Shown piece by piece: positions 1 through 64,000 of a stretch of 64,000 nucleotides of DNA (the first letter of the stretch is position 1; the number at the start of each line of letters is the position of its first letter). The translations under genes were made by a program, and so were the position numbers. The stretch spans positions 39,797-103,796 of the forward strand of contig JAEOSK010000005.1 of the NCBI GenBank assembly GCA_016840405.1, written 5' to 3'. The DNA comes from Candidatus Hermodarchaeum yapensis (lineage in GTDB: Archaea > Asgardarchaeota > Hermodarchaeia > Hermodarchaeales > Hermodarchaeaceae). A model generated the notes under the pieces. That model saw nothing but the letters and a program-made list of their open reading frames with translations. It ran no database searches and had not been told where the DNA came from.

Positions 1-59
1 GGATTGTTTATTGTGACTGTTACCACCTGTTTCTTTTTTTCAACTTCGACTAATGGCAT
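1..59 (-). CDS. N-terminus of a probable enoyl-CoA hydratase/isomerase (crotonase family); runs off the left edge
   Basis: Manual translation from ATG at 59 gives MPLVEVEKKKQVVTVTINNP, the typical crotonase start (V.TITLNRP-like). Confidence 0.7.
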   Translation of the reverse strand, partial: MPLVEVEKKKQVVTVTINN

Positions 60-137
60 TACTTTCTAGCTCCCACGACAAATTACGAGACATCCCATAA
101 AGTTTCGAGGTTCCTTTTACAGTTTGTTGTATTTGAT

Positions 138-164
138 ATTTCAATTCAAATTTCCAGTTGAAAT
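138..164. promoter_or_regulatory. Inverted repeat ATTTCAA-N13-TTGAAAT between divergent genes; candidate operator
   Basis: Perfect 7-bp arms at 138-144 and 158-164 in a divergent intergenic region. Confidence 0.35.
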
Positions 165-286
165 TAAGAAATCATGAAAAACAGAGATGTAACTACATCT
201 GGTTTCGGAATAATTTAAGCCCCTGGATGCCAATTATAATTCTGTTCCAATAAGGGATTCAGGTTTTACCCTGGATTTGGGACGGA

Positions 287-763
287 GTGTGTGGCTATTT
301 GAGTTCTACTGTTAAAAGTAGACAACCAAAAAGAAAACCGTCCAGACGACGGGTTATTGTTTCTGACACTCCAGAAGAGTTACCTGAAGCCATTGCTTGG
401 TTACGCAAGCTAGTAACCACAATTATTACGATGAACTTAGAAGGGATCATGCGATTGAAAGATCAGTTTGACCAGATTTACGATGATCACGTTGATGAGT
501 TTGACCGGAAACTTCGCAAGATAGATTTTGAAAAAGCCGAAGATATCCAAGGTCATTCCGATGCAAAAGTGGTCCTTGGTTATTTGTTAGCAGTCTGTAA
601 ATATCTCGAACGCCTTGCGGATATCAAGAAGCAAAATCAACATTCGTCTTCGCGAAAACAAGAATCGGATTCATTAGCGAATGCACTACAGAAAGACCTA
701 ACAAAAGAACTGCGTGCCTTCTCCCGTGAATTAGAACAAACCCATGGAATCAAACCCAAGTAA
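287..763 (+). CDS. Hypothetical helical protein with basic N-terminus (start may be TTG at about 299)
   Basis: 158-aa ORF, amphipathic helical composition, upstream TTTAA box; no recognised motif. Confidence 0.7.
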   Translation: MCGYLSSTVKSRQPKRKPSRRRVIVSDTPEELPEAIAWLRKLVTTIITMNLEGIMRLKDQFDQIYDDHVDEFDRKLRKIDFEKAEDIQGHSDAKVVLGYLLAVCKYLERLADIKKQNQHSSSRKQESDSLANALQKDLTKELRAFSRELEQTHGIKPK

Positions 764-881
764 TTCCAAAATAGCACTTTTGAAGCCGCCTTAATAGTTC
801 CATTACGTTTAGACGTTGCAGCAAAACCCTTTTGGAATTTAACACACCAATATCCTGCATAATTCAAGTTGGTTATGGAAA

Positions 882-1628
882 ATGACTGGAATTTCTTCGC
901 TTACTGCTTCTTTGAAAAAGAATCAATCTATTATTGATGAACTTGCAGCAACAACTCAAAAGGCATTGGCTTCACTTTTGAATCAAATCGACCGTCTCCT
1001 TGAATTATCCGCTCACTTACAGGAATCGTGGGAAGATCGACAGGCAACTGAAGAGGAATTATCTCATGATTCTTCCTCTTTGGCTGGTGAGCTTGAAGCG
1101 GAAACCCGGGAGAAGTCGAAGCTTGAAACAACAGATTCCACTCAAAGGCAGGTATTAGCAGAGGCAAAAGCAGAACGTGGGAAATTACAAGAAGAAGTAA
1201 CAACGGCGGAGAAAACTCTTGAAGACTTAGAAGATCAACTTCGCACCCTTGATCGGACCCTTCGAGAACAGGATAAAGCGCTGGTTAAGGTTGAGGAGCA
1301 ACTCAATAAGGTTGATGAGAAACACACTCACCAATTAGAGGACCTTGAAACAAAAGCAAATGAGGCGTTAAATGAAGCTGAATTATTGGAGGCAAAATAC
1401 AAAGCGCTTCGGTATCTTGTTCAAGAAAAAATCATAACCTCGCCTGAAGCAAAAGTGGCTCTTGAACTGAAAGGAAAAGAAACCGCGACTATTGATCATC
1501 TCCAAAAAACAACGTTCATAGGTCGATTCAAAGTCAGGGAAATTCTCGAGCAAATGACCGAACACAAAATTGTCAAGTTTGATCGTGGTTCAGGACAGGT
1601 GAAAGTGCTGAAACCCATTGATTTGTGA
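882..1628 (+). CDS. Coiled-coil protein with C-terminal winged-helix-like domain
   Basis: About 180 aa of E/Q/K/L heptads, then TIDHLQKTTFIGRFKVREILEQMTEHKIVKFD (HTH plus wing). Confidence 0.8.
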   Translation: MTGISSLTASLKKNQSIIDELAATTQKALASLLNQIDRLLELSAHLQESWEDRQATEEELSHDSSSLAGELEAETREKSKLETTDSTQRQVLAEAKAERGKLQEEVTTAEKTLEDLEDQLRTLDRTLREQDKALVKVEEQLNKVDEKHTHQLEDLETKANEALNEAELLEAKYKALRYLVQEKIITSPEAKVALELKGKETATIDHLQKTTFIGRFKVREILEQMTEHKIVKFDRGSGQVKVLKPIDL

Positions 1629-1648
1629 AATGCGTGAGGATGATATTG

Positions 1649-2386
1649 ATGGCTGAAATGAAAGAACTCCAACAAGGAATGGAAAAGAACCAAGCACAAA
1701 TGAAGGCTTTACGTGAAGCGTTTCACTCTCAAATGTCGGTCCTAGTTAACGAAGTTACCACGAGCTTACAAACCCTGACCCGTATTGAACGTGAATTTCA
1801 ACTCTCTGAAACTCGAATGCAAGAACAGCGAGAGACGATTAACCACCTTCAGGAACAATTGACCCAACTTCGAGAAACAGGAAGTGAGATGGAAGCTAAG
1901 ATTGCTAGTATCTTCAACGAACTTAACGAACATCAGCAAAAAATTGCAGCATATAATGCCACACTTATGGAAACCCAAGGTCGTATTGAAATCGTCGAAA
2001 ACGATGTCAACCAACGCAAGGCAGAAAGTGACGTGAAGCAGCGACAATTAGAGGAAAAACAACGTGAACTTGGACGCCGTAATGCTGAGAAGGATCAAGA
2101 AGTAACCAAATACAGAGAGGATTTTTCAAAAGCGAAGAAACAGGCAGGTCAAGTGAAGAAAGACAATCCCATGGCCAATTACTTATTGACTGAAGGCTTA
2201 GAACCCCCTGAACTCGATATTCTTGCAGTATTGATTCACAAGAAAGAAGTTACAGTAGCAGATCTCAAACGGACTGCTAAAACTCCCCCCGCAATCACGA
2301 CCCGCGTTTTGAAAGAAATGGAAAATAAGGGAATCCTTGAACTCACCAGTGATGATAAAGCCCGCTTAGCAATTTCCATAGAGTGA
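1649..2386 (+). CDS. Coiled-coil protein with C-terminal winged-helix-like domain (same architecture as upstream gene)
   Basis: Long coiled coil, then ELDILAVLIHKKEVTVADLKRTAKTPPAITTRVLKEMENKGIL. ATG at 1649 preferred over GTG at 1625. Confidence 0.8.
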   Translation: MAEMKELQQGMEKNQAQMKALREAFHSQMSVLVNEVTTSLQTLTRIEREFQLSETRMQEQRETINHLQEQLTQLRETGSEMEAKIASIFNELNEHQQKIAAYNATLMETQGRIEIVENDVNQRKAESDVKQRQLEEKQRELGRRNAEKDQEVTKYREDFSKAKKQAGQVKKDNPMANYLLTEGLEPPELDILAVLIHKKEVTVADLKRTAKTPPAITTRVLKEMENKGILELTSDDKARLAISIE

Positions 2387-2445
2387 ACCGACTTTACCAT
2401 TTTTGATAGCAAAGGATAAAGAGTGAAAGAGCGTTAAAGGGTGGG

Positions 2446-3432
2446 GTGGATGGTGCGACTTTGCACAGTGATCTAGATAAGAAGGCATTACGTGCTAAGA
2501 AGAAAGCAAAGTCCACATCATATCCTGAAAGACAATTAGAAGAACTTCTCAAGAATCAATCCTTGGAAATCCCGCACACCAAACATCATCTGGTTATAGG
2601 TGACAGCCGGGACATGCCCGAAATCGCTGATACTTCCGTCCATCTTGTTGTGACTTCACCACCCTACCCCATGATTGACATATGGAACGAGCTCTTCGAA
2701 GAAATGGGATGCCCCAATTTTAACACAATGCACGCCTATCTCGCTCAAGTTTGGAAAGAATGCTATCGGGTATTAGTCGATGGCGGTATTGCCTGCATCA
2801 ATATTGGAGATGCCCTACGCAAAATTGATGGAAAATTTCAATTGTATTCTAATCACGTTAAGGTTACCCAAGAGTGCGAAGCTCTAGGATTTACAAGCCT
2901 TCCATATATTCTGTGGAAGAAACCTACGACACGACCAAATGCATTCCTTGGATCTGGTCTACTCCCCCCTAATGCATATATTACCCAAGATTGTGAATTC
3001 ATTCTAATTTTCCGGAAAGGTCGTCCACGACGCTTTCCTCCAAAGGATTTGTATCGGTACGCAAGCCACTACAAGCTAGATGAACGCAACGCCTGGTTTA
3101 CTCAGATTTGGCAGCTTCCGGGTGCTCGCCAAGAGAATCATTATCTATCTCGTCGAGTGGCCGCTTTTCCAGAAGAAATTGCGTATCGACTCATTCGAAT
3201 GTTTTCAATAATTGGTGATACAGTTCTTGATCCCTTTCTGGGTTCGGGAACCACAATGAAGGTCGCAATAAACACTCATCGTAACAGTGTTGGCTATGAA
3301 ATAGATACTAAGCTAATTCCCACTATCAAAGAACGACTCTCAATTGAAGATGATATGTTCAACAAGTACTCAGTGGAAGCATTCGATATTTATCACCGTG
3401 AAGATGACTCGAAGGAATCATACAAAGGGTAA
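2446..3432 (+). CDS. Site-specific DNA methyltransferase, beta class (N4-C/N6-A)
   Basis: Catalytic VTSPPY precedes SAM-binding VLDPFLGSGTT. Confidence 0.92.
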   Translation: MDGATLHSDLDKKALRAKKKAKSTSYPERQLEELLKNQSLEIPHTKHHLVIGDSRDMPEIADTSVHLVVTSPPYPMIDIWNELFEEMGCPNFNTMHAYLAQVWKECYRVLVDGGIACINIGDALRKIDGKFQLYSNHVKVTQECEALGFTSLPYILWKKPTTRPNAFLGSGLLPPNAYITQDCEFILIFRKGRPRRFPPKDLYRYASHYKLDERNAWFTQIWQLPGARQENHYLSRRVAAFPEEIAYRLIRMFSIIGDTVLDPFLGSGTTMKVAINTHRNSVGYEIDTKLIPTIKERLSIEDDMFNKYSVEAFDIYHREDDSKESYKG

Positions 3433-3479
3433 ACACATATTACCCCCGAAGATATGAGTCTTGGACATAGGGCTAGCCC

Positions 3480-4397
3480 ATGATTTTAGCAATAGGAAAT
3501 ATTAACCTAGATTGGATTTGCACACTTCCCCGTCTTCCCGAACCAGATGAGAAACTCAATATCCAGCAGTTGGATATTCACCCTGGTGGTGCAGCAAGTA
3601 ATTTTGCTGTAAGTCTTGCTCGACTCGGATCTGATGCCACAATATTTGCTCATGTTGGCAATGATGCTGAGGGAACTGAAGCGCTTCGATCCTTAAAGGA
3701 AGAAAAAGTGGATACATCTAGGGTCATTATTGAAGACACTCTATCAACTGGTTTTGTCATTATTTTGGTGGGTGGGAATGGGCAGACGATGAAACTTCGA
3801 TTCCGAGGAGCAAACACCAAACTATCACCAAAAGACATCACACCAACACTTCTGGAAGATATCGAAATCGCCCATGCTGCAAGTGTTCCAATCCCTATAG
3901 CGAAAAAACTCGCTACAACCTCTGCCAAGGTTGGTACACGTTCATCCATTGATGTAGGTGAGGAATTGATCACCCCATATCTCGAGGAAGTGCGGGCGAT
4001 GATTTGCAGTTTTTCCATCGTCTTCATGAACAAACTTGTCTTCGAGCGTATCTTCAATGAGGAACCAACACCCCAGAAGGTCCAAAAGGAACTTGGAGGA
4101 AACCTCGAAGTGCTAAACGTTACATTAGGTGCAAAAGGTTCAATTACAGCAACAGCAGACACCGCTTTTCAGACACCAGCTTTCAACGTTACATCCGTTG
4201 ATACCACCGGAGCAGGTGATGCGTATGGGGCAGGGTTCATTCACTTTTTTAACCAACACTATCCCATCGAAAAAACGGCTGAGAGAGCAACCGCAGCAGC
4301 AGCGATGCAGATTACCCAACCTGGTGCTCGTGCCGGCTTACCCACTGCTTATGAAATCGAGGAGTTCATAAAAACTTACAAGCAAACAATGGATTAG
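3480..4397 (+). CDS. PfkB/ribokinase-family carbohydrate kinase
   Basis: PGGAASNFAV and VDTTGAGDAY signatures. Confidence 0.93.
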   Translation: MILAIGNINLDWICTLPRLPEPDEKLNIQQLDIHPGGAASNFAVSLARLGSDATIFAHVGNDAEGTEALRSLKEEKVDTSRVIIEDTLSTGFVIILVGGNGQTMKLRFRGANTKLSPKDITPTLLEDIEIAHAASVPIPIAKKLATTSAKVGTRSSIDVGEELITPYLEEVRAMICSFSIVFMNKLVFERIFNEEPTPQKVQKELGGNLEVLNVTLGAKGSITATADTAFQTPAFNVTSVDTTGAGDAYGAGFIHFFNQHYPIEKTAERATAAAAMQITQPGARAGLPTAYEIEEFIKTYKQTMD

Positions 4398-5287
4398 GTA
4401 AAGGTTATGACTACTGCCGTTTGGGATTCCATGGCAATCTGATGAGAAACACTACCCAGAATCCCCCTAAACCGTCCATCTCTTAACCGGCCGGGTTTTC
4501 GGTGACTACCCAAGATAATGAGGTCCACGTTCTCTTTTTCTGCAATATCAAGTGCTGCATCACCCACCTTTGGGACAGCAACATGCTTAGGAATGACTTC
4601 AAGTCCGGTTTGTTCAGTGAAAATACTAAGATCATCCATGAACAATTCCTTTCCAAGCTTCACTTCCGGTGTGTCTATTGCCTTTTGACTTGTCACAAAG
4701 GGTAGTCTAGTTAGATTCAATGCAATTAACTCTGCATCCTTTGCCACTGAACTTTTCTTCAATGCGGCCGCAACCCGAAGCGCCGCAATATCCTTTTTCG
4801 TGTCCCGAATTGGAAGAAGAATCTTCCGAAGAACTGGCTTAGAGAGCTTTTCCATGTTTTCAACCCATGAAGCCACCACTAAAACAGGAGCCTTACTTTT
4901 CCGTGCAACACGACGTGTAGTTGCCCCCAGCAAATGCCGATGCTTAGGTCGTTGAGCGACACCCATGATTATCAAATCGCATCCGTTTTCTTTTTCATTC
5001 TTGAGAATCGCAACGGATGCTCGTCGCCGTTTCACTCGCTCATATGTAAATGGAACCCCAAGCTGTTTGGAAAGAGATCTTGCATGCTTTTGCAGACGAT
5101 CAATCCATTCATCTTGCACTTTGGACGCTTTCTCTTCACAGTGAAAGAGGACCACATTTGCCTTTGAATATTCTGCGAGACAAAAGGCCAAGTTGACGAC
5201 ATTCACCTCTCCGGGATATCCTTGCAATGGAGTGAGGATCTGCTTCATTTGGGGCTCTTCCCAGTCCTCGGAAATTAGAAAGGTCAT
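4394..5287 (-). CDS. Universal stress protein with tandem USP domains
   Basis: Two DLII(M/L)G...LG(A/S)(T/V) USP motifs. Confidence 0.9.
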   Translation of the reverse strand: MTFLISEDWEEPQMKQILTPLQGYPGEVNVVNLAFCLAEYSKANVVLFHCEEKASKVQDEWIDRLQKHARSLSKQLGVPFTYERVKRRRASVAILKNEKENGCDLIIMGVAQRPKHRHLLGATTRRVARKSKAPVLVVASWVENMEKLSKPVLRKILLPIRDTKKDIAALRVAAALKKSSVAKDAELIALNLTRLPFVTSQKAIDTPEVKLGKELFMDDLSIFTEQTGLEVIPKHVAVPKVGDAALDIAEKENVDLIILGSHRKPGRLRDGRFRGILGSVSHQIAMESQTAVVITFT

Positions 5288-5384
5288 GTATTATCGACTC
5301 CGACTTAACCAGCAAAAGACGTATGACGTTTAACAAAAGTGTATTGGTAGTTTGGTACCGATAAAATTAGTTAAAAAGTAAACG

Positions 5385-5798
5385 CTATTGGGTGATCCGG
5401 TGAGTGGCGCTTTTGATTGCAGATTCTAATTCAGAAAAAGTCAATTCATCTGGAAAGACTGGAACGGTATCCATGTCTTCCAAACTGATTGACAATAAAA
5501 ACCACAGGGCTTTGACTAGGATCTGTTGTAATTCGGCAGGTGAGGCTTGGATTACTTCCTGATTTAGTTCATCCAATGTTTTGCTTGCATGTGCTGTTTT
5601 TTTCTGTCCGTGGAGCTCCAAGTAAACGGGAGTCCAGCGATCGTAGAAGAATTTCATTGCGTCACGGATGTTGTAGTTGAACAGGTTACGGAGTTGTTGG
5701 GCATCTACCCCATTGGTTGCAGCATCCATTACCTCGTCAATCCGTGGTAAGAGGACATCAGCAACGAAACTCTCAAGTTGATCATTGGGATTGGCCAT
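5385..5798 (-). CDS. Hypothetical alpha-helical protein
   Basis: 137-aa ORF with ATG start and protein-like composition; no motif recognised. Confidence 0.7.
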   Translation of the reverse strand: MANPNDQLESFVADVLLPRIDEVMDAATNGVDAQQLRNLFNYNIRDAMKFFYDRWTPVYLELHGQKKTAHASKTLDELNQEVIQASPAELQQILVKALWFLLSISLEDMDTVPVFPDELTFSELESAIKSATHRITQ

Positions 5799-5799
5799 T

Positions 5800-6250
5800 A
5801 GTTAACATCCGTATTGTGTTTTCTGATTGGAAAAGTAGAAAATGGTTACATAAAAATCCATATGTAATACCCTAAATGTTCAAATTTAGTATTAGCCAAA
5901 AACTTCGAAGAATCGTTCAAATCATTGTAATTAGTAACGTTATCCTATCTGATTTTATATTATATGAACTTTTTATATTATTTTTTATATTTATATTATT
6001 ATAGTCTTTTCATAACTACCCTATTACTAATCACGTACGCATTTTTATCAAATTAATAACTTATATCTTTTAGTAATCTATGCGACCATTACGACGCGAA
6101 TTTTATCATACTAACTCTTTTAATGTGACACATATAATTTAATAGAACCAGAATTTAACCAATTTCATTGAATATTTGAACAAATCATTGTATATAAGAT
6201 ACTGTTTCGGTTTAATTTGTATTGCTCTTGGATAGTGAAATAACCAATAA
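5800..6250. other. Extremely AT-rich intergenic region with short iterated motifs (possible origin or DNA-unwinding element)
   Basis: Near-pure A/T tract at about 5953-6003; repeated TTAGTA(A/T), GTTCAAAT and CAAATCATTGTA motifs. Confidence 0.4.
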
Positions 6251-6254
6251 GACC

Positions 6255-6860
6255 TCATTTGAGGGAGTCAAGAAACTCTTTGGTTTCTTCACCCTCTTCA
6301 ACTAACACAATATCCTGAGCACCCGCACGTTCATAGTCATATCGTCGAGCAATTAACATCGCATGGAATTTTTCACGTCCCGTTGAAGAACCACCACGCC
6401 AAATGTAGATCTTATCAAAGGTGTCAAGGATAAACACATCATCAGATTTCAGGCTCTCCTTACTGCGAGGCACATCAACGAAGAGGTGTACTCCACCCAC
6501 GATGTTGAGCCGAAAGAGTTTGAACTCGTGTTTTTCGAGAATCACCTTCTTCAAGATCCCCTCGGTATCCTGGTCGTTGATATTGATACGACCACCAAAA
6601 AGGTCAAGGAAGGCTGGAGGTTCACTTCGGGCTTCAACGGTGACAAGACGTGCTACGCCTTTACGATCTTGATCCCGCCATACGGAGGTTACCGCGCCGA
6701 TGAAGCGTTCATCAACTGTGGCTCGACTTCCACACCAGAGATAGATGATGGGACCTGTATCGATTAGGTAGCAATCGCCATCACCAAAATCATTTACCAT
6801 GTCTTCGGGAACGCGGAGTACATGCCCCCGTTGGATATGGTATTTTCGAAAATCTGTCAC
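6255..6860 (-). CDS. Two-domain gelsolin-family actin regulator
   Basis: Two gelsolin repeats: GDCYLIDTGPIIYLWCGSRATVDE...EPPAF and SDDVFILDTFDKIYIWRGGSSTGRE...EETKEF. Confidence 0.92.
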   Translation of the reverse strand: MTDFRKYHIQRGHVLRVPEDMVNDFGDGDCYLIDTGPIIYLWCGSRATVDERFIGAVTSVWRDQDRKGVARLVTVEARSEPPAFLDLFGGRININDQDTEGILKKVILEKHEFKLFRLNIVGGVHLFVDVPRSKESLKSDDVFILDTFDKIYIWRGGSSTGREKFHAMLIARRYDYERAGAQDIVLVEEGEETKEFLDSLK

Positions 6861-7074
6861 GTTTCATTCCACCATAGACTGTTATCAAAGGGTGTTGAAA
6901 GCTTTCTATCCTAGCCTTGATGTGAACTTCCGTTTTTAATCTTCTTGAGCAAATTGAATTCTAAATGAATTGGTTAGAGTCAACCAAGCCTTGCCAATAA
7001 AGGAAGAAATTTAAGATTTGATTGATGAAAAACTCGATGGAGATTTCTCTAACAGGAATCTTGAGTTGGATGGA

Positions 7075-8547
7075 ATGGGCTCAAACACTCGGTTAGGGAT
7101 TTGCAGTGTTGTCAGCGTCTTAATACTGCTGATGATTTCTCCTACGGTATATAACATTGATACTATGTTGCAAGCCCAAGTCATTACTGACCGTCTGGTA
7201 TCTGCCTATTGGTTTATGAATACAAGCTGTGTCGATTTCACTTATGGAGGACACTTCAATGAGCATGATCGTTTCGGCACACCCACAACAAGGGCTAAAC
7301 GTCTAAAAACAGAATCGAAAATCATCATTGGAACCTTAGATTTTTACAACATTACTCGGGATCCCGAAGTGTTGAGCCATGCTATTGACACATTCTATAC
7401 TATAGAGTCCAATATGCGTAATCTGAATCATACCTATAATCCAAGAATGGCTGAGGACTGGTCCAGTGCAATTATTAGTAATTCTCGCACGATAGATAAC
7501 TCATTCTTCATCCGTGCTCTCGTTCTTTTGTACGAGCATACTGGGAACCGAACCTATTATCAAACTGCTGTTTGGCTGATGTCCTTCATTTCGTATTTTC
7601 ATCGTAATGCGGCTTATGGAGGATATCACATAGAAGTTGATGAGTTCGGTAATCCAAATTTTTACTACTATCCCTATGGCATGCTTCCTGGTCTTGTTGC
7701 ACTAGCAGCGGGATCTCTACCCAGCGTTGAACCCAGAAATACGAGCTTTTTAGATGAATTGAATTATGCTCTAAACTTCGCCTACGATGAGTATTGGGAA
7801 TTACCAAGGGGGGTTATTGTTATGGCTACACACCCCAAACAACAATCTATCAAGGTTGGAAATCCCTCTGGTTTCAATCGATTATGATGAAGGCGTTCAT
7901 TACTGGATACTTCTATACGGGTGATATTCTTTTCCGAGATCATTCAATTGAGATTGCCGATTTTATTATTAGACACTACACGGATTCAAATTCCGGGTTG
8001 GTTTCTGAGGTTACACAAGATCTATCTGTCCGTGATTCCATTAGGAACTCCGGAGCCCTAGCCAATATTGCCTCGGCATTTCTTGACATGTACATCTTCA
8101 CAGGGAATTACACATATTTGAACTATGGTTGGGATGCCATTAATTTTGTAAAGCAGTATCATTTCGATCCTGATCATTTGGGCTTTTTCAAGTTGTGTAT
8201 TGCTTCTGGAACTCCAGTTAATACGGAGAAGTGGTCGGAATTTCAGTATGAAATCATGATGACTTTAACCCGATATGAGTTTGGTGATTATCCCCCTCCC
8301 ACCACGACTGAGCCTTCGCTAGGGTTTTTGCTCCCTTTGATTATAATCGGTGGAACAATCATAGTCGTGCAAGTTCTCATATTAGCCATATTGCTAATCC
8401 AGAGAGGACAAAAATCCGTGAAACATCCTCGATGAATTTCATCTAGCGATTCATTCGATCCCCAGAGGGTTCGATTATGCATTTTTTGTGGTGATCGAAT
8501 CAAGCCAAGTGACAGTTTTTTGGGCAGGCTGTGGTAATGAGGTTTAA
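7075..8547 (+). pseudogene. Disrupted membrane-anchored (alpha/alpha)6-barrel protein (GH76/AGE-epimerase-like) with C-terminal zinc ribbon
   Basis: Signal peptide; barrel repeats (LYEHTGNRTY, YFYTGDILF, YIFTGNYTY) split by a frameshift near 7800; TM helix; in-frame TGA at 8433-8435; then CIFC and a frameshifted second knuckle (WAGCG). Confidence 0.75.
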
Positions 8548-8570
8548 TAACGCCTAAGGGCAATTTTGAA

Positions 8571-9767
8571 TCAGATGATGTTGAGTTCTTTCCCTACTTT
8601 ATCAAAAGCGGTAATGGCCCCGTTTAAATCATCCTTTGTGAGTGCGGCATTCATCATTACTCGGATTCGAGCTGTGCCACGGGCAACCATAGGATATACA
8701 ATGGGTAATGCAAATACACCCTCTTCGAAGAGACGGACGCTAAACTTCTGAGCTGCATCACTTTCTCCAATCATTACAGGAATGATTGGTGTTTCACTCA
8801 TACCCGTGTTGAAGCCCAAGTCGCTCATAGCGCCAATGAAGTAGGCACGGTTCTTCCAGAGATTTTCTACATGTTTGGGTTCATTTTCAAGAATATCAAT
8901 GGCAGCAATACATGCCGCTGCAACGGGTGGAGGGTGAGATCCACTAAGGAGCCAAGTTCGGGACTTATTGTAGGCAAATTTTCGGAGGTACTCACTTCCG
9001 GAAACGTGACCTCCAACCACACCAAATGCTTTGGAGAATGTGCCCATTTCGACGTGAACATCTTTATGGGTTAGCTTGAAGTGGGAGACTATCCCTCGAC
9101 CACCTTCACCGAGGACCGCTTCGCCGTGGGCATCATCGACATAAATCATTGCACCGTGGGGTTTGCAGATTTTGACAATCTGGTCAAGGGGAGCAATGTC
9201 CCCATCCATGCTGAACACGCCGTCCGTGATGACGAGGATGCGTCGGTATTCCTTTTTCTTCGCCTCATCGAGAACCCGTCCTAAGTCCGGTGTATCAGCG
9301 TGTTTGAAGATAGCACGTTCGGCGCGGGTTAAGCGAACACCATCGATGATGGAACCGTGATTGAGTTCATCACTAATGATGAGATCTCCCTTACCCACTA
9401 GCTGGGGGATTAGACCAGCATTAGCGGCAAACCCGGTTTGATAGACCAGGCTAGCTTCCGCTCCTTTGAATTGTGCGAGACGGCGTTCGAGTTCTTCATG
9501 GAGATCCATGTTGCCCGCGATGGGGCGGACGCTGCCACTGCCAACACCGTGAGTTTTGATGGCGTCGATGGCGGCTTGTTTGAGTTTGGGGTGGTTGCTT
9601 AAACCGAGGTAATTGTTACTGCAGAGCATGATGACTTCCTTGTTGTCAACCATGGCTCTGGGAGAGCTGGGACCTTGGAGTTCGCGGAGCCTCCAGTCGA
9701 GGGCTTGTTTGACCAGCTCATTGTATTCGTCTTTGAGAAAAGCCGTTGGGTCACGTTTTGAAGACAT
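8571..9767 (-). CDS. kbl: Glycine C-acetyltransferase (2-amino-3-ketobutyrate CoA ligase)
   Basis: CSNNYLGL, DGVFSMDGD, DDAHG and GTFSKAFG PLP-lysine motifs; tdh nearby. Confidence 0.88.
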   Translation of the reverse strand: MSSKRDPTAFLKDEYNELVKQALDWRLRELQGPSSPRAMVDNKEVIMLCSNNYLGLSNHPKLKQAAIDAIKTHGVGSGSVRPIAGNMDLHEELERRLAQFKGAEASLVYQTGFAANAGLIPQLVGKGDLIISDELNHGSIIDGVRLTRAERAIFKHADTPDLGRVLDEAKKKEYRRILVITDGVFSMDGDIAPLDQIVKICKPHGAMIYVDDAHGEAVLGEGGRGIVSHFKLTHKDVHVEMGTFSKAFGVVGGHVSGSEYLRKFAYNKSRTWLLSGSHPPPVAAACIAAIDILENEPKHVENLWKNRAYFIGAMSDLGFNTGMSETPIIPVMIGESDAAQKFSVRLFEEGVFALPIVYPMVARGTARIRVMMNAALTKDDLNGAITAFDKVGKELNII

Positions 9768-9968
9768 AAGGGACTCACCTTTGCCTGCATTCAGACGTTG
9801 GAGCTTTTAAATGGTTTCCGAATTCGAAGAACGGGGGTGGTCAAGAGTAAACCCTGTATCGCAGAAATGAATCCAAACTTTTTAAAAATCGCAGAAAATC
9901 GAACCATTCAGTTACCATGTATTAATATTCGCGATTACAAGTAATTTGAAGCGCGGAGATGGTTTCAT

Positions 9969-10355
9969 TTGCCGACTGACCGAATCACTATTGTGCTGTA
10001 TGTACGATCTTTCACGGCTTCAATGAGAGCTATGACTGATAGAGGTGCTGGGTCATTTTCTTGTGTTTCGGAATCTTCTCATGGTGCGCGGTCTCAATGG
10101 GATTCTAGTAAAAGTGAGATAGCGGGATCAGCAGGGAAGTTTCTCTCTGAGGCCGATAGGAATGCCACGAGTATTGCCATTAGAGTTGCTGAACAAGCAG
10201 AGATCGATATGAAAGTCATGGATGCGGGCAGAAGTTTATGGACTCGAATGAAATACCTATTCAAGGGTATCCTTCGAACACCACGATTTTATGTGGATGA
10301 CAAAGCGGTCCCAAAAGTCAGCAGTGTTGATTATCTGCTAGCACATATTCAATAG
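9969..10355 (+). CDS. Small putative thioredoxin-fold protein lacking CxxC (paralogue 1)
   Basis: IVLY strand, helix, VMDAG strand and GILRTPRFYVD cis-Pro-type motif. Confidence 0.7.
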   Translation: MPTDRITIVLYVRSFTASMRAMTDRGAGSFSCVSESSHGARSQWDSSKSEIAGSAGKFLSEADRNATSIAIRVAEQAEIDMKVMDAGRSLWTRMKYLFKGILRTPRFYVDDKAVPKVSSVDYLLAHIQ

Positions 10356-10356
10356 A

Positions 10357-10740
10357 GTGGTGGTGTCTTTACTGACGAATCGAATTAGTATCGTGTTGTA
10401 TGTGCGATCCTTTAAGGCGTCGATGGGAACGATGATTGACAGAGAAACAGCTCATTTTTCCTGCCATTGTGTCCGCTCTCATTGGGAAGCCCTCAAAAAC
10501 GAAGCAGCAGGTTCTGCAGGCAAATTCCATTCGGAAGCAGACAGGAAGGCTTTGCAAATTGCGGACCGTGTTTCATCGCAGGCAGAATGTGATATTGAAA
10601 TCATTGATGTGGGCAGAAGTTTATGGACCCGAATGAAATACCTATTCAAGGGCATACTACGAACCCCCCGTTTCTTCGTTTCGGGAAAACCAATCCCATC
10701 AGTTAGCAGTGCTGATCAATTACTTACTCAAATCCGATAA
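10357..10740 (+). CDS. Small putative thioredoxin-fold protein (paralogue 2, contains CHC)
   Basis: Clearly similar to 9969-10355; shares GRSLWTRMKYLFKGILRTPRF. Confidence 0.7.
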   Translation: MVVSLLTNRISIVLYVRSFKASMGTMIDRETAHFSCHCVRSHWEALKNEAAGSAGKFHSEADRKALQIADRVSSQAECDIEIIDVGRSLWTRMKYLFKGILRTPRFFVSGKPIPSVSSADQLLTQIR

Positions 10741-10888
10741 ACCCACATCAACCATTGCTTATCAGCCAGAGACAATTTGACATATTGCCATGCTCCTTGA
10801 TAGAAAGGAAAACACGAGGATTTACTTTAACGCAAGCTTCTAAACACAAGGCTTTAGACAACAAAGGCAACTTCATTCTAGGACGAGT

Positions 10889-11695
10889 ATGAGTGACCCA
10901 GCGGGACAACAGCCTGAGCGAATTGGCTTCGGTCGGGTTGCCGAAGACTATGAAACCACCAGAGGAATACCAGACCATTTTATGAAAGAATTACTCGAAG
11001 ACATCATCTCGACTTGTGGATTGACAGCTAACACTCTTGTGCTAGATTTGGGATGCGGAGCAGGACGATTCTTACGCGAGCTCACATGTCGAAAAATCCC
11101 GGCAGTAGGTATTGATATCTCAAAGGGAATGCTAGAGAAGGCTTGTCTCAATCAACAATCAAGAATATTTCTCCACTCATACTTTGTCTCAGGTGATGCT
11201 GTGGCTTTACCTTTTCAACAGGGTTTATTCACAGGAATTCTTGCCATTCATTTATTTCACCTTTTATCCGATTGGCAGGAAGCCCTCTCTGAAACATTAC
11301 GTGTGCTCAAACCTGGTGGTACACTCCTTACAGGATATGTTGAAGGAGTAACTCATGGATCGTTCCTTACTCGATTATATCGTCGACGACGAGTAGAACT
11401 GGGATATGTATACGAACATCCAGGAGTACATCCGAGTGAAATCATTGCATCACTCCGAGATGAAGGTGCAACAATAGAAACTCATCAATTTAGCACCTCT
11501 ATTGGTGTTCCAGTCCGTCAAACCTTGACTTTTCTTGATCAGCGTGTTTTTTCATCCATGTGGCGAAACCTCCCGGATGTAGTTCATCGACAAATTATGC
11601 AGGAAGTCCGTGCTAGTGCCACCAGTCAGTTCAAGAATCTAGAAGATACAGAGCATGTGCGAATTCATGCCGATTTGCAATTTGTATCGTTTTGA
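10889..11695 (+). CDS. Class I SAM-dependent methyltransferase
   Basis: VLDLGCGAG, GIDIS, GDAVALPF and RVLKPGG motifs. Confidence 0.92.
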   Translation: MSDPAGQQPERIGFGRVAEDYETTRGIPDHFMKELLEDIISTCGLTANTLVLDLGCGAGRFLRELTCRKIPAVGIDISKGMLEKACLNQQSRIFLHSYFVSGDAVALPFQQGLFTGILAIHLFHLLSDWQEALSETLRVLKPGGTLLTGYVEGVTHGSFLTRLYRRRRVELGYVYEHPGVHPSEIIASLRDEGATIETHQFSTSIGVPVRQTLTFLDQRVFSSMWRNLPDVVHRQIMQEVRASATSQFKNLEDTEHVRIHADLQFVSF

Positions 11696-11710
11696 TGAAA
11701 TTTGTAAGGG

Positions 11711-12784
11711 TTACCAGTCAGGTGTCAATCCAACTTTTGCAGCTTGTTTAGATAGTATCAGGTCAAAGCCTTTCTCAAGCTCTCGCATGGTGAGGCGGTG
11801 TGTGACAACCTTGCGGACTTTTTCTCGAAGTTGAGGTCGTCGTAGTAATCCCCGCAATTGGAACCAGGTTCGAAACATTAGTCGACCACTAATACCATAG
11901 ACAGTTGCAGCTTTGAAGATCATGAGACGATTTAGATCAACTTCGAAGGGTTTGGGAAACACGCCTAAAAGACTCACCCGCCCACCAATTGTTAGTGTTT
12001 CGAAGGCTGTTACAAGCCCATCAGGGTGACCGCTCATTTCCACGGCAACATCAACACCGTTGCCATCAGTAGCTTCATGAATGTGTTTCACAATGGCTTC
12101 TCGTCCCATTTCTCGGGCACTAAACACCTCATCGGCACCCATGGCTTTTGCTAGCTCCATTCTAGTTTTATTCCGTCCACCCGCCGTGGCAAAGACTTTG
12201 TCAGCACCCAATTCCTTTGCAACAGCTACTGCCATTAATCCAATGGGCCCCATTCCAATAACCGCAACATTTCGTCCTGCAATATCTTCAACGTGGTTGA
12301 TAGGTAGAAGCGTTTGAACTGCATTACCTAAAGGTTCTTGAATTGCCCCAATAATTGGGTCAAGGGTAGCATCATTTTTCCATGCATTATGAGCTGGGAC
12401 GGATACATACTCTGCGAAGACGCCATCACGGTCTACACCAAGAATAGTCATATTTTGGCAAACATGTTCCCGTCCAGTGAGGCATTGTAGACAATTCTGG
12501 TCAACGATATGGGTTTCTGCTGAAACCATATCACCCACCGCGATATGATCAACATCTTTACCCACTTCAACGACTTTGCCAGACATTTCATGGCCAACGA
12601 TTAATGGCGGTTTGATGCGATTTGCCGCCCAAGCATCCCATTCATAGATATGGACGTCAGTCCCACAAATAGCAGCGCCTTTCACCTCAACGAGGACATC
12701 GGTCTCACCGATTGTTGGCGTATCGACCGAACCGCGTTCTACACCAGGACCAGGTTTCTTCTTCAAGAATGCTTCCATTGTCAC
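11711..12784 (-). CDS. tdh: L-threonine 3-dehydrogenase
   Basis: AICGTDVHIYEWD, GHE, VSAETHI and EPLGNAV motifs; Zn-dependent MDR family. Confidence 0.92.
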   Translation of the reverse strand: MTMEAFLKKKPGPGVERGSVDTPTIGETDVLVEVKGAAICGTDVHIYEWDAWAANRIKPPLIVGHEMSGKVVEVGKDVDHIAVGDMVSAETHIVDQNCLQCLTGREHVCQNMTILGVDRDGVFAEYVSVPAHNAWKNDATLDPIIGAIQEPLGNAVQTLLPINHVEDIAGRNVAVIGMGPIGLMAVAVAKELGADKVFATAGGRNKTRMELAKAMGADEVFSAREMGREAIVKHIHEATDGNGVDVAVEMSGHPDGLVTAFETLTIGGRVSLLGVFPKPFEVDLNRLMIFKAATVYGISGRLMFRTWFQLRGLLRRPQLREKVRKVVTHRLTMRELEKGFDLILSKQAAKVGLTPDW

Positions 12785-12885
12785 CAGCTTCTTTGACCGC
12801 TAAGACTGGTTTTTCGTTTAATCTGGAGTGCTATTTGTTTCTTTGCATTGGTTCAAATCGCGAAAAATTGTTGAAAAAAGAGTGT

Positions 12886-13434
12886 CTAGCGTCTGATGCT
12901 TAATTCCACACCGTCATCATCGATGAGGATGAACCGACTAGTGTACAACCCAGATTCACGTACATGGTTGAGGTAATCTTGCATCTGATCTTCTCGTCTT
13001 CTCACATTATCAGCAACAATCATGCTTCCCCGAAATAGATTCGGTTCAAGAGCCTTCAAATACGCATAGTATTGGGTTTTAAGGGCATCAATAAACACGA
13101 AGTCATATTCATCTTTCAAAGTGGGAATAATCTCTAACGCATCTCCCACTAAGACTTCGATGGTGGGTTCAAGATTTGCCCGTTTGAGGTTTTCTTTAGC
13201 TTGTTCAGCGTATTCAGGGTTGATTTCAATTGTCGTAATCCGGGCACGTGGGGGGAGTTCTTTAGCCATTAGAATGGTGGAATATCCAACATTGGTGCCA
13301 ATTTCAAGAATTCGTTGAGGATGGAATTCACTGGCGATTCGAACGAGGATATGTCCTCGTTTGGGTCCGATGATGTAGTGGTTATTCGAGGCTTCAATTT
13401 CTCGAAGAACCAGTTCAGCTTCAGCTGTACCCAC
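12886..13434 (-). CDS. O-methyltransferase (YrrM/COMT-like)
   Basis: ILEIGTNVGYS, YDFVFIDA and IVADN motifs. Confidence 0.9.
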   Translation of the reverse strand: MGTAEAELVLREIEASNNHYIIGPKRGHILVRIASEFHPQRILEIGTNVGYSTILMAKELPPRARITTIEINPEYAEQAKENLKRANLEPTIEVLVGDALEIIPTLKDEYDFVFIDALKTQYYAYLKALEPNLFRGSMIVADNVRRREDQMQDYLNHVRESGLYTSRFILIDDDGVELSIRR

Positions 13435-13481
13435 GATTCAAACCCCAGTTATTCTAGAACTCGCCTTTCCTAAAATGGGCT

Positions 13482-14144
13482 TTAATCTTTCCGTGATTCA
13501 ATCTCCGACCGTTTGACCATTGAGATTGCTTCAACCGGGCAGGTACTTACGCACACACCACAGCCAAAGCACTTCGAAGGCTCATAATTGAGTGTCCCAT
13601 TTTCCATGCTGCGAGCGTTAAAGTGACACCGATCAACACAAGCACCACAATGAATGCAATCATCTTCATTTTGGAAGGCAACATGGTCAGATTCAACCAC
13701 TAATTCTGGAAAATCAAATCGCATTAGGCCCGCCAGAGAGTGACAACAGCAGGCGCAGCAGCTACAAATGATAAATGGCTCAGCTTCCCCTTTATCAGTA
13801 TAGGACATGTGAACGAGTCCCGCATCATGAGATTGTTTAAGAGCAAATAAAGCCTCATTCAGTGTAACTTTACGCCCCTTACCTTTTGAAATCATTATTT
13901 CAGCCTCTTTATCAATACCGAGGCACACATCTATCGGTCCATCACACGCCTGAACCTTGTTTCGACAAATACAATCTCCTAAAGAGATGAGATTTGCCTT
14001 CTTGAGAATAGCTTCTGCCTGATTGAAATCAAAAATCCGGTTGGTTCCCTCCATCTTAATCTCGACGGGAAGAGTTACAGCTGTCATTTGGCCAACGTAG
14101 TCGCGTTGTAGTTCTTCGCGTGTCCAATCTCTTTTCTCGGGCAT
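13482..14144 (-). CDS. 4Fe-4S dicluster ferredoxin-domain protein
   Basis: CICR, ICSCCACCC and two CxxCxxCxxxC motifs. Confidence 0.88.
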   Translation of the reverse strand: MPEKRDWTREELQRDYVGQMTAVTLPVEIKMEGTNRIFDFNQAEAILKKANLISLGDCICRNKVQACDGPIDVCLGIDKEAEIMISKGKGRKVTLNEALFALKQSHDAGLVHMSYTDKGEAEPFIICSCCACCCHSLAGLMRFDFPELVVESDHVAFQNEDDCIHCGACVDRCHFNARSMENGTLNYEPSKCFGCGVCVSTCPVEAISMVKRSEIESRKD

Positions 14145-14257
14145 GACTCAACTTCACCCGTGGAGAACCACATTGTGTCTGGCTTATTAATTCAACGCCG
14201 TCACCTGATGTAAAAAGTCTTAAGGACTTTATCTTTTCAATCTGTAACTTAGAGAAT

Positions 14258-14875
14258 GTGAGAACAATGAACGCATTTCAGATTTTAGCAATTTGTGGAA
14301 TGCTTAGTCCAATCCTGTATACTGTAATGTGGATTCTTGGTGGTGTGCTTCGACCAGAATACAGTCATATTCGAGATGACATAAGCTCATTACTTTCAGT
14401 TGGAGCTCCCAAGAAACGAGTATTTGATGTGTTCCTCATTCTTTCGAGTACCTTATTGTTTGTATTTTATCTTGGATTACTGTGGGGGATCAACAATGGA
14501 CAGATTCCAATTGTGGGACCCATTTTATTCATAATCAGCGGGTTTATGGGCGTCCTTGTAGCGTTCTTTTTCCCCCTTGATGCAGGGGGTGAAATCATAA
14601 CATACCGGGGAAAAATGCATCTGATTCTTGTGTTTACATCAGGATTGTTAACATTTGCCGGGATGGTAGCACTTTGGTTTGGATTAGCAGGAGTAGGAGA
14701 ATGGAGTGCCTTTGCCACATTTTCACTCATTTCAGCGATCGTTGCATTGGTTCTTATGATCATCTCCGGGATTTTCATGAAAAGTAAGTACAGGGGCCTA
14801 CTCGAAAGATTCGGAGTGAGTGCCTTTATGATCTACTATTTTGTCCTTGCCCTGATGGTATTTCTGACAAATTGA
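14258..14875 (+). CDS. DUF998-family membrane protein
   Basis: YSHIRDDISSL...FFPLD...H...GLLER pattern with several TM helices. Confidence 0.8.
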   Translation: MRTMNAFQILAICGMLSPILYTVMWILGGVLRPEYSHIRDDISSLLSVGAPKKRVFDVFLILSSTLLFVFYLGLLWGINNGQIPIVGPILFIISGFMGVLVAFFFPLDAGGEIITYRGKMHLILVFTSGLLTFAGMVALWFGLAGVGEWSAFATFSLISAIVALVLMIISGIFMKSKYRGLLERFGVSAFMIYYFVLALMVFLTN

Positions 14876-14925
14876 TGTGACTACTTCTTTTATTTAGGAA
14901 GGTCGTAATTACAAAGCCGAGAAGA

Positions 14926-15318
14926 GTGTTGATTATGTTTGTACGGAACCTAAACGACTGCAAGGTCATCACCGCAATTGATGGAACCATTCTCCGGGAA
15001 TTACTTAATCCCCTTCGTGACGGTACTGATTTGAAACTCCGTTACAGCATCGCCCACGCCAGTATTCCAGTAGGTGAAGCCTCCTTTCCCCATCGATTGA
15101 CAAAAGCTTCGGAAGTCTACTATATCCTACAAGGTAAGGGTGTGATGCATATTGATGGAGAAACCCACGAAGTTCATTCCGGCTCTTTGATTTATGTTCC
15201 ACCGATGGCAACACAGCACCTTGAGAACACTGGGGAGGAGCTTATCACATTTCTTTGCATCGTTGATCCCTATTGGCAACCCGAAGATGAAGAACTAGTA
15301 GGCGACCAATACGAATGA
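14926..15318 (+). CDS. Cupin-domain protein
   Basis: PHRL...EVYYILQGKG and IYVPPMATQHLENTG motifs. Confidence 0.88.
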   Translation: MLIMFVRNLNDCKVITAIDGTILRELLNPLRDGTDLKLRYSIAHASIPVGEASFPHRLTKASEVYYILQGKGVMHIDGETHEVHSGSLIYVPPMATQHLENTGEELITFLCIVDPYWQPEDEELVGDQYE

Positions 15319-15387
15319 TGCTCTTTGCCGAAGCCCAAACGGTTTTATCTTTCCTATCACCCATTCTATCACGGGAGTGGAATAGGT

Positions 15388-16260
15388 TTGAAATGCGCTG
15401 TTCATAATGATCTCGAAGCGATTGCTGTATGCCAATCCTGTGGCAACGCACTCTGTCCTGATTGTCGAATCACTATAGCAGGGATTGCATATTGTCAATC
15501 CTGTCTTGATGCAGGACGCATTCGTCGACCTGCCCATATTGCTGCAGAATCTGAAGACCACATGCCAACCCCCCTAGGCAATGTCACTTCAACAAGTCGT
15601 CGGAACTTAATGATCGGATTCTTTGGCATGATTCTCATTGCGATATTCATCCATGCTCAATGGATATTCCCATTAAGCTATTATCCACCTCTCGGAGCTC
15701 AAACTCACATACTAAATGTTTGCCGAACCGTTGGGACCGTTCTGGTGGCCGTAGGAATAGGCCTCAGTGCTTTTGCCTGGAATGAATTCAAGTATTATTT
15801 CAGCTTTCGTTGGGCATTCTTTATTGCATTGGTCACGCTCCTGACTCCGTGGTGGGGCGTTTTGGCAGAAATTCTCATCTTCTCAGGTTTAGTATTTGTC
15901 GAAACAGGACCTTACGGCTTTTTGGGACCAGGTCCACTCGCCCCCGTTTTTAACAATCTAGTTATGGTAAGCAGTTTATGCTTAGGAATCCTAATGCTTC
16001 TGTGGGCAATTGTGCTCCTATACGTAAGAAAGAATTCTCGGGCTCCGAAACTTACCCTTGGATCGAGCATTATCTACATTATCCTAGCACATTTGGCACT
16101 CCTGACACTTGGCCTTTTCCTTCCTTCTCTCATCTTTTATCCATCTTTTGGCATTATATATGGAATTTATGCCATTATTCCTGCAATCATTATTGAGGCA
16201 GGAGTCATTCTAAATGCTGTATTCTTCTACCGTTTAGCCGCTAGCCTCAAACCCTACTAG
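15388..16260 (+). CDS. B-box-type zinc finger membrane protein
   Basis: CAVH...CQSCGNALCPDC...YCQSC followed by about 6 TM helices; TTG start at 15388 preferred. Confidence 0.8.
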   Translation: MKCAVHNDLEAIAVCQSCGNALCPDCRITIAGIAYCQSCLDAGRIRRPAHIAAESEDHMPTPLGNVTSTSRRNLMIGFFGMILIAIFIHAQWIFPLSYYPPLGAQTHILNVCRTVGTVLVAVGIGLSAFAWNEFKYYFSFRWAFFIALVTLLTPWWGVLAEILIFSGLVFVETGPYGFLGPGPLAPVFNNLVMVSSLCLGILMLLWAIVLLYVRKNSRAPKLTLGSSIIYIILAHLALLTLGLFLPSLIFYPSFGIIYGIYAIIPAIIIEAGVILNAVFFYRLAASLKPY

Positions 16261-16350
16261 TGATCAATATCTTATTGAAGAATTAGTTCCCCTACTTGCT
16301 GCGTTCATCCGATGAGGGGAAAGATTATTTCATCTAAGGAGGGCTTGTGA

Positions 16351-17520
16351 GTGGAAGGATGTTCAGTGACACCATCACCTGATAAGTCTCGTCGCATTGG
16401 TTTTCTAATTAATCCAATCGCTGGAATGGGTGGTCGAGTTGGATTAAAGGGGACAGATGGTGTTGTGGAGAAGGCACAACAGCTAGGTGCACAGCCCGTT
16501 TCACCAGACCGTGCAGTACAGTTCTTGAGGGCATTTCTAAGATTGCATTTTAATGGTAGTGAGTTGGAGTGGGTTACATGTCCTGAGCCAATGGGAGCGA
16601 GGGTGCTGCTTGAGGCGGGGATTACACCTGAAGTGGTGCCCATGGAGTTGGATACTGAAACGCAGGCAGAGGATACGCGAAGAGGAATAGAGTTGTTTTG
16701 TGAACGGGAGGTTGAACTCATTGTCTTCGTGGGTGGAGATGGAACAGCCAGGGATATTCTGGATGCGTTGGGTGAGTCGAAAAATGTGCTAGTTCTTGGT
16801 GTCCCTGCAGGCGTAAAGATGTATAGCGGGATTTTCGCCGTATCCCCGGAAGCTGCAGCGGGTGTGGTGATTGATTGGCTAAAAGGAGAAACAACGGCGG
16901 AACCCTTTGAAATTATGGATGCCAATGAAGAAGCCATTCGAAGTGATCAGTTTGCAATTGAACTGTATGGATATCTCCATGGTCCTTTAGTTCCTACACG
17001 AATGCCAGGTGCGAAATTTACTTCGCCAACGACCGTCAATGAGCGGGAGAATCAGGAGGCAGTGGCCCGTACGATTATTGAAGACATGGTTGAAGGAGAC
17101 ACGTACATTCTTGGACCAGGCTCGACTGTGCGAGCAGTCACTAAGCAATTGGGAATAGAGAAAACCTTGTTGGGTGTGGATCTCTATCAGAAGGGGAAGA
17201 TCCATTTGGATGTGAATGAGCAACAGCTGCTAGAGCTTGTTCCAGATTTCTTGCAGACTTGGATCATTGTGTCACCTATAGGAAATCAGGGGATACTATT
17301 CGGTCGTGGGAATCAACAAATAAGTCCAAATATCATCCGTCGTATTCCACCAGAGCAAATATTGGTCGTCGCCACACACAGTAAAATCGGAAGCTTAGCA
17401 GAAAGAGGTCTGCATGTGGATACGGGGGATTCTGATATCGACAAACTGCTAAGCGGATATATTCGGGTGCTAGTCGATTATCGAACCTGGCGAATGGTCA
17501 AGATAACCAGAAACATATGA
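16351..17520 (+). CDS. ATP-NAD kinase family protein
   Basis: INPIAGMGGRVGLKGTDG, GGDGTARD and GRGNQQ motifs. Confidence 0.88.
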   Translation: MEGCSVTPSPDKSRRIGFLINPIAGMGGRVGLKGTDGVVEKAQQLGAQPVSPDRAVQFLRAFLRLHFNGSELEWVTCPEPMGARVLLEAGITPEVVPMELDTETQAEDTRRGIELFCEREVELIVFVGGDGTARDILDALGESKNVLVLGVPAGVKMYSGIFAVSPEAAAGVVIDWLKGETTAEPFEIMDANEEAIRSDQFAIELYGYLHGPLVPTRMPGAKFTSPTTVNERENQEAVARTIIEDMVEGDTYILGPGSTVRAVTKQLGIEKTLLGVDLYQKGKIHLDVNEQQLLELVPDFLQTWIIVSPIGNQGILFGRGNQQISPNIIRRIPPEQILVVATHSKIGSLAERGLHVDTGDSDIDKLLSGYIRVLVDYRTWRMVKITRNI

Positions 17521-17587
17521 CATCCAGGAAAACTTTTTTCACCGAATTCATCTACTTCAGAATATAAACCGAAGAAAGGCGATCAAT

Positions 17588-17956
17588 ATGCCTAAAGGTA
17601 AAAAGAAAAAACAGCCTAAAAACAAAGAACCGGCTCCAGAACCGAAAATTGAAGATCCGTCTACTGAAGAAAAAGCAGAATCTGAACCAGTAATGGTAGA
17701 CATCGCCGCACTCCCGGTTTGGCAACTCATACCCCTCTTCATTAATATCCTGGAACGGGTCGCTTGGCAAAAAATGGGACTAGTTGTGAACCCCCAAACC
17801 CAAGAAATCGAAAAAGACCTACAGCAAGCACGAGTGGCTATTGATTCCTACACATCTCTCCTCGAGCATTTGGGGGACCATGTTGAACCGGATATGAAAA
17901 CCGTACTTAAGGCAAGGTTAACGGACTTAAAACTCAATTTTGCAAAACAGGCTTAA
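17588..17956 (+). CDS. DUF1844-like protein
   Basis: AWQKMGLVVNP...DLQQARVAID...LTDLKLNF pattern. Confidence 0.75.
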   Translation: MPKGKKKKQPKNKEPAPEPKIEDPSTEEKAESEPVMVDIAALPVWQLIPLFINILERVAWQKMGLVVNPQTQEIEKDLQQARVAIDSYTSLLEHLGDHVEPDMKTVLKARLTDLKLNFAKQA

Positions 17957-18059
17957 CTCCCTTCTCAGCCTCCCACTCAAGAATTTAGGTGGATAGTCCT
18001 AAAGAAAACTCCTTCAGCCATTGAAGAGATTTTTCTTATTAGAACTTTGAACTAGACAG

Positions 18060-18509
18060 CTACTTAGCATCTTCTGGAAAGAGTTTCTTTCCTATTTTTG
18101 TATATTCAACAATACCTAATTGTTTGAAAAAAGCCAAATCAGGAGTGGGGATGCGTCGTCCCTCTACGATTTTGCCATCAACTACGCGATAGATGTCAAT
18201 AGCTTTACATTTTATCTTCTTGCCAGTAGGGGCTAGTCCAAGCCATTCGCCTTTATGAGTCCCTGTATAGGTAAAAAGAACCCACACCTTATCCCCTTCA
18301 GCAATGATATCTTCAATAGTTTCATGAAAATCGGGGAAAGCTTTGTAAAACATGTTCATCATTTGTTTGAGGGCTTCCAGACCTTGCAGTTGAGGATAGT
18401 CTGGGTCAACATAATCTGGTGCAACAAAATTGTCTGCTAATTCCAAGTTTTGTTTGTTATAGACTTCAACATACCTACGAACAATCGCTTTATTCTCTTC
18501 CGATGACAT
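18060..18509 (-). CDS. SnoaL-like ester cyclase family protein
   Basis: NKAIVRR, AFPD, IAEGDKV and GTHKGEWLGLAPTGK motifs. Confidence 0.9.
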   Translation of the reverse strand: MSSEENKAIVRRYVEVYNKQNLELADNFVAPDYVDPDYPQLQGLEALKQMMNMFYKAFPDFHETIEDIIAEGDKVWVLFTYTGTHKGEWLGLAPTGKKIKCKAIDIYRVVDGKIVEGRRIPTPDLAFFKQLGIVEYTKIGKKLFPEDAK

Positions 18510-18645
18510 GAAGAATCACCTCTCCTTCATTCTCTTCATTAAACATTTAACCTTTTTTCACTAAATAGAGCTAATCTGTATAGAAGAACGGTTTAATAGT
18601 AAAGAATGGATACCTATTCTAACTGCGATATTGAGAGGATAACCT

Positions 18646-19710
18646 ATGCCAGATGAACCAAAGGCTCACCGGATGCAGCTCCCTGGCGAAGTTGTTATTG
18701 GATCAGGTGTTGTTCATCAATTGGGGGAAGTTGTCCAACGGGTTGTCCCCTCACGACGCGTAATTCTCATCACCAATAAGGACCTGATGAGCGTCGTCGG
18801 GAACGATGCTGTAACAGCCCTGGAACAGGCACAATATGATGTTGAAGTTATTTACATCAAAAAAGCCACCGATGAAGAAGTGGATAAATCCTGTGAACAA
18901 CTGCGTAAGCAAAGTGCGGGTGTTGTTGTTGCTGTGGGTGGAGGTTCCGTCATTGATACGGCAAAATTGTGTTCAACCAAAGAGGGACAACCATTTGTAA
19001 GTGTCCCCACCTCAGCTGCCCATGACGGCATTTCGAGTCCCAGGGCATCTATCAAAAAGGATGGAACCTCTGTCTCCGTTGAGGGACAATCACCAATTGC
19101 GATAGTGGCTGACACACGAGTCGTTACTCAGGCGCCCTTCCGGTTCACTGCTGCCGGTTGTGGAGACTTAATATCAAAAATTACAGCAGTTCGAGACTGG
19201 AAACTAGCGCATACTCTTGGCTACGAGTATTATGGAGAATATGCAGCATCCATGTCGCTTATGGGATCTCAAATAATCATCGAAAATGCAGCCACAATAA
19301 AACCAGGTAATGAACAAAGTGTTCGCATGGTCCTTGAAGCCCTTATCGCTAGCGGCATCGCGATGGGTATTGCTGGGTCAAGTCGACCAGCAAGTGGATC
19401 TGAACACAAGTTCAGCCATGCTCTTGACCGAATCGCCCCCAATCCAGCTCTTCATGGTGAACAGTGTGGTGTTGGAACGATTATGATGGGATATCTCCAC
19501 GCCATTAACTGGGAAGAAATTCGTGATGCACTAGCAACCGTTGGTGCCCCTACAACCGCAAAGGAACTTGGGATGAAAGATGAACATATAATTGAAGCGC
19601 TAAAGATTGCTCACACTATCAATCCTAATCGTTATACTATTCTGGGTGAAAAAGGGCTCACGGAAAAGGCTGCGAAACGCCTTGCACGAATCACAGGCGT
19701 CATTAAATAA
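18646..19710 (+). CDS. egsA: sn-glycerol-1-phosphate dehydrogenase
   Basis: GGGSVIDTAK, PTSAAHDGISS, SSRPASGSEHKFSHALD and HGEQCG motifs. Confidence 0.96.
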   Translation: MPDEPKAHRMQLPGEVVIGSGVVHQLGEVVQRVVPSRRVILITNKDLMSVVGNDAVTALEQAQYDVEVIYIKKATDEEVDKSCEQLRKQSAGVVVAVGGGSVIDTAKLCSTKEGQPFVSVPTSAAHDGISSPRASIKKDGTSVSVEGQSPIAIVADTRVVTQAPFRFTAAGCGDLISKITAVRDWKLAHTLGYEYYGEYAASMSLMGSQIIIENAATIKPGNEQSVRMVLEALIASGIAMGIAGSSRPASGSEHKFSHALDRIAPNPALHGEQCGVGTIMMGYLHAINWEEIRDALATVGAPTTAKELGMKDEHIIEALKIAHTINPNRYTILGEKGLTEKAAKRLARITGVIK

Positions 19711-19791
19711 TAATCAGACTCACGGCAGATTTTTGAACCCTCTTCGAGAGGGATATTGTAAGGCTAGAGATTTCTACTCTTTGACTATGGG

Positions 19792-20883
19792 GTGAAAGAC
19801 CTGATCCACCAACTCTATGTTATCAGTAAAAATGGACCACTTCTCTTCGAAAAGACGTACATCAAAGGGGCAACATCAACTGATCCTGATTTATCCTCCG
19901 GCCTCATAACCGCCCTCTATCATTTTACCAAAGACACTCACGCTGAGATAATTCAAAAATTCGAAATGGAAGACCTCAAACTCATCTTCGATGAGAGCGA
20001 AACGCTACTATTTGCAGCGACTGTTGATAACAAACTTCCAGACAAGGATGCCATTGATGTCATCGAACGAATCCGTGACTATTGGATTCTCCACTATGGC
20101 GAACAAAAAGGAACCAAAATTGAACGGACAAAATACGAACCCTTTGCCATCGATGCTGAACGAATCATCGTTGAGAACTTATGGTGGTTGGGTGAAGGAA
20201 AAAAATTCAGTTTACGGAATCAGGGACGCTATCTGAAAGAAACTATCACACGCCCAAGCCGATGTGTCGGAGCCCGTTATCTTAGTAAAAGCTTCCTGCT
20301 TACACCGATTCTCATTCTACTCGCAACAGTTGTAATCTCATTCATCTTACAGGGTCAAGTCATGGGATTCGGGATGATGTTCTTTGAAACCCAGGCACTC
20401 GAATACCTCATCACGATGACGTTCAACATCGTTGCTTTTTGGCTCATTCTAGCGGTCATGACGACAGCCATTAATAGTCGTCGAGATACCCTTCGAGAAA
20501 CAATCCTCTCATCCGGCTATGTCATGATCTTTATGCTAGCCCTTTTCTTCGTGGCGTCCAAATTCTATGTCGATTTTGTCTATTCGTTGATTTTTCCAGG
20601 ATTCTCATCTCTACCCTTTGATGCTCGAATCAATATCACCAATGACCCCAATTTACAGGTGATTAACTACCTCCTCTGGACAGGTCCAGGTACGATTCTC
20701 CTCTTCACTTGGTTAATTCTGTTTGCTTATGTCACCTACAATCTTCAACGACCCAAACCACTACAACATGTCCTTGCTATCGCCGTTGCTTTTGTGTTTG
20801 TCATCCTAGTGCAAACCGCCTTCTATTACTTCATCTTTGGAGTACCAGTTCTAACACCAATACCATTAACTCCTGCACCTTAA
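19792..20883 (+). CDS. Longin domain fused to a five-TM Yip1-like membrane domain
   Basis: N-terminal longin pattern (LYVISKNGPLLF...DLSSGLITALYHF); then TITRP amphipathic segment and 5 TM helices. Confidence 0.7.
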   Translation: MKDLIHQLYVISKNGPLLFEKTYIKGATSTDPDLSSGLITALYHFTKDTHAEIIQKFEMEDLKLIFDESETLLFAATVDNKLPDKDAIDVIERIRDYWILHYGEQKGTKIERTKYEPFAIDAERIIVENLWWLGEGKKFSLRNQGRYLKETITRPSRCVGARYLSKSFLLTPILILLATVVISFILQGQVMGFGMMFFETQALEYLITMTFNIVAFWLILAVMTTAINSRRDTLRETILSSGYVMIFMLALFFVASKFYVDFVYSLIFPGFSSLPFDARINITNDPNLQVINYLLWTGPGTILLFTWLILFAYVTYNLQRPKPLQHVLAIAVAFVFVILVQTAFYYFIFGVPVLTPIPLTPAP

Positions 20884-20973
20884 GTAGAAAGAAAAAAGGT
20901 CGAAGAAAAAAGAGGGGAGGGAGGGGACCAGTAGTCCCCCATATTTTGATTAGGGAGAGCAGAGGCTCCTAAT

Positions 20974-23900
20974 CTAGCGGTCGGCCCAATAATCGCTTGT
21001 TGCCTTGCGAGTTGCCTTGGAGGGCCCAGAACCGCGACGACGAACATTCATAATACCAACAACTACCAAGATGACAAGGATGGCGACGCCAATCGCAATT
21101 ATTCCAACATTTTGAAGTAGCCAGTCTAGCCCGTCTCCGGGTGGTGGACCGGGTGGAATCATGTTTAGTGCGCTGGTGTAGATGCCGAAGTAGGGATCGT
21201 TGTCAATGGAATAGCCGTCCCAGTTGGTAAAGCCAGAAAGCATGAAGAAGAAGGTGCTTTCCATTTCCCAATGGGTCACGCTCTTTCCAGTTTCTGAATG
21301 GAACATCGCGCTAAAGGCGCCCATTGGAACTGTGGCGGCAGAGCAGTTGTAGGTTTGACCGTCTTTGCCCCAGTCATAGAGTTGGCCGCCCATTTGCACG
21401 GATGCGAACGTACGTCCTTCGGAGCCAAAAAGGTACATGTCACCGATTTCGGTGTTCTCATTATTACTAGCGACTTGTTTGTTGTCAACGCTGAATTCAG
21501 AGAAGGTGTCAGTGCTGAGTGCACCGAAGTAGCTGATAGCAAGTCCACGCCCTTCAAGAACTCGGTTGTCGAAGTGATGGAGGGTCCAATCCCCGATGTA
21601 TTGATCAACCTTGATGTCTACGAGGTTATTGTTTGGTTCAGGGTTCTCTGCTGTGTTCGCAAGTAAGACTTGGAAGTGAACATCAAATCCGATTTCATCG
21701 ATAGTGGCTTGGGAAACCATGTAGTCAAAGTCTGTGGCATTAAGACCAACTAGACCAGCACCAGTACCATGGTAGTCCCAGCAGCTTTTGAGTCCTGTTC
21801 CGAGTTCAGTATGGGTTGGAAAGAGGGTTCCAGTGATATCATAGATTCGGACACCATAATCAACCCATTCGCTGGTAGAGATTTGTCGTTGACCATCTGA
21901 TTCAGTAGAGTTGAAAGGTAAGGTGAAACTGATGCTTCCGACATCTTCCATTAGGAAGTAGTGGGTTACTTCGTCAGTATCAATAAACCCTTCAGTGACG
22001 TAAAAATCGGGAACTCCATTACCTCCAAGTGTTTGGTTATCAGTAAACAGGAGGAGGCCAGAGAAGGCAGTGTGGAAGTTTGCGTGAGTTGTAGAATTGT
22101 CATCAAAGGCGAGTACAAAGCCTTGGGTGGTGTCAAAACCAAACCAGGAAAATTCCCAAGTGTTATCATCAAGCCACCACCATTCAGCTTGGATGTCGTC
22201 CCAGCTTCGGTTGAGGGTCATCCAAGCGATGCCATGATAACCCGGAGCAGGTATCTGTTCAGTCATATTCAGCCAGACGGTATCGAGGATCGATGCCATT
22301 TCAGGTGCACTGACGAGAGATAAGTCGTTGCTGTGATACCAGTAGAAGGATTCGTTCCATTGGTAGGTTACTCGGTCAGTGTGCAACCCCATCCAGCTGG
22401 AGGACATAAATTCGTCGCCTTGATGCTCAAACATTGGTGTTGGATCAAAGGTGATATGAACAAAGAGCGAATCATCCGTCCATTCATGATCGTCGTGCCA
22501 ATTGTAAACCCGCTTCACATAGTACTGGTCAGCGATTGTTTCGAGGTCACCGTCTAAATCGAGTGCACCGTCTTCAGTAACCGCCCATAACTCAGGAATA
22601 TAGGACCAGGTGTTGCCTAGGGTGAACCATGAGGGAGTCCATTGGGTTCGTCCACCAAAGTAGAGAAACTCTATGTTCCACCATTGGGGTTCCCAGGTGC
22701 CAGTCGTATTCCAGTAGATAGTGCGGTTTTGTTGTGCTTGGAACTCAAACCAGTAGTCGCCATGAGGCGCTCCATTTAAGAATTTCATTTCTACGTTAAA
22801 CTTCGTCAACTGTTCAGCAATGTCAATTTCAACGCCAAAAACCTGAATAAGGTTTGAGAGACCAACTGTGGTGTTCGTTTCAACCCGGCTTACCAAGAAA
22901 CCATCCATGCTAAACCAAGTTTCATTGACTATACTACAGTATTGGTCAATCACTGTCAAAGTATCAGCATCAATGAGCAGATTGATGCTAGAATAGGCAT
23001 TCCAATTATGCGTGTCATTCCATCCCCAAGCATTCCCGCCAATCCAAAGGGTTATAGTCTCCAATGTGAGCTCCTCACGTTCCCATTGTCCAGCAGAATT
23101 GTCTGGATCACTAAAGTGTTCAAAGAGTTCAGAGGATGCATGTACATCCAAGGAAATGTTAACGTGCTCCAGGGGATCTGCTTGTGTGCGGATTTCTCCG
23201 GTAAAAGCGTCACGAATGAAGCCATCGGCAAGGAAGTCATTGTATCCAAATCGAAAACCATCTGTCTCACAGAAGCTCATGCTGGGCTCGGCTCGTTTTC
23301 CATCAAGTGTGGAAGTGCCATGCTCTCGGGGTTGTCCAGCCCAGACATGGAAGAATCCGCCATAATTATCGTTACCGTGATTCAATACTGCCTCGGTTAA
23401 CGAAAACTTCCAGTGGATAGTCTGAGGATCTAAATCACCGCTCGAAGGATCAAAGACGATGAAATCAGGAAGGATAGAGGCATTGACAACCATCTCTGGT
23501 TGATACATCCAATTACCCATTCCACTACCGTAATCTTCCCAGACATAGGATTCATACTTGTAAAACGCAAAGGCTTCAGCAACATCTGTTGTTGCATTAT
23601 AAGAGAAGCCAAGGCTAGGATACAGCCACGCTTCATACTCGTACCACGCCGTGTTAAAGTCCGAATAATCTTCAGGATATGAGACATTCATGCGAATAAC
23701 GTATTCTGGTTGCCAGCCTCCATCAATAATCCAGTCAAGGGAGAAACCGGCAAAACCGACTGGTTCAGTCATAGTAAGTTCGACAATAAGGGGATCTCCA
23801 GCTTCAGCGTACTGAATGGGCATTAAAGATGTCCCGTTCAATAGTCGTAATTCGTATTCGGGCATTGGCATGAAACCATGGTGGAAGTCCAGTTCACATT

Positions 23901-24573
23901 CAAGAGCAATGGGGGGCATGGGCATATCGCCAGTGTAGCCTAGATTGAACCAACTAGGATAGATGAAGTTGTTTGCGTCGTCCATAGCATGAGCATAGCT
24001 ATGATACACACCAATGGGTGCGAAAGAGTTGAAAACTCCAGTGAAGGTGATATTGAGCATTGTCGTGTCTTCCGTGATGAATCCACCCTGAAAGTCAAAG
24101 AATTCCACAGGGTCTCGTGGGTCGCTGGGCATCATGTCATGAAGAGCACTGAATACATTCCAGTCACCTGTCTTTGTGAAATAATCCATCCAGATGCCAG
24201 CAGAATGAGTTTCATTATACATATCGAGGCCAATCGTCGCCATCTCTAACTCTGTGTTCCCTTGTTCAAAGAACGCTTTCGGAACAATCAAAGTGAATTT
24301 CATGAGATCACCCCGATCGGCTTGATACTCATTCACTGCGATGTCGGTGTCATTTTCGTAAGTAATGATCAGTTGGAGTGTTTCCCCAAACAACCATTCC
24401 GTGTTTGTACTATCCCATGTACTTGTATCGAAAAACTGATTCCGCTGCCAGTCCACAAAAATGAACGGATCGGTTGATTGTGGACCATGCTGAGCAAGAG
24501 TTACTGTAGGTATAATCGTGATACAGATAGTGAAAAGTAGGCAAATAGCAAGTATACTCCAAATTCGTTTCAT
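20974..24573 (-). CDS. Large acidic, membrane-anchored cell-surface (S-layer-like) glycoprotein
   Basis: Signal peptide; D/W/F/T-rich; many NxS/T sites; Pro linker, C-terminal TM helix and basic tail. Confidence 0.8.
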   Translation of the reverse strand: MKRIWSILAICLLFTICITIIPTVTLAQHGPQSTDPFIFVDWQRNQFFDTSTWDSTNTEWLFGETLQLIITYENDTDIAVNEYQADRGDLMKFTLIVPKAFFEQGNTELEMATIGLDMYNETHSAGIWMDYFTKTGDWNVFSALHDMMPSDPRDPVEFFDFQGGFITEDTTMLNITFTGVFNSFAPIGVYHSYAHAMDDANNFIYPSWFNLGYTGDMPMPPIALECELDFHHGFMPMPEYELRLLNGTSLMPIQYAEAGDPLIVELTMTEPVGFAGFSLDWIIDGGWQPEYVIRMNVSYPEDYSDFNTAWYEYEAWLYPSLGFSYNATTDVAEAFAFYKYESYVWEDYGSGMGNWMYQPEMVVNASILPDFIVFDPSSGDLDPQTIHWKFSLTEAVLNHGNDNYGGFFHVWAGQPREHGTSTLDGKRAEPSMSFCETDGFRFGYNDFLADGFIRDAFTGEIRTQADPLEHVNISLDVHASSELFEHFSDPDNSAGQWEREELTLETITLWIGGNAWGWNDTHNWNAYSSINLLIDADTLTVIDQYCSIVNETWFSMDGFLVSRVETNTTVGLSNLIQVFGVEIDIAEQLTKFNVEMKFLNGAPHGDYWFEFQAQQNRTIYWNTTGTWEPQWWNIEFLYFGGRTQWTPSWFTLGNTWSYIPELWAVTEDGALDLDGDLETIADQYYVKRVYNWHDDHEWTDDSLFVHITFDPTPMFEHQGDEFMSSSWMGLHTDRVTYQWNESFYWYHSNDLSLVSAPEMASILDTVWLNMTEQIPAPGYHGIAWMTLNRSWDDIQAEWWWLDDNTWEFSWFGFDTTQGFVLAFDDNSTTHANFHTAFSGLLLFTDNQTLGGNGVPDFYVTEGFIDTDEVTHYFLMEDVGSISFTLPFNSTESDGQRQISTSEWVDYGVRIYDITGTLFPTHTELGTGLKSCWDYHGTGAGLVGLNATDFDYMVSQATIDEIGFDVHFQVLLANTAENPEPNNNLVDIKVDQYIGDWTLHHFDNRVLEGRGLAISYFGALSTDTFSEFSVDNKQVASNNENTEIGDMYLFGSEGRTFASVQMGGQLYDWGKDGQTYNCSAATVPMGAFSAMFHSETGKSVTHWEMESTFFFMLSGFTNWDGYSIDNDPYFGIYTSALNMIPPGPPPGDGLDWLLQNVGIIAIGVAILVILVVVGIMNVRRRGSGPSKATRKATSDYWADR

Positions 24574-24906
24574 GGCTCGAATCCCCGCTAAAGGATGCGT
24601 TGCTTCTCTAGAATCAAAAATCCGTAGCTAAAAACATTGGTTGTCGGGAAAGGAAGCTTCTGAACGCCTTGAAGATATCGCAAGCCAATGAGCTTTTGTT
24701 GGCTCAAACAGTCTTTGGAAGAAAATTTCATTCCATCCATTTTTTTGGAAAAATTGGCAACTACTATCCAGCGGATAATTTCGCAGAATTAAACTTCATT
24801 GCTAATACACCACATGAATTTCGAGAAAGATTTTGATTAAACACATCATGGGATTTCCTCATCACAAGAAGTGGGATAATTAGCCAGCATCCTTGACGAC
24901 AAGCTT

Positions 24907-26565
24907 TTGTATATCAATTACACTGCGTACTCCTACGAATTAGATGAGGATTTGAAACAGTTGTTTAAAACTAGTTCTGAATTCTTTCCAAAAGATGCCA
25001 AAGTTCTCAAAGACATGCCTTGGGTTGGACGTGTCTCCTTTGCCGATATCAAAGAAAAAATCGAAGAGATTAAAACCCGTCCTATCATGTGCAGTAATTG
25101 TGGTGGTGCATTAACCAACCCCGATATTATCCAAGTTTCACCTACAAAAGGCAAGACCTTCCAGTGTGAATTTTGTGGCACCCTAAACGTCATCCCGAAG
25201 GATCTTATGCCTGGAACGGATCTGTCTGAGTTCGTGTTGGGGCAGCTTACTCGTGCTAAACCCATCACTGAGGATACACTGCTTGCTGTGATTGACATTT
25301 CTGGATCAATGAGTGGTGGTAAATTAGCAGCGGTGAAAGAGTCACTGATCCGAACCGTGACCGATTTGAGCGTCAATGCTCCTGAAACAACTTTTGGGCT
25401 TCTAGCCTTCCATAGTGATGTTTATTGTTATGATGAAAACATGAAGGAAGTTTTCACGCTTTCAGGGGATATGCGATACAGTGTGGAAGAAATCACCAAA
25501 GCTGTGGAGAAGAAATTGAAAGATGTCGAGCTCAAACCCTTGAAGAAAACTAAGAAAAAATGGGTCTCGAATATTGAAAAACTCCGAGATATTGACATGA
25601 CTGCCCTAGGTCCTGCCATGGTAGCTGGTTATGTCATTATGAAAGATCGGGGTGGACGCATCATTCTCCTCACTGATGGCCTTGCTAATGAAGGCGTTGG
25701 GACCCTTGAAGGTTCTTCAACAACTGGGGCTCAACTGTACGAAGATTTGGCTATCAAAGCGGCCAATGCAAGTATCATCATTGACGTGGTTGGGATTAAA
25801 GATCCATCTGCCTTTATGGCGCTAGAAGCCCTGGCTGTGATGCCTATGCAAACTGGCGGAACCATGTTTTATGCTCAAGCCTCTGAAATTGCTGCCGCCA
25901 TGAGTTCATCTTCAAGTGGGAAGATTGTGGCCAGGGGAGTGAAAATGCGAGTCATTACTCCCGAAGATGTTGAGGTGGCTGAAGTTAGCGGACTTGGTGG
26001 AACCGATGCAGAACAACTGAAAAAAGGCATTCGGATTGGATCTGTAACTGAGGACCGGGAAGTGTATGTTCGGCTCACTCCAGCAGCGAAAGTGAAAGAA
26101 AAAGAAGTACCCATCCAAGTTCAAGTCTCCTACATGGATGAAGAAGGCAACCAGCGAATGCGAGTCATGACTAAACGAGTCAAAGTCACCGATGATGCCA
26201 AACCCATCATCGAAACTCTTGATGTCGAACTACCAGCCACTTACGCCGTCCAACGGGCTGGTGAAGAACAGTATCGGGGCGAAGTTGCTAAGAGCAAGAA
26301 AATCCTTGAAAACACTCAAAACGCGTATAGAGCCGTGCGAAACAAAGCTCCGGCATCACTTGTAAAGGCTATCGAAAAAGCTGACAAGATACTTGATGAA
26401 GAAATCGCCGAAGCCGATCAAGTTGCGGAACGACAGAAGGAAGAGATGAGTAAACGGTCTGTCGTGGGTGTCGCCCAGGCGGCACCAATTGCCGATGAGG
26501 ATGCCGCGTTGAGTATGCAGAAGGCACGTAAATCCAGTAAACAACTCTTCGAAGATGAAGAATAA
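24907..26565 (+). CDS. Sec23/Sec24-like protein (zinc finger + vWA + beta-sandwich + helical domain)
   Basis: CSNC...CEFCGTLN finger, DISGSM MIDAS, LLTDGLANEG and TGG motifs. Confidence 0.85.
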   Translation: MYINYTAYSYELDEDLKQLFKTSSEFFPKDAKVLKDMPWVGRVSFADIKEKIEEIKTRPIMCSNCGGALTNPDIIQVSPTKGKTFQCEFCGTLNVIPKDLMPGTDLSEFVLGQLTRAKPITEDTLLAVIDISGSMSGGKLAAVKESLIRTVTDLSVNAPETTFGLLAFHSDVYCYDENMKEVFTLSGDMRYSVEEITKAVEKKLKDVELKPLKKTKKKWVSNIEKLRDIDMTALGPAMVAGYVIMKDRGGRIILLTDGLANEGVGTLEGSSTTGAQLYEDLAIKAANASIIIDVVGIKDPSAFMALEALAVMPMQTGGTMFYAQASEIAAAMSSSSSGKIVARGVKMRVITPEDVEVAEVSGLGGTDAEQLKKGIRIGSVTEDREVYVRLTPAAKVKEKEVPIQVQVSYMDEEGNQRMRVMTKRVKVTDDAKPIIETLDVELPATYAVQRAGEEQYRGEVAKSKKILENTQNAYRAVRNKAPASLVKAIEKADKILDEEIAEADQVAERQKEEMSKRSVVGVAQAAPIADEDAALSMQKARKSSKQLFEDEE

Positions 26566-26585
26566 CCTACTAAGCCTAAAAATCA

Positions 26586-26625
26586 GAGGGAACCATTCGA
26601 TAGGATTCCTTCTCGCACCTTTTTT
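26586..26625. terminator. Hairpin plus T tract between convergent genes
   Basis: AGAGGGAA...TTCCTTCT imperfect stem followed by a T run. Confidence 0.4.
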
Positions 26626-26670
26626 CAGAGAATATCGTCGATTAGGCGAAATGATGTGATTAGCATCAAC

Positions 26671-27846
26671 TTAGAAATTTTTCATTATGGGCTCATATTC
26701 CTTGAAGAGGTATCGGGAGATGACATACTGTTGGATTTGGCTAGTTCCTTCATAAATCTGGTAGAGTTTTGCGTCTCGGAAAAGTTTCTGTATTGGATAT
26801 TGTTCGAGGTAGCCTTTGCCACCGTAAATTTGGAGAGCGTCGGTTACAATTTTCATAGCATCTTCCGAACCAACGAGTTTAGCACAACTCGAGGCAACGT
26901 TGGCAATGTTTCCATCGGCGCGTGTATCGACTAGCCAGGCAGCCCGCCAAGTTAGGAGACGCATAGCTTCAATACGAGCATACATATCTGCAACCATGGT
27001 TTGGATAGCTTGGAAGCTACTGATTTTCTTTCCAAAAGCATCGCGCTGTTTTGCATAGTTCATGGCGTATTCCATAGCTGAACGAGCAAGCCCAGTAGCC
27101 ATTGCACCAATAGCTGGACGAGTTTTGACAAAGGTCATCATGGCTAGAAGGAAACCAGTGCCTTCGGCTCCTAGAATGTTTTCTGCTGGCACCTTAGCAT
27201 CCCTTAAAATAACTGCAGCTGTATCAGAAGCGCGATGGCCAAGCTTTTTCAATGGTTTCCCAGTTGATACACCTTCTGTATCACTGGGAACGATAAACGC
27301 TGAGAGTCCCTGATGGCGTTCACTGCCCTGTTGTCTAGCGAAAATGACGAACACATCGGCATGATTGCCGTTGGTAATCCAGAACTTATTGCCATTAAGG
27401 ATGAAAGCGTCGCCTTTACGTGAATAAGTGGTTTTGATTCCAGCCACATCTGATCCCATGCCGGGTTCACTAGTGGCGAAGGAGACGAACTGGAGTTCCT
27501 TGGAGAGAGGTGTGAGCCATTTCTGTTTCTGGTCTTCAGAGCCCCCGAGGATGATGGGTGTAGTGCCTAAGTCATTAACGTAAATAGAGGTAGTCATTCC
27601 GGCACAGGCGGCTGCCATTTCTTCGACCACAAGCACCGATTCGAGCTGACCATATTCAGGTCCGCCATATTTCTTCGGAACACCAAGATTCATCAACCCG
27701 AGTTTATGTGCTTTTGCTATCACTTCTCGTGGAAATTCCCCGGTCTGATCATAGTGCTGCGAGACGGGTAGCACTTCATTCAAGGCGAATTCTCGGGCTT
27801 TAGCTTGCAGGGCTAGTTGGTCGTCGGTGAGTTGAAAATCTATCAT
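26671..27846 (-). CDS. Acyl-CoA dehydrogenase
   Basis: FATSEPGMGSD, NGNKFWITNG, QIYGGKGY and YEGTSQIQ motifs. Confidence 0.96.
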   Translation of the reverse strand: MIDFQLTDDQLALQAKAREFALNEVLPVSQHYDQTGEFPREVIAKAHKLGLMNLGVPKKYGGPEYGQLESVLVVEEMAAACAGMTTSIYVNDLGTTPIILGGSEDQKQKWLTPLSKELQFVSFATSEPGMGSDVAGIKTTYSRKGDAFILNGNKFWITNGNHADVFVIFARQQGSERHQGLSAFIVPSDTEGVSTGKPLKKLGHRASDTAAVILRDAKVPAENILGAEGTGFLLAMMTFVKTRPAIGAMATGLARSAMEYAMNYAKQRDAFGKKISSFQAIQTMVADMYARIEAMRLLTWRAAWLVDTRADGNIANVASSCAKLVGSEDAMKIVTDALQIYGGKGYLEQYPIQKLFRDAKLYQIYEGTSQIQQYVISRYLFKEYEPIMKNF

Positions 27847-27913
27847 AATGACCCAGACCTCGCTTCCGAGAAGGAGGTCTTAGTATTTGAGTTACACTGT
27901 CTTGCGACTCTGA

Positions 27914-28720
27914 TCATTCTGATGGAGGTTTTTCAAGGAATTGATAGGACTTTTTCTTTGCTTGTTTCCAGCGAATAATTCCGTAGACAACGCCAATCAC
28001 TATAATGAGAATTATTACGATGCAAGCGATTAGCAGTTCCAATTCAAGGAGACCAAACAAAGAAGATGGCGTGATTGGAAGCACTTCATCATACACGATT
28101 ATGTTGTCAATAACATGTCTGTCATAACAGGTGAAGTAGAAGTATGATGACGTGTTGAAATTAACACTATCAACTTCGAGGCTAAGAATTGAATTTACGT
28201 AAAGACACATGTGACCACTCGTATCGCGAGTGATATCCAAATGGAGCCATTTCTCCTTGATGCCTCCTGATGGCATGCAAGAACCTAGATTCTCTGAGTC
28301 CGCTCCATCATCCACCCAAATCTCAACACCATCATACGGTGAGATATGAAGTAAATAGCCATCCCAGGGTAGCAGGGAAGAATCCAGTGTGTTTACAATA
28401 AACCAGACATAGGGACAGTAATACACATCGGCATGGTAGATATCAAAACTCCAAGTACCAGATGCTATATTGGAATTGTAGAAAATTCTATTCATTTCAT
28501 CTGCAGTTGCACCCTCTAGTTGATCATTTTGCGCAGTGAAAGAACCTTCCGTAACGGTCCACCCGTCATAGTTTTGATCATCAAAATTATCTTCCCATAC
28601 AATAGAATTCGTACCAACCGAAAGAGAACTCGTTGAAAAAATCAGAAACACGAATGCTAATCCAACAAAAGAGAAAGAGATGTTCTTTCCATGCATAGAA
28701 ACCACCCATAACTTTGTCAA
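27914..28720 (-). CDS. Secreted, membrane-anchored concanavalin/LamG-like beta-sandwich protein
   Basis: Signal peptide, WEDNFDD, WLHLDITRD...LYVN and IDNIIV motifs; C-terminal TM helix. Confidence 0.7.
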   Translation of the reverse strand: MTKLWVVSMHGKNISFSFVGLAFVFLIFSTSSLSVGTNSIVWEDNFDDQNYDGWTVTEGSFTAQNDQLEGATADEMNRIFYNSNIASGTWSFDIYHADVYYCPYVWFIVNTLDSSLLPWDGYLLHISPYDGVEIWVDDGADSENLGSCMPSGGIKEKWLHLDITRDTSGHMCLYVNSILSLEVDSVNFNTSSYFYFTCYDRHVIDNIIVYDEVLPITPSSLFGLLELELLIACIVIILIIVIGVVYGIIRWKQAKKKSYQFLEKPPSE

Positions 28721-28978
28721 AGTGTTGCTCCATTATTAAAGCGTATATTTTTCGGTAGAAGTCCAGTAGGTCGTGCGAATTAGAAAAAACGACCATGGGT
28801 TTTGTTGAAGTGCTCACTTGGTGACCACTGTTTTGGGCAGTTTTTCACAGATTCTCTTTGTACTCTGACCACACCTAGAAGTACTTGGTGATGAAAAATG
28901 CGATTTTATGCAATCTTCACAATGCATATGTACTACAAACGACGACTGCTGGAGAATCACAGAAAAAAGCCCTGGTAA

Positions 28979-31051
28979 ATGGAAGACGAGGAGCTCCCAG
29001 TGACTGATTCAGAACATCTTGGCGATGAACTCGGACCAGATGGTTCCCAACCAGAACCAATTTGTGACGCAGATACTACTCCCTCTAGGACACAATTTAA
29101 GAAACCGCTAGTCCACAGTTTGACAGCACGGGGAATCGCACTGGCCATTATCCTCAACGTCGTCTATACGACGATTAACGCCTATCTTGGCATGAACTTC
29201 GGGTTTGGCCTCGGTTTTGGAATAATTACAGTTCTCACGGCTTATACGGTGTTTCAGGTGATGCGGGGAAATTCAAATCGGCAAGAAATCACCACTACAA
29301 TGATCGCCTCAACGGGATTCGTAATTTATTGGGTGCTTTCGGTTTCGATTTATGTTCAAGCCTATACGGCATACACGCTTCCGTGGTGGTTGGCACCCCC
29401 TCAGGAGGTGTTGCTTATTGGAAGTGCCTTAGATCCGCGATGGATTCCCCCAATTATCTTTCATTTAGGGTGGGTGATACTCGCCACCTTTCTTGGTTTC
29501 ATTGTAGCATTGGCTGTGGTTGATTATGTGCAAACGCGAAAAGAAACTAAGTTCCCCTTTTACCTAGCCAGTGGAGTGACTATCGATACGTGTATGCAAA
29601 CAGGGCAACGAAGTCGCTTCATGTTTTGGGCCTTAGGCATTGGAATCCTGGTAACTGTGATTCAGTATTGGGCGGATGTCCTCCTGCAACCCATCGGGTT
29701 CTCAACAATTAGTTTAGATCTCACTCCACTCTTGCCACCGGGATTTGCCATTGGATTTCTGTTCAATATCAGCTTGATGGCCATTTCATTCATTATTGAT
29801 TCAAAAATTTCCATTACTTTGCTGTTTGCAGGACTCATTACTTATTTGGTGATTTCACCTATTCTTGTCGCTCAAGGATTAGTAGTTCCTGGAGCGACGG
29901 GCATGGACATGTACTTCAACCTCCTCTTCGCATACACAATCAGCCCCGCCCTTGGAATAATGCTCCTTAGCGGAATAATTGCATTTCTTGTTGTCAAACT
30001 TCGATCCCGAATCCGACCAGCAAAACACGGAGAAGAGGATGACATAAGTTCACCTGATTCTAAAGAAAAGAATCCACCTGTTGAAAACAAACCAGACCTT
30101 GTTGAAACAGGTAATGTGGGATTTGGAGAATATGCCAAAGCCTTTGTTTTTGGCTTACTACGAAATCGCCGATTGGGCCTTGCCTATTTACTAATCACAT
30201 CAATCTTTGTGATCATCGTCGTGGGTCTTAATGTTTTTAGTCCATTTCCAGCGTGGATTGTGATACTTATCTCACTTCTCCTGCTTTTGCCTGTAGCAAT
30301 AATTGACACATTTGTGTTGGTCAAAATTGTTGGCGAAGCAGGTCTTGGAATGGGAGCCCAACGACTGGCGTTTTATGAAATTCCTTTGGCGGTTATGGGA
30401 CTGGAAGGGTATGTCCCGTTCATGGCTTATGCTGCAATTAATCCCTTCACAACTACAGATACACTTGGAAATCTGAAAATTGGAAATATGACGGAGACTC
30501 CTCGTCGATCAATTCTCATTGCCCAATTATTGAAGATAATTCCAGGTGCTATCACGAGTGTTATTTTTGTCTTGGCGGCTTGGTATCTTATTGGGTTTCC
30601 ATCTGAAACATTTCCTGCTGTTGGAGTGTTGCAGGGCTATGCTATCGTCTCAATTTTTGCTACAGGCGGAATGGGAGGAAGCTTCGACTTACTCTCCTTT
30701 CTTGTAGCAGGTAGTCTTATTGGAGTACTTTCTGTTTTTACGCCGATAGCACCCCTTGGTGTTGCCCTCGCAATGTTTTTGCCTCCTTCTTACTTCATTC
30801 CCTTCTCCATTGGTGGATTCCTTCGTCTATATACCAACAGAAAATATGGCAAAGAATGGTTTTCGAAACGGGGACAGGTTATTGCTGTAGGTTTCATTGC
30901 TGGAGCAGCGATTACGCAAGTGATTGTAGCATTCATGACACCAGGGATTCAACTCTGGGCTCTTCCCATTTGTATAGTAATTCTTATGGTAATCCTTTGG
31001 AGGTATCGAAACGATTCTCCACCTTCAGAAACCATTAACACTGAGGAATAG
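28979..31051 (+). CDS. OPT/YSL-family oligopeptide transporter
   Basis: LTARGIALA...NAYLGMNFG, FPFY and LKIG..T.TP motifs; many TM helices. Confidence 0.82.
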   Translation: MEDEELPVTDSEHLGDELGPDGSQPEPICDADTTPSRTQFKKPLVHSLTARGIALAIILNVVYTTINAYLGMNFGFGLGFGIITVLTAYTVFQVMRGNSNRQEITTTMIASTGFVIYWVLSVSIYVQAYTAYTLPWWLAPPQEVLLIGSALDPRWIPPIIFHLGWVILATFLGFIVALAVVDYVQTRKETKFPFYLASGVTIDTCMQTGQRSRFMFWALGIGILVTVIQYWADVLLQPIGFSTISLDLTPLLPPGFAIGFLFNISLMAISFIIDSKISITLLFAGLITYLVISPILVAQGLVVPGATGMDMYFNLLFAYTISPALGIMLLSGIIAFLVVKLRSRIRPAKHGEEDDISSPDSKEKNPPVENKPDLVETGNVGFGEYAKAFVFGLLRNRRLGLAYLLITSIFVIIVVGLNVFSPFPAWIVILISLLLLLPVAIIDTFVLVKIVGEAGLGMGAQRLAFYEIPLAVMGLEGYVPFMAYAAINPFTTTDTLGNLKIGNMTETPRRSILIAQLLKIIPGAITSVIFVLAAWYLIGFPSETFPAVGVLQGYAIVSIFATGGMGGSFDLLSFLVAGSLIGVLSVFTPIAPLGVALAMFLPPSYFIPFSIGGFLRLYTNRKYGKEWFSKRGQVIAVGFIAGAAITQVIVAFMTPGIQLWALPICIVILMVILWRYRNDSPPSETINTEE

Positions 31052-31095
31052 GCGCAAACTGCGGAAACCCAAAAGTAGTTGAAGACAAGTCCAAC

Positions 31096-31593
31096 ATGAC
31101 AACTAATGAGGGCTGCGAAATGCTTCCAAAGAAGGAAACTGTAAATCGCGCAGAACAATACGCAGAAAAGGGATTCCTTTGTTCAGAAGCCGTCCTGCTA
31201 GCTCTTAGTGAAGCCCAGAACGTAACTAGCGAAATCATACCCTGCATCGCGACAGGCTTTGGAGCAGGAATTAGTCGCCATGGAGAAGTCTGTGGAGCTC
31301 TCAGTGGAGCAGTCATGGGACTAGGACTTCGTTTTGGGCGATCCCAAATTGCGGAAACACCTCAAGACATTTCTCCTTATCAATTTGGAGAAACCATGGT
31401 AAACTTGTTTTCTTCACGCGTTGGACATATACGATGTCGTGACATACTGGATCTTGATATCTCAAGTGATGAGGGTAGGAAACAATATCGTGAACAAAAC
31501 CTCTGGGAGTCCAAATGCAGAGAATTAATCCGAATCGCCGCCGAACTCGCCTATGACCTTCTTCAGGCTAATCCACCCGACTCAAAAGACTAA
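31096..31593 (+). CDS. C_GCAxxG_C_C family putative redox protein
   Basis: CSEAV, GFGAG...CGALSG, C..I and C motifs. Confidence 0.88.
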   Translation: MTTNEGCEMLPKKETVNRAEQYAEKGFLCSEAVLLALSEAQNVTSEIIPCIATGFGAGISRHGEVCGALSGAVMGLGLRFGRSQIAETPQDISPYQFGETMVNLFSSRVGHIRCRDILDLDISSDEGRKQYREQNLWESKCRELIRIAAELAYDLLQANPPDSKD

Positions 31594-31692
31594 GTGGAAA
31601 GTTTTCCGTTTTCATGAAATTTTTACTCGCGTTTTGAAGTGAAACGGAATAGTCAAATACCACGGAAATCATGATACACTGGGATATCGGGC

Positions 31693-32094
31693 GTGACTAC
31701 TAAACAAGCTTGTAAAGAGGCATTGTTATCGCTGTTGGCACCAATCCAACCACTCGTTCATGGCGACACTATATTCCTCGGCAATCTTGAAATCGAAGTC
31801 ACCGCCTCTGGCTATGCAAACATCACCATTGATCGACCTCTCGACTTGACCTTTTTTCAAGCGCTCTTCACCCGATGGAAGGACTACTATATTGACGGCA
31901 CTGAGGCGAGTATCACTGTCAAACCCAGTGAGAATATTTACTTTTATGGTGACGATGGAATACAGGATGTGGCGTTTGGTCCAGAATTCGATCGAGACCT
32001 GCTCATCACTGTCTTCACATACATTGACCGCAATCTGCCCGGAAAATATCCAGAAATGCGCCGGTGGATGGCACTCAGCTCCCAGCATTCATGA
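31693..32094 (+). CDS. Hypothetical protein
   Basis: 133-aa ORF with protein-like composition, co-oriented with the upstream gene. Confidence 0.6.
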   Translation: MTTKQACKEALLSLLAPIQPLVHGDTIFLGNLEIEVTASGYANITIDRPLDLTFFQALFTRWKDYYIDGTEASITVKPSENIYFYGDDGIQDVAFGPEFDRDLLITVFTYIDRNLPGKYPEMRRWMALSSQHS

Positions 32095-32127
32095 CTTGGT
32101 GTCAATCGTTACAACTGTCACTCCTAG

Positions 32128-33633
32128 TTAGTACTGCTTTCCGACATATGCGACGACAGTTCCTGGTTTATCACATAATGGGCATAATCCCCAGGGTTTT
32201 TCTTGTTCACCAAGCTTGGTTCCACGGATGTCGGCACCAGTTGCGTCTTTGATTTTCTCCGCACAGGCTAGTCCTTCCATTTCGAGTGTGCAGAAGTTGA
32301 TGCGTGCCACTTTTTGTGACTCCATGATTTCGCATATCTCTTCAAAGGAATTAGCGTCTTGAATTGCTCCATCGAAATGTGCTTGGGCACGTTTGCGAAG
32401 TTCATCCGTTACGAACTTACCGGTTTCCTTCACTTTTTTGACTAGCTTCTTGTCTGGCACTGTTTCGCGGGTTCGAATATCTCGACGGAAAATGGTTACG
32501 GTGTTATCCTGGACTTCGCGATTGCCAATTTCCAGTCGGAGCGGAACCCCACGCATTTCCCAGTGATAGTACTTATCACCCGGACGTCGTTCGGTATTAT
32601 CAAAGTGTACACGTAATCCAGCTTTTCGCAGTTGAGCTTCAAGTTTTCGACATCGTTCGATGACGACTTCCTTTAATCCCTTCTTCGGGATGGGAATTAT
32701 GACCACTTGTACAGGGGCTAAGACAAAGGGGAGAATTAAACCGTCATTATCCCCATGCATTATGATCATGGCTCCGTACATGCGGCTAATACCAGGGCCA
32801 AAACAGGTTTGATTAGCATACTGTTCTTGTTCGTTTTCATCGACATACTTGACATCATAGGCCCGTGCAAAGTTCTCCCCGAGCATATGTGTCGTCCCAT
32901 TTTGGATGAATCGACCATTCGGAAGGAGCGATTCTGCTGCCACGGTGTATACGGCACCTGGAAACTTGTCCCATTGTGGTCGTTTTAACACAATAACCGG
33001 CATTGCAAGATCGCCTTCGACGAATGTTTTGGTTATTTCCAAATCCTCTAAGACTTGGGCTTCCGCTTCTTCCACTGTTGCAAATACATTATGAGCTTCT
33101 ATCCAGTAGAACTCACGTCCGCGTAAGAAGGGTCGGGTCATTTTTGTATCATAGCGCCAGATAGCTACGCTTTGGTACCGTTTGAAGGGTAAGTCTCGCC
33201 AGCTCCGTATCCATAGGGAATACAAGGGATACATCGCTGATTCACTCGTTGGTCGAAGAGCTAACGGTTCTTCGAATATCGTATCTGCTCCTGCTCGAGT
33301 GCACCAGAATACTTCTGGGGAGAAGCCTTCAACATGTTGAGCTTCTTTGACAAGATTGGATTCGGGGACTAGGGCGGGAAAAATGAAGGGAAGATGACCG
33401 TACCGTTCGAGCTCTTCTTCTAAGAGCCGGTACATGATTTTCAAAGTCACGGTTGTCCATGAGCGGAACACCACCAGACCTTTCACACCATAGCGCTGGT
33501 CGGAGAGTTCCGCACTTTTGTTGATTTCAGTAAACCAAGTGGAGAAGTCCTTCACCTTGTCATAATGGAAGGTGACAACCTCATCCTGGTCTGCGGTTTC
33601 TTTCTTTGTTTGTTTCCTAGATTTTTGTGTCAT
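32128..33633 (-). CDS. proS: Prolyl-tRNA synthetase (archaeal/eukaryotic type)
   Basis: LRPTSE, RPFLRGREF, GVPLRLEIG and C-terminal Y; SD AGGTGA. Confidence 0.97.
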   Translation of the reverse strand: MTQKSRKQTKKETADQDEVVTFHYDKVKDFSTWFTEINKSAELSDQRYGVKGLVVFRSWTTVTLKIMYRLLEEELERYGHLPFIFPALVPESNLVKEAQHVEGFSPEVFWCTRAGADTIFEEPLALRPTSESAMYPLYSLWIRSWRDLPFKRYQSVAIWRYDTKMTRPFLRGREFYWIEAHNVFATVEEAEAQVLEDLEITKTFVEGDLAMPVIVLKRPQWDKFPGAVYTVAAESLLPNGRFIQNGTTHMLGENFARAYDVKYVDENEQEQYANQTCFGPGISRMYGAMIIMHGDNDGLILPFVLAPVQVVIIPIPKKGLKEVVIERCRKLEAQLRKAGLRVHFDNTERRPGDKYYHWEMRGVPLRLEIGNREVQDNTVTIFRRDIRTRETVPDKKLVKKVKETGKFVTDELRKRAQAHFDGAIQDANSFEEICEIMESQKVARINFCTLEMEGLACAEKIKDATGADIRGTKLGEQEKPWGLCPLCDKPGTVVAYVGKQY

Positions 33634-33689
33634 GATTTCACCTGCCTTCGCGACTCACTACACACTTGATAATACAATAGAAAGAATTG

Positions 33690-34005
33690 AAGGCGTTGAG
33701 CATTGACATTCTCCACGATTGAGGTCGGGAGATTTGTGGACGTCATGCAGACCTCCAAAGGACATGTCATTGCCCTGTTACCGACTTCTACCTCAGGCTC
33801 TGCCTGTTTACTCGTCGCCAAGTAGGTGGACAGAACCTTCACTGGAGCAAGCCCTATCCTAATTATGTGCCATTGTGAGGTGGTGAGGAACGGGTCCTGT
33901 GCCCGTTGATTCACGAATGCCTTACTGTCGAAGCCCACGTCCGATTGGCTACGGACCATGTTCCACCCCGAGGGGGAAGCAAAACTTCGATGGCGAAACG
34001 CATTA
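33690..34005 (-). ncRNA. Candidate structured RNA of about 310 nt upstream of proS (family unrecognised)
   Basis: Nested helices, GCGA tetraloop on minus strand, TTTTTATG box at 34023-34030. Confidence 0.55.
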
Positions 34006-34050
34006 GTATTTTCATGAGAGCTCATAAAAACACAACAATTCTTTTCCGTG

Positions 34051-34162
34051 AAAAAACTCAGAGGTTTACTTGCCGCTTCCATGGTAAAAATTGAGTGGGT
34101 GGTCTTCATTGGATGGGATGTAGGTGGGAAAGTGAACACCTGTCATCTGCTCAAACCTCTGT
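34051..34162 (-). ncRNA. Candidate small RNA of about 105 nt with 9-bp closing stem
   Basis: TTTTTATAA box at 34182-34190, CAGAGGTTT/AAACCTCTG stem, T6 terminator. Confidence 0.5.
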
Positions 34163-34217
34163 AGAATTGACTCTGTTGGAGTTATAAAAACCCTTCTCTT
34201 CACGCCGACTATTTTGG

Positions 34218-35426
34218 CTAGAAGAAGGAGGGTGCACGTTCAAACTCTTGTTTTGGTGGTTTCATCTTCATGGTTTTCGCTGGAGGTAGAATTTCTTCGA
34301 TTGAATACTTCCGTGTACCCATCTTGAGTTTCTCGGCGTGCTTCGTCACTAAGTAGGGATTCTTATAGGGTCCCCAGAGTCTTTGGAACGGATGTAAATC
34401 GGCTTTGGGATTTAGATTGGTGTGTTTAAAATAGGATGGAATTTCGCTCTCGATTAAGCCTTTTTCTGCGATCATATCCAAGGTCGCTTGCTCAACGGCA
34501 ACTATGTCACGGCTAGCAAGGATGCCAATGTGCGGTACGACGGCTGGTTGAATGATCCCCAAGCAATCACAGTGGGGAGTGATGTCGATGGCAACGTTGA
34601 TGAAGAAGCGTTTCTTTTCGTCAAAGGTTTCTAAGATTTTGTTAGCAGCAATGGCCATGAATTCTTGGAAGGCTTCAAACTGTTCAGGACGTAAATCAAG
34701 GCAACCCACATCTTTGTCCGCTTCAAGGCATTCGTTGCAGTTTCCAACGTGACAGGCGAAGCGCATGATGTTGAGTTTGTGTTTTTCCTTGTCATAGGAG
34801 AGGGCGTTGTAGGGGCAGGTTTCGACGAGTTTCTGGGCGTGTTCGGGTGAGCATTTCTTGTCATTCCACCAAGGATAGGTGTTCTCGACGCCGTGGATTT
34901 TATTCCACCGTGAAGGACCAGAGTAGCCACCTAATGCAATATTCTTGATAGCGCCTCCATAACCACAATTGGCATGTCCTTTGGAATGGGTCAGATCAAT
35001 TAAGACATCTGCGTCATGGAGCACCCCGCCCATATCGATTTCTTTGACATTTTTGAAGTCCACTTTCACAGATTTTGTATACCCGTCTTTGACACCCGCG
35101 ACTGGGATAAGGGGACAGCCACACGTTTCTTGGGTGTATCCACGGTCCACGGCATTATAGATGGAAGTGGGGTTATCTGTGACGAAGGGCCAACCACCAA
35201 CCTCCTTTACAGCTTTAACGATGCGGCGGACGAAAAATACTGGGACGGTCTGATAACCATCGTGGAAGCCGAGGTGCATTTTGATGGCGACTTTGTCGTT
35301 TTTCTCGATGGTTGAAAAGTCGAGGTGTTCAAGGAGTTTTAGGAGTTTGGCTCCCAGCGATGCGAAGGCTGCATCGCGTCCGTGTTGGATTGAACCGAAA
35401 TAGACTTTAGCAGTCAACAATTTCAC
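34218..35426 (-). CDS. DUF362-domain Fe-S protein
   Basis: VAIKMHLG, HSKGH...GGAIKN, ITPHCDC and ASRDIVAVE motifs. Confidence 0.88.
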   Translation of the reverse strand: MKLLTAKVYFGSIQHGRDAAFASLGAKLLKLLEHLDFSTIEKNDKVAIKMHLGFHDGYQTVPVFFVRRIVKAVKEVGGWPFVTDNPTSIYNAVDRGYTQETCGCPLIPVAGVKDGYTKSVKVDFKNVKEIDMGGVLHDADVLIDLTHSKGHANCGYGGAIKNIALGGYSGPSRWNKIHGVENTYPWWNDKKCSPEHAQKLVETCPYNALSYDKEKHKLNIMRFACHVGNCNECLEADKDVGCLDLRPEQFEAFQEFMAIAANKILETFDEKKRFFINVAIDITPHCDCLGIIQPAVVPHIGILASRDIVAVEQATLDMIAEKGLIESEIPSYFKHTNLNPKADLHPFQRLWGPYKNPYLVTKHAEKLKMGTRKYSIEEILPPAKTMKMKPPKQEFERAPSFF

Positions 35427-35519
35427 CTATCATGAAATCATTTTGATTTTCTTTAGAGATGAGAATATTATCTCATGTTGTGTAAAAAGCTTTTGCTTTA
35501 GTGAGTCTTGATCTGACGA

Positions 35520-35569
35520 TAAGGAAAAAGAAGTGGGGGCCAACCACCGTACGGCTGTTTGTGCCCCCA
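35520..35569 (-). terminator. GC hairpin plus T tract after small peptide gene B
   Basis: TGGGGGC...GCCCCCA stem at 35534-35569 followed on minus strand by CTTCTTTTTCC. Confidence 0.55.
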
Positions 35570-35614
35570 ATGAATGTTCATTTCTTATTCTAGCGTCATA
35601 ATATTGACGCGTCA

Positions 35615-35764
35615 TTAACCACCTGGTCTTCGTAACGCACCATCCCATGAGTGCTTGCGCCAAGCCTTGGGATTGTGGCATTCACGTAGTCCTGGTGATT
35701 CTTTTAGTCGTTCGCTTTCCGAAATTGGGACTTTACATTTGTTTAGTACATATCGTGACATCAT
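35615..35764 (-). CDS. Unannotated 49-aa basic peptide B (CHNPKA; ends LRRPGG)
   Basis: SD GGGGTGA; manual translation MMSRYVLNKCKVPISESERLKESPGLRECHNPKAWRKHSWDGALRRPGG. Confidence 0.6.
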   Translation of the reverse strand: MMSRYVLNKCKVPISESERLKESPGLRECHNPKAWRKHSWDGALRRPGG

Positions 35765-35900
35765 TATCACCCCTTAGTTACTCTCTCTTGTTCATTGTGT
35801 GAATTCTCTTACCTTTAAAAAAAGGGAACACTGATACTCAAGAGTTAACACTGTTAAGTTTTGCTGGTTTAAATCCCTTTCTCTTTTCCTAACCAGTCAG

Positions 35901-36048
35901 CTAACACTTCAATGATTGAGATAGATGCCAAAACCCACTCGGTGTGATTGGGACTGATGAGAGAGTCAAGATCGCGGTGAATAAAATCTTTTTCCGGGTG
36001 GTGGAAGATTTATCCGCCGAGTGGGTCTTAGCATCCAGGAAGAGTTAG
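35901..36048. ncRNA. Candidate rod-shaped structured RNA of about 150 nt
   Basis: 19-bp helix 35924-35942/36017-36035 (continuous on minus strand), outer helix 35901-35910/36039-36048, two apical hairpins. Confidence 0.5.
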
Positions 36049-36104
36049 AAACCAAGAGGTTGACCTTAGGCCAACGTGATCCTCCTATAAAATCTTTGAA
36101 TTGA

Positions 36105-36290
36105 AATAAAAAGGAAAAGTGATACGGGTCTCCCGAGCGAGGATGCTGTCCTTGAGGCCGAAAATATTTGGAGCGTTCTCCAGCATACTGAGAGTATGAG
36201 GGTTTACGCAAAGGAGATATTGGAAGGAATGAAGGTCTGGATCGGAAGACCCGTGTTTGTGACATCAGCATTTGCTGGCCTCAGCATATT
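36105..36290 (-). ncRNA. Candidate structured 3' element with multibranch fold and possible pseudoknot
   Basis: 13-bp helix 36124-36136/36242-36254, three inner hairpins, TGAGGCC/GGCCTCA crossing pair, T-rich terminator. Confidence 0.5.
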
Positions 36291-36304
36291 CATAATTACG
36301 TTTC

Positions 36305-36451
36305 TTAACGTCGGGTAAGCAGAAATGTGACGGCATAGCGTGACCGTGGAGGTGCCGTCGGGTTGCGGCATGCAGTAACGGCTCTTTCAACGGTGGGCTT
36401 GCTGTCCCACTTATTTCGAAGGCGTCCCAACAGTTTCTTTGTTGATACCAT
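36305..36451 (-). CDS. Unannotated 48-aa basic peptide A (CRNPTA)
   Basis: TATA-like TATTTATA at about 36514-36521; SD GTGGTGA; manual translation MVSTKKLLGRLRNKWDSKPTVERAVTACRNPTAPPRSRYAVTFLLTRR. Confidence 0.58.
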   Translation of the reverse strand: MVSTKKLLGRLRNKWDSKPTVERAVTACRNPTAPPRSRYAVTFLLTRR

Positions 36452-36695
36452 TATTTTTCACCACATTATGTCCCGATTATCTTACGGGCTGAGAACACTA
36501 TCTATTACACTAATATAAATATATCGGTTTAGGAGAATTTGCATACCAAATATGAGAGAATAGACTGAAACTCTGCACCCATACTCCGAAATCCACCCTG
36601 TTCCATCGTTGAGAGGCTAGTTTGCCCTCTCCCATGAGAATATAAGAAGAAACTTTTGAGGAATACTTGACTACATTTGTAGGGAAGAACCACCA

Positions 36696-37958
36696 ATGAA
36701 GCATTCAACCTGGCTCTGGGCATTCACACTCATAACTGTAATTCTATTCACTTATGCACTTCCTGTCAATGGAGCACCACCACCATCTCAGAACATTGCT
36801 TTGTCTCCCGATTATTGGCCAACCTATGGCTGGCGAGCCTCAACCCCAGAAGAACAAGGCATGAGTTCAGCCAAACTCCTTGAAATGGAACAACAAATCG
36901 CATTACTACCCTGGGGAAGCCATGTCAAATCAGTGCTAATTATTCGGAATGGTTACATCGTGCACGAGTCATATTACGACCCTGCGTACGGTGTTAATCA
37001 AATTGTGAACATTTACTCTTGCACCAAAAGCGTTAGTTCAGCCTTAATAGGAATCGCAATTGAAGAGGGCCATATTGGTGGCGTGAATGAAACGATGGTT
37101 GATTTATTTGAAAACCGAACGATAGCCAACCTTGATTCACGGAAGCAAGCTGTCATCTTGCAGTACTTACTAACGATGCAGTCGGGAATTGACTGGGATG
37201 AATGGCCCTATGGCCCCACCAGCAGTTTTACGTACATGGTGGATAGTCCCGATTGGGTCCAGTATGTGCTTGACCGTCCGATGCGCGATGATCCCGGAAC
37301 CGTTTGGGATTACAATTCAGGTGGATCCCACTTACTTTCTCAAATTCTCAATCAGACTGTCGGAAATTCGACACGGACCTTTGCTGAGGACCGCCTCTTT
37401 ACTCCCCTCGGAATTACAAATTATCAATGGGACGAAGATCCACAAGGCGTGGTATTTGGTGCAGCATGGCTTCACCTTCGACCCCGCGACATGGCAAAAT
37501 TTGGATTTCTGTATCTGAATAATGGAACTTGGGATGGAGATCAACTGATTCCCGCGACCTGGGTGAACGAATCCACTTCACTCTTTGGATATCCATATTC
37601 TGAATCAGAACCTTATGGATATGGTTATCAATGGTGGCTTAACCTGGAAATTAATGGCTATTTGGCAATTGGTTATAATGGACAGCAAATTAACGTTGTT
37701 CCTGAGCACAATCTTGTGGTCGTGTTTACTGCAAACTCTGAAGATGCAACCTTTGCTGCCATCATGAGGGACTATGTTGTTGCCAGTATTGAGTATGAGA
37801 CTCCAACACCAGTTCCGTTTCCCTTCACATTTGAACAAATCTTATTGATAGGTCAAGTTCTGATGGTCGTCGCATTTATCGCGCCCTTTATTGGACTAAT
37901 AATCCATGAAATGTGGATTCGTAAAAAGAGAAGGCAGGAGAAAACTTCGACTACTTAA
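36696..37958 (+). CDS. Membrane-anchored serine hydrolase, beta-lactamase/AmpC-like family
   Basis: Signal peptide, SCTK, YNS and RDMAKFG motifs; C-terminal TM helix. Confidence 0.92.
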   Translation: MKHSTWLWAFTLITVILFTYALPVNGAPPPSQNIALSPDYWPTYGWRASTPEEQGMSSAKLLEMEQQIALLPWGSHVKSVLIIRNGYIVHESYYDPAYGVNQIVNIYSCTKSVSSALIGIAIEEGHIGGVNETMVDLFENRTIANLDSRKQAVILQYLLTMQSGIDWDEWPYGPTSSFTYMVDSPDWVQYVLDRPMRDDPGTVWDYNSGGSHLLSQILNQTVGNSTRTFAEDRLFTPLGITNYQWDEDPQGVVFGAAWLHLRPRDMAKFGFLYLNNGTWDGDQLIPATWVNESTSLFGYPYSESEPYGYGYQWWLNLEINGYLAIGYNGQQINVVPEHNLVVVFTANSEDATFAAIMRDYVVASIEYETPTPVPFPFTFEQILLIGQVLMVVAFIAPFIGLIIHEMWIRKKRRQEKTSTT

Positions 37959-38646
37959 AGCAGGAACGGAGTTTCTCATAGAATTTGGGATTGTTAAGGA
38001 TAACAGAGAATGCAGCAAGATAGCCTAAGACTTTATCTTTGTAGTGCCAGTCAATGGAAGTGATTAGATCAACCATTTTTTCATCAGCACCTTCAAAAAG
38101 CGTTAGGAGCTGTTTGCTGTTTTCTTTCTCAAGTTGGTTCATAAATTTGGTAAAGCATGTGACATCAATTTTCCGGTCGCCATATACTTTACTGAGCATA
38201 GGTGCTATCTTCTTGGCGAGGTCTTTACCTTCATCACAGTCCCAATAATCGGTTTCAGTTGCCAGAGTCATGAAGATTTCTGCGCTTCGGGAAAAGAGTG
38301 TTTCAGTAGCGGTTTTTCCAATTACCACGCGTTGACCGGCAGGGACGACGGCTCCCGCCTTTTCTAACACTTTGAGGTAGCGATAAATGGTTTTATCCGA
38401 TTTCGCTTCTACTTCTTCAGAATCTTTAGCCTCTCTGGCGTAAGCTTTTTCCAGTTCACGAACAGTCATGGGACCTTTCCGTAATGCCCTAATGATGGGC
38501 AAATGATTTGGGTCCCGCATAATATCAATGATTTTTCGATCAGAAATTATTTTGATGCGTTCAGGTGTGTAGGTTATTACATCTTGAACATCCGTTTGAG
38601 TTTCAGTTTTGGGTTGTGCCAAGGTCATTACCTCAATTATTCTCAT
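37951..38646 (-). CDS. ArsR-like winged-helix transcriptional regulator
   Basis: DPNHLPIIRALRKGPMTVREL...TIYRYLKVLEKAG pattern. Confidence 0.82.
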   Translation of the reverse strand: MRIIEVMTLAQPKTETQTDVQDVITYTPERIKIISDRKIIDIMRDPNHLPIIRALRKGPMTVRELEKAYAREAKDSEEVEAKSDKTIYRYLKVLEKAGAVVPAGQRVVIGKTATETLFSRSAEIFMTLATETDYWDCDEGKDLAKKIAPMLSKVYGDRKIDVTCFTKFMNQLEKENSKQLLTLFEGADEKMVDLITSIDWHYKDKVLGYLAAFSVILNNPKFYEKLRSCFK

Positions 38647-38739
38647 ATGAAGATAGTATGTTTTTTTATTTTAATATTTTCTTCTCACTATTTGAGAATA
38701 TCATTCTTTGAGGAATTTAAACTGTTATTCCTTTTAAAT

Positions 38740-40395
38740 CTAGCCCTCAAACTGTAAAATGTCCTTTTCACTCAATCCATAGAGGTTTGCCACGATTTGA
38801 TCGATTTCCCAGTCCAACCCTTTTTTCAAGTATTTCGGATTTTGGACGATATACGCGACCAGTTCGGCGAGTTCGTCTTCTTGATGTTTAGTTGGTGTGG
38901 GAAGAGGGATTTGTTCGAGGTACGTGGCATTGTACCGGATGTAACTGCTACGAAGGTGAGTGGCGAAGAAAAGGAGAGTGAAATAGGTATTAATGAGTCG
39001 TGAGTTAAGGAGCCCTAGGAGAAACAAAGGGTTGTATGGGGCACGTTTTTGCGTGATGTAATACACGCGACCCAAGGCATGCCCTTCCGAATCTAGTGAA
39101 GCACGAATTTGTTTAGCCATGCCTGCAATGACCAGTTTGGGTTCCTTGAAGTCGTTCCATTGGTCAGTGGACACAAGTTTCGGATCATAGGTGACGTATT
39201 TTCGTTGGCGGAGATGGTATCGGCGAACGTCACCAGCATTCAGGAAAGGGAGTGTTTTTCGTTTCTTAGTTTTCGATAATTTGCTATATGCGTCTTTAGA
39301 GAGGAGGTGTTTGGTGAAACCAGTTTTGGCGATACCACAGCGGATGGAACATGCTTGACCGAGAGGTATTGTGTTATGAAGCATCTTTCTTAGAATCACA
39401 TATTTTTCTTCGGAAAGGAAAGGTGACAGGATGGTCTTAGGGAGATTGGCGTAGTAGTGTTGGGGGAGGAGGGTTACGTCAGTTGAAGAAGTGCCTAGTT
39501 CCTGAGGTTGAGTGGGCGATGGAATAAGCTGAACATTGTGTTGTTGGAGGTCCTGGGGTCCGCGAGGTTTGCGGATAATGAGGATGTGAGGGTATGTAGC
39601 AGCGTTTTCGAAGATATTGAGGTTAGAAAGATCGACCATTTGCTCAATAACATAGTTTTTGACTAGGGTTTGCCTGAGTCGGATTCCGTAATCGGCGGCA
39701 AGTACTTTATTGCTAATGATATAGCCCAATCGACCACCGGGTCGTAATAGGTTGAGTCCCAGTTCGATGAAGGGCACGAGAATGTCAAATTGTTGTTCGA
39801 CGGTTCGGTACCGGTGCCGTAGATAGGTTTTGAGACGAGTATCTAAGGCTTTGATGCCAATGAAAGGCGGATTGCCCACGATGACATCGAACCCCCCATC
39901 GCGCATGACCCACGGGTAAACCCGGTGCCAGTCAACCGGGTGAATCTTCGCAAGTTTCGAACCGTAAACCGTTTTGGCTTGTGAATCGGGTTGAATAAGG
40001 CTATTTCCGAGAAGCACTCGTTGTGAGAAATCAGCTGCTACATCAAGAAGTTGTTTTGATGTTTTTCTTAATCGTCTGTGACACTTTTTGAGGGCCTTCG
40101 GATCGACATCAATCCCATGGATGCTATCAACAATACTCCTGAGGAGTAATTCTCTGGGAACTGTATCCACAGTGTGGGTTTGGTATTCAAGGAACCGTAG
40201 TGCTCCAATCAGGAAGGCTCCATCTCCACAGGCAGGGTCGAGGATGGTGAACTCTCCCAGTAACCGAGTGGAATCCTCGGCTATGACAGGACCTAGCGTG
40301 TTTTCAATAATGTAATCAACAACCCAGTCAGGAGTGAAGTATTGCCCCAACTGTTTACGAGTGGTCTTACTCCTCCCTCGACCTTTACTCACCAT
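38740..40395 (-). CDS. N6-adenine DNA methyltransferase, gamma class (Eco57I/TaqI-like)
   Basis: GQYFTP, ILDPACGDGAFL, FDVIVGNPPF and C-terminal TaqI-like TRD (LGLLNS). Confidence 0.92.
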   Translation of the reverse strand: MVSKGRGRSKTTRKQLGQYFTPDWVVDYIIENTLGPVIAEDSTRLLGEFTILDPACGDGAFLIGALRFLEYQTHTVDTVPRELLLRSIVDSIHGIDVDPKALKKCHRRLRKTSKQLLDVAADFSQRVLLGNSLIQPDSQAKTVYGSKLAKIHPVDWHRVYPWVMRDGGFDVIVGNPPFIGIKALDTRLKTYLRHRYRTVEQQFDILVPFIELGLNLLRPGGRLGYIISNKVLAADYGIRLRQTLVKNYVIEQMVDLSNLNIFENAATYPHILIIRKPRGPQDLQQHNVQLIPSPTQPQELGTSSTDVTLLPQHYYANLPKTILSPFLSEEKYVILRKMLHNTIPLGQACSIRCGIAKTGFTKHLLSKDAYSKLSKTKKRKTLPFLNAGDVRRYHLRQRKYVTYDPKLVSTDQWNDFKEPKLVIAGMAKQIRASLDSEGHALGRVYYITQKRAPYNPLFLLGLLNSRLINTYFTLLFFATHLRSSYIRYNATYLEQIPLPTPTKHQEDELAELVAYIVQNPKYLKKGLDWEIDQIVANLYGLSEKDILQFEG

Positions 40396-40528
40396 TACCT
40401 AAGTTTACCTCCCAAGGAATCAACATCTTTACACGGTGCCCTCTTGAACCTTGTAAATGTTGAGAATCATTTAAACTTTAATTCTTCTGCGAGATGTTTA
40501 ACTTCTTGGAAAAGTCACTGCGAATTAT

Positions 40529-42028
40529 TCATCTGCGTCGTTCTCTAACACCCGATTTGGATTTCTTTGAACTCACTTTCCTTGCATTTGCAATGATGTT
40601 GGCTGCTTTCTCTCGTGATATGGTGAGAACTTCAGCGATGTCATCAGTTTTTGCTCGAGCCACAAGAGTAGGAGTTTCATACCCCGCATCTCGGAGTTCT
40701 TTGGCTTGGTTTCGGGTTAAGCCACGAATTTGTGTGAGTTGGGAAATTTCGGACTCAATTTGGGCTTCAATACTTTTCAGGGATGTGTCAACTTCTAAGT
40801 CTCGAATAGCTCGACTGACTTGACGGCTATCAACACGTACATCGATTTCCTCTACGAGTCGCTCATTCTCTAAAGGTTCAACAGCGTTCGTGAGTGGAAA
40901 TACGCCAACCAATACTAATAAGGCAGAAACGGGGAACAATAAGGCTGAGGGGATTGGATCAACGGGTGGAACTAGCTGAGTCCAAACATCTGAGACAGGT
41001 GAAAGATCTGCAAGGGTAATCAGCATGATTGTCAGTCCAAGGAAACCAACCAAAGCCCAACCAAGAGTAGATCGTCGGCCTTTAAAACGAACAGCTCCAA
41101 TTTCAGCCCAGACTAACCAGACACCAACTCCGATAATGAACCCCATGACAAATCCTTGTAACACTGAAAGCACGAGTGCAACACCGAATCCAATTTGAAC
41201 ATCCAATTGTGCACCTCCAAATACGCAAACCACACCAAGTAATACTGTAGCAATACTGAATACACGTTTCCGTCCTAACTTATCAGGAAGGAACGTGAAA
41301 ACAAATAGCGCTCCACCAACTCCTAATAACAATAATTCACCAGTATAATAGCGAGGATCAAAGAAGAAGAAATTGATAAACAACAGTCGAAGTTCATTCG
41401 GTGTCGCCCAGACGAATATACCATATGCAGCCAGATAGATGACCCACCAGATAGTATAAGGTAGGATTGATCCGGGAACCATATAGGTTTGGAGCTCAAT
41501 TTTTCTTGGTAAGATAAGGAACCCAATAATCAACCCAAAAAATATCAAGGCAGCAGTGATTGAAGGAGCAAATGTTGTAGGAAAGATACGCCAAACAGTT
41601 GATAGAATTCCCCCCACTACAAGAATAACTACTGTAACAATTCCGACAACACGACCCCGTCGAAGACTTGATACAAGTTTATTCATAAAAATCGTCAATA
41701 GGACTAATCCTGCTCCGAAGAGGAAACTCAGAAGAAAGAGGGCCCCGATTCCGGCGGGTGAAAACCAGAAACCAGGGGAAAAAGCAAATTGGAAGACTCC
41801 AACCAGAAGAAGGAGTATTTCAATTATAACAAGAAAATGTGTACTCCATCTGAATCGATCAACGAGTATCCCAGCAACTAAAAGCCCCAGAATTAATCCT
41901 ACAGAGCTAGCTAGGATAAAGGAGAGGCTGGAGAGGATAATTGGTCGAAGGTAAAAGAAATAGGCTACCAACCAAGCGAAGGGTAGGGACAATACTGCAT
42001 TAATAGCCCAAGTGTATTCGACTTTCAT
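40529..42028 (-). CDS. MFS-like multi-TM protein with C-terminal helix-hairpin-helix domain
   Basis: About 12 TM helices with GILVDRF and PDKLGRK motifs; then LTQIRGL...LRDAGYET..ISREKAANII. ATG at 42028 preferred. Confidence 0.75.
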   Translation of the reverse strand: MKVEYTWAINAVLSLPFAWLVAYFFYLRPIILSSLSFILASSVGLILGLLVAGILVDRFRWSTHFLVIIEILLLLVGVFQFAFSPGFWFSPAGIGALFLLSFLFGAGLVLLTIFMNKLVSSLRRGRVVGIVTVVILVVGGILSTVWRIFPTTFAPSITAALIFFGLIIGFLILPRKIELQTYMVPGSILPYTIWWVIYLAAYGIFVWATPNELRLLFINFFFFDPRYYTGELLLLGVGGALFVFTFLPDKLGRKRVFSIATVLLGVVCVFGGAQLDVQIGFGVALVLSVLQGFVMGFIIGVGVWLVWAEIGAVRFKGRRSTLGWALVGFLGLTIMLITLADLSPVSDVWTQLVPPVDPIPSALLFPVSALLVLVGVFPLTNAVEPLENERLVEEIDVRVDSRQVSRAIRDLEVDTSLKSIEAQIESEISQLTQIRGLTRNQAKELRDAGYETPTLVARAKTDDIAEVLTISREKAANIIANARKVSSKKSKSGVRERRR

Positions 42029-42182
42029 CAATGGAGACTTCCAGTTCCTTTTGACAATGTGTTGTAATTCAACATTACTAAGAGGGATTATAAGCGTTTC
42101 ATCAAGAATTTGGTTAAAAATTTCGTAACGCAAAGGTTAATCTATACGCGATTTTAGTACAAGTCACCTTCGGTGACATCCT

Positions 42183-43451
42183 TTGCCTGTTAAAGAAATA
42201 ATCGTCCTTCGCAAAGGGGGAATGCCCCTGTTCAATTTCGCACCCAGTGGAGCACCAAAACTCGATGCACTCGTTGCTGGATTCTTATCAGCTCAAGCCG
42301 GATTCGCCGAAGAAATTGGTGAACGAGAAATCCAAGTTGTCACCTTTGCAGAGAATAAATTCGTGTATGAGAGTCGAGCAGACCTCCTCTTCATAATCGT
42401 TATTGGACAAGAAGATGATGAACACATCTACCGGGTGATCATTAAGGAAGTCGCCCAAGCTTTTGAAAGTCAATACAGTGAAGTGCTAAAACAATCTGTC
42501 GTTTCCTCACATCTTTTTAGAGGATTCCGAGAATACGTTATGGAAATACTCGGAAAATATGATCGAATTCCAGAAATCCAACAACGATACCCCACCGCAA
42601 TCCTACCTCCTGAGATTCTAGAACAAATCGAAGAGATCTTGAGCCTCATTGAGGGTCAGCCTGGAATAATACGAACTGCCCTTATCACGAGCGATGGGTA
42701 TGTCATCACCTCAAAATTACAACAACATGAACTAGGAGTCGCTGGGAAACAACTCACACCGTCCGAAGAGATGGAATTACCAGGTTACTTTACCGTGACC
42801 CAGACAACATTTGATGAAGGAACGAAGTTATACATTCATCAAGTATCTCCTGGGCTGATGCTTCTGGCGATTATTCGTGAAGATTTGCATGAAAGTCGAT
42901 GTGCGGAGATAATCTCCCCCCTTGTTTATGGATTACGAAATGTCGACTACTCGAGTATGGTAAAAATTGACCCTAAAACCAAGCTAACCGAGGTCTTCTC
43001 TGATTTGGCAGTTTTTACCACAAACCCAATGATGGAAAGTACGCTTTATGCTGAACAGACAAAACCAGCACGAGAGTTTGCACTTTTATTTGGAAATGCG
43101 GGTATTGATGTTATTCGAGGGATTGATGGGGTTTCGAGTGTCGAAGAGATACGAGTTCGCACCGGTGTGCATGGGCGACAACTTTCAGAAATTTTAAGCT
43201 ATCTGGCTGAGAAAGGATATATTCGTCGTACCATATTTTATCCGAAACTGGCGGCAAGTGATACGCGATTCCTTGCCTACCTTGAAACAGTTGGGCTTCC
43301 CCGAGATGAATACCAAATTCTTGACCAAGCTAAGGGATTCTGCGATGGAAATAACAGCGTTGCAGACATTGCCCAGCGAATTGGAGCTGACGAAGAGAAG
43401 CTAATTACTATACTGAGAAAACTTGGGGACAACGTGGAATGGCTCACTTAA
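42183..43451 (+). CDS. Longin + roadblock-like + tandem winged-helix protein (NPRL2-like architecture)
   Basis: Longin N-terminus, ALITSDG roadblock strand, IDGVSSVEEI and CDGNNSVADI winged-helix repeats. Confidence 0.72.
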   Translation: MPVKEIIVLRKGGMPLFNFAPSGAPKLDALVAGFLSAQAGFAEEIGEREIQVVTFAENKFVYESRADLLFIIVIGQEDDEHIYRVIIKEVAQAFESQYSEVLKQSVVSSHLFRGFREYVMEILGKYDRIPEIQQRYPTAILPPEILEQIEEILSLIEGQPGIIRTALITSDGYVITSKLQQHELGVAGKQLTPSEEMELPGYFTVTQTTFDEGTKLYIHQVSPGLMLLAIIREDLHESRCAEIISPLVYGLRNVDYSSMVKIDPKTKLTEVFSDLAVFTTNPMMESTLYAEQTKPAREFALLFGNAGIDVIRGIDGVSSVEEIRVRTGVHGRQLSEILSYLAEKGYIRRTIFYPKLAASDTRFLAYLETVGLPRDEYQILDQAKGFCDGNNSVADIAQRIGADEEKLITILRKLGDNVEWLT

Positions 43452-43547
43452 ACCAATGCCTTTAAAGCACACAATTCGAACAGTCGATGAGGCTATAGTA
43501 ATAACTCTTGTTGATGTGATTCCAGCGAGATATAGGTGCACGAATCG

Positions 43548-44333
43548 ATGGGCAAAATCATTACGATTCACAGTTTCCGAGGCGGGACTGGAAAAAGTAA
43601 CCTAACCGCGAATCTGGCAGTCTGGGCTGCAATGAAAGGTCGGAACGTCGGAGTCATTGACACAGACATTCAAAGCCCTGGGCTTCATGTACTCTTCGGG
43701 CTTGCGGGTCATCGCTTCCGCTACACTCTCAACGATTACCTTCGCAAGAAATGCACCATCGAAAAAGCCTCCATTGACCACACAAAGGCCATGAAAATCC
43801 GATCCGGTAGTATCCATATTATTCCAGCTAGCCTTAACGCCGATGATATTTCCACAATCATTCGGGAAGGTTATGAAGTAGCTGATTTACGTGCCGGGTT
43901 TAAACGCATCATGCAGGCAAAGAAGCTTGATTATCTCTTCATTGACACGCACCCCGGTTTAGATCAAGAAACATTATTGTCGATGGCCACGACTGACCTC
44001 CTCTTTGTAATCATGCGATTAGACCAACAAGACTTCCTTGGTTCAGCAATAACATTAGCTTTAGCCAAGAAACTCGGCGTGCCCTCTACCTACATAGTGT
44101 GCAACAAATGTCCTGGCATTTATGATTTCGATAAAGTAAGACGCGATATAGAACGCGAATACAGCGTGAAAGTTGCTTCAGTCATTCCCTTGTTTACCCG
44201 ACTTATTGAGCTGGGCAGCCGTCAAATCCTTGTACAAACAAGTCCTAATCATTTATTCGCACAAAATATTGACCAACTTTTCAAAAAATGCGAGACGCTC
44301 CTTGAGAACAAGGGGAATAAGCGAAAACCGTAA
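43548..44333 (+). CDS. MinD/ParA-family ATPase
   Basis: HSFRGGTGKS deviant Walker A, IDTDIQSPG and IDTHPG motifs. Confidence 0.9.
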   Translation: MGKIITIHSFRGGTGKSNLTANLAVWAAMKGRNVGVIDTDIQSPGLHVLFGLAGHRFRYTLNDYLRKKCTIEKASIDHTKAMKIRSGSIHIIPASLNADDISTIIREGYEVADLRAGFKRIMQAKKLDYLFIDTHPGLDQETLLSMATTDLLFVIMRLDQQDFLGSAITLALAKKLGVPSTYIVCNKCPGIYDFDKVRRDIEREYSVKVASVIPLFTRLIELGSRQILVQTSPNHLFAQNIDQLFKKCETLLENKGNKRKP

Positions 44334-44339
44334 GAAATT

Positions 44340-44392
44340 TTTTTTTAAAAAAAAGAGGGATGACTTGGACACCTCATTGGCGTCCAAGGTGT
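44340..44392. terminator. Bidirectional terminator region
   Basis: T run and A run plus CTTGGAC...GTCCAAG hairpin between convergent genes. Confidence 0.45.
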
Positions 44393-44394
44393 TG

Positions 44395-46338
44395 CTAGGC
44401 AGGTTTTCGTTTTCGACGATAGTACACACCAAGTCCAACTGCCATAATCGCCCCTAATGCAATGGCTTCAAATGGAAAGCCTGGAATCCCGGGTGGAGCG
44501 CCAGCAATTGTCACAATGATTTGATCTGATCCTCGTAATCCGGCGGTATCATAGACGGTGACATTGACAGGAAAACTCCCAGGAATATTATGAGTGATAG
44601 TTGTATTCATTGTCGGTGCATTAATTGTCGTGAAGAGCGTGCCATTGACGTATACATCAGTACGTGAATAGCCAGATCCAGTTTCAGTCACTGACCAACT
44701 AAGTAAAAATTGCGTTGGGACGAGAGTACCAGGAATTGGTGAACTTATCGTGACCGAGGGGTTTGTATCGTCGACGCTGACTTGATAATGTGCAGCAGTG
44801 GTTGCTACGTTATTCGCATTATCAACTGGAACGACATGCAGATACCAGGTTCCGTCTGCAAGAGCAGTGGTTGGTTGGGTTCCATTGGTTGCTGTGAAGG
44901 TTCCAGTAGAAGCAGTTGGAACTGTTGATGGATTCTGATCGATGATATAGTAGTATCCGGAAATCCCGTTAACATCAACTGGAATGGTCCAGTTGAATTG
45001 GGGTTGCCCGTTAGTATACCAGGCGGCTTGATCAGGATGCGTGGATGAGCTGATGGTGGTTGGAAGCACTGTGCAATCGTAGATAGTGGTCAGAAACGGA
45101 TCGCCAATAATGTTCATGCCATAGTACCATTCAAGGAAGAGTGTTGATGCGGTACTTCCTGAATTCAAGGAGTTTTGGAACCACTGAAGAAGACTTTCAC
45201 CAAGAGTATCATTGAGTCCAAGAGGTTGATAGAATTCATCACAATCCATCATTCCCCCAGTCTTTGTACTACCGATTACTGCGAGGCTATGAGAACCAGT
45301 AAAAGCATAAGTGGTGCCTAAGCAGCCAGGTACGGTCCATTGACTTCCATGACAGGCAAAGAGATTGTAGAAATTAAATGCAGCGGGAGCAAGACGGATC
45401 TGATTTGAAGTCACTGATCCTTCAGCACCGCCTCCACCAGGACCAAAAACGTGTGAGGTAGCAAAGCTGTGAACACAGATGTGCCCCCATTGATAATTTT
45501 GTAGTACTCGGTTTGTGATCCAGTCGGTTGCATTAGTCCAGGTGACAGGAATATCAACGAAGGTTCGTGTTGAGTAAGCATTACCAAGATCATTATTCCA
45601 AACACTTGCCCAATATCCTGACCAGTCATCGTCAACGTACATCAAAGCACGATTCTGCCTTTGTAGTCCTCCGGTTCGATATGTATGAGCCCGAGCAAGA
45701 TAGGTGTTAATGTAATTCGCTGGCGTACCCCAGGCATTGATGCTCAAAGGGTCAATGCGTCCAATGAAAATCTCAGGTAGAATGTCCGCCCCACCAGAGG
45801 CGTTATGTACATCATACACACCAGCGGCGTGACCGGGCATACCCGTATCATACCAATTGCCGTCCAAATCCATGAGGAAAAGATCACAGATGAACGTTTC
45901 CGCTGCAAAACCTGATGCAGCAGGATGGTAGAATTGAGCAAACGGGAGTCGCCCAATGATAACTGCACCAACAAAATTAGGATATGTCGTATACCATTGA
46001 TTGAGAAGCGACCTGAATATTGTATGGTTGCCAATAAACGATGTATAAAAAATCGTATTGTATCCAGAATTATTCAGATCTGTGCGATACTGGGTCACGG
46101 CTGCAGAAATACTAGGATAAAGGGCATTCTCGACGACAACTGCGACCGTTTCAGTTGGTGGTGGTCGTGGTGTTAATGGATTGAAAATCGGAGTAACTCG
46201 TGAACGTTGTAGCGAAACTGGGTTTTGACTAGAAACCGTCATTCCAGTTTGGGCAGGAAAAAGTGGCATACCGGTTAATATCAGTAGAGTGAATGAGCAA
46301 AACAGTAGGAGTGAGATTGAAGAACGAATTTTTCTCAC
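44395..46338 (-). CDS. Gingipain-like (peptidase C25) surface protein with Ig-like domains and PGF-type C-terminal anchor
   Basis: AVIIG, PEIFIGRI, His (VHS) and Cys (FAC) dyad, IGDP; GIPGFP + TM + RRKRK tail. Confidence 0.78.
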   Translation of the reverse strand: MRKIRSSISLLLFCSFTLLILTGMPLFPAQTGMTVSSQNPVSLQRSRVTPIFNPLTPRPPPTETVAVVVENALYPSISAAVTQYRTDLNNSGYNTIFYTSFIGNHTIFRSLLNQWYTTYPNFVGAVIIGRLPFAQFYHPAASGFAAETFICDLFLMDLDGNWYDTGMPGHAAGVYDVHNASGGADILPEIFIGRIDPLSINAWGTPANYINTYLARAHTYRTGGLQRQNRALMYVDDDWSGYWASVWNNDLGNAYSTRTFVDIPVTWTNATDWITNRVLQNYQWGHICVHSFATSHVFGPGGGGAEGSVTSNQIRLAPAAFNFYNLFACHGSQWTVPGCLGTTYAFTGSHSLAVIGSTKTGGMMDCDEFYQPLGLNDTLGESLLQWFQNSLNSGSTASTLFLEWYYGMNIIGDPFLTTIYDCTVLPTTISSSTHPDQAAWYTNGQPQFNWTIPVDVNGISGYYYIIDQNPSTVPTASTGTFTATNGTQPTTALADGTWYLHVVPVDNANNVATTAAHYQVSVDDTNPSVTISSPIPGTLVPTQFLLSWSVTETGSGYSRTDVYVNGTLFTTINAPTMNTTITHNIPGSFPVNVTVYDTAGLRGSDQIIVTIAGAPPGIPGFPFEAIALGAIMAVGLGVYYRRKRKPA

Positions 46339-46502
46339 CTTTCTCCGTTAATCCACCATGGCCATTGTTCGTCTGTGATTATTTCAGATGTATTTCACTA
46401 GGTTAGCCAGGTGGATTGGTTAGGATTCCTTGTTTGAGCTTCACTTAAGTAATTTTGCTTTAATGTGATGCGTTTTGTTTAAACTACTAATTATCCGAAA
46501 AA

Positions 46503-47459
46503 TCAGACTTCGACGCCTAAATCGAGAGCACGTACCAATTCTTTGTAGCGGTTTCGAACAGTTACTTCGGTTACGCCTGCAACTTCGCCGATTTCACGTT
46601 GGGTCCGTCGTTCGCCCTCGAGGATTGAGGCGATATAGATCGCGGCGGCTGCGATACAAGTGGGGTCCTTTCCTGAGGTGATGCCCTTGTTTCGTGCTTG
46701 CATGAGAATGTCCAAGGCCCGGGCATGGGTTCGTTGTGAGAGATTGAGGGCAGTTGTATATCGTGATACAAAATCTTCAGGTTGGGTGACTGGCATTTGG
46801 ATTCCGAGACGTCGAACTATGAGCCGGTAGGATCGTCCCAGTTCTTTGCGACCGACACGTGTATAGCGTCCGACGTCTGCTAGTGTCCGGGGGAAGCTGG
46901 TTAGCCGGCAGGCTGCATAGACACATGCTGCGACAATTGCTTCAATACTCCGTCCGCGAATGAGGTTCTTTTCGAGGGCGCGACGATAAAGGAGCGCTCC
47001 CGACTGGCGTACACGTTGAGGAAGATCGAGCTGTCCTGCCAATCGGTCGAGTTCGCTCATGGCACTAGCAAGGTTTCTTTCACTGGCTTGATAGACCCGA
47101 CTTCTATTGTGCCATTTTCGTATTCGCTGCATTTCTGCCCGTCGACGGGCATCCAATCGATGCCCGCGTGCATCAACATCACGCCAATCGATTGTTGTGG
47201 AAAGCCCCTTATCATGCATCGTTAGGGTCGAGGGTGGACCAGCACGAGCGCGTTTATCTCGTTCTTCGGGTGAAAACTCTCGCCATTCTGCACCAAAATC
47301 AATTACATCATCATCCAGGACGAGTCCGCATTCGGCGCAAACGAGTTCGCGAGATGCCGTCATAATGTAGTTGGTACTACCACAATTTGGGCACTTATGG
47401 AGCTCTTCCTCTGATTTTCCACTCTTTTGTGGCGCTCGATGTCGATTTTCTTCAGGCAT
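46503..47459 (-). CDS. tfb: Transcription initiation factor IIB (TFB)
   Basis: Zn ribbon CPNC...CAECG, EWREF, two cyclin repeats, GVTEVTVRNRY. Confidence 0.97.
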   Translation of the reverse strand: MPEENRHRAPQKSGKSEEELHKCPNCGSTNYIMTASRELVCAECGLVLDDDVIDFGAEWREFSPEERDKRARAGPPSTLTMHDKGLSTTIDWRDVDARGHRLDARRRAEMQRIRKWHNRSRVYQASERNLASAMSELDRLAGQLDLPQRVRQSGALLYRRALEKNLIRGRSIEAIVAACVYAACRLTSFPRTLADVGRYTRVGRKELGRSYRLIVRRLGIQMPVTQPEDFVSRYTTALNLSQRTHARALDILMQARNKGITSGKDPTCIAAAAIYIASILEGERRTQREIGEVAGVTEVTVRNRYKELVRALDLGVEV

Positions 47460-47656
47460 AGTTATCGGATCCGAACCCAGCCTATCCTGAATGCAGGTGG
47501 GGAAGGGCACATTCCCTAGAGGAAAGGTGATTCAAGGAAATTTAAAGTTGATGTCTTAGGTATTGTATTAATTGCCATTTATTAGAAGAAACGCGTTATT
47601 CTATAGAAACTTGAAAAAAAGCGCAGTTTTCGAGTATTACAAGGATTGGAAAGCAA

Positions 47657-48697
47657 ATGTCTCCCCTTACTCCTTATGAAAGAGTCATGATGGTGATTAA
47701 CGGCGAGAAGCCTGATCGCGTCCCTGTCGTGCCGCAAATAACCTATACAACCGCCCAACTGACTGGAGTAGGCTTAGTTGAAGCCCTGCATAGTCCAGAA
47801 AAAACAGCTACGGCGTTATTGACAGGTCAGCGCGAACTCGGTTATGATGCCATCTATGCGGGATGGGAAAGTTCTTTTAATTTACTCGCTGAAGCCATGG
47901 GCTGTGTAATGCGGTTTCCTGAGGATTCGGTGCCCCAGGTCGCTGAACATGTAGTTAAGACTCCAGGTGATTTGGACCACATCGAAATCCCTGACCCCCA
48001 AAAAAGCGGACGGCTCCCCATTCACATGGAAATGCTTACCCTCCTTAAGGAGGCAGTAGAAGACCAAATCCCCCTCTTTGCTTACACACCAGGTCCCTTC
48101 ACGCTCGCCGGTCAACTGGGTGGTATCAGCCCGTTGATGATGGCTACAATTCAGGACCCAGAGTACGTCCACGCAATCACCGACATTACCTTACAAGCAT
48201 CAATGAAGTATGCGATTGCGAACATTGAAGCAGGAGCAGATGTCATCATCACAGCAGATCCAACAGCTAGTGGAAGCTTAATTAGTCCGACAACTTTCAA
48301 GAACTTTGCAGCACCTCGGATTACAAAAATTGTATCAGCTGTAACGAAGGCAGGAGCCATAGCCTCCTTACACATTTGTGGAAAGACAACCCCGATTTTA
48401 GAACAAATGGCAACCAGCGGTGTGAAGGTTGTGGAACTTGATCATCTGGTTAATCTCACCGAAGCAAAGCAACGTATCGGTGAACAAGTCATTCTGATGG
48501 GAAACCTTGATCCCACTGAACTTCTTTTATCGGGAACACCAAAGCAGGTGGAGGCAACTGCAAAAGCGTGCATTGAAGACGTCGGTGCCGATGGACGGTA
48601 TATTCTCAGTAGTGGATGTGAGATTCCTCCCCAGGCACCATTAGATAACATTCGAGCCATGGTTACCGCCGCCCAGAAGTATGGCCAATTCACTTAA
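47657..48697 (+). CDS. MtaA/CmuA (URO-D family) methylcobamide methyltransferase
   Basis: PDRVPV, GPFTLA, LHICG and SSGCEI Zn-ligand pattern; corrinoid cluster nearby. Confidence 0.85.
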   Translation: MSPLTPYERVMMVINGEKPDRVPVVPQITYTTAQLTGVGLVEALHSPEKTATALLTGQRELGYDAIYAGWESSFNLLAEAMGCVMRFPEDSVPQVAEHVVKTPGDLDHIEIPDPQKSGRLPIHMEMLTLLKEAVEDQIPLFAYTPGPFTLAGQLGGISPLMMATIQDPEYVHAITDITLQASMKYAIANIEAGADVIITADPTASGSLISPTTFKNFAAPRITKIVSAVTKAGAIASLHICGKTTPILEQMATSGVKVVELDHLVNLTEAKQRIGEQVILMGNLDPTELLLSGTPKQVEATAKACIEDVGADGRYILSSGCEIPPQAPLDNIRAMVTAAQKYGQFT

Positions 48698-48709
48698 TTG
48701 CTTGTGGGA

Positions 48710-49417
48710 TTATGGAGGGATTAAATCGACAGGTAAAACACGATCGATAGTAATCTCGTAGGTATTCTCATCAAAACGTGTGGTCCAGGCATAGGTTTCC
48801 ACGCCCTTCTTGGCAGCTTGTCGGAGAACTTGACCAAATGCGGGATCGATTTGATCATTAGGACGTATCGATGAGGCATCTGACCGTTGAAGGATGAACA
48901 CGATGGCAGCCCGATATCCTTCCGTAACAGCATGCATTAGTTCGCGGACATGACGTTGTCCCCGTTGGGTAATAGCCCGCGGGAAATATCCGATGGAGTC
49001 CTCAGCATCGGTGGAGGATTTCGCTTCAATTAAACAAGGTGGTAAGGATTCATCTTGAAGGAGAAAATCCAACCGACTTTCCCTATACAAGGGTTCGCTG
49101 TGAATTTGAGAATATCCAGCAAAAGGTTGTAGTTGGTCGTGGGGAAGAGCCTCTGCAAGGAGCCAATTAGGTACCCGTGAATCCAATGAAAGGAGTTCTT
49201 CATGAGGTCTGGCACAAATAAGGTCAAAGTCAGTTTTTCTATGCGTTCCTGGATTATATCGGAGGAGCACTTCTACCCCAGGAAAAAGAAGGTCTGGCAT
49301 CGGTCCAGGGTTGGGCAAGTATGCAGGGACACGGCGTCCATTCACTTTGCAAATAACAAGGAACCGATTTGGACGTTCAAGGAATTCACCATAGCTGAAC
49401 GGTCCCTGCAATTTCAT
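48710..49417 (-). CDS. sfsA: DNA/RNA nuclease SfsA
   Basis: RPNRF, SRLDF, EAK, RGQRH and IDPAF motifs. Confidence 0.9.
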   Translation of the reverse strand: MKLQGPFSYGEFLERPNRFLVICKVNGRRVPAYLPNPGPMPDLLFPGVEVLLRYNPGTHRKTDFDLICARPHEELLSLDSRVPNWLLAEALPHDQLQPFAGYSQIHSEPLYRESRLDFLLQDESLPPCLIEAKSSTDAEDSIGYFPRAITQRGQRHVRELMHAVTEGYRAAIVFILQRSDASSIRPNDQIDPAFGQVLRQAAKKGVETYAWTTRFDENTYEITIDRVLPVDLIPP

Positions 49418-49555
49418 CAGAATATACTCCTTGAGATATGGTTTTCTTGCCCCATCTGTACACTTATGATTCTTGTTCTCTTGCATCTCCCGCAAGGTCT
49501 ATGCTTAAATACGGGCGAGTCTGGTTTGTCACTGGTTCTTGAGGAGTTGATTGAT

Positions 49556-50602
49556 GTGCCATTAAAATGGGACAAATACATCCAAGTGCAGGAGAACATT
49601 TTTGATCTTATTGGGTTGACCCCGCTTTTTCGAATGCCAAAGGTGAGTGAAAAGGCAGGGGCCAACATTTTGGGTAAAATCGAATGGTATTCTCCAACAG
49701 GCAGTTTGAAGGATCGGATTTATCATAAAATGATTCATGAAGCCATTGCCCGAGGTGATTTGAAACCGGGGATGGAAATTATCGAATCGTCTACAGGAAA
49801 TGCAGGAATTGCCTGTGCCTTCGTTGGACGAATGTTGGATTATCCGGTTACAATTGTTATGCCAAAAGGGATGAGCAAAGAGCGTCGGAAACTAATGGCA
49901 GCTTATGGGGCTCAAATCATCCTTACTCCAGGTGGTGAGTCTGACGTCGATTTATGCTTGAAGAAGGTAAAAGAACTCAAAGACAAACACCCGGGTAAGT
50001 ACTGGGAACCAGGACAGTTTAGCAACCCCGATAATACACTCGCTCATTATGAAACCACGGGAGCAGAAATCTGGGAGCAGACGCGTGGAAAAGTCGACGC
50101 CTTCATTGCAAGCCAAGGCACAGGAGGCACGATTACGGGGGTAGGTAGATATCTCCGTGAACGGAATCCTATAATCAAACTTTATGCGATCGAGCCAACC
50201 GAGGCACCATTACTCGCCCATCGGACATGGGGTTCACACTCAATTGAAGGGATTGGTGATGGATTTGTACCTGAGAATCTAGATTTGAGCATCCTTGATG
50301 GAATTATCACTACTACTTCTGATGAAGCATTGGAAATGGCCCAGTGGATCAGCCGTGAAGAAGGGCTCTTTTGTGGCATTTCATCAGGATGTAATGTCGC
50401 AGCAGCTCTCAAATTAGCCAAGAAACATCCCGAGTTAAACACCATTGTGACCATGATTAATGATAGTGGACAACGCTACTTTACAACACCCTTATGTGGT
50501 GAACCTAAACACCTTGATGTTCCCGATCGTGAGCATCCAATGGATAAACGGACAGTCACAGAACTTGATAAATATCAACACAACTGGGAAATCATCGAAT
50601 AA
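49556..50602 (+). CDS. cysK: Cysteine synthase family PLP enzyme
   Basis: PTGSLKDR, SSTGNAG, GTGGT and IEGIG motifs; GTG at 49556 follows GAGGAG. Confidence 0.85.
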   Translation: MPLKWDKYIQVQENIFDLIGLTPLFRMPKVSEKAGANILGKIEWYSPTGSLKDRIYHKMIHEAIARGDLKPGMEIIESSTGNAGIACAFVGRMLDYPVTIVMPKGMSKERRKLMAAYGAQIILTPGGESDVDLCLKKVKELKDKHPGKYWEPGQFSNPDNTLAHYETTGAEIWEQTRGKVDAFIASQGTGGTITGVGRYLRERNPIIKLYAIEPTEAPLLAHRTWGSHSIEGIGDGFVPENLDLSILDGIITTTSDEALEMAQWISREEGLFCGISSGCNVAAALKLAKKHPELNTIVTMINDSGQRYFTTPLCGEPKHLDVPDREHPMDKRTVTELDKYQHNWEIIE

Positions 50603-50634
50603 AATTTGATACAAGATTGGGAAAGTGTCAGAAA

Positions 50635-51294
50635 ATGAGTCAGAAACTCGTAACGAATATTCGAGAAGAGATGATTAATTGCCAGACAAATCGTGTGCTT
50701 GAATTAGTTCAGCAATCGATCAAAGAAGGAATCGATGCAACAGCTGTTGTTAGTCAAGGATTAACAGCGGGCATCCGAGTACTTGGAGACAGATTTGAGA
50801 AGGGTGAAGCCTTCCTCCCTGAATTGGCAGTCGCAGCTGAAACAATGAAACAAGCTCTCGAGATCCTGGAACCCCATCTAGCAAAGATAGTCGACGAAGA
50901 AGCCCTCGGATCAATTGTGATCGGAACAGTACAAGGCGACATTCACGACATTGGCAAGTCAATCGTCGCAACGATGTTGACTGTCGCAGGATTTACAGTA
51001 TATGATTTAGGGATTGATGTATCTCCCGCCGATTTCATTGCCAAGGCTAAGGAAGTAGATGCTGAAATTATTGCCATGTCCGCTTTGTTAACAACCACGA
51101 TGGAACGCATGCAAGAAACAATTGACCTTCTGAATAAAGAACGACTCGATAAGCGTGTTAAAGTGATGGTTGGTGGCGCTCCTGTGAGCCAGCAGTTTGC
51201 TGAGAGTATAGGTGCAGATGGTTACGGAGTTGACTTCAACCAAGCGGTGAAAATCGCGAAACGCCTTACTGGTCATGCGGAGAATACATCTTAG
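50635..51294 (+). CDS. Corrinoid (B12-binding) methyltransferase cognate protein
   Basis: GDIHDIGK, MSALLTTT and GGAP motifs. Confidence 0.93.
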   Translation: MSQKLVTNIREEMINCQTNRVLELVQQSIKEGIDATAVVSQGLTAGIRVLGDRFEKGEAFLPELAVAAETMKQALEILEPHLAKIVDEEALGSIVIGTVQGDIHDIGKSIVATMLTVAGFTVYDLGIDVSPADFIAKAKEVDAEIIAMSALLTTTMERMQETIDLLNKERLDKRVKVMVGGAPVSQQFAESIGADGYGVDFNQAVKIAKRLTGHAENTS

Positions 51295-51319
51295 CAGAAA
51301 TCAAAGGAGAGTTCTCATT

Positions 51320-52792
51320 ATGGCTCATCGTCCTCTGTTAACCTTGCTCTCAGAACAGGAAGTTCATCAAATCCATACCGAGAGCCTTGCTCTTTTAGAA
51401 GAAATCGGTATGAAGATAGAAAGTGAAAAAGCACTCCAACTCCTGGAACAAGCTGGGGCTCCAGTTGATTTTGAAACACAACACGCCCACTTTCCATCAT
51501 CGTTGGTTGAAGAACAACTAAAGCATGCACCCTCTGCCATTATACTCTTTACACGTGAAGGAGAACCCGCACTTAAACTAGAACAGAATAATGTACATTT
51601 TAATCCCGGTTCCGCTGCAACCCACCTCCTTGATCGTCAAACCGGAGAACGTCGCCATCCCCGGGTGAAGGATGTCATCGAATTCGCTCGAGTCGTTGAT
51701 GCCCTGCCCTATATTGATGCCCAAAGTACAGCTGTAATCCCTACTGATGTCCCAATCAACCTTGCAGATCGATATCGCCTGTATCAGATTCTTTTGAATT
51801 CAACAAAACCTATTGTTACAGGAACTTTTGTTCTTGATGCGTTTGAAGATATGCAACGCATGCTTGAAGCGATAAGAGGTGGCGAAAAACAGCTCCGGGA
51901 AAAACCCCTAGCAATTTTTGACACCTGTCCTTCAGCCCCCCTACAATGGAGTGAATTAACTGTTCATGATTTATTGTTGGGGGCTCAAGCAGGAATTCCT
52001 ATAGAACTCATTTCTATGCCTCAACTTGGTGCAACCGGACCCATCACACTTGCAGGATCCCTAGTTTTGCATAACGCAGAGTCGCTTAGTGGAGTTGTCC
52101 TCACCCAATTAGCTGCAAAAGGAGCTCCAGTGATTTATGGAGGATCTCCCACAGCAGTGGATATGCAATACGGTACTGCCCGATTGGGAGCCATTGAAAG
52201 TATTATGCTAACCTGCGCTTACGCCCAACTGGCTAACCATTACAACCTCCCTAGTCACGGGTATCTAGGATTGTCAGATGCAAAAATAGGCGCTGATGCA
52301 CAGTCAGGCTATGAGGCTGCCACTGGTATATTATTGGGTGCCATGGCAGGCTTAAACAACATTGCGGGAGCAGGAATGCTCATCTTTGAGAGCACACAAA
52401 GTTTTGAAAAAATCGTTATCGATGATGTGCTTGCAGGCATGGTGAAACGCTTCATCAAGGGTATCACAGTGAATAAAGATACCTTGGCATTGAGCGAACT
52501 CAGAGATGTCGGAACCAAGGGAGGCGATTTCTTACGGTTGCGTCACACGCTCACATGGTTCCGAAAAGAGCACTTCATGCCTGGAAAACTCGTAGATCGC
52601 CAACCTTACGAAAGTTGGCTTGACCAAGGTGCCTTAACTAGCCAAGAACGTGCACGAGAACAAGTTAATGAAATTCTAAGCTCCCATGAGGTGTCTCCGC
52701 TCACAAAAAGCCAGCGTCAAGACTTAGATGCTGTTGTCAAAACTTTCATGAAGCGACATAAAGCCTCATCACTTCCAGAGGGACCGCGGTAG
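51320..52792 (+). CDS. MttB-superfamily methyltransferase, non-pyrrolysine type
   Basis: GATGPITLAG...NAESL, SDAK and DAQSGYE motifs; no in-frame TAG. Confidence 0.9.
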   Translation: MAHRPLLTLLSEQEVHQIHTESLALLEEIGMKIESEKALQLLEQAGAPVDFETQHAHFPSSLVEEQLKHAPSAIILFTREGEPALKLEQNNVHFNPGSAATHLLDRQTGERRHPRVKDVIEFARVVDALPYIDAQSTAVIPTDVPINLADRYRLYQILLNSTKPIVTGTFVLDAFEDMQRMLEAIRGGEKQLREKPLAIFDTCPSAPLQWSELTVHDLLLGAQAGIPIELISMPQLGATGPITLAGSLVLHNAESLSGVVLTQLAAKGAPVIYGGSPTAVDMQYGTARLGAIESIMLTCAYAQLANHYNLPSHGYLGLSDAKIGADAQSGYEAATGILLGAMAGLNNIAGAGMLIFESTQSFEKIVIDDVLAGMVKRFIKGITVNKDTLALSELRDVGTKGGDFLRLRHTLTWFRKEHFMPGKLVDRQPYESWLDQGALTSQERAREQVNEILSSHEVSPLTKSQRQDLDAVVKTFMKRHKASSLPEGPR

Positions 52793-52958
52793 CTCCTAAA
52801 CCCTTACAGAGAGCAGGAAAAACACGGTTAGATTCACTTGTAAGGAATGTTTAATGATAAGCGAAGGCAAGTGATATAGGTGAAATGATTTTAAAGCCTC
52901 AAACGGCATAAAAAGACCCAGAGAAAAGTGGGGCTTACTTCCTGGGAGGCGCATCTAG

Positions 52959-53831
52959 TTGATCCATAACGTCCTGTTACTCACAAGGAACGGCATCAAG
53001 CTTTACCACCGTTCCTACTGGGCAATTGAAGTGGATCAACCAATCGTTGCTGAATACATTCAGTCTCTCCGCCAAATCGAACGCGACACGGGTTCTGACG
53101 TTCTTGTCCCTATCTTCTTAGACGGCATGAAATTCATCCATAAATACATCGACAACGACCTCATTCTCGTACTCGTTGCTGACCAACAAGACAAAGACGA
53201 AATTCTCCAAGAAAAAATCGAAAATGCAGTTATCACCATGAAAAAGAGGTACGCCAAACAACTCTGGGATTTCAAGAGCACCCGAAACTCCGAAATCTTC
53301 CAAAACCTTGGACCCATTCTTGACGAGGCCATCGTCTCGACTCTAAAAGTAGTACTACTCGGAGAAGGCGGAGTCGGAAAAACCACCATTCTCAAAATGC
53401 TCATGAGCCAACGAGCAAACCTCAATCATGTCGCCACTATGGCTGTTTACGTCGAAGAGATGCAAACTGCCAAACTCGGTCCTTATGAAATAGCAGTATG
53501 GGACTTTCCCGGTCAGGAATTATTGGTTCCGAAGTGGAGGGATTACTTGCGTGGAACTGATGTTGTACTAATGGTGACGGATTCGACGTTGAAGAATGTC
53601 ATGTCAACACGAAAATTACTTTCAATCATTCAGAAATGGACGGATGGAGCGTTAATCTGGGCGATTGCCAACAAGCAAGATCTCAAGGATGCGTTGCTTC
53701 CGGATACGGTGGCTCGATTGCTAGGCGTTCGAACAATCGGGTTAGTAGCGATTGATCCACGGAACAAGGACTTACTCCACAAAACTTTGATGGGTGCTGC
53801 AGCAGAAGTTGTTTTTCCGGTTGCGTGTTAA
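52959..53831 (+). CDS. Longin domain + Arf/Rab-like small GTPase
   Basis: GEGGVGKT, WDFPGQ and NKQD motifs; N-terminal longin fold. Confidence 0.9.
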   Translation: MIHNVLLLTRNGIKLYHRSYWAIEVDQPIVAEYIQSLRQIERDTGSDVLVPIFLDGMKFIHKYIDNDLILVLVADQQDKDEILQEKIENAVITMKKRYAKQLWDFKSTRNSEIFQNLGPILDEAIVSTLKVVLLGEGGVGKTTILKMLMSQRANLNHVATMAVYVEEMQTAKLGPYEIAVWDFPGQELLVPKWRDYLRGTDVVLMVTDSTLKNVMSTRKLLSIIQKWTDGALIWAIANKQDLKDALLPDTVARLLGVRTIGLVAIDPRNKDLLHKTLMGAAAEVVFPVAC

Positions 53832-53838
53832 AAACCTG

Positions 53839-54144
53839 TTAACCTTGTTTCCTGGTATGAACTTTTCGGTTCACATTGTACTGTCGTGCAAGTTTCTGAA
53901 TTTGAAATCTAATGAGATCTTCAACTTTGACCTCGACGGCGAGACCAACGTAATTACATTCAGAGCAGATCCATTGTTCTTGGACGATAGGTCCTGAAAT
54001 ATTGGTAAGTGGTTTGATGTTGGGACTAAAACAGTTGGGACAAACCTTTACCCAATTTTTGAGATCGATGCGTCCGATTTTGCCAGGAAAATTGTCGATT
54101 TCAATCGAGTCATCCAATGATTTTTTACGACTGGTGCGAGGCAT
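53839..54144 (-). CDS. Small zinc-ribbon protein
   Basis: CPNC...WICSECNY motif. Confidence 0.75.
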   Translation of the reverse strand: MPRTSRKKSLDDSIEIDNFPGKIGRIDLKNWVKVCPNCFSPNIKPLTNISGPIVQEQWICSECNYVGLAVEVKVEDLIRFQIQKLARQYNVNRKVHTRKQG

Positions 54145-54325
54145 TTTGGGTTCTCGTAGTGCGGTTGGAGGGTGGCGTGATTTAAGGTTTCCGAATCTGG
54201 CGATAGGCTGTGATTAGTAAACGTTCCTAAACAGCAGTAGAACTCGTATCTGTATGAGTGCTTTAATCAATTCAAGTAATCTTCTTAGGTGTTAAGTTCA
54301 CCCTAATACTGTCAGGGAAACAGTC

Positions 54326-54598
54326 ATGCGTGCAATCCGGGCCATTGTCCACGGTCGTGTTCAAGGCGTCTTCTTTCGGGCTTATACCCGTGACAAAGCA
54401 AACCAGCTTAACATAATTGGATGGGTGCGAAACAATCGCGATGGAACTTTAGAATGTCAGGCTCAGGGTCCCGAAGAAGCAATAGTAGAATTCATTGAGT
54501 TCCTTCATCATGGTTCTCCATCATCACGAGTTGATGATGTCGTAGTTAAGGATGAACAATACGACCCTAATATGCGAAATTTTCGAATTACATACTAA
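54326..54598 (+). CDS. acyP: Acylphosphatase
   Basis: GRVQGVFFR and GWVRN motifs. Confidence 0.95.
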   Translation: MRAIRAIVHGRVQGVFFRAYTRDKANQLNIIGWVRNNRDGTLECQAQGPEEAIVEFIEFLHHGSPSSRVDDVVVKDEQYDPNMRNFRITY

Positions 54599-54689
54599 CA
54601 TCGACTCGCGTGGAAGATTCTTTCTCCACATTTTCACCAAACTACATACTCTTAAGGTATCACTAGTCTGTACACCCTGGTGATCCCAA

Positions 54690-55562
54690 TTGAAGGTTTT
54701 AGGTGTAATTGGTTCAGCACGAAAATTAGGAAATTGCGAAGTACTTGTCAAGGAAGCCTTGTTTCAGACACAAACCCTTGGAGCCGAAATCCGCGTAATC
54801 CGGTTGCCAGATTTTCACCTACTTCCCTGTAAGGGGTGTCTAGCTTGTGTTCTGAAAGGTGAACCGTGCCGCCTCGATGATGACATGCACGAGTTATGGG
54901 AGCATCTACAATGGGCAGATAGCATTATTCTGTCAGCGCCCACCTATTTTCTGGGCCCATCGGGAATTATCAAACTTTTCATCGATCGCCTATTCGAATA
55001 TAGTTTTCAATTGGGTTCAGTAAAACGCCGTCCAGGTGCAATTATTGCAACTGCTGGGTTACAAGAGTGGGATCCTTTCACTTTACCGATGCTTTCAATG
55101 CTTGCTGGTATCCTCCAGCTTGACCTTGTAGATCGCTTCATAGCGTATCGTCCTGGTCCAGGTGAAGTTCTGTTAGATGAAGTGACAATGACTCGAACCA
55201 GGAAAATCGGTAAAGCCCTTGTGAACCACATCAACCAACCCGATTTGGCTCGAAAAATTCCTGTTCCAGAAAACACTTGTCCCCAGTGTGGAACCCCTTT
55301 TGTTCAACTTCGTCAAGGCAATCAAGTTGAATGTCTATTGTGTCAAGCACAAGGCCACCTTCAAATCACCAAAAAAACTGCCAGCATCAAATGGGAAACT
55401 CAGAAAGGAAAAGATCGATGGAGTCCTGAAGCGATGGCAGAACACTTTTCTGAATGGGTTTTACGCACAGGGCCAGTTTATCAAAAGTATCGGGAAGAGA
55501 TTCAGTCTCTAATTCAAAAATATCGAACTCTCCCAATAACTGAATCAAACCGAAACAAATAG
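54690..55562 (+). CDS. Iron-sulfur flavoprotein-like (flavodoxin family) protein with C-terminal Zn ribbon
   Basis: GSARKLGN, CKGCLAC....C, PTY and CPQC...CLLC motifs. Confidence 0.88.
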   Translation: MKVLGVIGSARKLGNCEVLVKEALFQTQTLGAEIRVIRLPDFHLLPCKGCLACVLKGEPCRLDDDMHELWEHLQWADSIILSAPTYFLGPSGIIKLFIDRLFEYSFQLGSVKRRPGAIIATAGLQEWDPFTLPMLSMLAGILQLDLVDRFIAYRPGPGEVLLDEVTMTRTRKIGKALVNHINQPDLARKIPVPENTCPQCGTPFVQLRQGNQVECLLCQAQGHLQITKKTASIKWETQKGKDRWSPEAMAEHFSEWVLRTGPVYQKYREEIQSLIQKYRTLPITESNRNK

Positions 55563-55640
55563 AAAAACACCTAACCCAGATAAGACTAGATTTTGAAAAA
55601 AGAGAAAGTAGGGAAGAGGACTCCAAATCTGAGTTTATGG

Positions 55641-55814
55641 CTAGTCTTCTTCTTCGAGTTTTCCTTCCGCCCTAAGCTTCTCAAGGAGGGCCTTCTCAGC
55701 GGATAAATCCACTTCTTGCTTCTTACCCTCAGGAGCGTGTGCGAGTTTAGCACCCTTCTCGATTTCACGCTTCAGTTCATCGGTAAGAGATCCTTTGCCT
55801 TCTTCTTCACTCAC
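55641..55814 (-). CDS. 57-aa actobindin/WH2-like putative actin-binding peptide
   Basis: SD GAGGTGA before GTG at 55814; ELKREIEKGAKLAHA and ALLEKLRAEGKL repeats. Confidence 0.72.
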   Translation of the reverse strand: MSEEEGKGSLTDELKREIEKGAKLAHAPEGKKQEVDLSAEKALLEKLRAEGKLEEED

Positions 55815-55883
55815 ATCTATCACCTCTATCAGTTACGACTTCAGATTTTAGATTATATGTCTGACCATTACACATTGGGATAC

Positions 55884-56204
55884 TTACTTATCAACAACAC
55901 TGCCGATGGTAGCTGAACTGTAACTCACCCGAGGACTGGTTTTGAGTCGTTCTGGGATTGCTGTTCCCTTTTCATCGATGACGAGTTCGAATCCTATACC
56001 TACTCGTTCACCGGTTGATAGTAGATATCCACTCCGCGCAACGGTGTCTGCCAGTCGTAATGCGGTTCGGCGTTCAATGAGGTTAGTTCCTTGAGGCAAA
56101 ATCATTTTAATTTTCTTCGTTGTTTTATCAACTTCGCAGCGGATACCACTGGATCCTTGATTTGCCTCAATGAATGTTCCATCTTGATATTCGAGTACAA
56201 TCAC
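55884..56204 (-). CDS. 106-aa protein, possible divergent single gelsolin-like domain
   Basis: SD AAGGTGA; strands, long helix NLIERRTALRLADTVARSG, and LKTS tail. Confidence 0.6.
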   Translation of the reverse strand: MIVLEYQDGTFIEANQGSSGIRCEVDKTTKKIKMILPQGTNLIERRTALRLADTVARSGYLLSTGERVGIGFELVIDEKGTAIPERLKTSPRVSYSSATIGSVVDK

Positions 56205-56414
56205 AGGCGTTCACCTTACGCAGAGAAGGCTAATACAAGGTGTTTCATTCCCCTGCTTTCACACCGTCTCTGCCTTAAATTCAAGTTCGTGATGATTTAT
56301 TAAAAAGGTTTTGTGCCCTTAAGTCGCTAATTGGCTAACATTGCGTAAAGGTAAATCTCTGAATCTGTCAAAAAAATAATGAAGAGACAACTCCTCGAAG
56401 AGAAGTTGTCGAAC

Positions 56415-58343
56415 CTAGTAGCGTTCATAGATTTTGAACAGGACGATAAAGACAACAACGACTAGAGCCACAGCACTCAATAGTAACAGACTCAATGCTG
56501 GATCAAGGCCGATTAACGACCCTTGAATTATATAGGCAAAGGTCGTTGTTCGTCCTGTGTTGTCAAGAGTGTCTGTGGCATTAATGTAGAAGTAGGCTGA
56601 TTCGAACTGGTAATTCGGCATCCTTAGTGGGTAGGATGGGATGACTGCTTGATAGATTGAATCGCCGATGTGTACCATCTCGAGGGGGGAGAGAAAGTTG
56701 ATTCCATCGAATGAGTAGTAGAGTTGCACACTGCTTACTCCGGAACCGTCTATCACCGTGGCATTCATAGTAACAGTGTTCTCATCGGTGGGGTTGGCGG
56801 GGAGAAATGATACGAAGCTTATTGCAGGTGGTCTATCAGCAACGGTATATGAAAAGATGGTTGATGTGTACCAGGCATCTTGTGTGTCATTAACGTAGAT
56901 TCGATACTGAACAAGCTCTTGTTCCGGAAATGGTGGAATAGTTGTCGTATAATTGGCGAGTTTGCTTCGCGACCCACGCATAGTGAGGTTGATCCAAATA
57001 CTCTGAATGGGATCAAGGTAGCTACATATTGCTGTGTGAATTAATGCATCGTCGGTGAGTTCTCCTGTCACCTCGACAAAGTCGGTATCAGAAGCAGGAT
57101 AGGGGTTCGTAACAGAGAGGGTGACATTTGGTGGATCCCGGTCAATGAGGAAGGATTCGGAGAAGAGGCTCGTAGCATTAACAGCAGTCCGATTGCTAGC
57201 GCCTATTGAGTGGAAGAAGGTTGACACCCGATAGTATTCCCCAATCGAAAGTGATCCTTGTTCGATATAATAACTGATATTCAAATTTTCAACAAACCAG
57301 TAACTCCCGACTCCATTCCAGTTCAAGGTGGTGTTAACGGCAGGAGTCACATCACCAAGGAGGTAAATACTGAAGTTTTGGATGCTTACGTCCGTATCAG
57401 TGAGGTTCCCAAAGATGGAATGCCATACCCATGAAACCGTGATGTTCAGAGTCTGCACGTCCCGACCAATGTAGCTGATAATAGGTCTAGCAATCCGGAT
57501 ATAGGGACCCTTGAAGGTGAATGCGTCTGATTTCGCACTTGTTCCATATTGTTGGGGGAGGCGGATGGAGTAATTGGCGGAAACCACAATTCTGTAGGAT
57601 TCATTGGGGATTAACGTGGAGATATTGAGTTCGTGTACTTCCCAATATGTTGAAGTTATATTGTACTGGAGTACAAAATGGAATTCCGTGACATTGGTGG
57701 GTGCATCTGCTTCCTCAAAACCAATGGTGTTATTACTGACCTGATTCAGCGTCCCCCATACTGTACTGGCAATGTATTCTACCCAAACATCAATGGTATC
57801 TGATGTATCTCCGATGTATGTGAAATCGGGATCCCCAATTGTCAGGTAGTGCTGATAATCGAAAGATGTGGACCAGCCTGTCGTTTCAGTCCAGATATCT
57901 CCCGATGCATTGTATTCAAACCGGCATCTTACCTTATACACTGAATAATTTAGGTTCGATGGAAACAGGCTATAATTTAGCGCGGCCCATCCGGTTCCAT
58001 CAATGTATTGGAGATCATCTTCAAACACTATGGATGAATTTTCATCGAAGTAAATACCAAATTTGTGAAGGAGCAGATCGCCATCTTGACATACGCCATG
58101 ATCCCTAGCAATGACCTCTTCTACAACGACATCAAGTAACGAAGAGTTCCCATCTGGGGTGTCAGGTGTGTAAGGTTCGTAGGTGATAAGGGGATCCGTG
58201 GCGTTCAAATCATACTCTGCAGGAACGACCGGACCTCCAGAAACCACTGCAGGAGCTGTTGGTTGAGCCCCGAATAGGGGTGGTAAAAGTGGTAATGCCA
58301 CCAAAAGGATGAGAAACGAGGTACTCAGGATTCGGCGTCGCAC
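56415..58343 (-). CDS. Membrane-anchored surface glycoprotein with Ig/FN3-like domains
   Basis: Signal peptide, D.DPP/DRPP-initiated beta domains, many NxS/T sites, C-terminal TM helix. Confidence 0.8.
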   Translation of the reverse strand: MRRRILSTSFLILLVALPLLPPLFGAQPTAPAVVSGGPVVPAEYDLNATDPLITYEPYTPDTPDGNSSLLDVVVEEVIARDHGVCQDGDLLLHKFGIYFDENSSIVFEDDLQYIDGTGWAALNYSLFPSNLNYSVYKVRCRFEYNASGDIWTETTGWSTSFDYQHYLTIGDPDFTYIGDTSDTIDVWVEYIASTVWGTLNQVSNNTIGFEEADAPTNVTEFHFVLQYNITSTYWEVHELNISTLIPNESYRIVVSANYSIRLPQQYGTSAKSDAFTFKGPYIRIARPIISYIGRDVQTLNITVSWVWHSIFGNLTDTDVSIQNFSIYLLGDVTPAVNTTLNWNGVGSYWFVENLNISYYIEQGSLSIGEYYRVSTFFHSIGASNRTAVNATSLFSESFLIDRDPPNVTLSVTNPYPASDTDFVEVTGELTDDALIHTAICSYLDPIQSIWINLTMRGSRSKLANYTTTIPPFPEQELVQYRIYVNDTQDAWYTSTIFSYTVADRPPAISFVSFLPANPTDENTVTMNATVIDGSGVSSVQLYYSFDGINFLSPLEMVHIGDSIYQAVIPSYPLRMPNYQFESAYFYINATDTLDNTGRTTTFAYIIQGSLIGLDPALSLLLLSAVALVVVVFIVLFKIYERY

Positions 58344-58454
58344 AATCTTTCACCCTCAAAGAGGATAAAGGGTCGTACCCGATGTGATTCCTAAAAAGCT
58401 TGCGGTAACGCACAACGAAACACCCTCAGGATGACCAATTTCAGACGCTTGTAA

Positions 58455-59102
58455 CTATTTGTCAGATCTCAATGGGAGGAGATGGTCTGAACTGTTCAGC
58501 ACTGAGAGAGTTTTTTCCTCCCAGTCATTGATGCGTAGATGAGTAATGCTGCATGTATCAATGTCAAAGTCAAACTGTGATTGCTTCGTCACGGGGATTT
58601 CAAGCCACCAATAGATACAGGATCTTATTGCATTCCCGTGGCTAACTATGACTACGAGTTCTTCCCGTTTTTCATCAATTTTGTTGAGAAACTTTGCGAG
58701 GCGTTCATAGAGCATCCGTCGACTTTCAGCTCCAGTAAAGGGAACCCAATCAATCAGAGGTTTGGTCTTTGGCAATTCTAACTTTTGAGTCTCTTCTAAA
58801 GTCATGTCAATTGCAATTCCCCAATTTAGTTCTCGTAAAGCCTCATCATAAAGTGGCGTGATCCCGAGAATTTTCCCAATGATTTGAGCCGTCTCAACTG
58901 CCCGTTCCAAATCACTTGCATATAGAATGGGAGTTCGACCAAGAACAAAGGATTGTAGCCGATTTCCTGTTAGTTCAGCTTGTTTTATCCCCAGATCCGT
59001 AAGTCCCGTGTTCGTCCAACCGCCAGTCAAACCCTGTACATGATGTTCTGATTCTCCATGACGCACAAGAACGAGCTCTTTCATGCTCTCACCGTATTTC
59101 AA
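58455..59102 (-). CDS. Histidine phosphatase (phosphoglycerate mutase family)
   Basis: LVRHGES, SDLERA and VSHG motifs. Confidence 0.93.
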   Translation of the reverse strand: MKYGESMKELVLVRHGESEHHVQGLTGGWTNTGLTDLGIKQAELTGNRLQSFVLGRTPILYASDLERAVETAQIIGKILGITPLYDEALRELNWGIAIDMTLEETQKLELPKTKPLIDWVPFTGAESRRMLYERLAKFLNKIDEKREELVVIVSHGNAIRSCIYWWLEIPVTKQSQFDFDIDTCSITHLRINDWEEKTLSVLNSSDHLLPLRSDK

Positions 59103-59141
59103 CAGAATTTCAAAGTCTTTTATTATTCAACCGTGGAGACA

Positions 59142-60452
59142 CTAAATTAGAACACTCTCGACTTCCACATCTCGATTAACGAGACCTAGTGCTTTTGATG
59201 ACATTTTTCGACCACCATATAATTCAGCTTCTGACTCGCCACGGTACAATGCATCGGTGATTCGCCCTAAAGCATCGGCTTTCATGATTCCAGAACCACT
59301 CGCGCCAGTCACAACAATCACCCCTGAATGCTCATATACCAGAGGAATGGCATCAACCGAGTAGGCATAATCCCCAGCCCACATATTACCAGGCCGGGCA
59401 TTACTGAAAGCAGGGAAGTATTTACTCAATACAGGATAGACACTCTGTTCGTAATAAGCTCGTTCCGCATTGTAATCGTCTTCCTCCATAGTATACTTGT
59501 ATGTGCGACCTACCTTATCCGCGCACCCAATCCAGAACGATTTTTCCTCAGGTACGCCACGCAGGTAAACGCCTCCGGATGGAAGAATTGTAAACGGTAT
59601 GAAGCCCGTTTTGCTGAACCCTTTAGCAAAGAGGATTTCTTCAAGGGGTTGATGGTCACTAGCTGCAACCATGAAGAGTTGACGTTTCTTGGCTTTCACA
59701 TAGCTTGGGATACCGACGGGATCCAATAGGGTGTTCGTCCATGGTCCCACAGCTACCACGATTTTATCGGCGTGAATTTCTCCTTGTTTAGTTTTGATAC
59801 CGGTAACTAGCTTGTTTTGCCAAACGAGTGGTTCACCGGGTAGTCCAAGACCGGGTTGTGCCTCAAGGAGAAGTTGTTCCACATGGAGGTTAAAGCGGGG
59901 TTTGACTTTGGTGAGTTTAAGAAATTCGTCTTTGTAGAATTGGACAAGAAGGCTGGGGTCCAGAACGCCGCATTCGGCACCGAAGAGCGCATAGTCAACA
60001 TTGTTCAAGTTCATGAGTTCAGCTTCTTCATCTCCAGAAAAATCGGTGACTAGTCCAGGGATGAGTTTCTGAAGTTCTGATTTTTCGATTACTCGGTAGG
60101 CGATGTTGTTGGCTTCCATACGTTGCATCCAGGTTTGCACCGAGGGCTCTTTGAACTGTCGTTCGCTGAGAAGCCAAAGGTATCCACAAAAATGCAGTGT
60201 CAGGTCAAAATCGAGGTCTTCTTGGATATGTCGGAAAAAGTCAATACTGGTATCGGTGAGAAGTTGATTCGTTGAGGAGGAGAACATGTTTCGAATAGCG
60301 GCTGCACTCATCGCAGTGTTGGCTTGTCCAGCATCCGGTTGACTGTCAACAAGAAGGATTGATTTGTTGGGGTTGTTTTTCTGAAGATAGTAAGCACTTG
60401 CTACTCCCAGAATTCCAGCACCAACAACAATGATATCGAATTTTTCGGTCAA
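59142..60452 (-). CDS. FAD-dependent oxidoreductase (DAO/sarcosine oxidase beta/proline dehydrogenase family)
   Basis: DIIVVGAGILG and GASGSGIM motifs; TTG at 60452 preferred. Confidence 0.9.
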   Translation of the reverse strand: MTEKFDIIVVGAGILGVASAYYLQKNNPNKSILLVDSQPDAGQANTAMSAAAIRNMFSSSTNQLLTDTSIDFFRHIQEDLDFDLTLHFCGYLWLLSERQFKEPSVQTWMQRMEANNIAYRVIEKSELQKLIPGLVTDFSGDEEAELMNLNNVDYALFGAECGVLDPSLLVQFYKDEFLKLTKVKPRFNLHVEQLLLEAQPGLGLPGEPLVWQNKLVTGIKTKQGEIHADKIVVAVGPWTNTLLDPVGIPSYVKAKKRQLFMVAASDHQPLEEILFAKGFSKTGFIPFTILPSGGVYLRGVPEEKSFWIGCADKVGRTYKYTMEEDDYNAERAYYEQSVYPVLSKYFPAFSNARPGNMWAGDYAYSVDAIPLVYEHSGVIVVTGASGSGIMKADALGRITDALYRGESEAELYGGRKMSSKALGLVNRDVEVESVLI

Positions 60453-60635
60453 ATCACGTGACCCCCAGGATTTCCAAGAATTATTGGGACTGGCGTTCCA
60501 TATCCTTTTGTTCTTTATGGAAAGTAAAGGTTTCCAAGAGATTTGAGAGTTCATTGACTAAAGAAAGAAGAGAATGGATTGGACTAGGTTGAATCCAATT
60601 TCCAAATAGGTTGACGGTTGTAAATGAATGAGGGT

Positions 60636-61187
60636 TTAGGTGTAGTCGCCTGTAATTCCAACTATGAGACGGAGGGCTCCAAAGAAGACTAAGGCGATTG
60701 AGACTGCAATAGAAACAAGGTCAAGACCCCAAGTCATGGGGAACACAAATGCAGGAATTGTAATACCAATTGCAATAATACCAAAGAGGAAATAGAGAAT
60801 CCTAATCCATTGCTTCATTTCTTTACCCATTGCACCCTGCACTAAAAGGAATATTCCAACAATTAGGATAGCTCCAGAGAGAAGTAACACGAGAATTGTG
60901 GGGAAGAATGTAGGTGCTACAATGAATAATCCACCGAAAATGATCATCATGATACCAATAATGATACTTATGATTCGAGCGTTCATCTCGATGTCCTGAG
61001 CGATTAGGATTTTGATGATTTGCCAGAGTCCTAGAATGATTAGACCAATTCCGAGAATGAAACCGATTCCATAGGCGATAATGAATGAGGGTAGGATAAA
61101 CAATAGTGCTCCGAATACAATGGCGATTACTCCAAGGATAATGTCTAGTATGCGTAACCAGGGGGGTTGATCAGGCATAGAAATCAC
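60636..61187 (-). CDS. HdeD/DUF308-family membrane protein
   Basis: Repeated G..AI..G hairpin TM pairs. Confidence 0.82.
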   Translation of the reverse strand: MISMPDQPPWLRILDIILGVIAIVFGALLFILPSFIIAYGIGFILGIGLIILGLWQIIKILIAQDIEMNARIISIIIGIMMIIFGGLFIVAPTFFPTILVLLLSGAILIVGIFLLVQGAMGKEMKQWIRILYFLFGIIAIGITIPAFVFPMTWGLDLVSIAVSIALVFFGALRLIVGITGDYT

Positions 61188-61291
61188 GTGGTTGAAATTT
61201 GCCCAGTCTCTTCCTTAAATAAACATTGGACTTTTTATATTCGGAGAGATCCGCCTTGACTTTGTAGTAGTTATTTAAAGAGAAATCCTCA

Positions 61292-62998
61292 ATGGGGAAA
61301 CTACTTTCTTCCAAAATACCTAGGATGAGGATTATGGTCTTTGCCCCAATAATTGAAACAGTGCCGCTTCTTGGGACACTCCTGATTTTACTACCAATTA
61401 TCGTCGCCTTATACTTGTTGGCAGTTCGTCGATGGTCAGCAGACAAAGTGGGAGTGGTCGCCTTTGGGTTGGGGTTTTTCATCTCAATTCTCTTCTTTGG
61501 CACTAATCCATTAATCGCCGTTGTGTCCAGCATTGCTGGTATCGTCGCATCCTTCCCCATTTCACTCATGGTCGTCACCTCAATCCTGATGATAACCTAC
61601 ATGGTTCGAACGGGTGCTCTCGCCCGTATCACGGCTTTCTTTAAGACCTTAGGGTCGGGGAGGAAGGCAATTCAAATAATGCTCATTAACGTGGGACTTG
61701 GGCTTTTTCTCGTTGGGTTGGGGGCTACTCCTGTCAGTATGCTTCCACCCGTAATGCTTGCCATGGGCTTCTCTCCGCTAGTTGCAGTAATGTTACCCTC
61801 GATAGGATATGATCCCCTCACAACGTATGCGCTCCTTGGAATTCCGGTATTAGTCTTTTCAGATGCGGTCCCAGACGCGTATTGGACCACACGGTATCCG
61901 GGCGTTGAACCATTGTACATGTCAGGACACATCTTCTCGTTGTACATGCCCATCGTCGCTACGGGAATTGCTTTGGCAATGCTTTGGCTAGCAGGGGGTC
62001 GAAAACTTCTCTTCAACAGGGAAGCCCTTTTGTTAGCATTCGTTACCGGGATTGTCGCTGGTCTAACCTGCTACTTGTGTAATCTCATCTGGGTGGGCTT
62101 TACAACGCTAACCAACATCTTTGCAGGACTTGCAGTTATTGTTGCCATGTTGTCATACTCCAAACTTCGGGGACTGCCCCTTGTGGATAAATCAATACTC
62201 ACAGAGGAGGACCAGCCTGTCATTCAGTCGATGGGACTTCTCCGTGCAATGACTCCTTGGCTGATTCTAATCATCTTCTGTTTCATCGTGAACCTTGTTC
62301 CGCCAATTTACAATCTACTGTTCAATGTCCTGACCTTTCCTATCACTATTGGAATTATAACGTTGAATACGAGATTTCTTTGGAACGCATATTTTTGGGT
62401 TCTCATCGCCACCATCCTAGCGATTCTAATAGACGCACTTTATGCCCGATCTCAAAAGGAAACTCCCAGGTTTCGACAAGAAGTTCGAGACACTATGTCT
62501 ACTTGGGTTCGACGTGTATGGCGACCCTTCGTCTCAGCAGCCATTTTCTTCGCCCTTGCCTACATCATGATCTATTCGGGAAATGTCCTCGCTTCTGACG
62601 GATCTTGGATTCGAATTGACGCATGGAACATGGTGTTTGTCCTCTCTATAGTAACTGCAAACACGTTTGGGCCTTTTTACCCATTGACTGCCGCCTTTCT
62701 AGGTCTTCTTGGTGGCTTTGTGAGTGGTAGCGAAACGTCTACTATCGTTATGTTTCAGCCCTACCATCAACTCACTGCAAGTGCAATTAATGCCCAACCA
62801 CTGATAGTAGGCGCTAGTTCAGGAATTGGTGGTGGCCTCGCTAGCGTCCTGTCTCCGGCCAAGTTGCAGAACGCCGCCGCAGTAATTGATGCAAAAGACA
62901 TAGAGGGTCAGGTTCTGCGAAAGGCACTTCCAATAATATTACTCGTTACTACTGCCGTAGCAATTCTAGCTTTTGTCTGGGGCTATTTCATCCCCTAA
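61292..62998 (+). CDS. L-lactate permease family transporter
   Basis: GLLGGFVSGSETS and SPAKL motifs; many TM helices. Confidence 0.88.
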   Translation: MGKLLSSKIPRMRIMVFAPIIETVPLLGTLLILLPIIVALYLLAVRRWSADKVGVVAFGLGFFISILFFGTNPLIAVVSSIAGIVASFPISLMVVTSILMITYMVRTGALARITAFFKTLGSGRKAIQIMLINVGLGLFLVGLGATPVSMLPPVMLAMGFSPLVAVMLPSIGYDPLTTYALLGIPVLVFSDAVPDAYWTTRYPGVEPLYMSGHIFSLYMPIVATGIALAMLWLAGGRKLLFNREALLLAFVTGIVAGLTCYLCNLIWVGFTTLTNIFAGLAVIVAMLSYSKLRGLPLVDKSILTEEDQPVIQSMGLLRAMTPWLILIIFCFIVNLVPPIYNLLFNVLTFPITIGIITLNTRFLWNAYFWVLIATILAILIDALYARSQKETPRFRQEVRDTMSTWVRRVWRPFVSAAIFFALAYIMIYSGNVLASDGSWIRIDAWNMVFVLSIVTANTFGPFYPLTAAFLGLLGGFVSGSETSTIVMFQPYHQLTASAINAQPLIVGASSGIGGGLASVLSPAKLQNAAAVIDAKDIEGQVLRKALPIILLVTTAVAILAFVWGYFIP

Positions 62999-63080
62999 TT
63001 GAATCTTGAAAACTGATGCAGCAAGATGATTTTATCAATTATTGGGAAAAAGACTTCACCGGTATTTTGTTGGTTCACAA

Positions 63081-64000
63081 TTATTCGATGCACAAGTCCT
63101 CCACAAGAGGATAATCTAGTGCATGCCAGGCGTTCAGCCCTCCCAACGTATTCGAAACGTCAGTGAATCCGTGTTTTCGCAAAATACTAGCAGCAAGGCT
63201 CCCTCGACCTCCCCAACCACACGATGTAGCTAAGGGTTTATCTCGTGGAAGCTCATTGACATGGTTGGCGAGTTCGCCGACATAGATGTATTTCGAGCCA
63301 TCGACGAATCCTGCTTCACATTCGTAGGTTTCACGAACATCGATGAGAAAGAGTTCGTCTCTTTCGAGTTTTTCTTTCAACTGAGTTGCTGTAATCGCAC
63401 CAATTTGCTCTGTTGGTTTCCCTTTGTTTCGCCAAGCGTCAATCCCCGGACACAGGTACCCGATGATGTTATCATAGCCGAGTCGCCAAAGAAACGGTTT
63501 AGCTGTTTCGACGTCTTCGGTGCGTTCCAATACGAGGAGAACCTCTTGGTCATGAGTTAGTACCCAGCCAGGATAGTACGATAATCCATTAAGCCAAATA
63601 CTCAATGAGCCTGGCAGATGTGACGCCGCATAGGCATCGGGATTCCGTGTGTCCACCACGATGGTTTTGGATTTCTCCATGGCTTTCTCAAATTCGGGAA
63701 CTGTCAAAGCCCGTGGAACGGGGGCATCTTGAAGAAGGGGAGGTCCGTTCAGGTTATATTCTTCCATTTTCCGGAAATAGGGTGGACGGCGGAGTTTAAT
63801 ACTCATGACATGTTCGATGAATGCATCTTTGTCAAGTTGCAAGACATGATTGTGGTGGCGTTCGTATCCAATTGTGCTAAAATTGCGGTCACTGAGTGCA
63901 TGACCACAAATAGATCCCGCACCATGCGAGGGATAGATGATGACATCGTCACCGAGGGGGAGGAGCTTCTCGTGAAGGCTATGATATTGTTTCTCCGTCA
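63081..64000 (-). CDS. MBL-fold hydrolase with tandem rhodanese domains (5' end outside window)
   Basis: Frame stays open to the edge: IYPSHGAGSICG...STIGYER, then two rhodanese domains (CGWGGR). Confidence 0.9.
   Translation of the reverse strand, partial: TEKQYHSLHEKLLPLGDDVIIYPSHGAGSICGHALSDRNFSTIGYERHHNHVLQLDKDAFIEHVMSIKLRRPPYFRKMEEYNLNGPPLLQDAPVPRALTVPEFEKAMEKSKTIVVDTRNPDAYAASHLPGSLSIWLNGLSYYPGWVLTHDQEVLLVLERTEDVETAKPFLWRLGYDNIIGYLCPGIDAWRNKGKPTEQIGAITATQLKEKLERDELFLIDVRETYECEAGFVDGSKYIYVGELANHVNELPRDKPLATSCGWGGRGSLAASILRKHGFTDVSNTLGGLNAWHALDYPLVEDLCIE

What the first reader, a model, noticed from the sequence alone, without database searches (positions are those of the whole stretch)
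33690..34005. Unrecognised ~310-nt multi-domain RNA upstream of proS
Seen, on the minus strand: a TATA-like box at 34023-34030. Domain 1 is closed by 33916-20/34000-04 and 33928-33/33985-90 and holds two hairpins (33939-56, 33961-78); a further hairpin lies at 33889-33907. Domain 2 is closed by 33711-15/33843-47 and holds a long hairpin 33795-33838 capped by a GCGA (GNRA) tetraloop plus a branched arm 33721-33788. A pyrimidine tract follows at about 33680-33690. I could not find SRP, RNase P, T-box, tmRNA or intron signatures. Inference: a new large ncRNA or a cis-regulatory leader for proS, which would be notable because T-boxes are regarded as bacterial.
Basis: partly seen in the sequence, partly recalled or inferred. 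Interest (0 to 1): 0.8.

Follow-up and report, generated by a model that had tools for sequence, protein, structure and literature searches.

The report
Gene-less transposon carrying TnpB guide RNA
The ~310-nt folded RNA in front of proS is not a proS regulator but the guide-RNA (omegaRNA) gene of a 381-bp protein-less jumping element of the IS200/IS605 family, newly inserted in this Asgard archaeon; this kind of element is already described.

Summary
The flagged RNA is real and structured, but it is not a proS leader. Window 34083->33703 (minus strand) is a 381-bp insertion. It sits 3' of TTAC, ends in TCAA and makes no target duplication. It is missing from the same site in all 13 same-genus genomes that have the locus.

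Its last ~155 nt form a four-stem scaffold that also ends the tnpB genes of IS200/IS605 elements in this and other Asgard genomes (covariation; model hits in 32 of 151 genomes). Its left end matches the left ends of tnpB-bearing relatives.

Two diverged paralogues (62-66% identity) lie elsewhere in the genome, next to unrelated genes. Both are also precise insertions. They share a TATA box, a ~145-nt 5' domain and 90% of the predicted base pairs, 17 of them with compensatory changes.

The 169-aa ORF is a fossil of the TnpB C-terminus and is broken in the paralogues. There is no Rfam match.

Best reading: a standalone omegaRNA / PATE-like element, a known kind that this scan has already found in other Asgard genomes and in this one.

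Open points:
- the origin of the 5' domain;
- no intact cognate TnpB or TnpA in this 86%-complete genome;
- no source for three copies that had already diverged before inserting.

The element splits a conserved host unit upstream of proS.

The parts
34084..34087 (-). Host TTAC: insertion target and predicted TAM, immediately 5' of the element
   Evidence: Empty site in G002 reads ...ATTTTTAC|TGCTCAACGCC...; occupied site in G000 reads ...ATTTTTAC|CATGG...GTCAA|TGCTCAACGCC. The same TTAC is intact and uninterrupted in 13 congeners. TTAC also precedes the left ends of the paralogue C14b and of tnpB-bearing relatives.
33703..34083 (-). 381-bp protein-less IS200/IS605-type element (standalone omegaRNA element)
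   Evidence: The BLAST split is exact: q1-467 and q849-1301 are contiguous in G002, G010 and G012. There is no target-site duplication and the element ends in TCAA. Two paralogous insertions have their own empty sites.
34033..34083 (-). Left end (LE)
   Evidence: It aligns with the LEs of the paralogues and of tnpB-encoding elements: TTAC | ~13 nt | GCAAGAAAGCCC | hairpin | GGGATGAAT. The hairpin is degenerate in the window copy (only TTTTC/GAAAA).
34023..34030 (-). TATA box of the element's own promoter (TTTTTATG)
   Evidence: It is conserved as TTTATATA / TTTTTATA at the same distance (about 20-23 nt) before the first helix in all three paralogues. Transcription itself was not tested.
33858..34003 (-). 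5' domain of the RNA (~145 nt): a long irregular hairpin, a 7-bp hairpin (33889-33907) and a linker
   Evidence: Helices 4-7 are kept in three copies that are only 54-56% identical here. The domain was found only in this genome: the R2 model hit 3 of 3 own copies and 0 of 150 other Asgard genomes. Its origin is unknown.
33703..33857 (-). omegaRNA core scaffold: stem A (33853-33782), stem B (33776-33759), stem C (33753-33738), stem D / right-end hairpin (33732-33710), and the 3' terminal UGUCAA (33708-33703)
   Evidence: The same four stems fold in tnpB-linked copies. On 11 sequences, 93.3% of cells are paired and 9 pairs show double changes. The R1 model finds it in 32 of 151 Asgard genomes. 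It overlaps the 3' end of tnpB ORFs.
33792..33841 (-). Extension of stem A, capped by GCGA (33818-33815); about 42 nt more than tnpB-linked copies have at this point
   Evidence: Six pairs show compensatory changes among the three paralogues. tnpB-linked copies carry a short tip here, some with UUCG.
33683..33702 (-). Predicted guide segment (TGCTCAACGCCTTCAATTCT), read from the flanking host DNA
   Evidence: Sequence conservation across all family members stops exactly at ...GTCAA and the next bases are unrelated. The guide matches only its own flank in this genome. In G002 the empty site carries TTAC followed by the first 14 nt of this guide. Guide length and 3' end are inferred.
33630..34139 (-). 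169-aa ORF: not a gene, partly a fossil of the TnpB C-terminal reading frame
   Evidence: No Pfam family. '...IRIGLAP...EVEVGNRAMTCPLEV' mirrors the TnpB tail '...VNIGLAQGAAFPGEVVNGAVACPLEV'. The paralogues have stops in all frames. The ORF also crosses the insertion boundary at 34083/34084.
32128..33633 (-). proS (archaeal-type prolyl-tRNA synthetase), 69 nt downstream of the element
   Evidence: Pfam tRNA-synt_2b, HGTP_anticodon and ProRS-C_1.
34084..34203 (-). Context: conserved host unit (TATA at about 34182-34195 plus a conserved ~75-nt block) that the element interrupts at its 3' edge
   Evidence: It is conserved in 13 of 13 congeners with a constant 156-158 nt from the TATA box to the proS ATG. 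It is not part of the element.

Best explanation
Window 34083->33703 (minus strand) is a 381-bp non-autonomous IS200/IS605-family transposon. It has lost tnpB and never carried tnpA. It keeps only its left end, an archaeal TATA promoter and a ~300-nt omegaRNA gene whose 3' end coincides with the transposon's right end.

Shown:
- It is a precise insertion 3' of TTAC, ending in TCAA, with no duplication. It is absent from all congeners.
- Its ends and its 3' scaffold are homologous to those of tnpB-encoding elements.
- Three diverged copies keep the fold.

Inferred:
- Transcription starts near 34003 and runs through the scaffold into the flank. That gives a guide of about 16-20 nt (TGCTCAACGCC...).
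- With a compatible TnpB supplied in trans, this RNA would direct cleavage of TTAC+guide sites. Those are the empty 'donor joints' left after excision, or homologous chromosomes that lack the element. Recombination would then copy the element back (homing/retention).
- Movement would need a Y1 TnpA in trans.
- Its position in front of proS is a consequence of a TTAC in an AT-rich upstream region, not a function.
For: Insertion and ends:
- Exact empty sites for the window copy: G002; contiguous in G010 and G012, within 1 nt in G007; the element is absent in 13 of 13 congeners with the locus.
- Exact empty sites for both paralogues in G002 and G005.
- LE homology, starting right after TTAC, with tnpB-bearing elements.

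Link to TnpB elements:
- The 3' ~90 nt match the region at or just past the stop codon of TnpB genes with OrfB_IS605 and Cas12f1-like_TNB domains.
- A four-stem scaffold is shared by tnpB-linked and standalone copies, with covariation.
- The R1 model hits 32 of 151 Asgard genomes, with up to 28 copies in one genome.
- Sequence conservation ends at GTCAA and is followed by unrelated sequence, as expected for a guide.

The three copies:
- A conserved TATA box sits at a fixed distance in all three.
- 84 consensus pairs are 90% kept, with 17 double changes, although identity is only 62-66%.

Not a protein gene: no Pfam family, and the frames are broken in the paralogues.

Literature: standalone, mobilised omegaRNAs that work in trans with compatible effectors are described (PMC10691335). 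PATE-like elements 'often encode omegaRNAs' acted on in trans (PMC10055086).
Against: - No intact cognate TnpB is in this assembly. The only two family members (C14:94652-95833, C27:22212-23378) each carry two in-frame stops, and one also has Asp->Gly in RuvC-I. The other ~26 TnpBs are <=25% identical.
- No Y1 TnpA was found. The genome is 86% complete.
- The LE hairpin of the window copy looks degenerate.
- Single-sequence folding energy is not better than shuffles for the window copy.
- The ~145-nt 5' domain has no counterpart in tnpB-linked relatives, so part of the RNA is unexplained.
- No source was found for three copies that had already diverged before inserting.
Confidence: 0.85

Rival explanations
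1. Same origin, but now inert. The element is a dead relic of an omegaRNA transposon, with no partner nuclease or transposase in this organism and no present function.
For: Both cognate TnpB genes in the genome are pseudogenes. No TnpA was found. The LE hairpin is degenerate in the window copy and the TAM is mutated (TTAG) at the C67 copy. Related loci in congeners show omegaRNA ends surviving while tnpB is progressively deleted.
Against: All three copies inserted after the split from G002/G005 (flanks 90-96% identical), so mobilisation was recent. The fold and the promoter are kept at 62-66% identity, with 17 compensatory pairs. The genome is only 86% complete, and intact cognate TnpBs exist in congeners, for example 395 aa in G013.
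Confidence: 0.3
2. A cis-regulatory leader of proS, such as a T-box-like tRNA-sensing riboswitch in an archaeon.
For: It lies 69 nt upstream of proS on the same strand and is structured.
Against: It is absent from the proS upstream region of 13 of 13 congeners, which instead share a different conserved ~140-nt upstream unit. The paralogues are not next to aminoacyl-tRNA synthetase genes. There is no T-box or any other Rfam match. It is homologous to transposon ends.
Confidence: 0.02
3. A domesticated guide RNA (TldR-like or other exapted TnpB system) that directs a nuclease-dead TnpB relative to a host promoter.
For: It has its own promoter, an extra 5' domain and no adjacent nuclease gene. 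Exapted TnpB regulators exist (bioRxiv 10.1101/2023.11.30.569447, listed).
Against: Each of the three guides matches only its own flank. No second site was found within 2 mismatches over 20 nt, and none of the listed 16-nt near-matches lies next to TTAC. The elements are mobile and lineage-specific, not fixed. No intact partner protein of the family is present.
Confidence: 0.03
4. A free-standing novel housekeeping ncRNA (a divergent RNase P, SRP or similar), or a small protein gene (the 169-aa ORF).
For: Size of about 300 nt, raised G+C (52-54% against about 44%) and an upstream TATA box. An ORF of 169 aa spans it.
Against: No Rfam match even at E<=10. It is present in three diverged copies in one genome and absent from 150 other Asgard genomes, which does not fit a housekeeping RNA. 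The ORF has no Pfam family, crosses the insertion boundary and is broken in the paralogues.
Confidence: 0.02

Closest known systems
Standalone omegaRNAs of OMEGA systems (Altae-Tran et al. 2021, as summarised in PMC10691335)
   Same: A mobilised omegaRNA locus without effector or transposase, in a genome that also holds effector-containing loci of the same family. The scaffold ends at the transposon's right end and the guide is read from the flank.
   Different: This one is in an Asgard archaeon. It has its own archaeal TATA promoter, a 42-nt extension of stem A and a ~145-nt 5' domain not seen in tnpB-linked relatives. The cognate TnpB genes in the same genome are pseudogenes. Function in trans is not shown.
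PATE-like protein-less IS200/IS605 derivatives that encode omegaRNAs (Geobacillus stearothermophilus ISGst families; PMC10055086)
   Same: Short elements with LE and RE but no ORF, dependent on TnpA and TnpB in trans. Empty 'donor joint' sites in relatives define the TAM plus guide.
   Different: The bacterial examples are multi-copy and near-identical. Here there are three copies at 62-66% identity, each a separate recent insertion, and no transposase was found.
IS608 of Helicobacter pylori, the IS200/IS605 paradigm (own knowledge: inserts 3' of TTAC, right-end cleavage after TCAA, no target duplication, sub-terminal hairpins)
   Same: The same TTAC target and TCAA right terminus, no duplication, a right-end hairpin 7 nt from the tip, and seamless empty sites.
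   Different: IS608 encodes tnpA and tnpB; this element encodes neither. There is no sequence similarity beyond the tetranucleotides, and none was tested.
Archaeal tnpB-overlapping omegaRNAs / sotRNAs (Halobacterium; PMC12558985 and references therein)
   Same: An archaeal omegaRNA whose scaffold overlaps what is, or was, the 3' end of the tnpB reading frame. The window ORF still shows the fossil frame.
   Different: Those are processed from tnpB transcripts of tnpB-bearing elements. Here the tnpB body is gone and a dedicated promoter sits directly after the LE.
T-box leaders of bacterial aminoacyl-tRNA synthetase genes (Rfam RF00230)
   Same: Only the position upstream of an aminoacyl-tRNA synthetase gene and a multi-helix fold of comparable size.
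   Different: No model match, no conservation at the locus, paralogues at unrelated genes, and transposon ends.

Membership tests
Standalone omegaRNA / PATE-like non-autonomous IS200/IS605 element | Precise insertion next to a fixed short motif without target-site duplication, with seamless empty sites in relatives | tested here: met
   TTAC|element|TGCTC against TTAC|TGCTC in G002. The junction is contiguous in G010 and G012, within 1 nt in G007, and the site is empty in all 13 congeners with the locus. Both paralogues likewise.
Standalone omegaRNA / PATE-like non-autonomous IS200/IS605 element | Right end and RNA scaffold homologous to the 3' end of tnpB-encoding elements, with structure supported by covariation | tested here: met
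   The R1 model scores the window copy at 91 bits and tnpB-linked copies at 98-109 bits.
Standalone omegaRNA / PATE-like non-autonomous IS200/IS605 element | Left end homologous to that of tnpB-encoding elements, with a sub-terminal hairpin | tested here: inconclusive
   The shared layout TTAC|~13 nt|GCAAGAAAGCCC|hairpin|GGGATGAAT is visible. However, BLAST support is weak (E 0.07-0.9), and the hairpin of the window copy is reduced to 5 bp.
Standalone omegaRNA / PATE-like non-autonomous IS200/IS605 element | No protein-coding gene inside the element | tested here: met
   The 169-aa ORF has no Pfam family, is a fossil TnpB frame, and the paralogues have stops in every frame.
Standalone omegaRNA / PATE-like non-autonomous IS200/IS605 element | Conserved scaffold ends abruptly and is followed by copy-specific sequence (the guide position) | tested here: met
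   All 13 aligned copies end in ...TGTCAA and are then unrelated.
Standalone omegaRNA / PATE-like non-autonomous IS200/IS605 element | Compatible TnpB effector in the same genome | tested here: not met
   Only two cognate copies exist, each with two in-frame stops. The assembly is 86% complete, so this does not show absence.
Standalone omegaRNA / PATE-like non-autonomous IS200/IS605 element | Y1 TnpA transposase available in trans | tested here: not met
   PF01797 gave no hit in the genome's own assembly. The assembly is incomplete.
Standalone omegaRNA / PATE-like non-autonomous IS200/IS605 element | RNA is expressed, binds TnpB and guides TAM-dependent DNA cleavage | not testable with these tools
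T-box riboswitch / aminoacyl-tRNA synthetase leader | Match to the T-box covariance model (stem I specifier, T-box sequence, antiterminator) | tested here: not met
   No Rfam hit at the gathering threshold or at E<=10.
T-box riboswitch / aminoacyl-tRNA synthetase leader | Conserved in the leader of the regulated gene across relatives, with family members upstream of amino-acid-related genes | tested here: not met
   Absent upstream of proS in 13 of 13 congeners. The paralogues lie next to PfkB, Alba, ThiN and Ras-like genes.
RNase P RNA / SRP RNA / tmRNA / group I or II intron | Match to the corresponding Rfam models, and a single conserved copy per genome for the housekeeping RNAs | tested here: not met
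   No hits. There are three copies in this genome and none in 150 other Asgard genomes.
Exapted TnpB guide RNA (TldR-type) | Guide complementary to a distant host target next to the TAM | tested here: not met
   Each guide matches only its own flank.

The most novel reading that the evidence does not exclude
The promoter-driven RNA is more than a leftover guide. Its ~145-nt 5' domain is kept by compensatory changes in three copies that diverged before they inserted, and it is found in no other genome searched. It could be an acquired module that lets a guide-RNA-only parasite recruit a non-cognate TnpB or another protein. Alternatively it could give the RNA a TnpB-independent role, in a genome where the cognate nuclease is dead.
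Probability: 0.1. Interest if true: 0.6.

Novelty: new member of a known kind. Interest (0 to 1): 0.3.

Why it matters
It removes a false lead: there is no archaeal T-box-like proS leader here. It adds a well-bounded Asgard example of a guide-RNA-only transposon, with the TAM (TTAC), the guide and empty sites all defined. That makes it directly usable for a trans-complementation test with an intact congeneric TnpB.

Three recently inserted but deeply diverged copies keep a common fold. This argues that selection acts on the RNA of protein-less elements, which fits the idea that such elements parasitise both TnpA and TnpB. The family's right-end motif is widespread across archaeal phyla, yet Rfam has no model for it.

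The truly conserved non-coding unit upstream of proS is the host segment that the element interrupts. That segment is the better place to look for proS regulation.

Tried and rejected
- Rfam, whole window at the gathering threshold, and the locus plus both paralogues at E<=10: nothing relevant. ARAGORN: no tRNA or tmRNA.
It was split into R1 (core) and R2 (5' domain).
- R2 found no further 5' domains in 150 other Asgard genomes, in 82 RE-bearing or other loci from many archaeal phyla, or in the tnpB ORF / LE regions of relatives with filters off.
- Pattern ATAGGGCTTGCNCCNGTGA in representative genomes: 39 hits in unrelated records, nearly all bacterial, about the number chance predicts.
- Metagenome scan: returned only the window's own element, one hit like the C67 copy (74% to the window element, presumably that copy) and one unrelated hit.
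- IMG/VR scans for standalone-specific patterns: 0 hits.
- BLAST of the 5' part against LE/5'UTR regions of tnpB elements: only weak LE matches.
- Second genomic targets for the three guides: none.
- Fraction of tnpB-less copies among 82 RE-motif loci by tblastn with one TnpB query: not interpretable, because the query is too distant from most of them.
Not adopted.
- The large protein homology searches were not spent on the 169-aa ORF, because the paralogues already break the frame.

Full report
**What is at the coordinates.**
On the minus strand, the 585-nt gap between a DUF362 gene (34218-35426) and proS (32128-33633; Pfam tRNA-synt_2b, HGTP_anticodon, ProRS-C_1) holds a G+C-enriched stretch of 52-54%, against about 44% around it.

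Rfam gives nothing for the whole window at the gathering threshold, or for the locus at E<=10. ARAGORN finds nothing. Folding energy alone is unremarkable: z = -1.33 for 33680-34010 and -0.98 for 33703-34003, and the plus strand gives -0.16.

**It is a repeated element tied to TnpB.**
BLAST of the region against the window's own genome (G000, 2.7 Mb, 86% complete) finds four more copies.

Two of them share the whole ~310 nt plus an upstream TATA box: C67:52045-52425 and C14:~129807-130179.

The other two share only the last ~90-120 nt, and they lie at the 3' end of TnpB genes (OrfB_IS605 and Cas12f1-like_TNB). In those genes the ORF tail '...HRDGVGVVNIGLAQGAAFPGEVVNGAVACPLEVSG*' runs into the conserved RNA core. 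The window's 169-aa ORF keeps a fossil of the same frame ('IRIGLAP...EVEVGNRAMTCPLEV'). It has no Pfam family, and in the two full-length paralogues every frame is broken. The ORF is therefore not a gene.

**The RNA scaffold.**
Eleven copies from this genus, three standalone and eight others, align over the last ~93 nt. They end uniformly in ...GGAGARTGTCAA, after which the sequences are unrelated.

RNAalifold gives three hairpins there, with 93.3% of cells paired, 9 pairs with double changes, and no shuffle reaching the observed covariation score.

A fourth stem lies just upstream (GGCUU/AAGUC, covarying to GCGUC/GGCGC and GUGCC/GGCAC). It folds in both tnpB-linked and standalone copies.

A covariance model of the core (R1) hits 32 of 151 Asgard genomes, with up to 28 copies per genome. 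Many hits sit at the end of full-length TnpB ORFs of 373-447 aa. The right-end hairpin motif also occurs in many other archaeal phyla. Contig titles place the genus among Asgard archaea.

**It is a precise, recent insertion.**
In the same-genus genome G002 the flanks are 89-92% identical and abut directly. G002 reads ...CCATTTTTAC|TGCTCAACGCCTTC..., whereas G000 reads ...CAATTTTTAC|CATGGAAG...[381 nt]...GAATGTCAA|TGCTCAACGCCTTC.

There is no target duplication. The element lies 3' of TTAC and ends in TCAA. From my own knowledge, this is the IS608-type signature of IS200/IS605 peel-and-paste elements.

The junction is likewise empty in G010, G012 and G007, and by spacing in the other congeners. 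The element is absent in 13 of 13 genomes that contain the locus.

Both full-length paralogues are also precise insertions relative to G002 and G005. C14b lies after TTTAC. At the C67 site, G002 and G005 read ATTAC|TACTTAG, whereas G000 now reads ATTAG before the element.

The first ~50 nt align with the left ends of tnpB-encoding elements from other Asgard genomes, starting right after TTAC: TTAC | ~13 nt | GCAAGAAAGCCC | hairpin | GGGATGAAT.

**The three standalone copies.**
They are 62-66% identical overall: 54-56% in the 5' domain and 70-76% in the core. Even so, 84 consensus pairs are 90.4% kept, with 17 pairs changed on both sides, against 3-5 for slid controls and 0 of 500 shuffles reaching the observed value.

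A TATA box (TTTTTATG / TTTATATA / TTTTTATA) sits at a fixed 20-23 nt before the first helix. This predicts a start near 34003.

The ~145-nt 5' domain (34003-33858) is specific to these three copies. Model R2 finds nothing in 150 other Asgard genomes, in 82 other loci, or in the tnpB or LE regions of relatives. BLAST shows no link to tnpB 5' regions.

**Mechanism (inferred).**
By analogy with characterised OMEGA systems, the RNA scaffold ends at the transposon boundary and the next ~16-20 nt (TGCTCAACGCCTTCAATTCT) are the guide.

The target TTAC+guide is exactly the empty site seen in G002, where the first 14 nt are identical. The guides match nothing else in the genome, as expected for a homing guide rather than a domesticated one.

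The literature already describes such loci. [quoted passage not shown] PATE elements 'often encode omegaRNAs' acted on in trans (PMC10055086).

This scan has also reported comparable protein-less omegaRNA elements in other Asgard genomes and in this genome, including the C67 paralogue. I treated those notes as leads only.

**Weak points.**
- The only two cognate TnpB genes in G000 each have two in-frame stops, and one has lost the RuvC-I aspartate.
- No Y1 TnpA is detectable.
- Expression could not be checked.
- The three copies diverged well before they inserted, yet I found no source pool.
- The element may therefore be inert today. I give that about 0.3, as a sub-case of the same identity.

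**Relation to proS.**
The proS-leader idea fails for the element. However, the host DNA it interrupts is itself notable. All 13 congeners share a TATA box (GAAGGGTTTTTATA) at a constant 156-158 nt before the proS ATG. They also share the conserved blocks GAGGYTTGAGCAGATGAYAGGTGTTCACTTTCC and CCAYCCACTCNATTTTTAC|TGCTCAAC.

RNAalifold pairs UGAGCAG(A)UGA with UUUACUGCUCA across the insertion point, but with little covariation. The motif is unique in the genome. This may be the real proS leader or a small RNA, and in G000 the element splits it.

**Verdict.**
It is a new member of a known kind (standalone omegaRNA / PATE-like IS200/IS605 element), with an unexplained lineage-specific 5' domain.

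Noticed in passing
window 34084-34203 and 33634-33702 (minus strand): The host unit upstream of proS is conserved in all 13 congeners with the locus. It has a TATA box (GAAGGGTTTTTATA), a constant 156-158 nt to the ATG, two strongly conserved blocks, and a predicted helix UGAGCAG(A)UGA/UUUACUGCUCA that spans the TTAC insertion site. It is unique in the genome. It could be the true proS leader or a small RNA, and the element splits it in G000 only.
   Followed up: partly
window 34051-34190: The '~105-nt transcription unit' of another first-reader note (e1-5554005) closes with a stem 34153-61/34059-67. Its 3' arm lies inside the inserted element's left end and is absent from all congeners, so that stem cannot belong to a conserved unit.
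   Followed up: partly
window 33703-33708 with about 34135-34139: The element's terminal UGUCA is complementary to UGACA in the conserved host block (GCAGAUGACAGG). After insertion, the host helix could therefore partly re-form as UGAGCAG-A-UGACA / UGUCA-A-UGCUCA. This is probably coincidence.
   Followed up: no
G000 C14:94652-95833 (L013) and C27:22212-23378 (L016): The cognate TnpB genes are pseudogenes. C14 has two in-frame TGA codons at positions where homologues have Arg and Ser/Lys, plus Asp->Gly in RuvC-I. C27 has two in-frame stops.
   Followed up: yes
L084 (G013), L013, L016, L078: This TnpB family has G-D-L where RuvC-II normally has the catalytic Glu (…VLGDLTG…). This resembles the 'RuvC-II rearranged' clades, in which Glu is replaced by Gly (PMC10691335).
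   Followed up: partly
L081 (G005:C339) versus L003 (G014:C15); L002 (G010:C20) versus L079 (G014:C40): These are orthologous relic loci with the same downstream flank. One keeps the last ~110 codons of tnpB plus the omegaRNA core. The other keeps only ~140 nt of RNA, preceded by an A/T-rich TATA-like stretch. This shows stepwise 5' deletion that spares the omegaRNA end.
   Followed up: partly
G061, G076, G081 (other Asgard family); e.g. G061:C72:56716-56816 and 57451-57551: There are 16-28 R1 hits per genome, many at contig ends, and two hits only 735 nt apart on one strand. This suggests high-copy short, possibly tnpB-less, elements of the same right-end family.
   Followed up: no
loci L130-L209: The right-end motif AATCTCCC...GGAGANTGTCAA occurs in Bathyarchaeia, Korarchaeia, Methanomethylicota, Archaeoglobi, Nitrososphaeria, several Asgard lineages and a few bacterial MAGs. 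It marks a very widespread IS family with no Rfam model.
   Followed up: no
L013 1850-3088 (G000 C14): The tnpB pseudogene with this omegaRNA lies ~260 nt upstream of a class II Asp/Lys/Asn-type aminoacyl-tRNA synthetase gene. This is a second family member in front of a synthetase gene, most likely by chance.
   Followed up: no
window 47304-47396 (minus strand): A weak Cas12f1-like TNB-domain match (21.6 bits, below the cut-off) lies in a 342-aa open frame. It may be a divergent TnpB in the window.
   Followed up: no
window 33875-33888: The 'CCUCACCACCUCAC anti-SD linker' of another note (e1-5554004) is not conserved (C67: CACCGCAAAGCAAC; C14b: AACCGCAUCCAAC). In the paralogues it forms the 3' strand of the helix that closes the 5' domain (ACCGCA with UGCGGU).
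   Followed up: partly

Follow-up and report, generated by a model that had tools for sequence, protein, structure and literature searches.

Small basic-protein genes of an Asgard archaeal lineage and the predicted structured RNAs that follow most of them

The window analysed here, a 64-kb (64,000-nt) stretch of Candidatus Hermodarchaeum yapensis DNA, includes a gap of 1.27 kb between a beta-lactamase-family gene (PF00144; 36696-37958, plus strand) and a DUF362 gene (PF04015; 35426-34218, minus strand). By self-match, the gap sequence is single-copy in its own genome. The original prediction had placed two minus-strand ORFs in it, of 48 and 49 aa, each preceded by GGTGA and ATAATG and carrying CRNPTA or CHNPKA at residue 28-29. 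Both ORFs are present as described, at 36451-36305 (CRNPTA from residue 28) and 35764-35615 (CHNPKA from residue 29), and we refer to them as genes A and B. Gene A (36305..36451, minus strand, stop included) encodes 48 aa and has a Shine-Dalgarno (SD) sequence, GTGGTGA, at 36464-36458. Gene B (35615..35764, minus strand) has an SD sequence, GGGGTGA, at 35773-35767, and its start is probably the second ATG, at 35761, which gives 48 aa (49 aa from 35764); the NCBI start of the near-identical protein P0043 corresponds to this second ATG. Both genes had been called unannotated, which holds for this window but not elsewhere, as NCBI MAG records contain near-identical proteins (P0026, a homologue of A, and P0043) under the name hypothetical protein.

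Homologues that keep the reading frame and motif, which the original prediction had proposed seeking in Asgard genomes, are common among the relatives of this organism. In translated searches of the 19 genomes of the order, an open B frame of 52 codons was recovered from 12 genus genomes (59-90% identity), and A-like frames from 17 genomes, often several in each. The frame of gene A itself is intact in G002 and G005, with 88-92% identity. We extracted 44 distinct small proteins with the motif, and these can be aligned over their whole length. In the genus, the family divides into orthologue groups A1, B, C, D and F, five in all; A1 is syntenic with A, and C and D form a tandem pair ∼490 nt apart. 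Codon alignments of orthologues gave median dN/dS values of 0.16 for B (nine orthologues), 0.13 for A1, 0.10 for C and 0.14 for D, and third codon positions vary about twice as often as first or second positions. A check of dN/dS had also been suggested, and these values point to purifying selection. For the A subtype of this window the ratio is 0.47, a weak test, with a dS of 0.13 and only three close sequences. The family profile matches A at E = 1e-17 and B at E = 1e-13. Collectively, these data indicate that A and B are real protein-coding genes, beyond chance. On contig C49 of genome G000, a protein match of low score was dismissed as noise; it lies within a larger gene on the opposite strand.

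Each gene appears to be transcribed from its own promoter. Upstream of gene A, a TATA-like box (36511..36524, minus strand) lies within a block, AACCGATATATTTATAT, that is nearly invariant across eight genus loci and would serve as the promoter. Immediately 5' of the SD sequence of A, the sequence CCCGUAAGAUAAUCGGG (36472..36488, minus strand) could form a 5'-UTR hairpin; no base of the stem varies among the aligned genus loci, and there is thus no covariation. Upstream of gene B is a putative promoter region (35845..35876, minus strand) consisting of TATA-like GGATTTAAACC (35876-35866) and the palindrome TTAACAGTGTTAA (35857-35845), both of which are conserved blocks in the genus alignment. 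The 3' end of gene B (35523..35568, minus strand) carries a terminator-like GGGGG...CCCCC hairpin and T5, and a hairpin and T run are found at this position in all aligned genus loci. The DUF362 gene is in turn preceded by TATA-like GCTTTTTACA and the palindrome TGAGATAATATTCTCA (35460..35490, minus strand), a block conserved in eight genus genomes by DNA search and in the genus alignment. Because of this conserved promoter block, we infer that DUF362 is a separate transcription unit. The whole-locus alignment comprised eight genus genomes.

Profile and alignment identify A and B as distant paralogues of one family of ∼45-residue basic proteins, in agreement with the earlier view that they are diverged copies. 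The consensus has a Lys-rich N-terminus, followed by (F/L)-x-x-(I/V/M)-x-V-x-E-R-A-x-x-G-C-R-N-P-x3-P-x-x-R-x-A-x-x-(L/V)-x-S-R-R, in which E, R, N-P and the C-terminal S-R-R are common to members across groups. Conservation spans residue ∼15 to S-R-R. Gene A is a derived family member. B represents a divergent branch, in which 7 residues are inserted behind the Glu and two Cys residues are invariant. In group D, the consensus Cys is replaced by Ala.

We searched 400 genomes of the phylum with the family profile. Of the 18 other genomes that belong to family f1, 17 have the protein family, each with 2-7 copies, compared with none of the 381 remaining genomes. Two protein collections (5.8e9 and 1.8e9 sequences) yielded 45 matches, which fall into ∼20 clusters at 50% identity. 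Their lengths are 40-77 aa, each is named 'hypothetical', and their sources are without exception Asgard MAGs, labelled by submitters as Thor-, Hermod-, Odin- or Promethearchaeota. These searches indicate that the family is confined to one family-level Asgard lineage (Hermod/Thor-labelled MAGs). No Pfam match was obtained for 53 family members (E up to 10), nor did NCBIfam or PADLOC contain a match to the family. Weak profile matches to multihaem cytochromes were traced to C-x-x-C-H-N-P-H repeats and rejected, the family being devoid of CxxCH. The proteins are very basic and have no hydrophobic segment. AlphaFold2 models them with three short helices (4-16, 20-28 and 37-46; pLDDT 74), for which Foldseek against the PDB (best E 4.7) and a wide VIA-align search (best Z 4.3) returned generic helical matches only, and an ESM Atlas feature search returned no usable match. 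A complex of A and B, predicted without controls, scored 0.02, which speaks neither for nor against an interaction.

Gene A is followed on the same strand by a predicted structured RNA, RNA-A (36122..36256, minus strand). A 13-bp helix closes this 135-nt RNA, 36252-36242 pairing with 36136-36126 and the two strands reading GGGUCUUCCG(R)/(Y)CGGRAGACCC, and further inside is a helix AUGCUGG/CCAGCAU. When 12 orthologues from the genus are aligned, 94% of cells are paired and seven pairs have changed on both sides; none of 500 shuffles equalled this result. A model built from RNA-A (R2) locates it in all 14 other genus genomes. Downstream lies a T-rich tract (36100..36121, minus strand), with runs of T4 to T8 here in the aligned genus loci, which is probably an archaeal oligo-T terminator, possibly a leaky one. 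The original prediction had described a stem and T tract behind both genes; both are there, but the two are of different kinds, an RNA with a 13-bp helix behind A and a plain hairpin with T5 behind B. Genus alignments contain no conserved TATA block between an ORF and its RNA, and each ORF has a conserved one upstream. Given the absence of a TATA block between them, the simplest reading is that ORF and RNA are on one transcript, and we consider them to be presumably co-transcribed.

Related arrangements recur elsewhere. A folded RNA with oligo-T lies 3' of A/A1 in 12 genomes and 3' of C and D in nine, the A, C and D RNAs being 120-140 nt long and closed by a covarying helix, CGGGYCUUC/GAAGRCCCG or variants thereof. 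RNA-D is 85% identical across the genus, with long invariant interior stretches such as GGACCGGGAAGUGCC. Behind the group F gene, which we fetched to test the module idea, there is likewise a folded region, containing CCGUUGU and ending in a T run. In a second genus, the small gene precedes a folded region of ∼130 nt that contains GUAGGUCCA, again with oligo-T. Among distant MAGs, L076 has a closing helix, CGGGUCUU/AAGGCCCG, after its family copy, and L075 and L077 have 3' regions that end in T runs, as judged from primary sequence only. These data argue that a module of small gene, structured RNA and T tract recurs at A/A1, C, D and F, in the second genus and in a distant MAG. The proposal of a peptide-plus-RNA module is thus borne out at these loci but not for gene B, which is the exception, with a simple terminator hairpin and T tract and no module RNA.

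The RNAs share short interior words. The word (A)UCCGUUG is common to the A, C, D and E-type RNAs, and GUAGGYCC or GGUCCA to the A, D and E-type RNAs; CCGUUGU is kept across paralogue RNAs that otherwise differ. The inner motif (A)UCCGUUGUC is enriched in genomes that carry the module, and ATCCGTTGTC occurs 6-10 times per genome, compared with 0-3 times for a control word. The E-type RNA (RNA-E) is a highly conserved relative of RNA-A, ∼155 nt long, which model R2 found in 11 of the 14 other genus genomes. In nine of these 11, it begins a few bases past the end of a gene for a membrane-anchored PF00144 hydrolase, counted from the stop codon. This hydrolase locus has no mini-protein gene in cis, from which it follows that the RNA needs no cis-encoded partner.

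Known RNA classes do not account for these elements. Rfam families (C/D box, H/ACA, SRP, RNase P, riboswitches and ribozymes) gave no covariance-model match at the locus: cmscan of the 30-40 kb part of the window (E up to 1) returned no matches, and no tRNA was found there. When five related loci were scanned at E up to 10, a match to sR16 appeared (L039, 2350-2412, minus strand), which is chance at 20 bits versus a gathering score of 70 bits. Hammerhead, C/D box, BHB and SECIS elements were rejected by eye against the RNA alignments, and a GAUGAUG before RNA-A has no box D partner. A conserved ATGATG at the same place does not begin a gene, since a 4-nt indel breaks the frame in G001 and GGGTCTTCCGG is without synonymous variation. 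Selenoprotein mRNAs with SECIS elements (PMC11227280) are likewise a poor comparison: the family genes have no conserved in-frame TGA and mostly end in TAA or TAG. Integron attC cassettes have RYYYAAC/GTTRRRY cores and promoterless ORFs and sit in a variable array beside intI; here, the closing helix is CGGGYCUUC/GAAGRCCCG, and the genes have their own conserved promoter blocks and lie at syntenic loci. A search for pseudoknot partners of CCUCUUGG gave weak and inconsistent partners only.

Sequence comparison places this window in a subgroup (G000, G002 and G005) that is derived within the genus. In the other aligned genus members, A1 is followed by a mini-ORF, A2, of 26-28 codons, which is missing from these three genomes; in the alignment, a gap of ∼115 nt separates the body of A from its 3' end, which lines up with the end of A2. 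The word CCGUUGU has been lost from RNA-A of the subgroup. The C-terminus of B reads RRPGG in the subgroup and LLFQRR in other orthologues. As PGG occurs only in these three genomes, a 'diglycine tail' is not a conserved feature of the protein.

Between A and B is a second predicted structured RNA, H2 (35920..36039, minus strand), shaped like a rod. It has a closing helix of ∼20 bp (36036-36017 with 35942-35923) and a conserved loop that reads UUUACCACCGCGA in relatives and UUAUUCACCGCGA here. Across nine genus sequences, 90% of cells are paired and there are seven covarying pairs, equalled by 2-3 of 500 shuffles. Its G-U pairs are compatible with the minus strand only.

No organisms are known to be more closely related to eukaryotes than the Asgard archaea, yet knowledge of the small proteins and non-coding RNAs of this group is close to nil. 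For the family described here, we propose that the mini-proteins are RNA-binding proteins and that their cognate element is the 3' RNA following their own genes, a reading to which we assign a probability of roughly 40%. A and B, which encode basic proteins of ∼48 residues with three predicted helices, would be independently promoted. Gene A would be transcribed together with its long folded 3' region, RNA-A, which would end in oligo-U, and H2 is a further folded RNA upstream of gene B. The genes, their selection and paralogy, the RNA folds and the linkage of gene and RNA are findings of this analysis; co-transcription, RNA binding and any regulation belong to the proposal. RNAs of the RNA-A family follow most of the mini-protein paralogues as well as one beta-lactamase-family hydrolase gene. 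By binding the 3' RNA on their own mRNAs, the mini-proteins could mediate autoregulation or the maturation of 3'-UTR-derived small RNAs, and they might also bind the same kind of RNA on the hydrolase mRNA. Several observations count against this RNA-binding view, namely that RNA-E lacks a mini-gene in cis, that B lacks a module RNA, that RNA-A of the subgroup lacks CCGUUGU, and that the dN/dS of A, from three sequences, is 0.47. In addition, Pfam and fold searches revealed no sequence or fold similarity between the family and any known RNA-binding domain.

The nearest documented counterpart in function would be CcaF1 of Rhodobacter sphaeroides, a 71-aa DUF1127 protein that binds and matures sRNAs cut from its own 3' UTR (CcsR1-4), affecting RNA maturation and stability (PMC8034643). 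The two share a layout in which structured RNA lies 3' of, and on the same strand as, the gene of a small basic protein, as seen here for A/A1, C, D and F. The two systems are not homologous, however: neither A and B (E up to 1) nor 53 family members (E up to 10) match PF06568. The family's hosts are archaea, without an RNase E pathway of that kind. Furthermore, each gene here has one large multi-helix RNA as opposed to four hairpin sRNAs, and there are several paralogous gene-RNA pairs per genome, for which binding is putative.

A more specific version of the RNA-binding proposal is that these three-helix proteins of ∼45 residues recognise a cognate RNA of ∼130 nt with CCGUUGU, forming a lineage-specific RNP and a post-transcriptional regulon. 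Such a regulon would cover the 3' ends of the mini-protein mRNAs and of the membrane-anchored serine-hydrolase mRNA. We regard this version as rather doubtful. If true, it would have no counterpart outside this Asgard lineage.

An alternative to RNA binding is that the folded 3' regions are mere terminator or stability elements and that the mini-proteins act elsewhere, with no specific tie to RNA; they might, for instance, be regulators that bind DNA, belong to chromatin or associate with the ribosome. Each element does end in a stable helix and oligo-T, the same kind of RNA is found at the end of the hydrolase gene, and B and DUF362 also precede hairpin or stem elements with T runs. A role in DNA binding would be consistent with the conserved promoter palindromes, and genes for double HTH_AsnC regulators recurrently adjoin C/D-type copies. 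However, termination in archaea requires oligo-T alone. Moreover, the identity of RNA-D across the genus, its invariant interior and the retention of CCGUUGU across paralogues are more than a stability hairpin requires. On balance, we deem this alternative somewhat unlikely, but it is the chief rival of the RNA-binding reading.

It is also conceivable that the RNAs are trans-acting base-pairing regulators derived from 3' UTRs, with the loci being dual-function and the peptides functionally independent. The H2 loop, UUUACCACC, would then mask ribosome-binding sites, and AUCCGUUGUCC would be the seed of RNA-A, -D and -E. Indeed, UUUACCACC and the SD region of gene A1, GGUGGUAAA, are complementary, and in G000 both loop and SD are shortened in parallel (GGUGAA with UUCACC). 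The conserved unpaired motifs, and 3' ends with a helix and oligo-U like those of bacterial sRNAs, fit as well. If H2 targeted A or B, its duplexes with their start regions might be expected to be more stable within genomes than between them, but the mean energies were -17.7 and -16.9 kcal/mol for own- and cross-genome duplexes, a difference that is not significant and gives no sign of specific co-variation. An anti-SD-like tract pairs with any SD, and no target was found for AUCCGUUGUCC. Bacterial dual-function sRNAs such as SgrS/SgrT, RNAIII/hld and SR1/SR1P (reviewed in PMC12310071) resemble these loci in combining a peptide ORF of <50 codons with a structured RNA that has a 3' stem-loop and U-tail. 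Their seeds and targets are known, whereas no target was found here, and the protein family described here is multi-copy and strongly conserved. We consider regulation by base pairing unlikely.

The original prediction had raised the possibilities of an RNA-controlled toxin and of a leader or arrest peptide. Small size, an adjoining structured RNA, the N-P motif and the PGG end of B in this subgroup would suit toxins, parts of a toxin-antitoxin or defence system, or arrest peptides. Against a type I toxin or defence role, the proteins are basic, have no hydrophobic span and match nothing in PADLOC, and their genes occupy syntenic single-copy positions under purifying selection across the genus. 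Against leader or arrest peptides, every gene has its own promoter and terminator, a hairpin and T tract follow each ORF, and the next gene has a TATA block of its own; the putative arrest motif is not near the end of the ORF, with ∼18 conserved residues after N-P, and PGG is confined to G000, G002 and G005. These functions are very improbable. Least probable of all is the suggestion that A and B are RiPP precursors processed by the neighbouring DUF362 Fe-S protein. In its favour, B lies directly upstream of DUF362 in eight of nine genus loci examined and B-type proteins have two invariant Cys residues. Against it, a DUF362 gene adjoins only B, and in G011 an A1-like gene, within one genus; none is found beside C, D or F, nor beside the copies in the second genus and in distant MAGs. 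Furthermore, DUF362 lies behind the terminator of B with a promoter of its own, the Cys is Ala in group D, and, in place of the conserved leader and variable core of RiPP precursors, purifying selection (dN/dS 0.10-0.16) acts over the full length with no hypervariable core.

In the literature and catalogues that we searched, the protein family, the RNA family and their pairing are not described. Pfam, NCBIfam and Rfam lack a protein family and an RNA family that are genetically coupled and of which each genome has 2-7 copies. Should the proteins indeed bind the RNAs, this would constitute an archaeal counterpart of the arrangement of a small protein plus a 3'-UTR sRNA known from a few bacteria, and would provide a compact protein-RNA recognition pair open to in vitro study without culturing. 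More generally, gaps that look 'empty' in these MAGs owing to ORF-length cut-offs contain conserved genes.

Two further elements of the original prediction concern sequences around the genes. The flanks of A and B had been said to share the words ATTATGA and CACAAACA. Both words occur at the places given, and in the 64-kb window CACAAACA is found solely at these two flank sites, but their conservation does not support the idea. In G002, the nearest relative (87% identical DNA), the words in the B flank read ATAATGA and CATAAACA, and ATTATGA in the A flank reads AATCATGA; in other genus members, the B flank has neither ATTATGA nor CACAAACA. Since the words are mutated or absent in relatives, they are under no constraint and best read as chance. 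The gap had also been joined with 33.7-34.2 kb into a single small-RNA and micropeptide island, and this region is heterogeneous. One part, the ∼120-nt unit that comes after DUF362 (34203-34084), has been kept by 13 of 14 genus genomes. Another ∼380 nt (roughly 34083-33703) are absent from G002 and have related copies at four other sites in this genome, which identifies this stretch as a dispersed repeat inserted here.

Behind a hydrolase gene in members of the genus lies an RNA, here called RNA-E, that is related to RNA-A, the folded 3' RNA of gene A and its orthologue group A1. RNA-E (L105:1501-1659, L106:1501-1639 and nine further loci, all within L098-L108) is ∼155 nt long and closed by the helix ACGGCUCCC/GGGAGCCGU. 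Nine of the 11 genus genomes have its start within ∼10–30 nt of the stop codon of the hydrolase gene, a PF00144 (beta-lactamase family) member with a membrane-anchored product. Because the 5' arm, GGACAUCCGA, has two alternative partners, the 3' arm and the inner AUCCGUUGUCC, it is possible that RNA-E acts as a switch.

The fifth orthologue group, F (loci L121-L128), encodes a product reading ...LFKKKGKKVHFDRISVGERAALGCRNPHPTPGYQRAYKVMTSRRGSKW, and its start codon seems to be other than ATG. In most genomes, the 3' RNA of this group takes a shorter, two-hairpin form, with GAUGAUUAC as its first bases. In the remaining aligned members of the genus, A1 is followed by a third mini-ORF, A2 (26–28 codons; L004:1767-1850 and the corresponding position in L005, L006, L007, L018 and L019). 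A2 is preceded by a GGTGAT Shine-Dalgarno sequence of its own, the C-terminus of its product is ...(F/Y)xYxLxLxRR, and a 3-nt indel leaves the frame intact. In this alignment, which does not include G005 (the third member of the window's subgroup), A2 is missing from the window's own genome and from its nearest relative, G002.

Directly 3' of the DUF362 gene is a ∼120-nt unit (34084-34203, minus strand) with a TATA-like box, a 9-bp closing stem and T6. Of 14 genus genomes, 13 have a conserved copy (73–92% identity) at the syntenic place; no Rfam match was found for it. The ∼380 nt upstream of proS (33703-34083, minus strand) are missing from G002, where the flanks are contiguous, and related copies (69–81% identity) occur on contigs C67, C14 (two copies) and C27 of the window's genome. 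Other genus genomes also carry related copies, at non-syntenic places. The absence from G002 and the related copies elsewhere mark the 310-nt multi-domain RNA noted here as a dispersed repeat (a multi-copy RNA gene or a mobile element of small size) and not as a gene present once.

A GAGA(W)nTCTC-type word is common to the promoters of the DUF362 gene, gene A and the divergent beta-lactamase-family gene (TGAGATAATATTCTCA, 35460-35475; TAGATAGTGTTCTCA, 36491-36505; TGAGAATAT, about 36625-36650), which suggests that one regulator may serve all three units. An ArsR-type HTH gene (37951-38646) adjoins these units. Among the tandem C-D loci of relatives, the palindrome TTTTGCAC-N6-GTGCAAAA lies upstream of the D promoter (e.g. 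L038, L043, L045), and GCTCCCATCGAWTAATAT is common to the C and D promoters. Some C-D loci adjoin a ∼330-aa ORF, and distant copies (L075, L077, L078) adjoin a gene for a ∼325-aa protein with two HTH_AsnC/HTH_24 domains.
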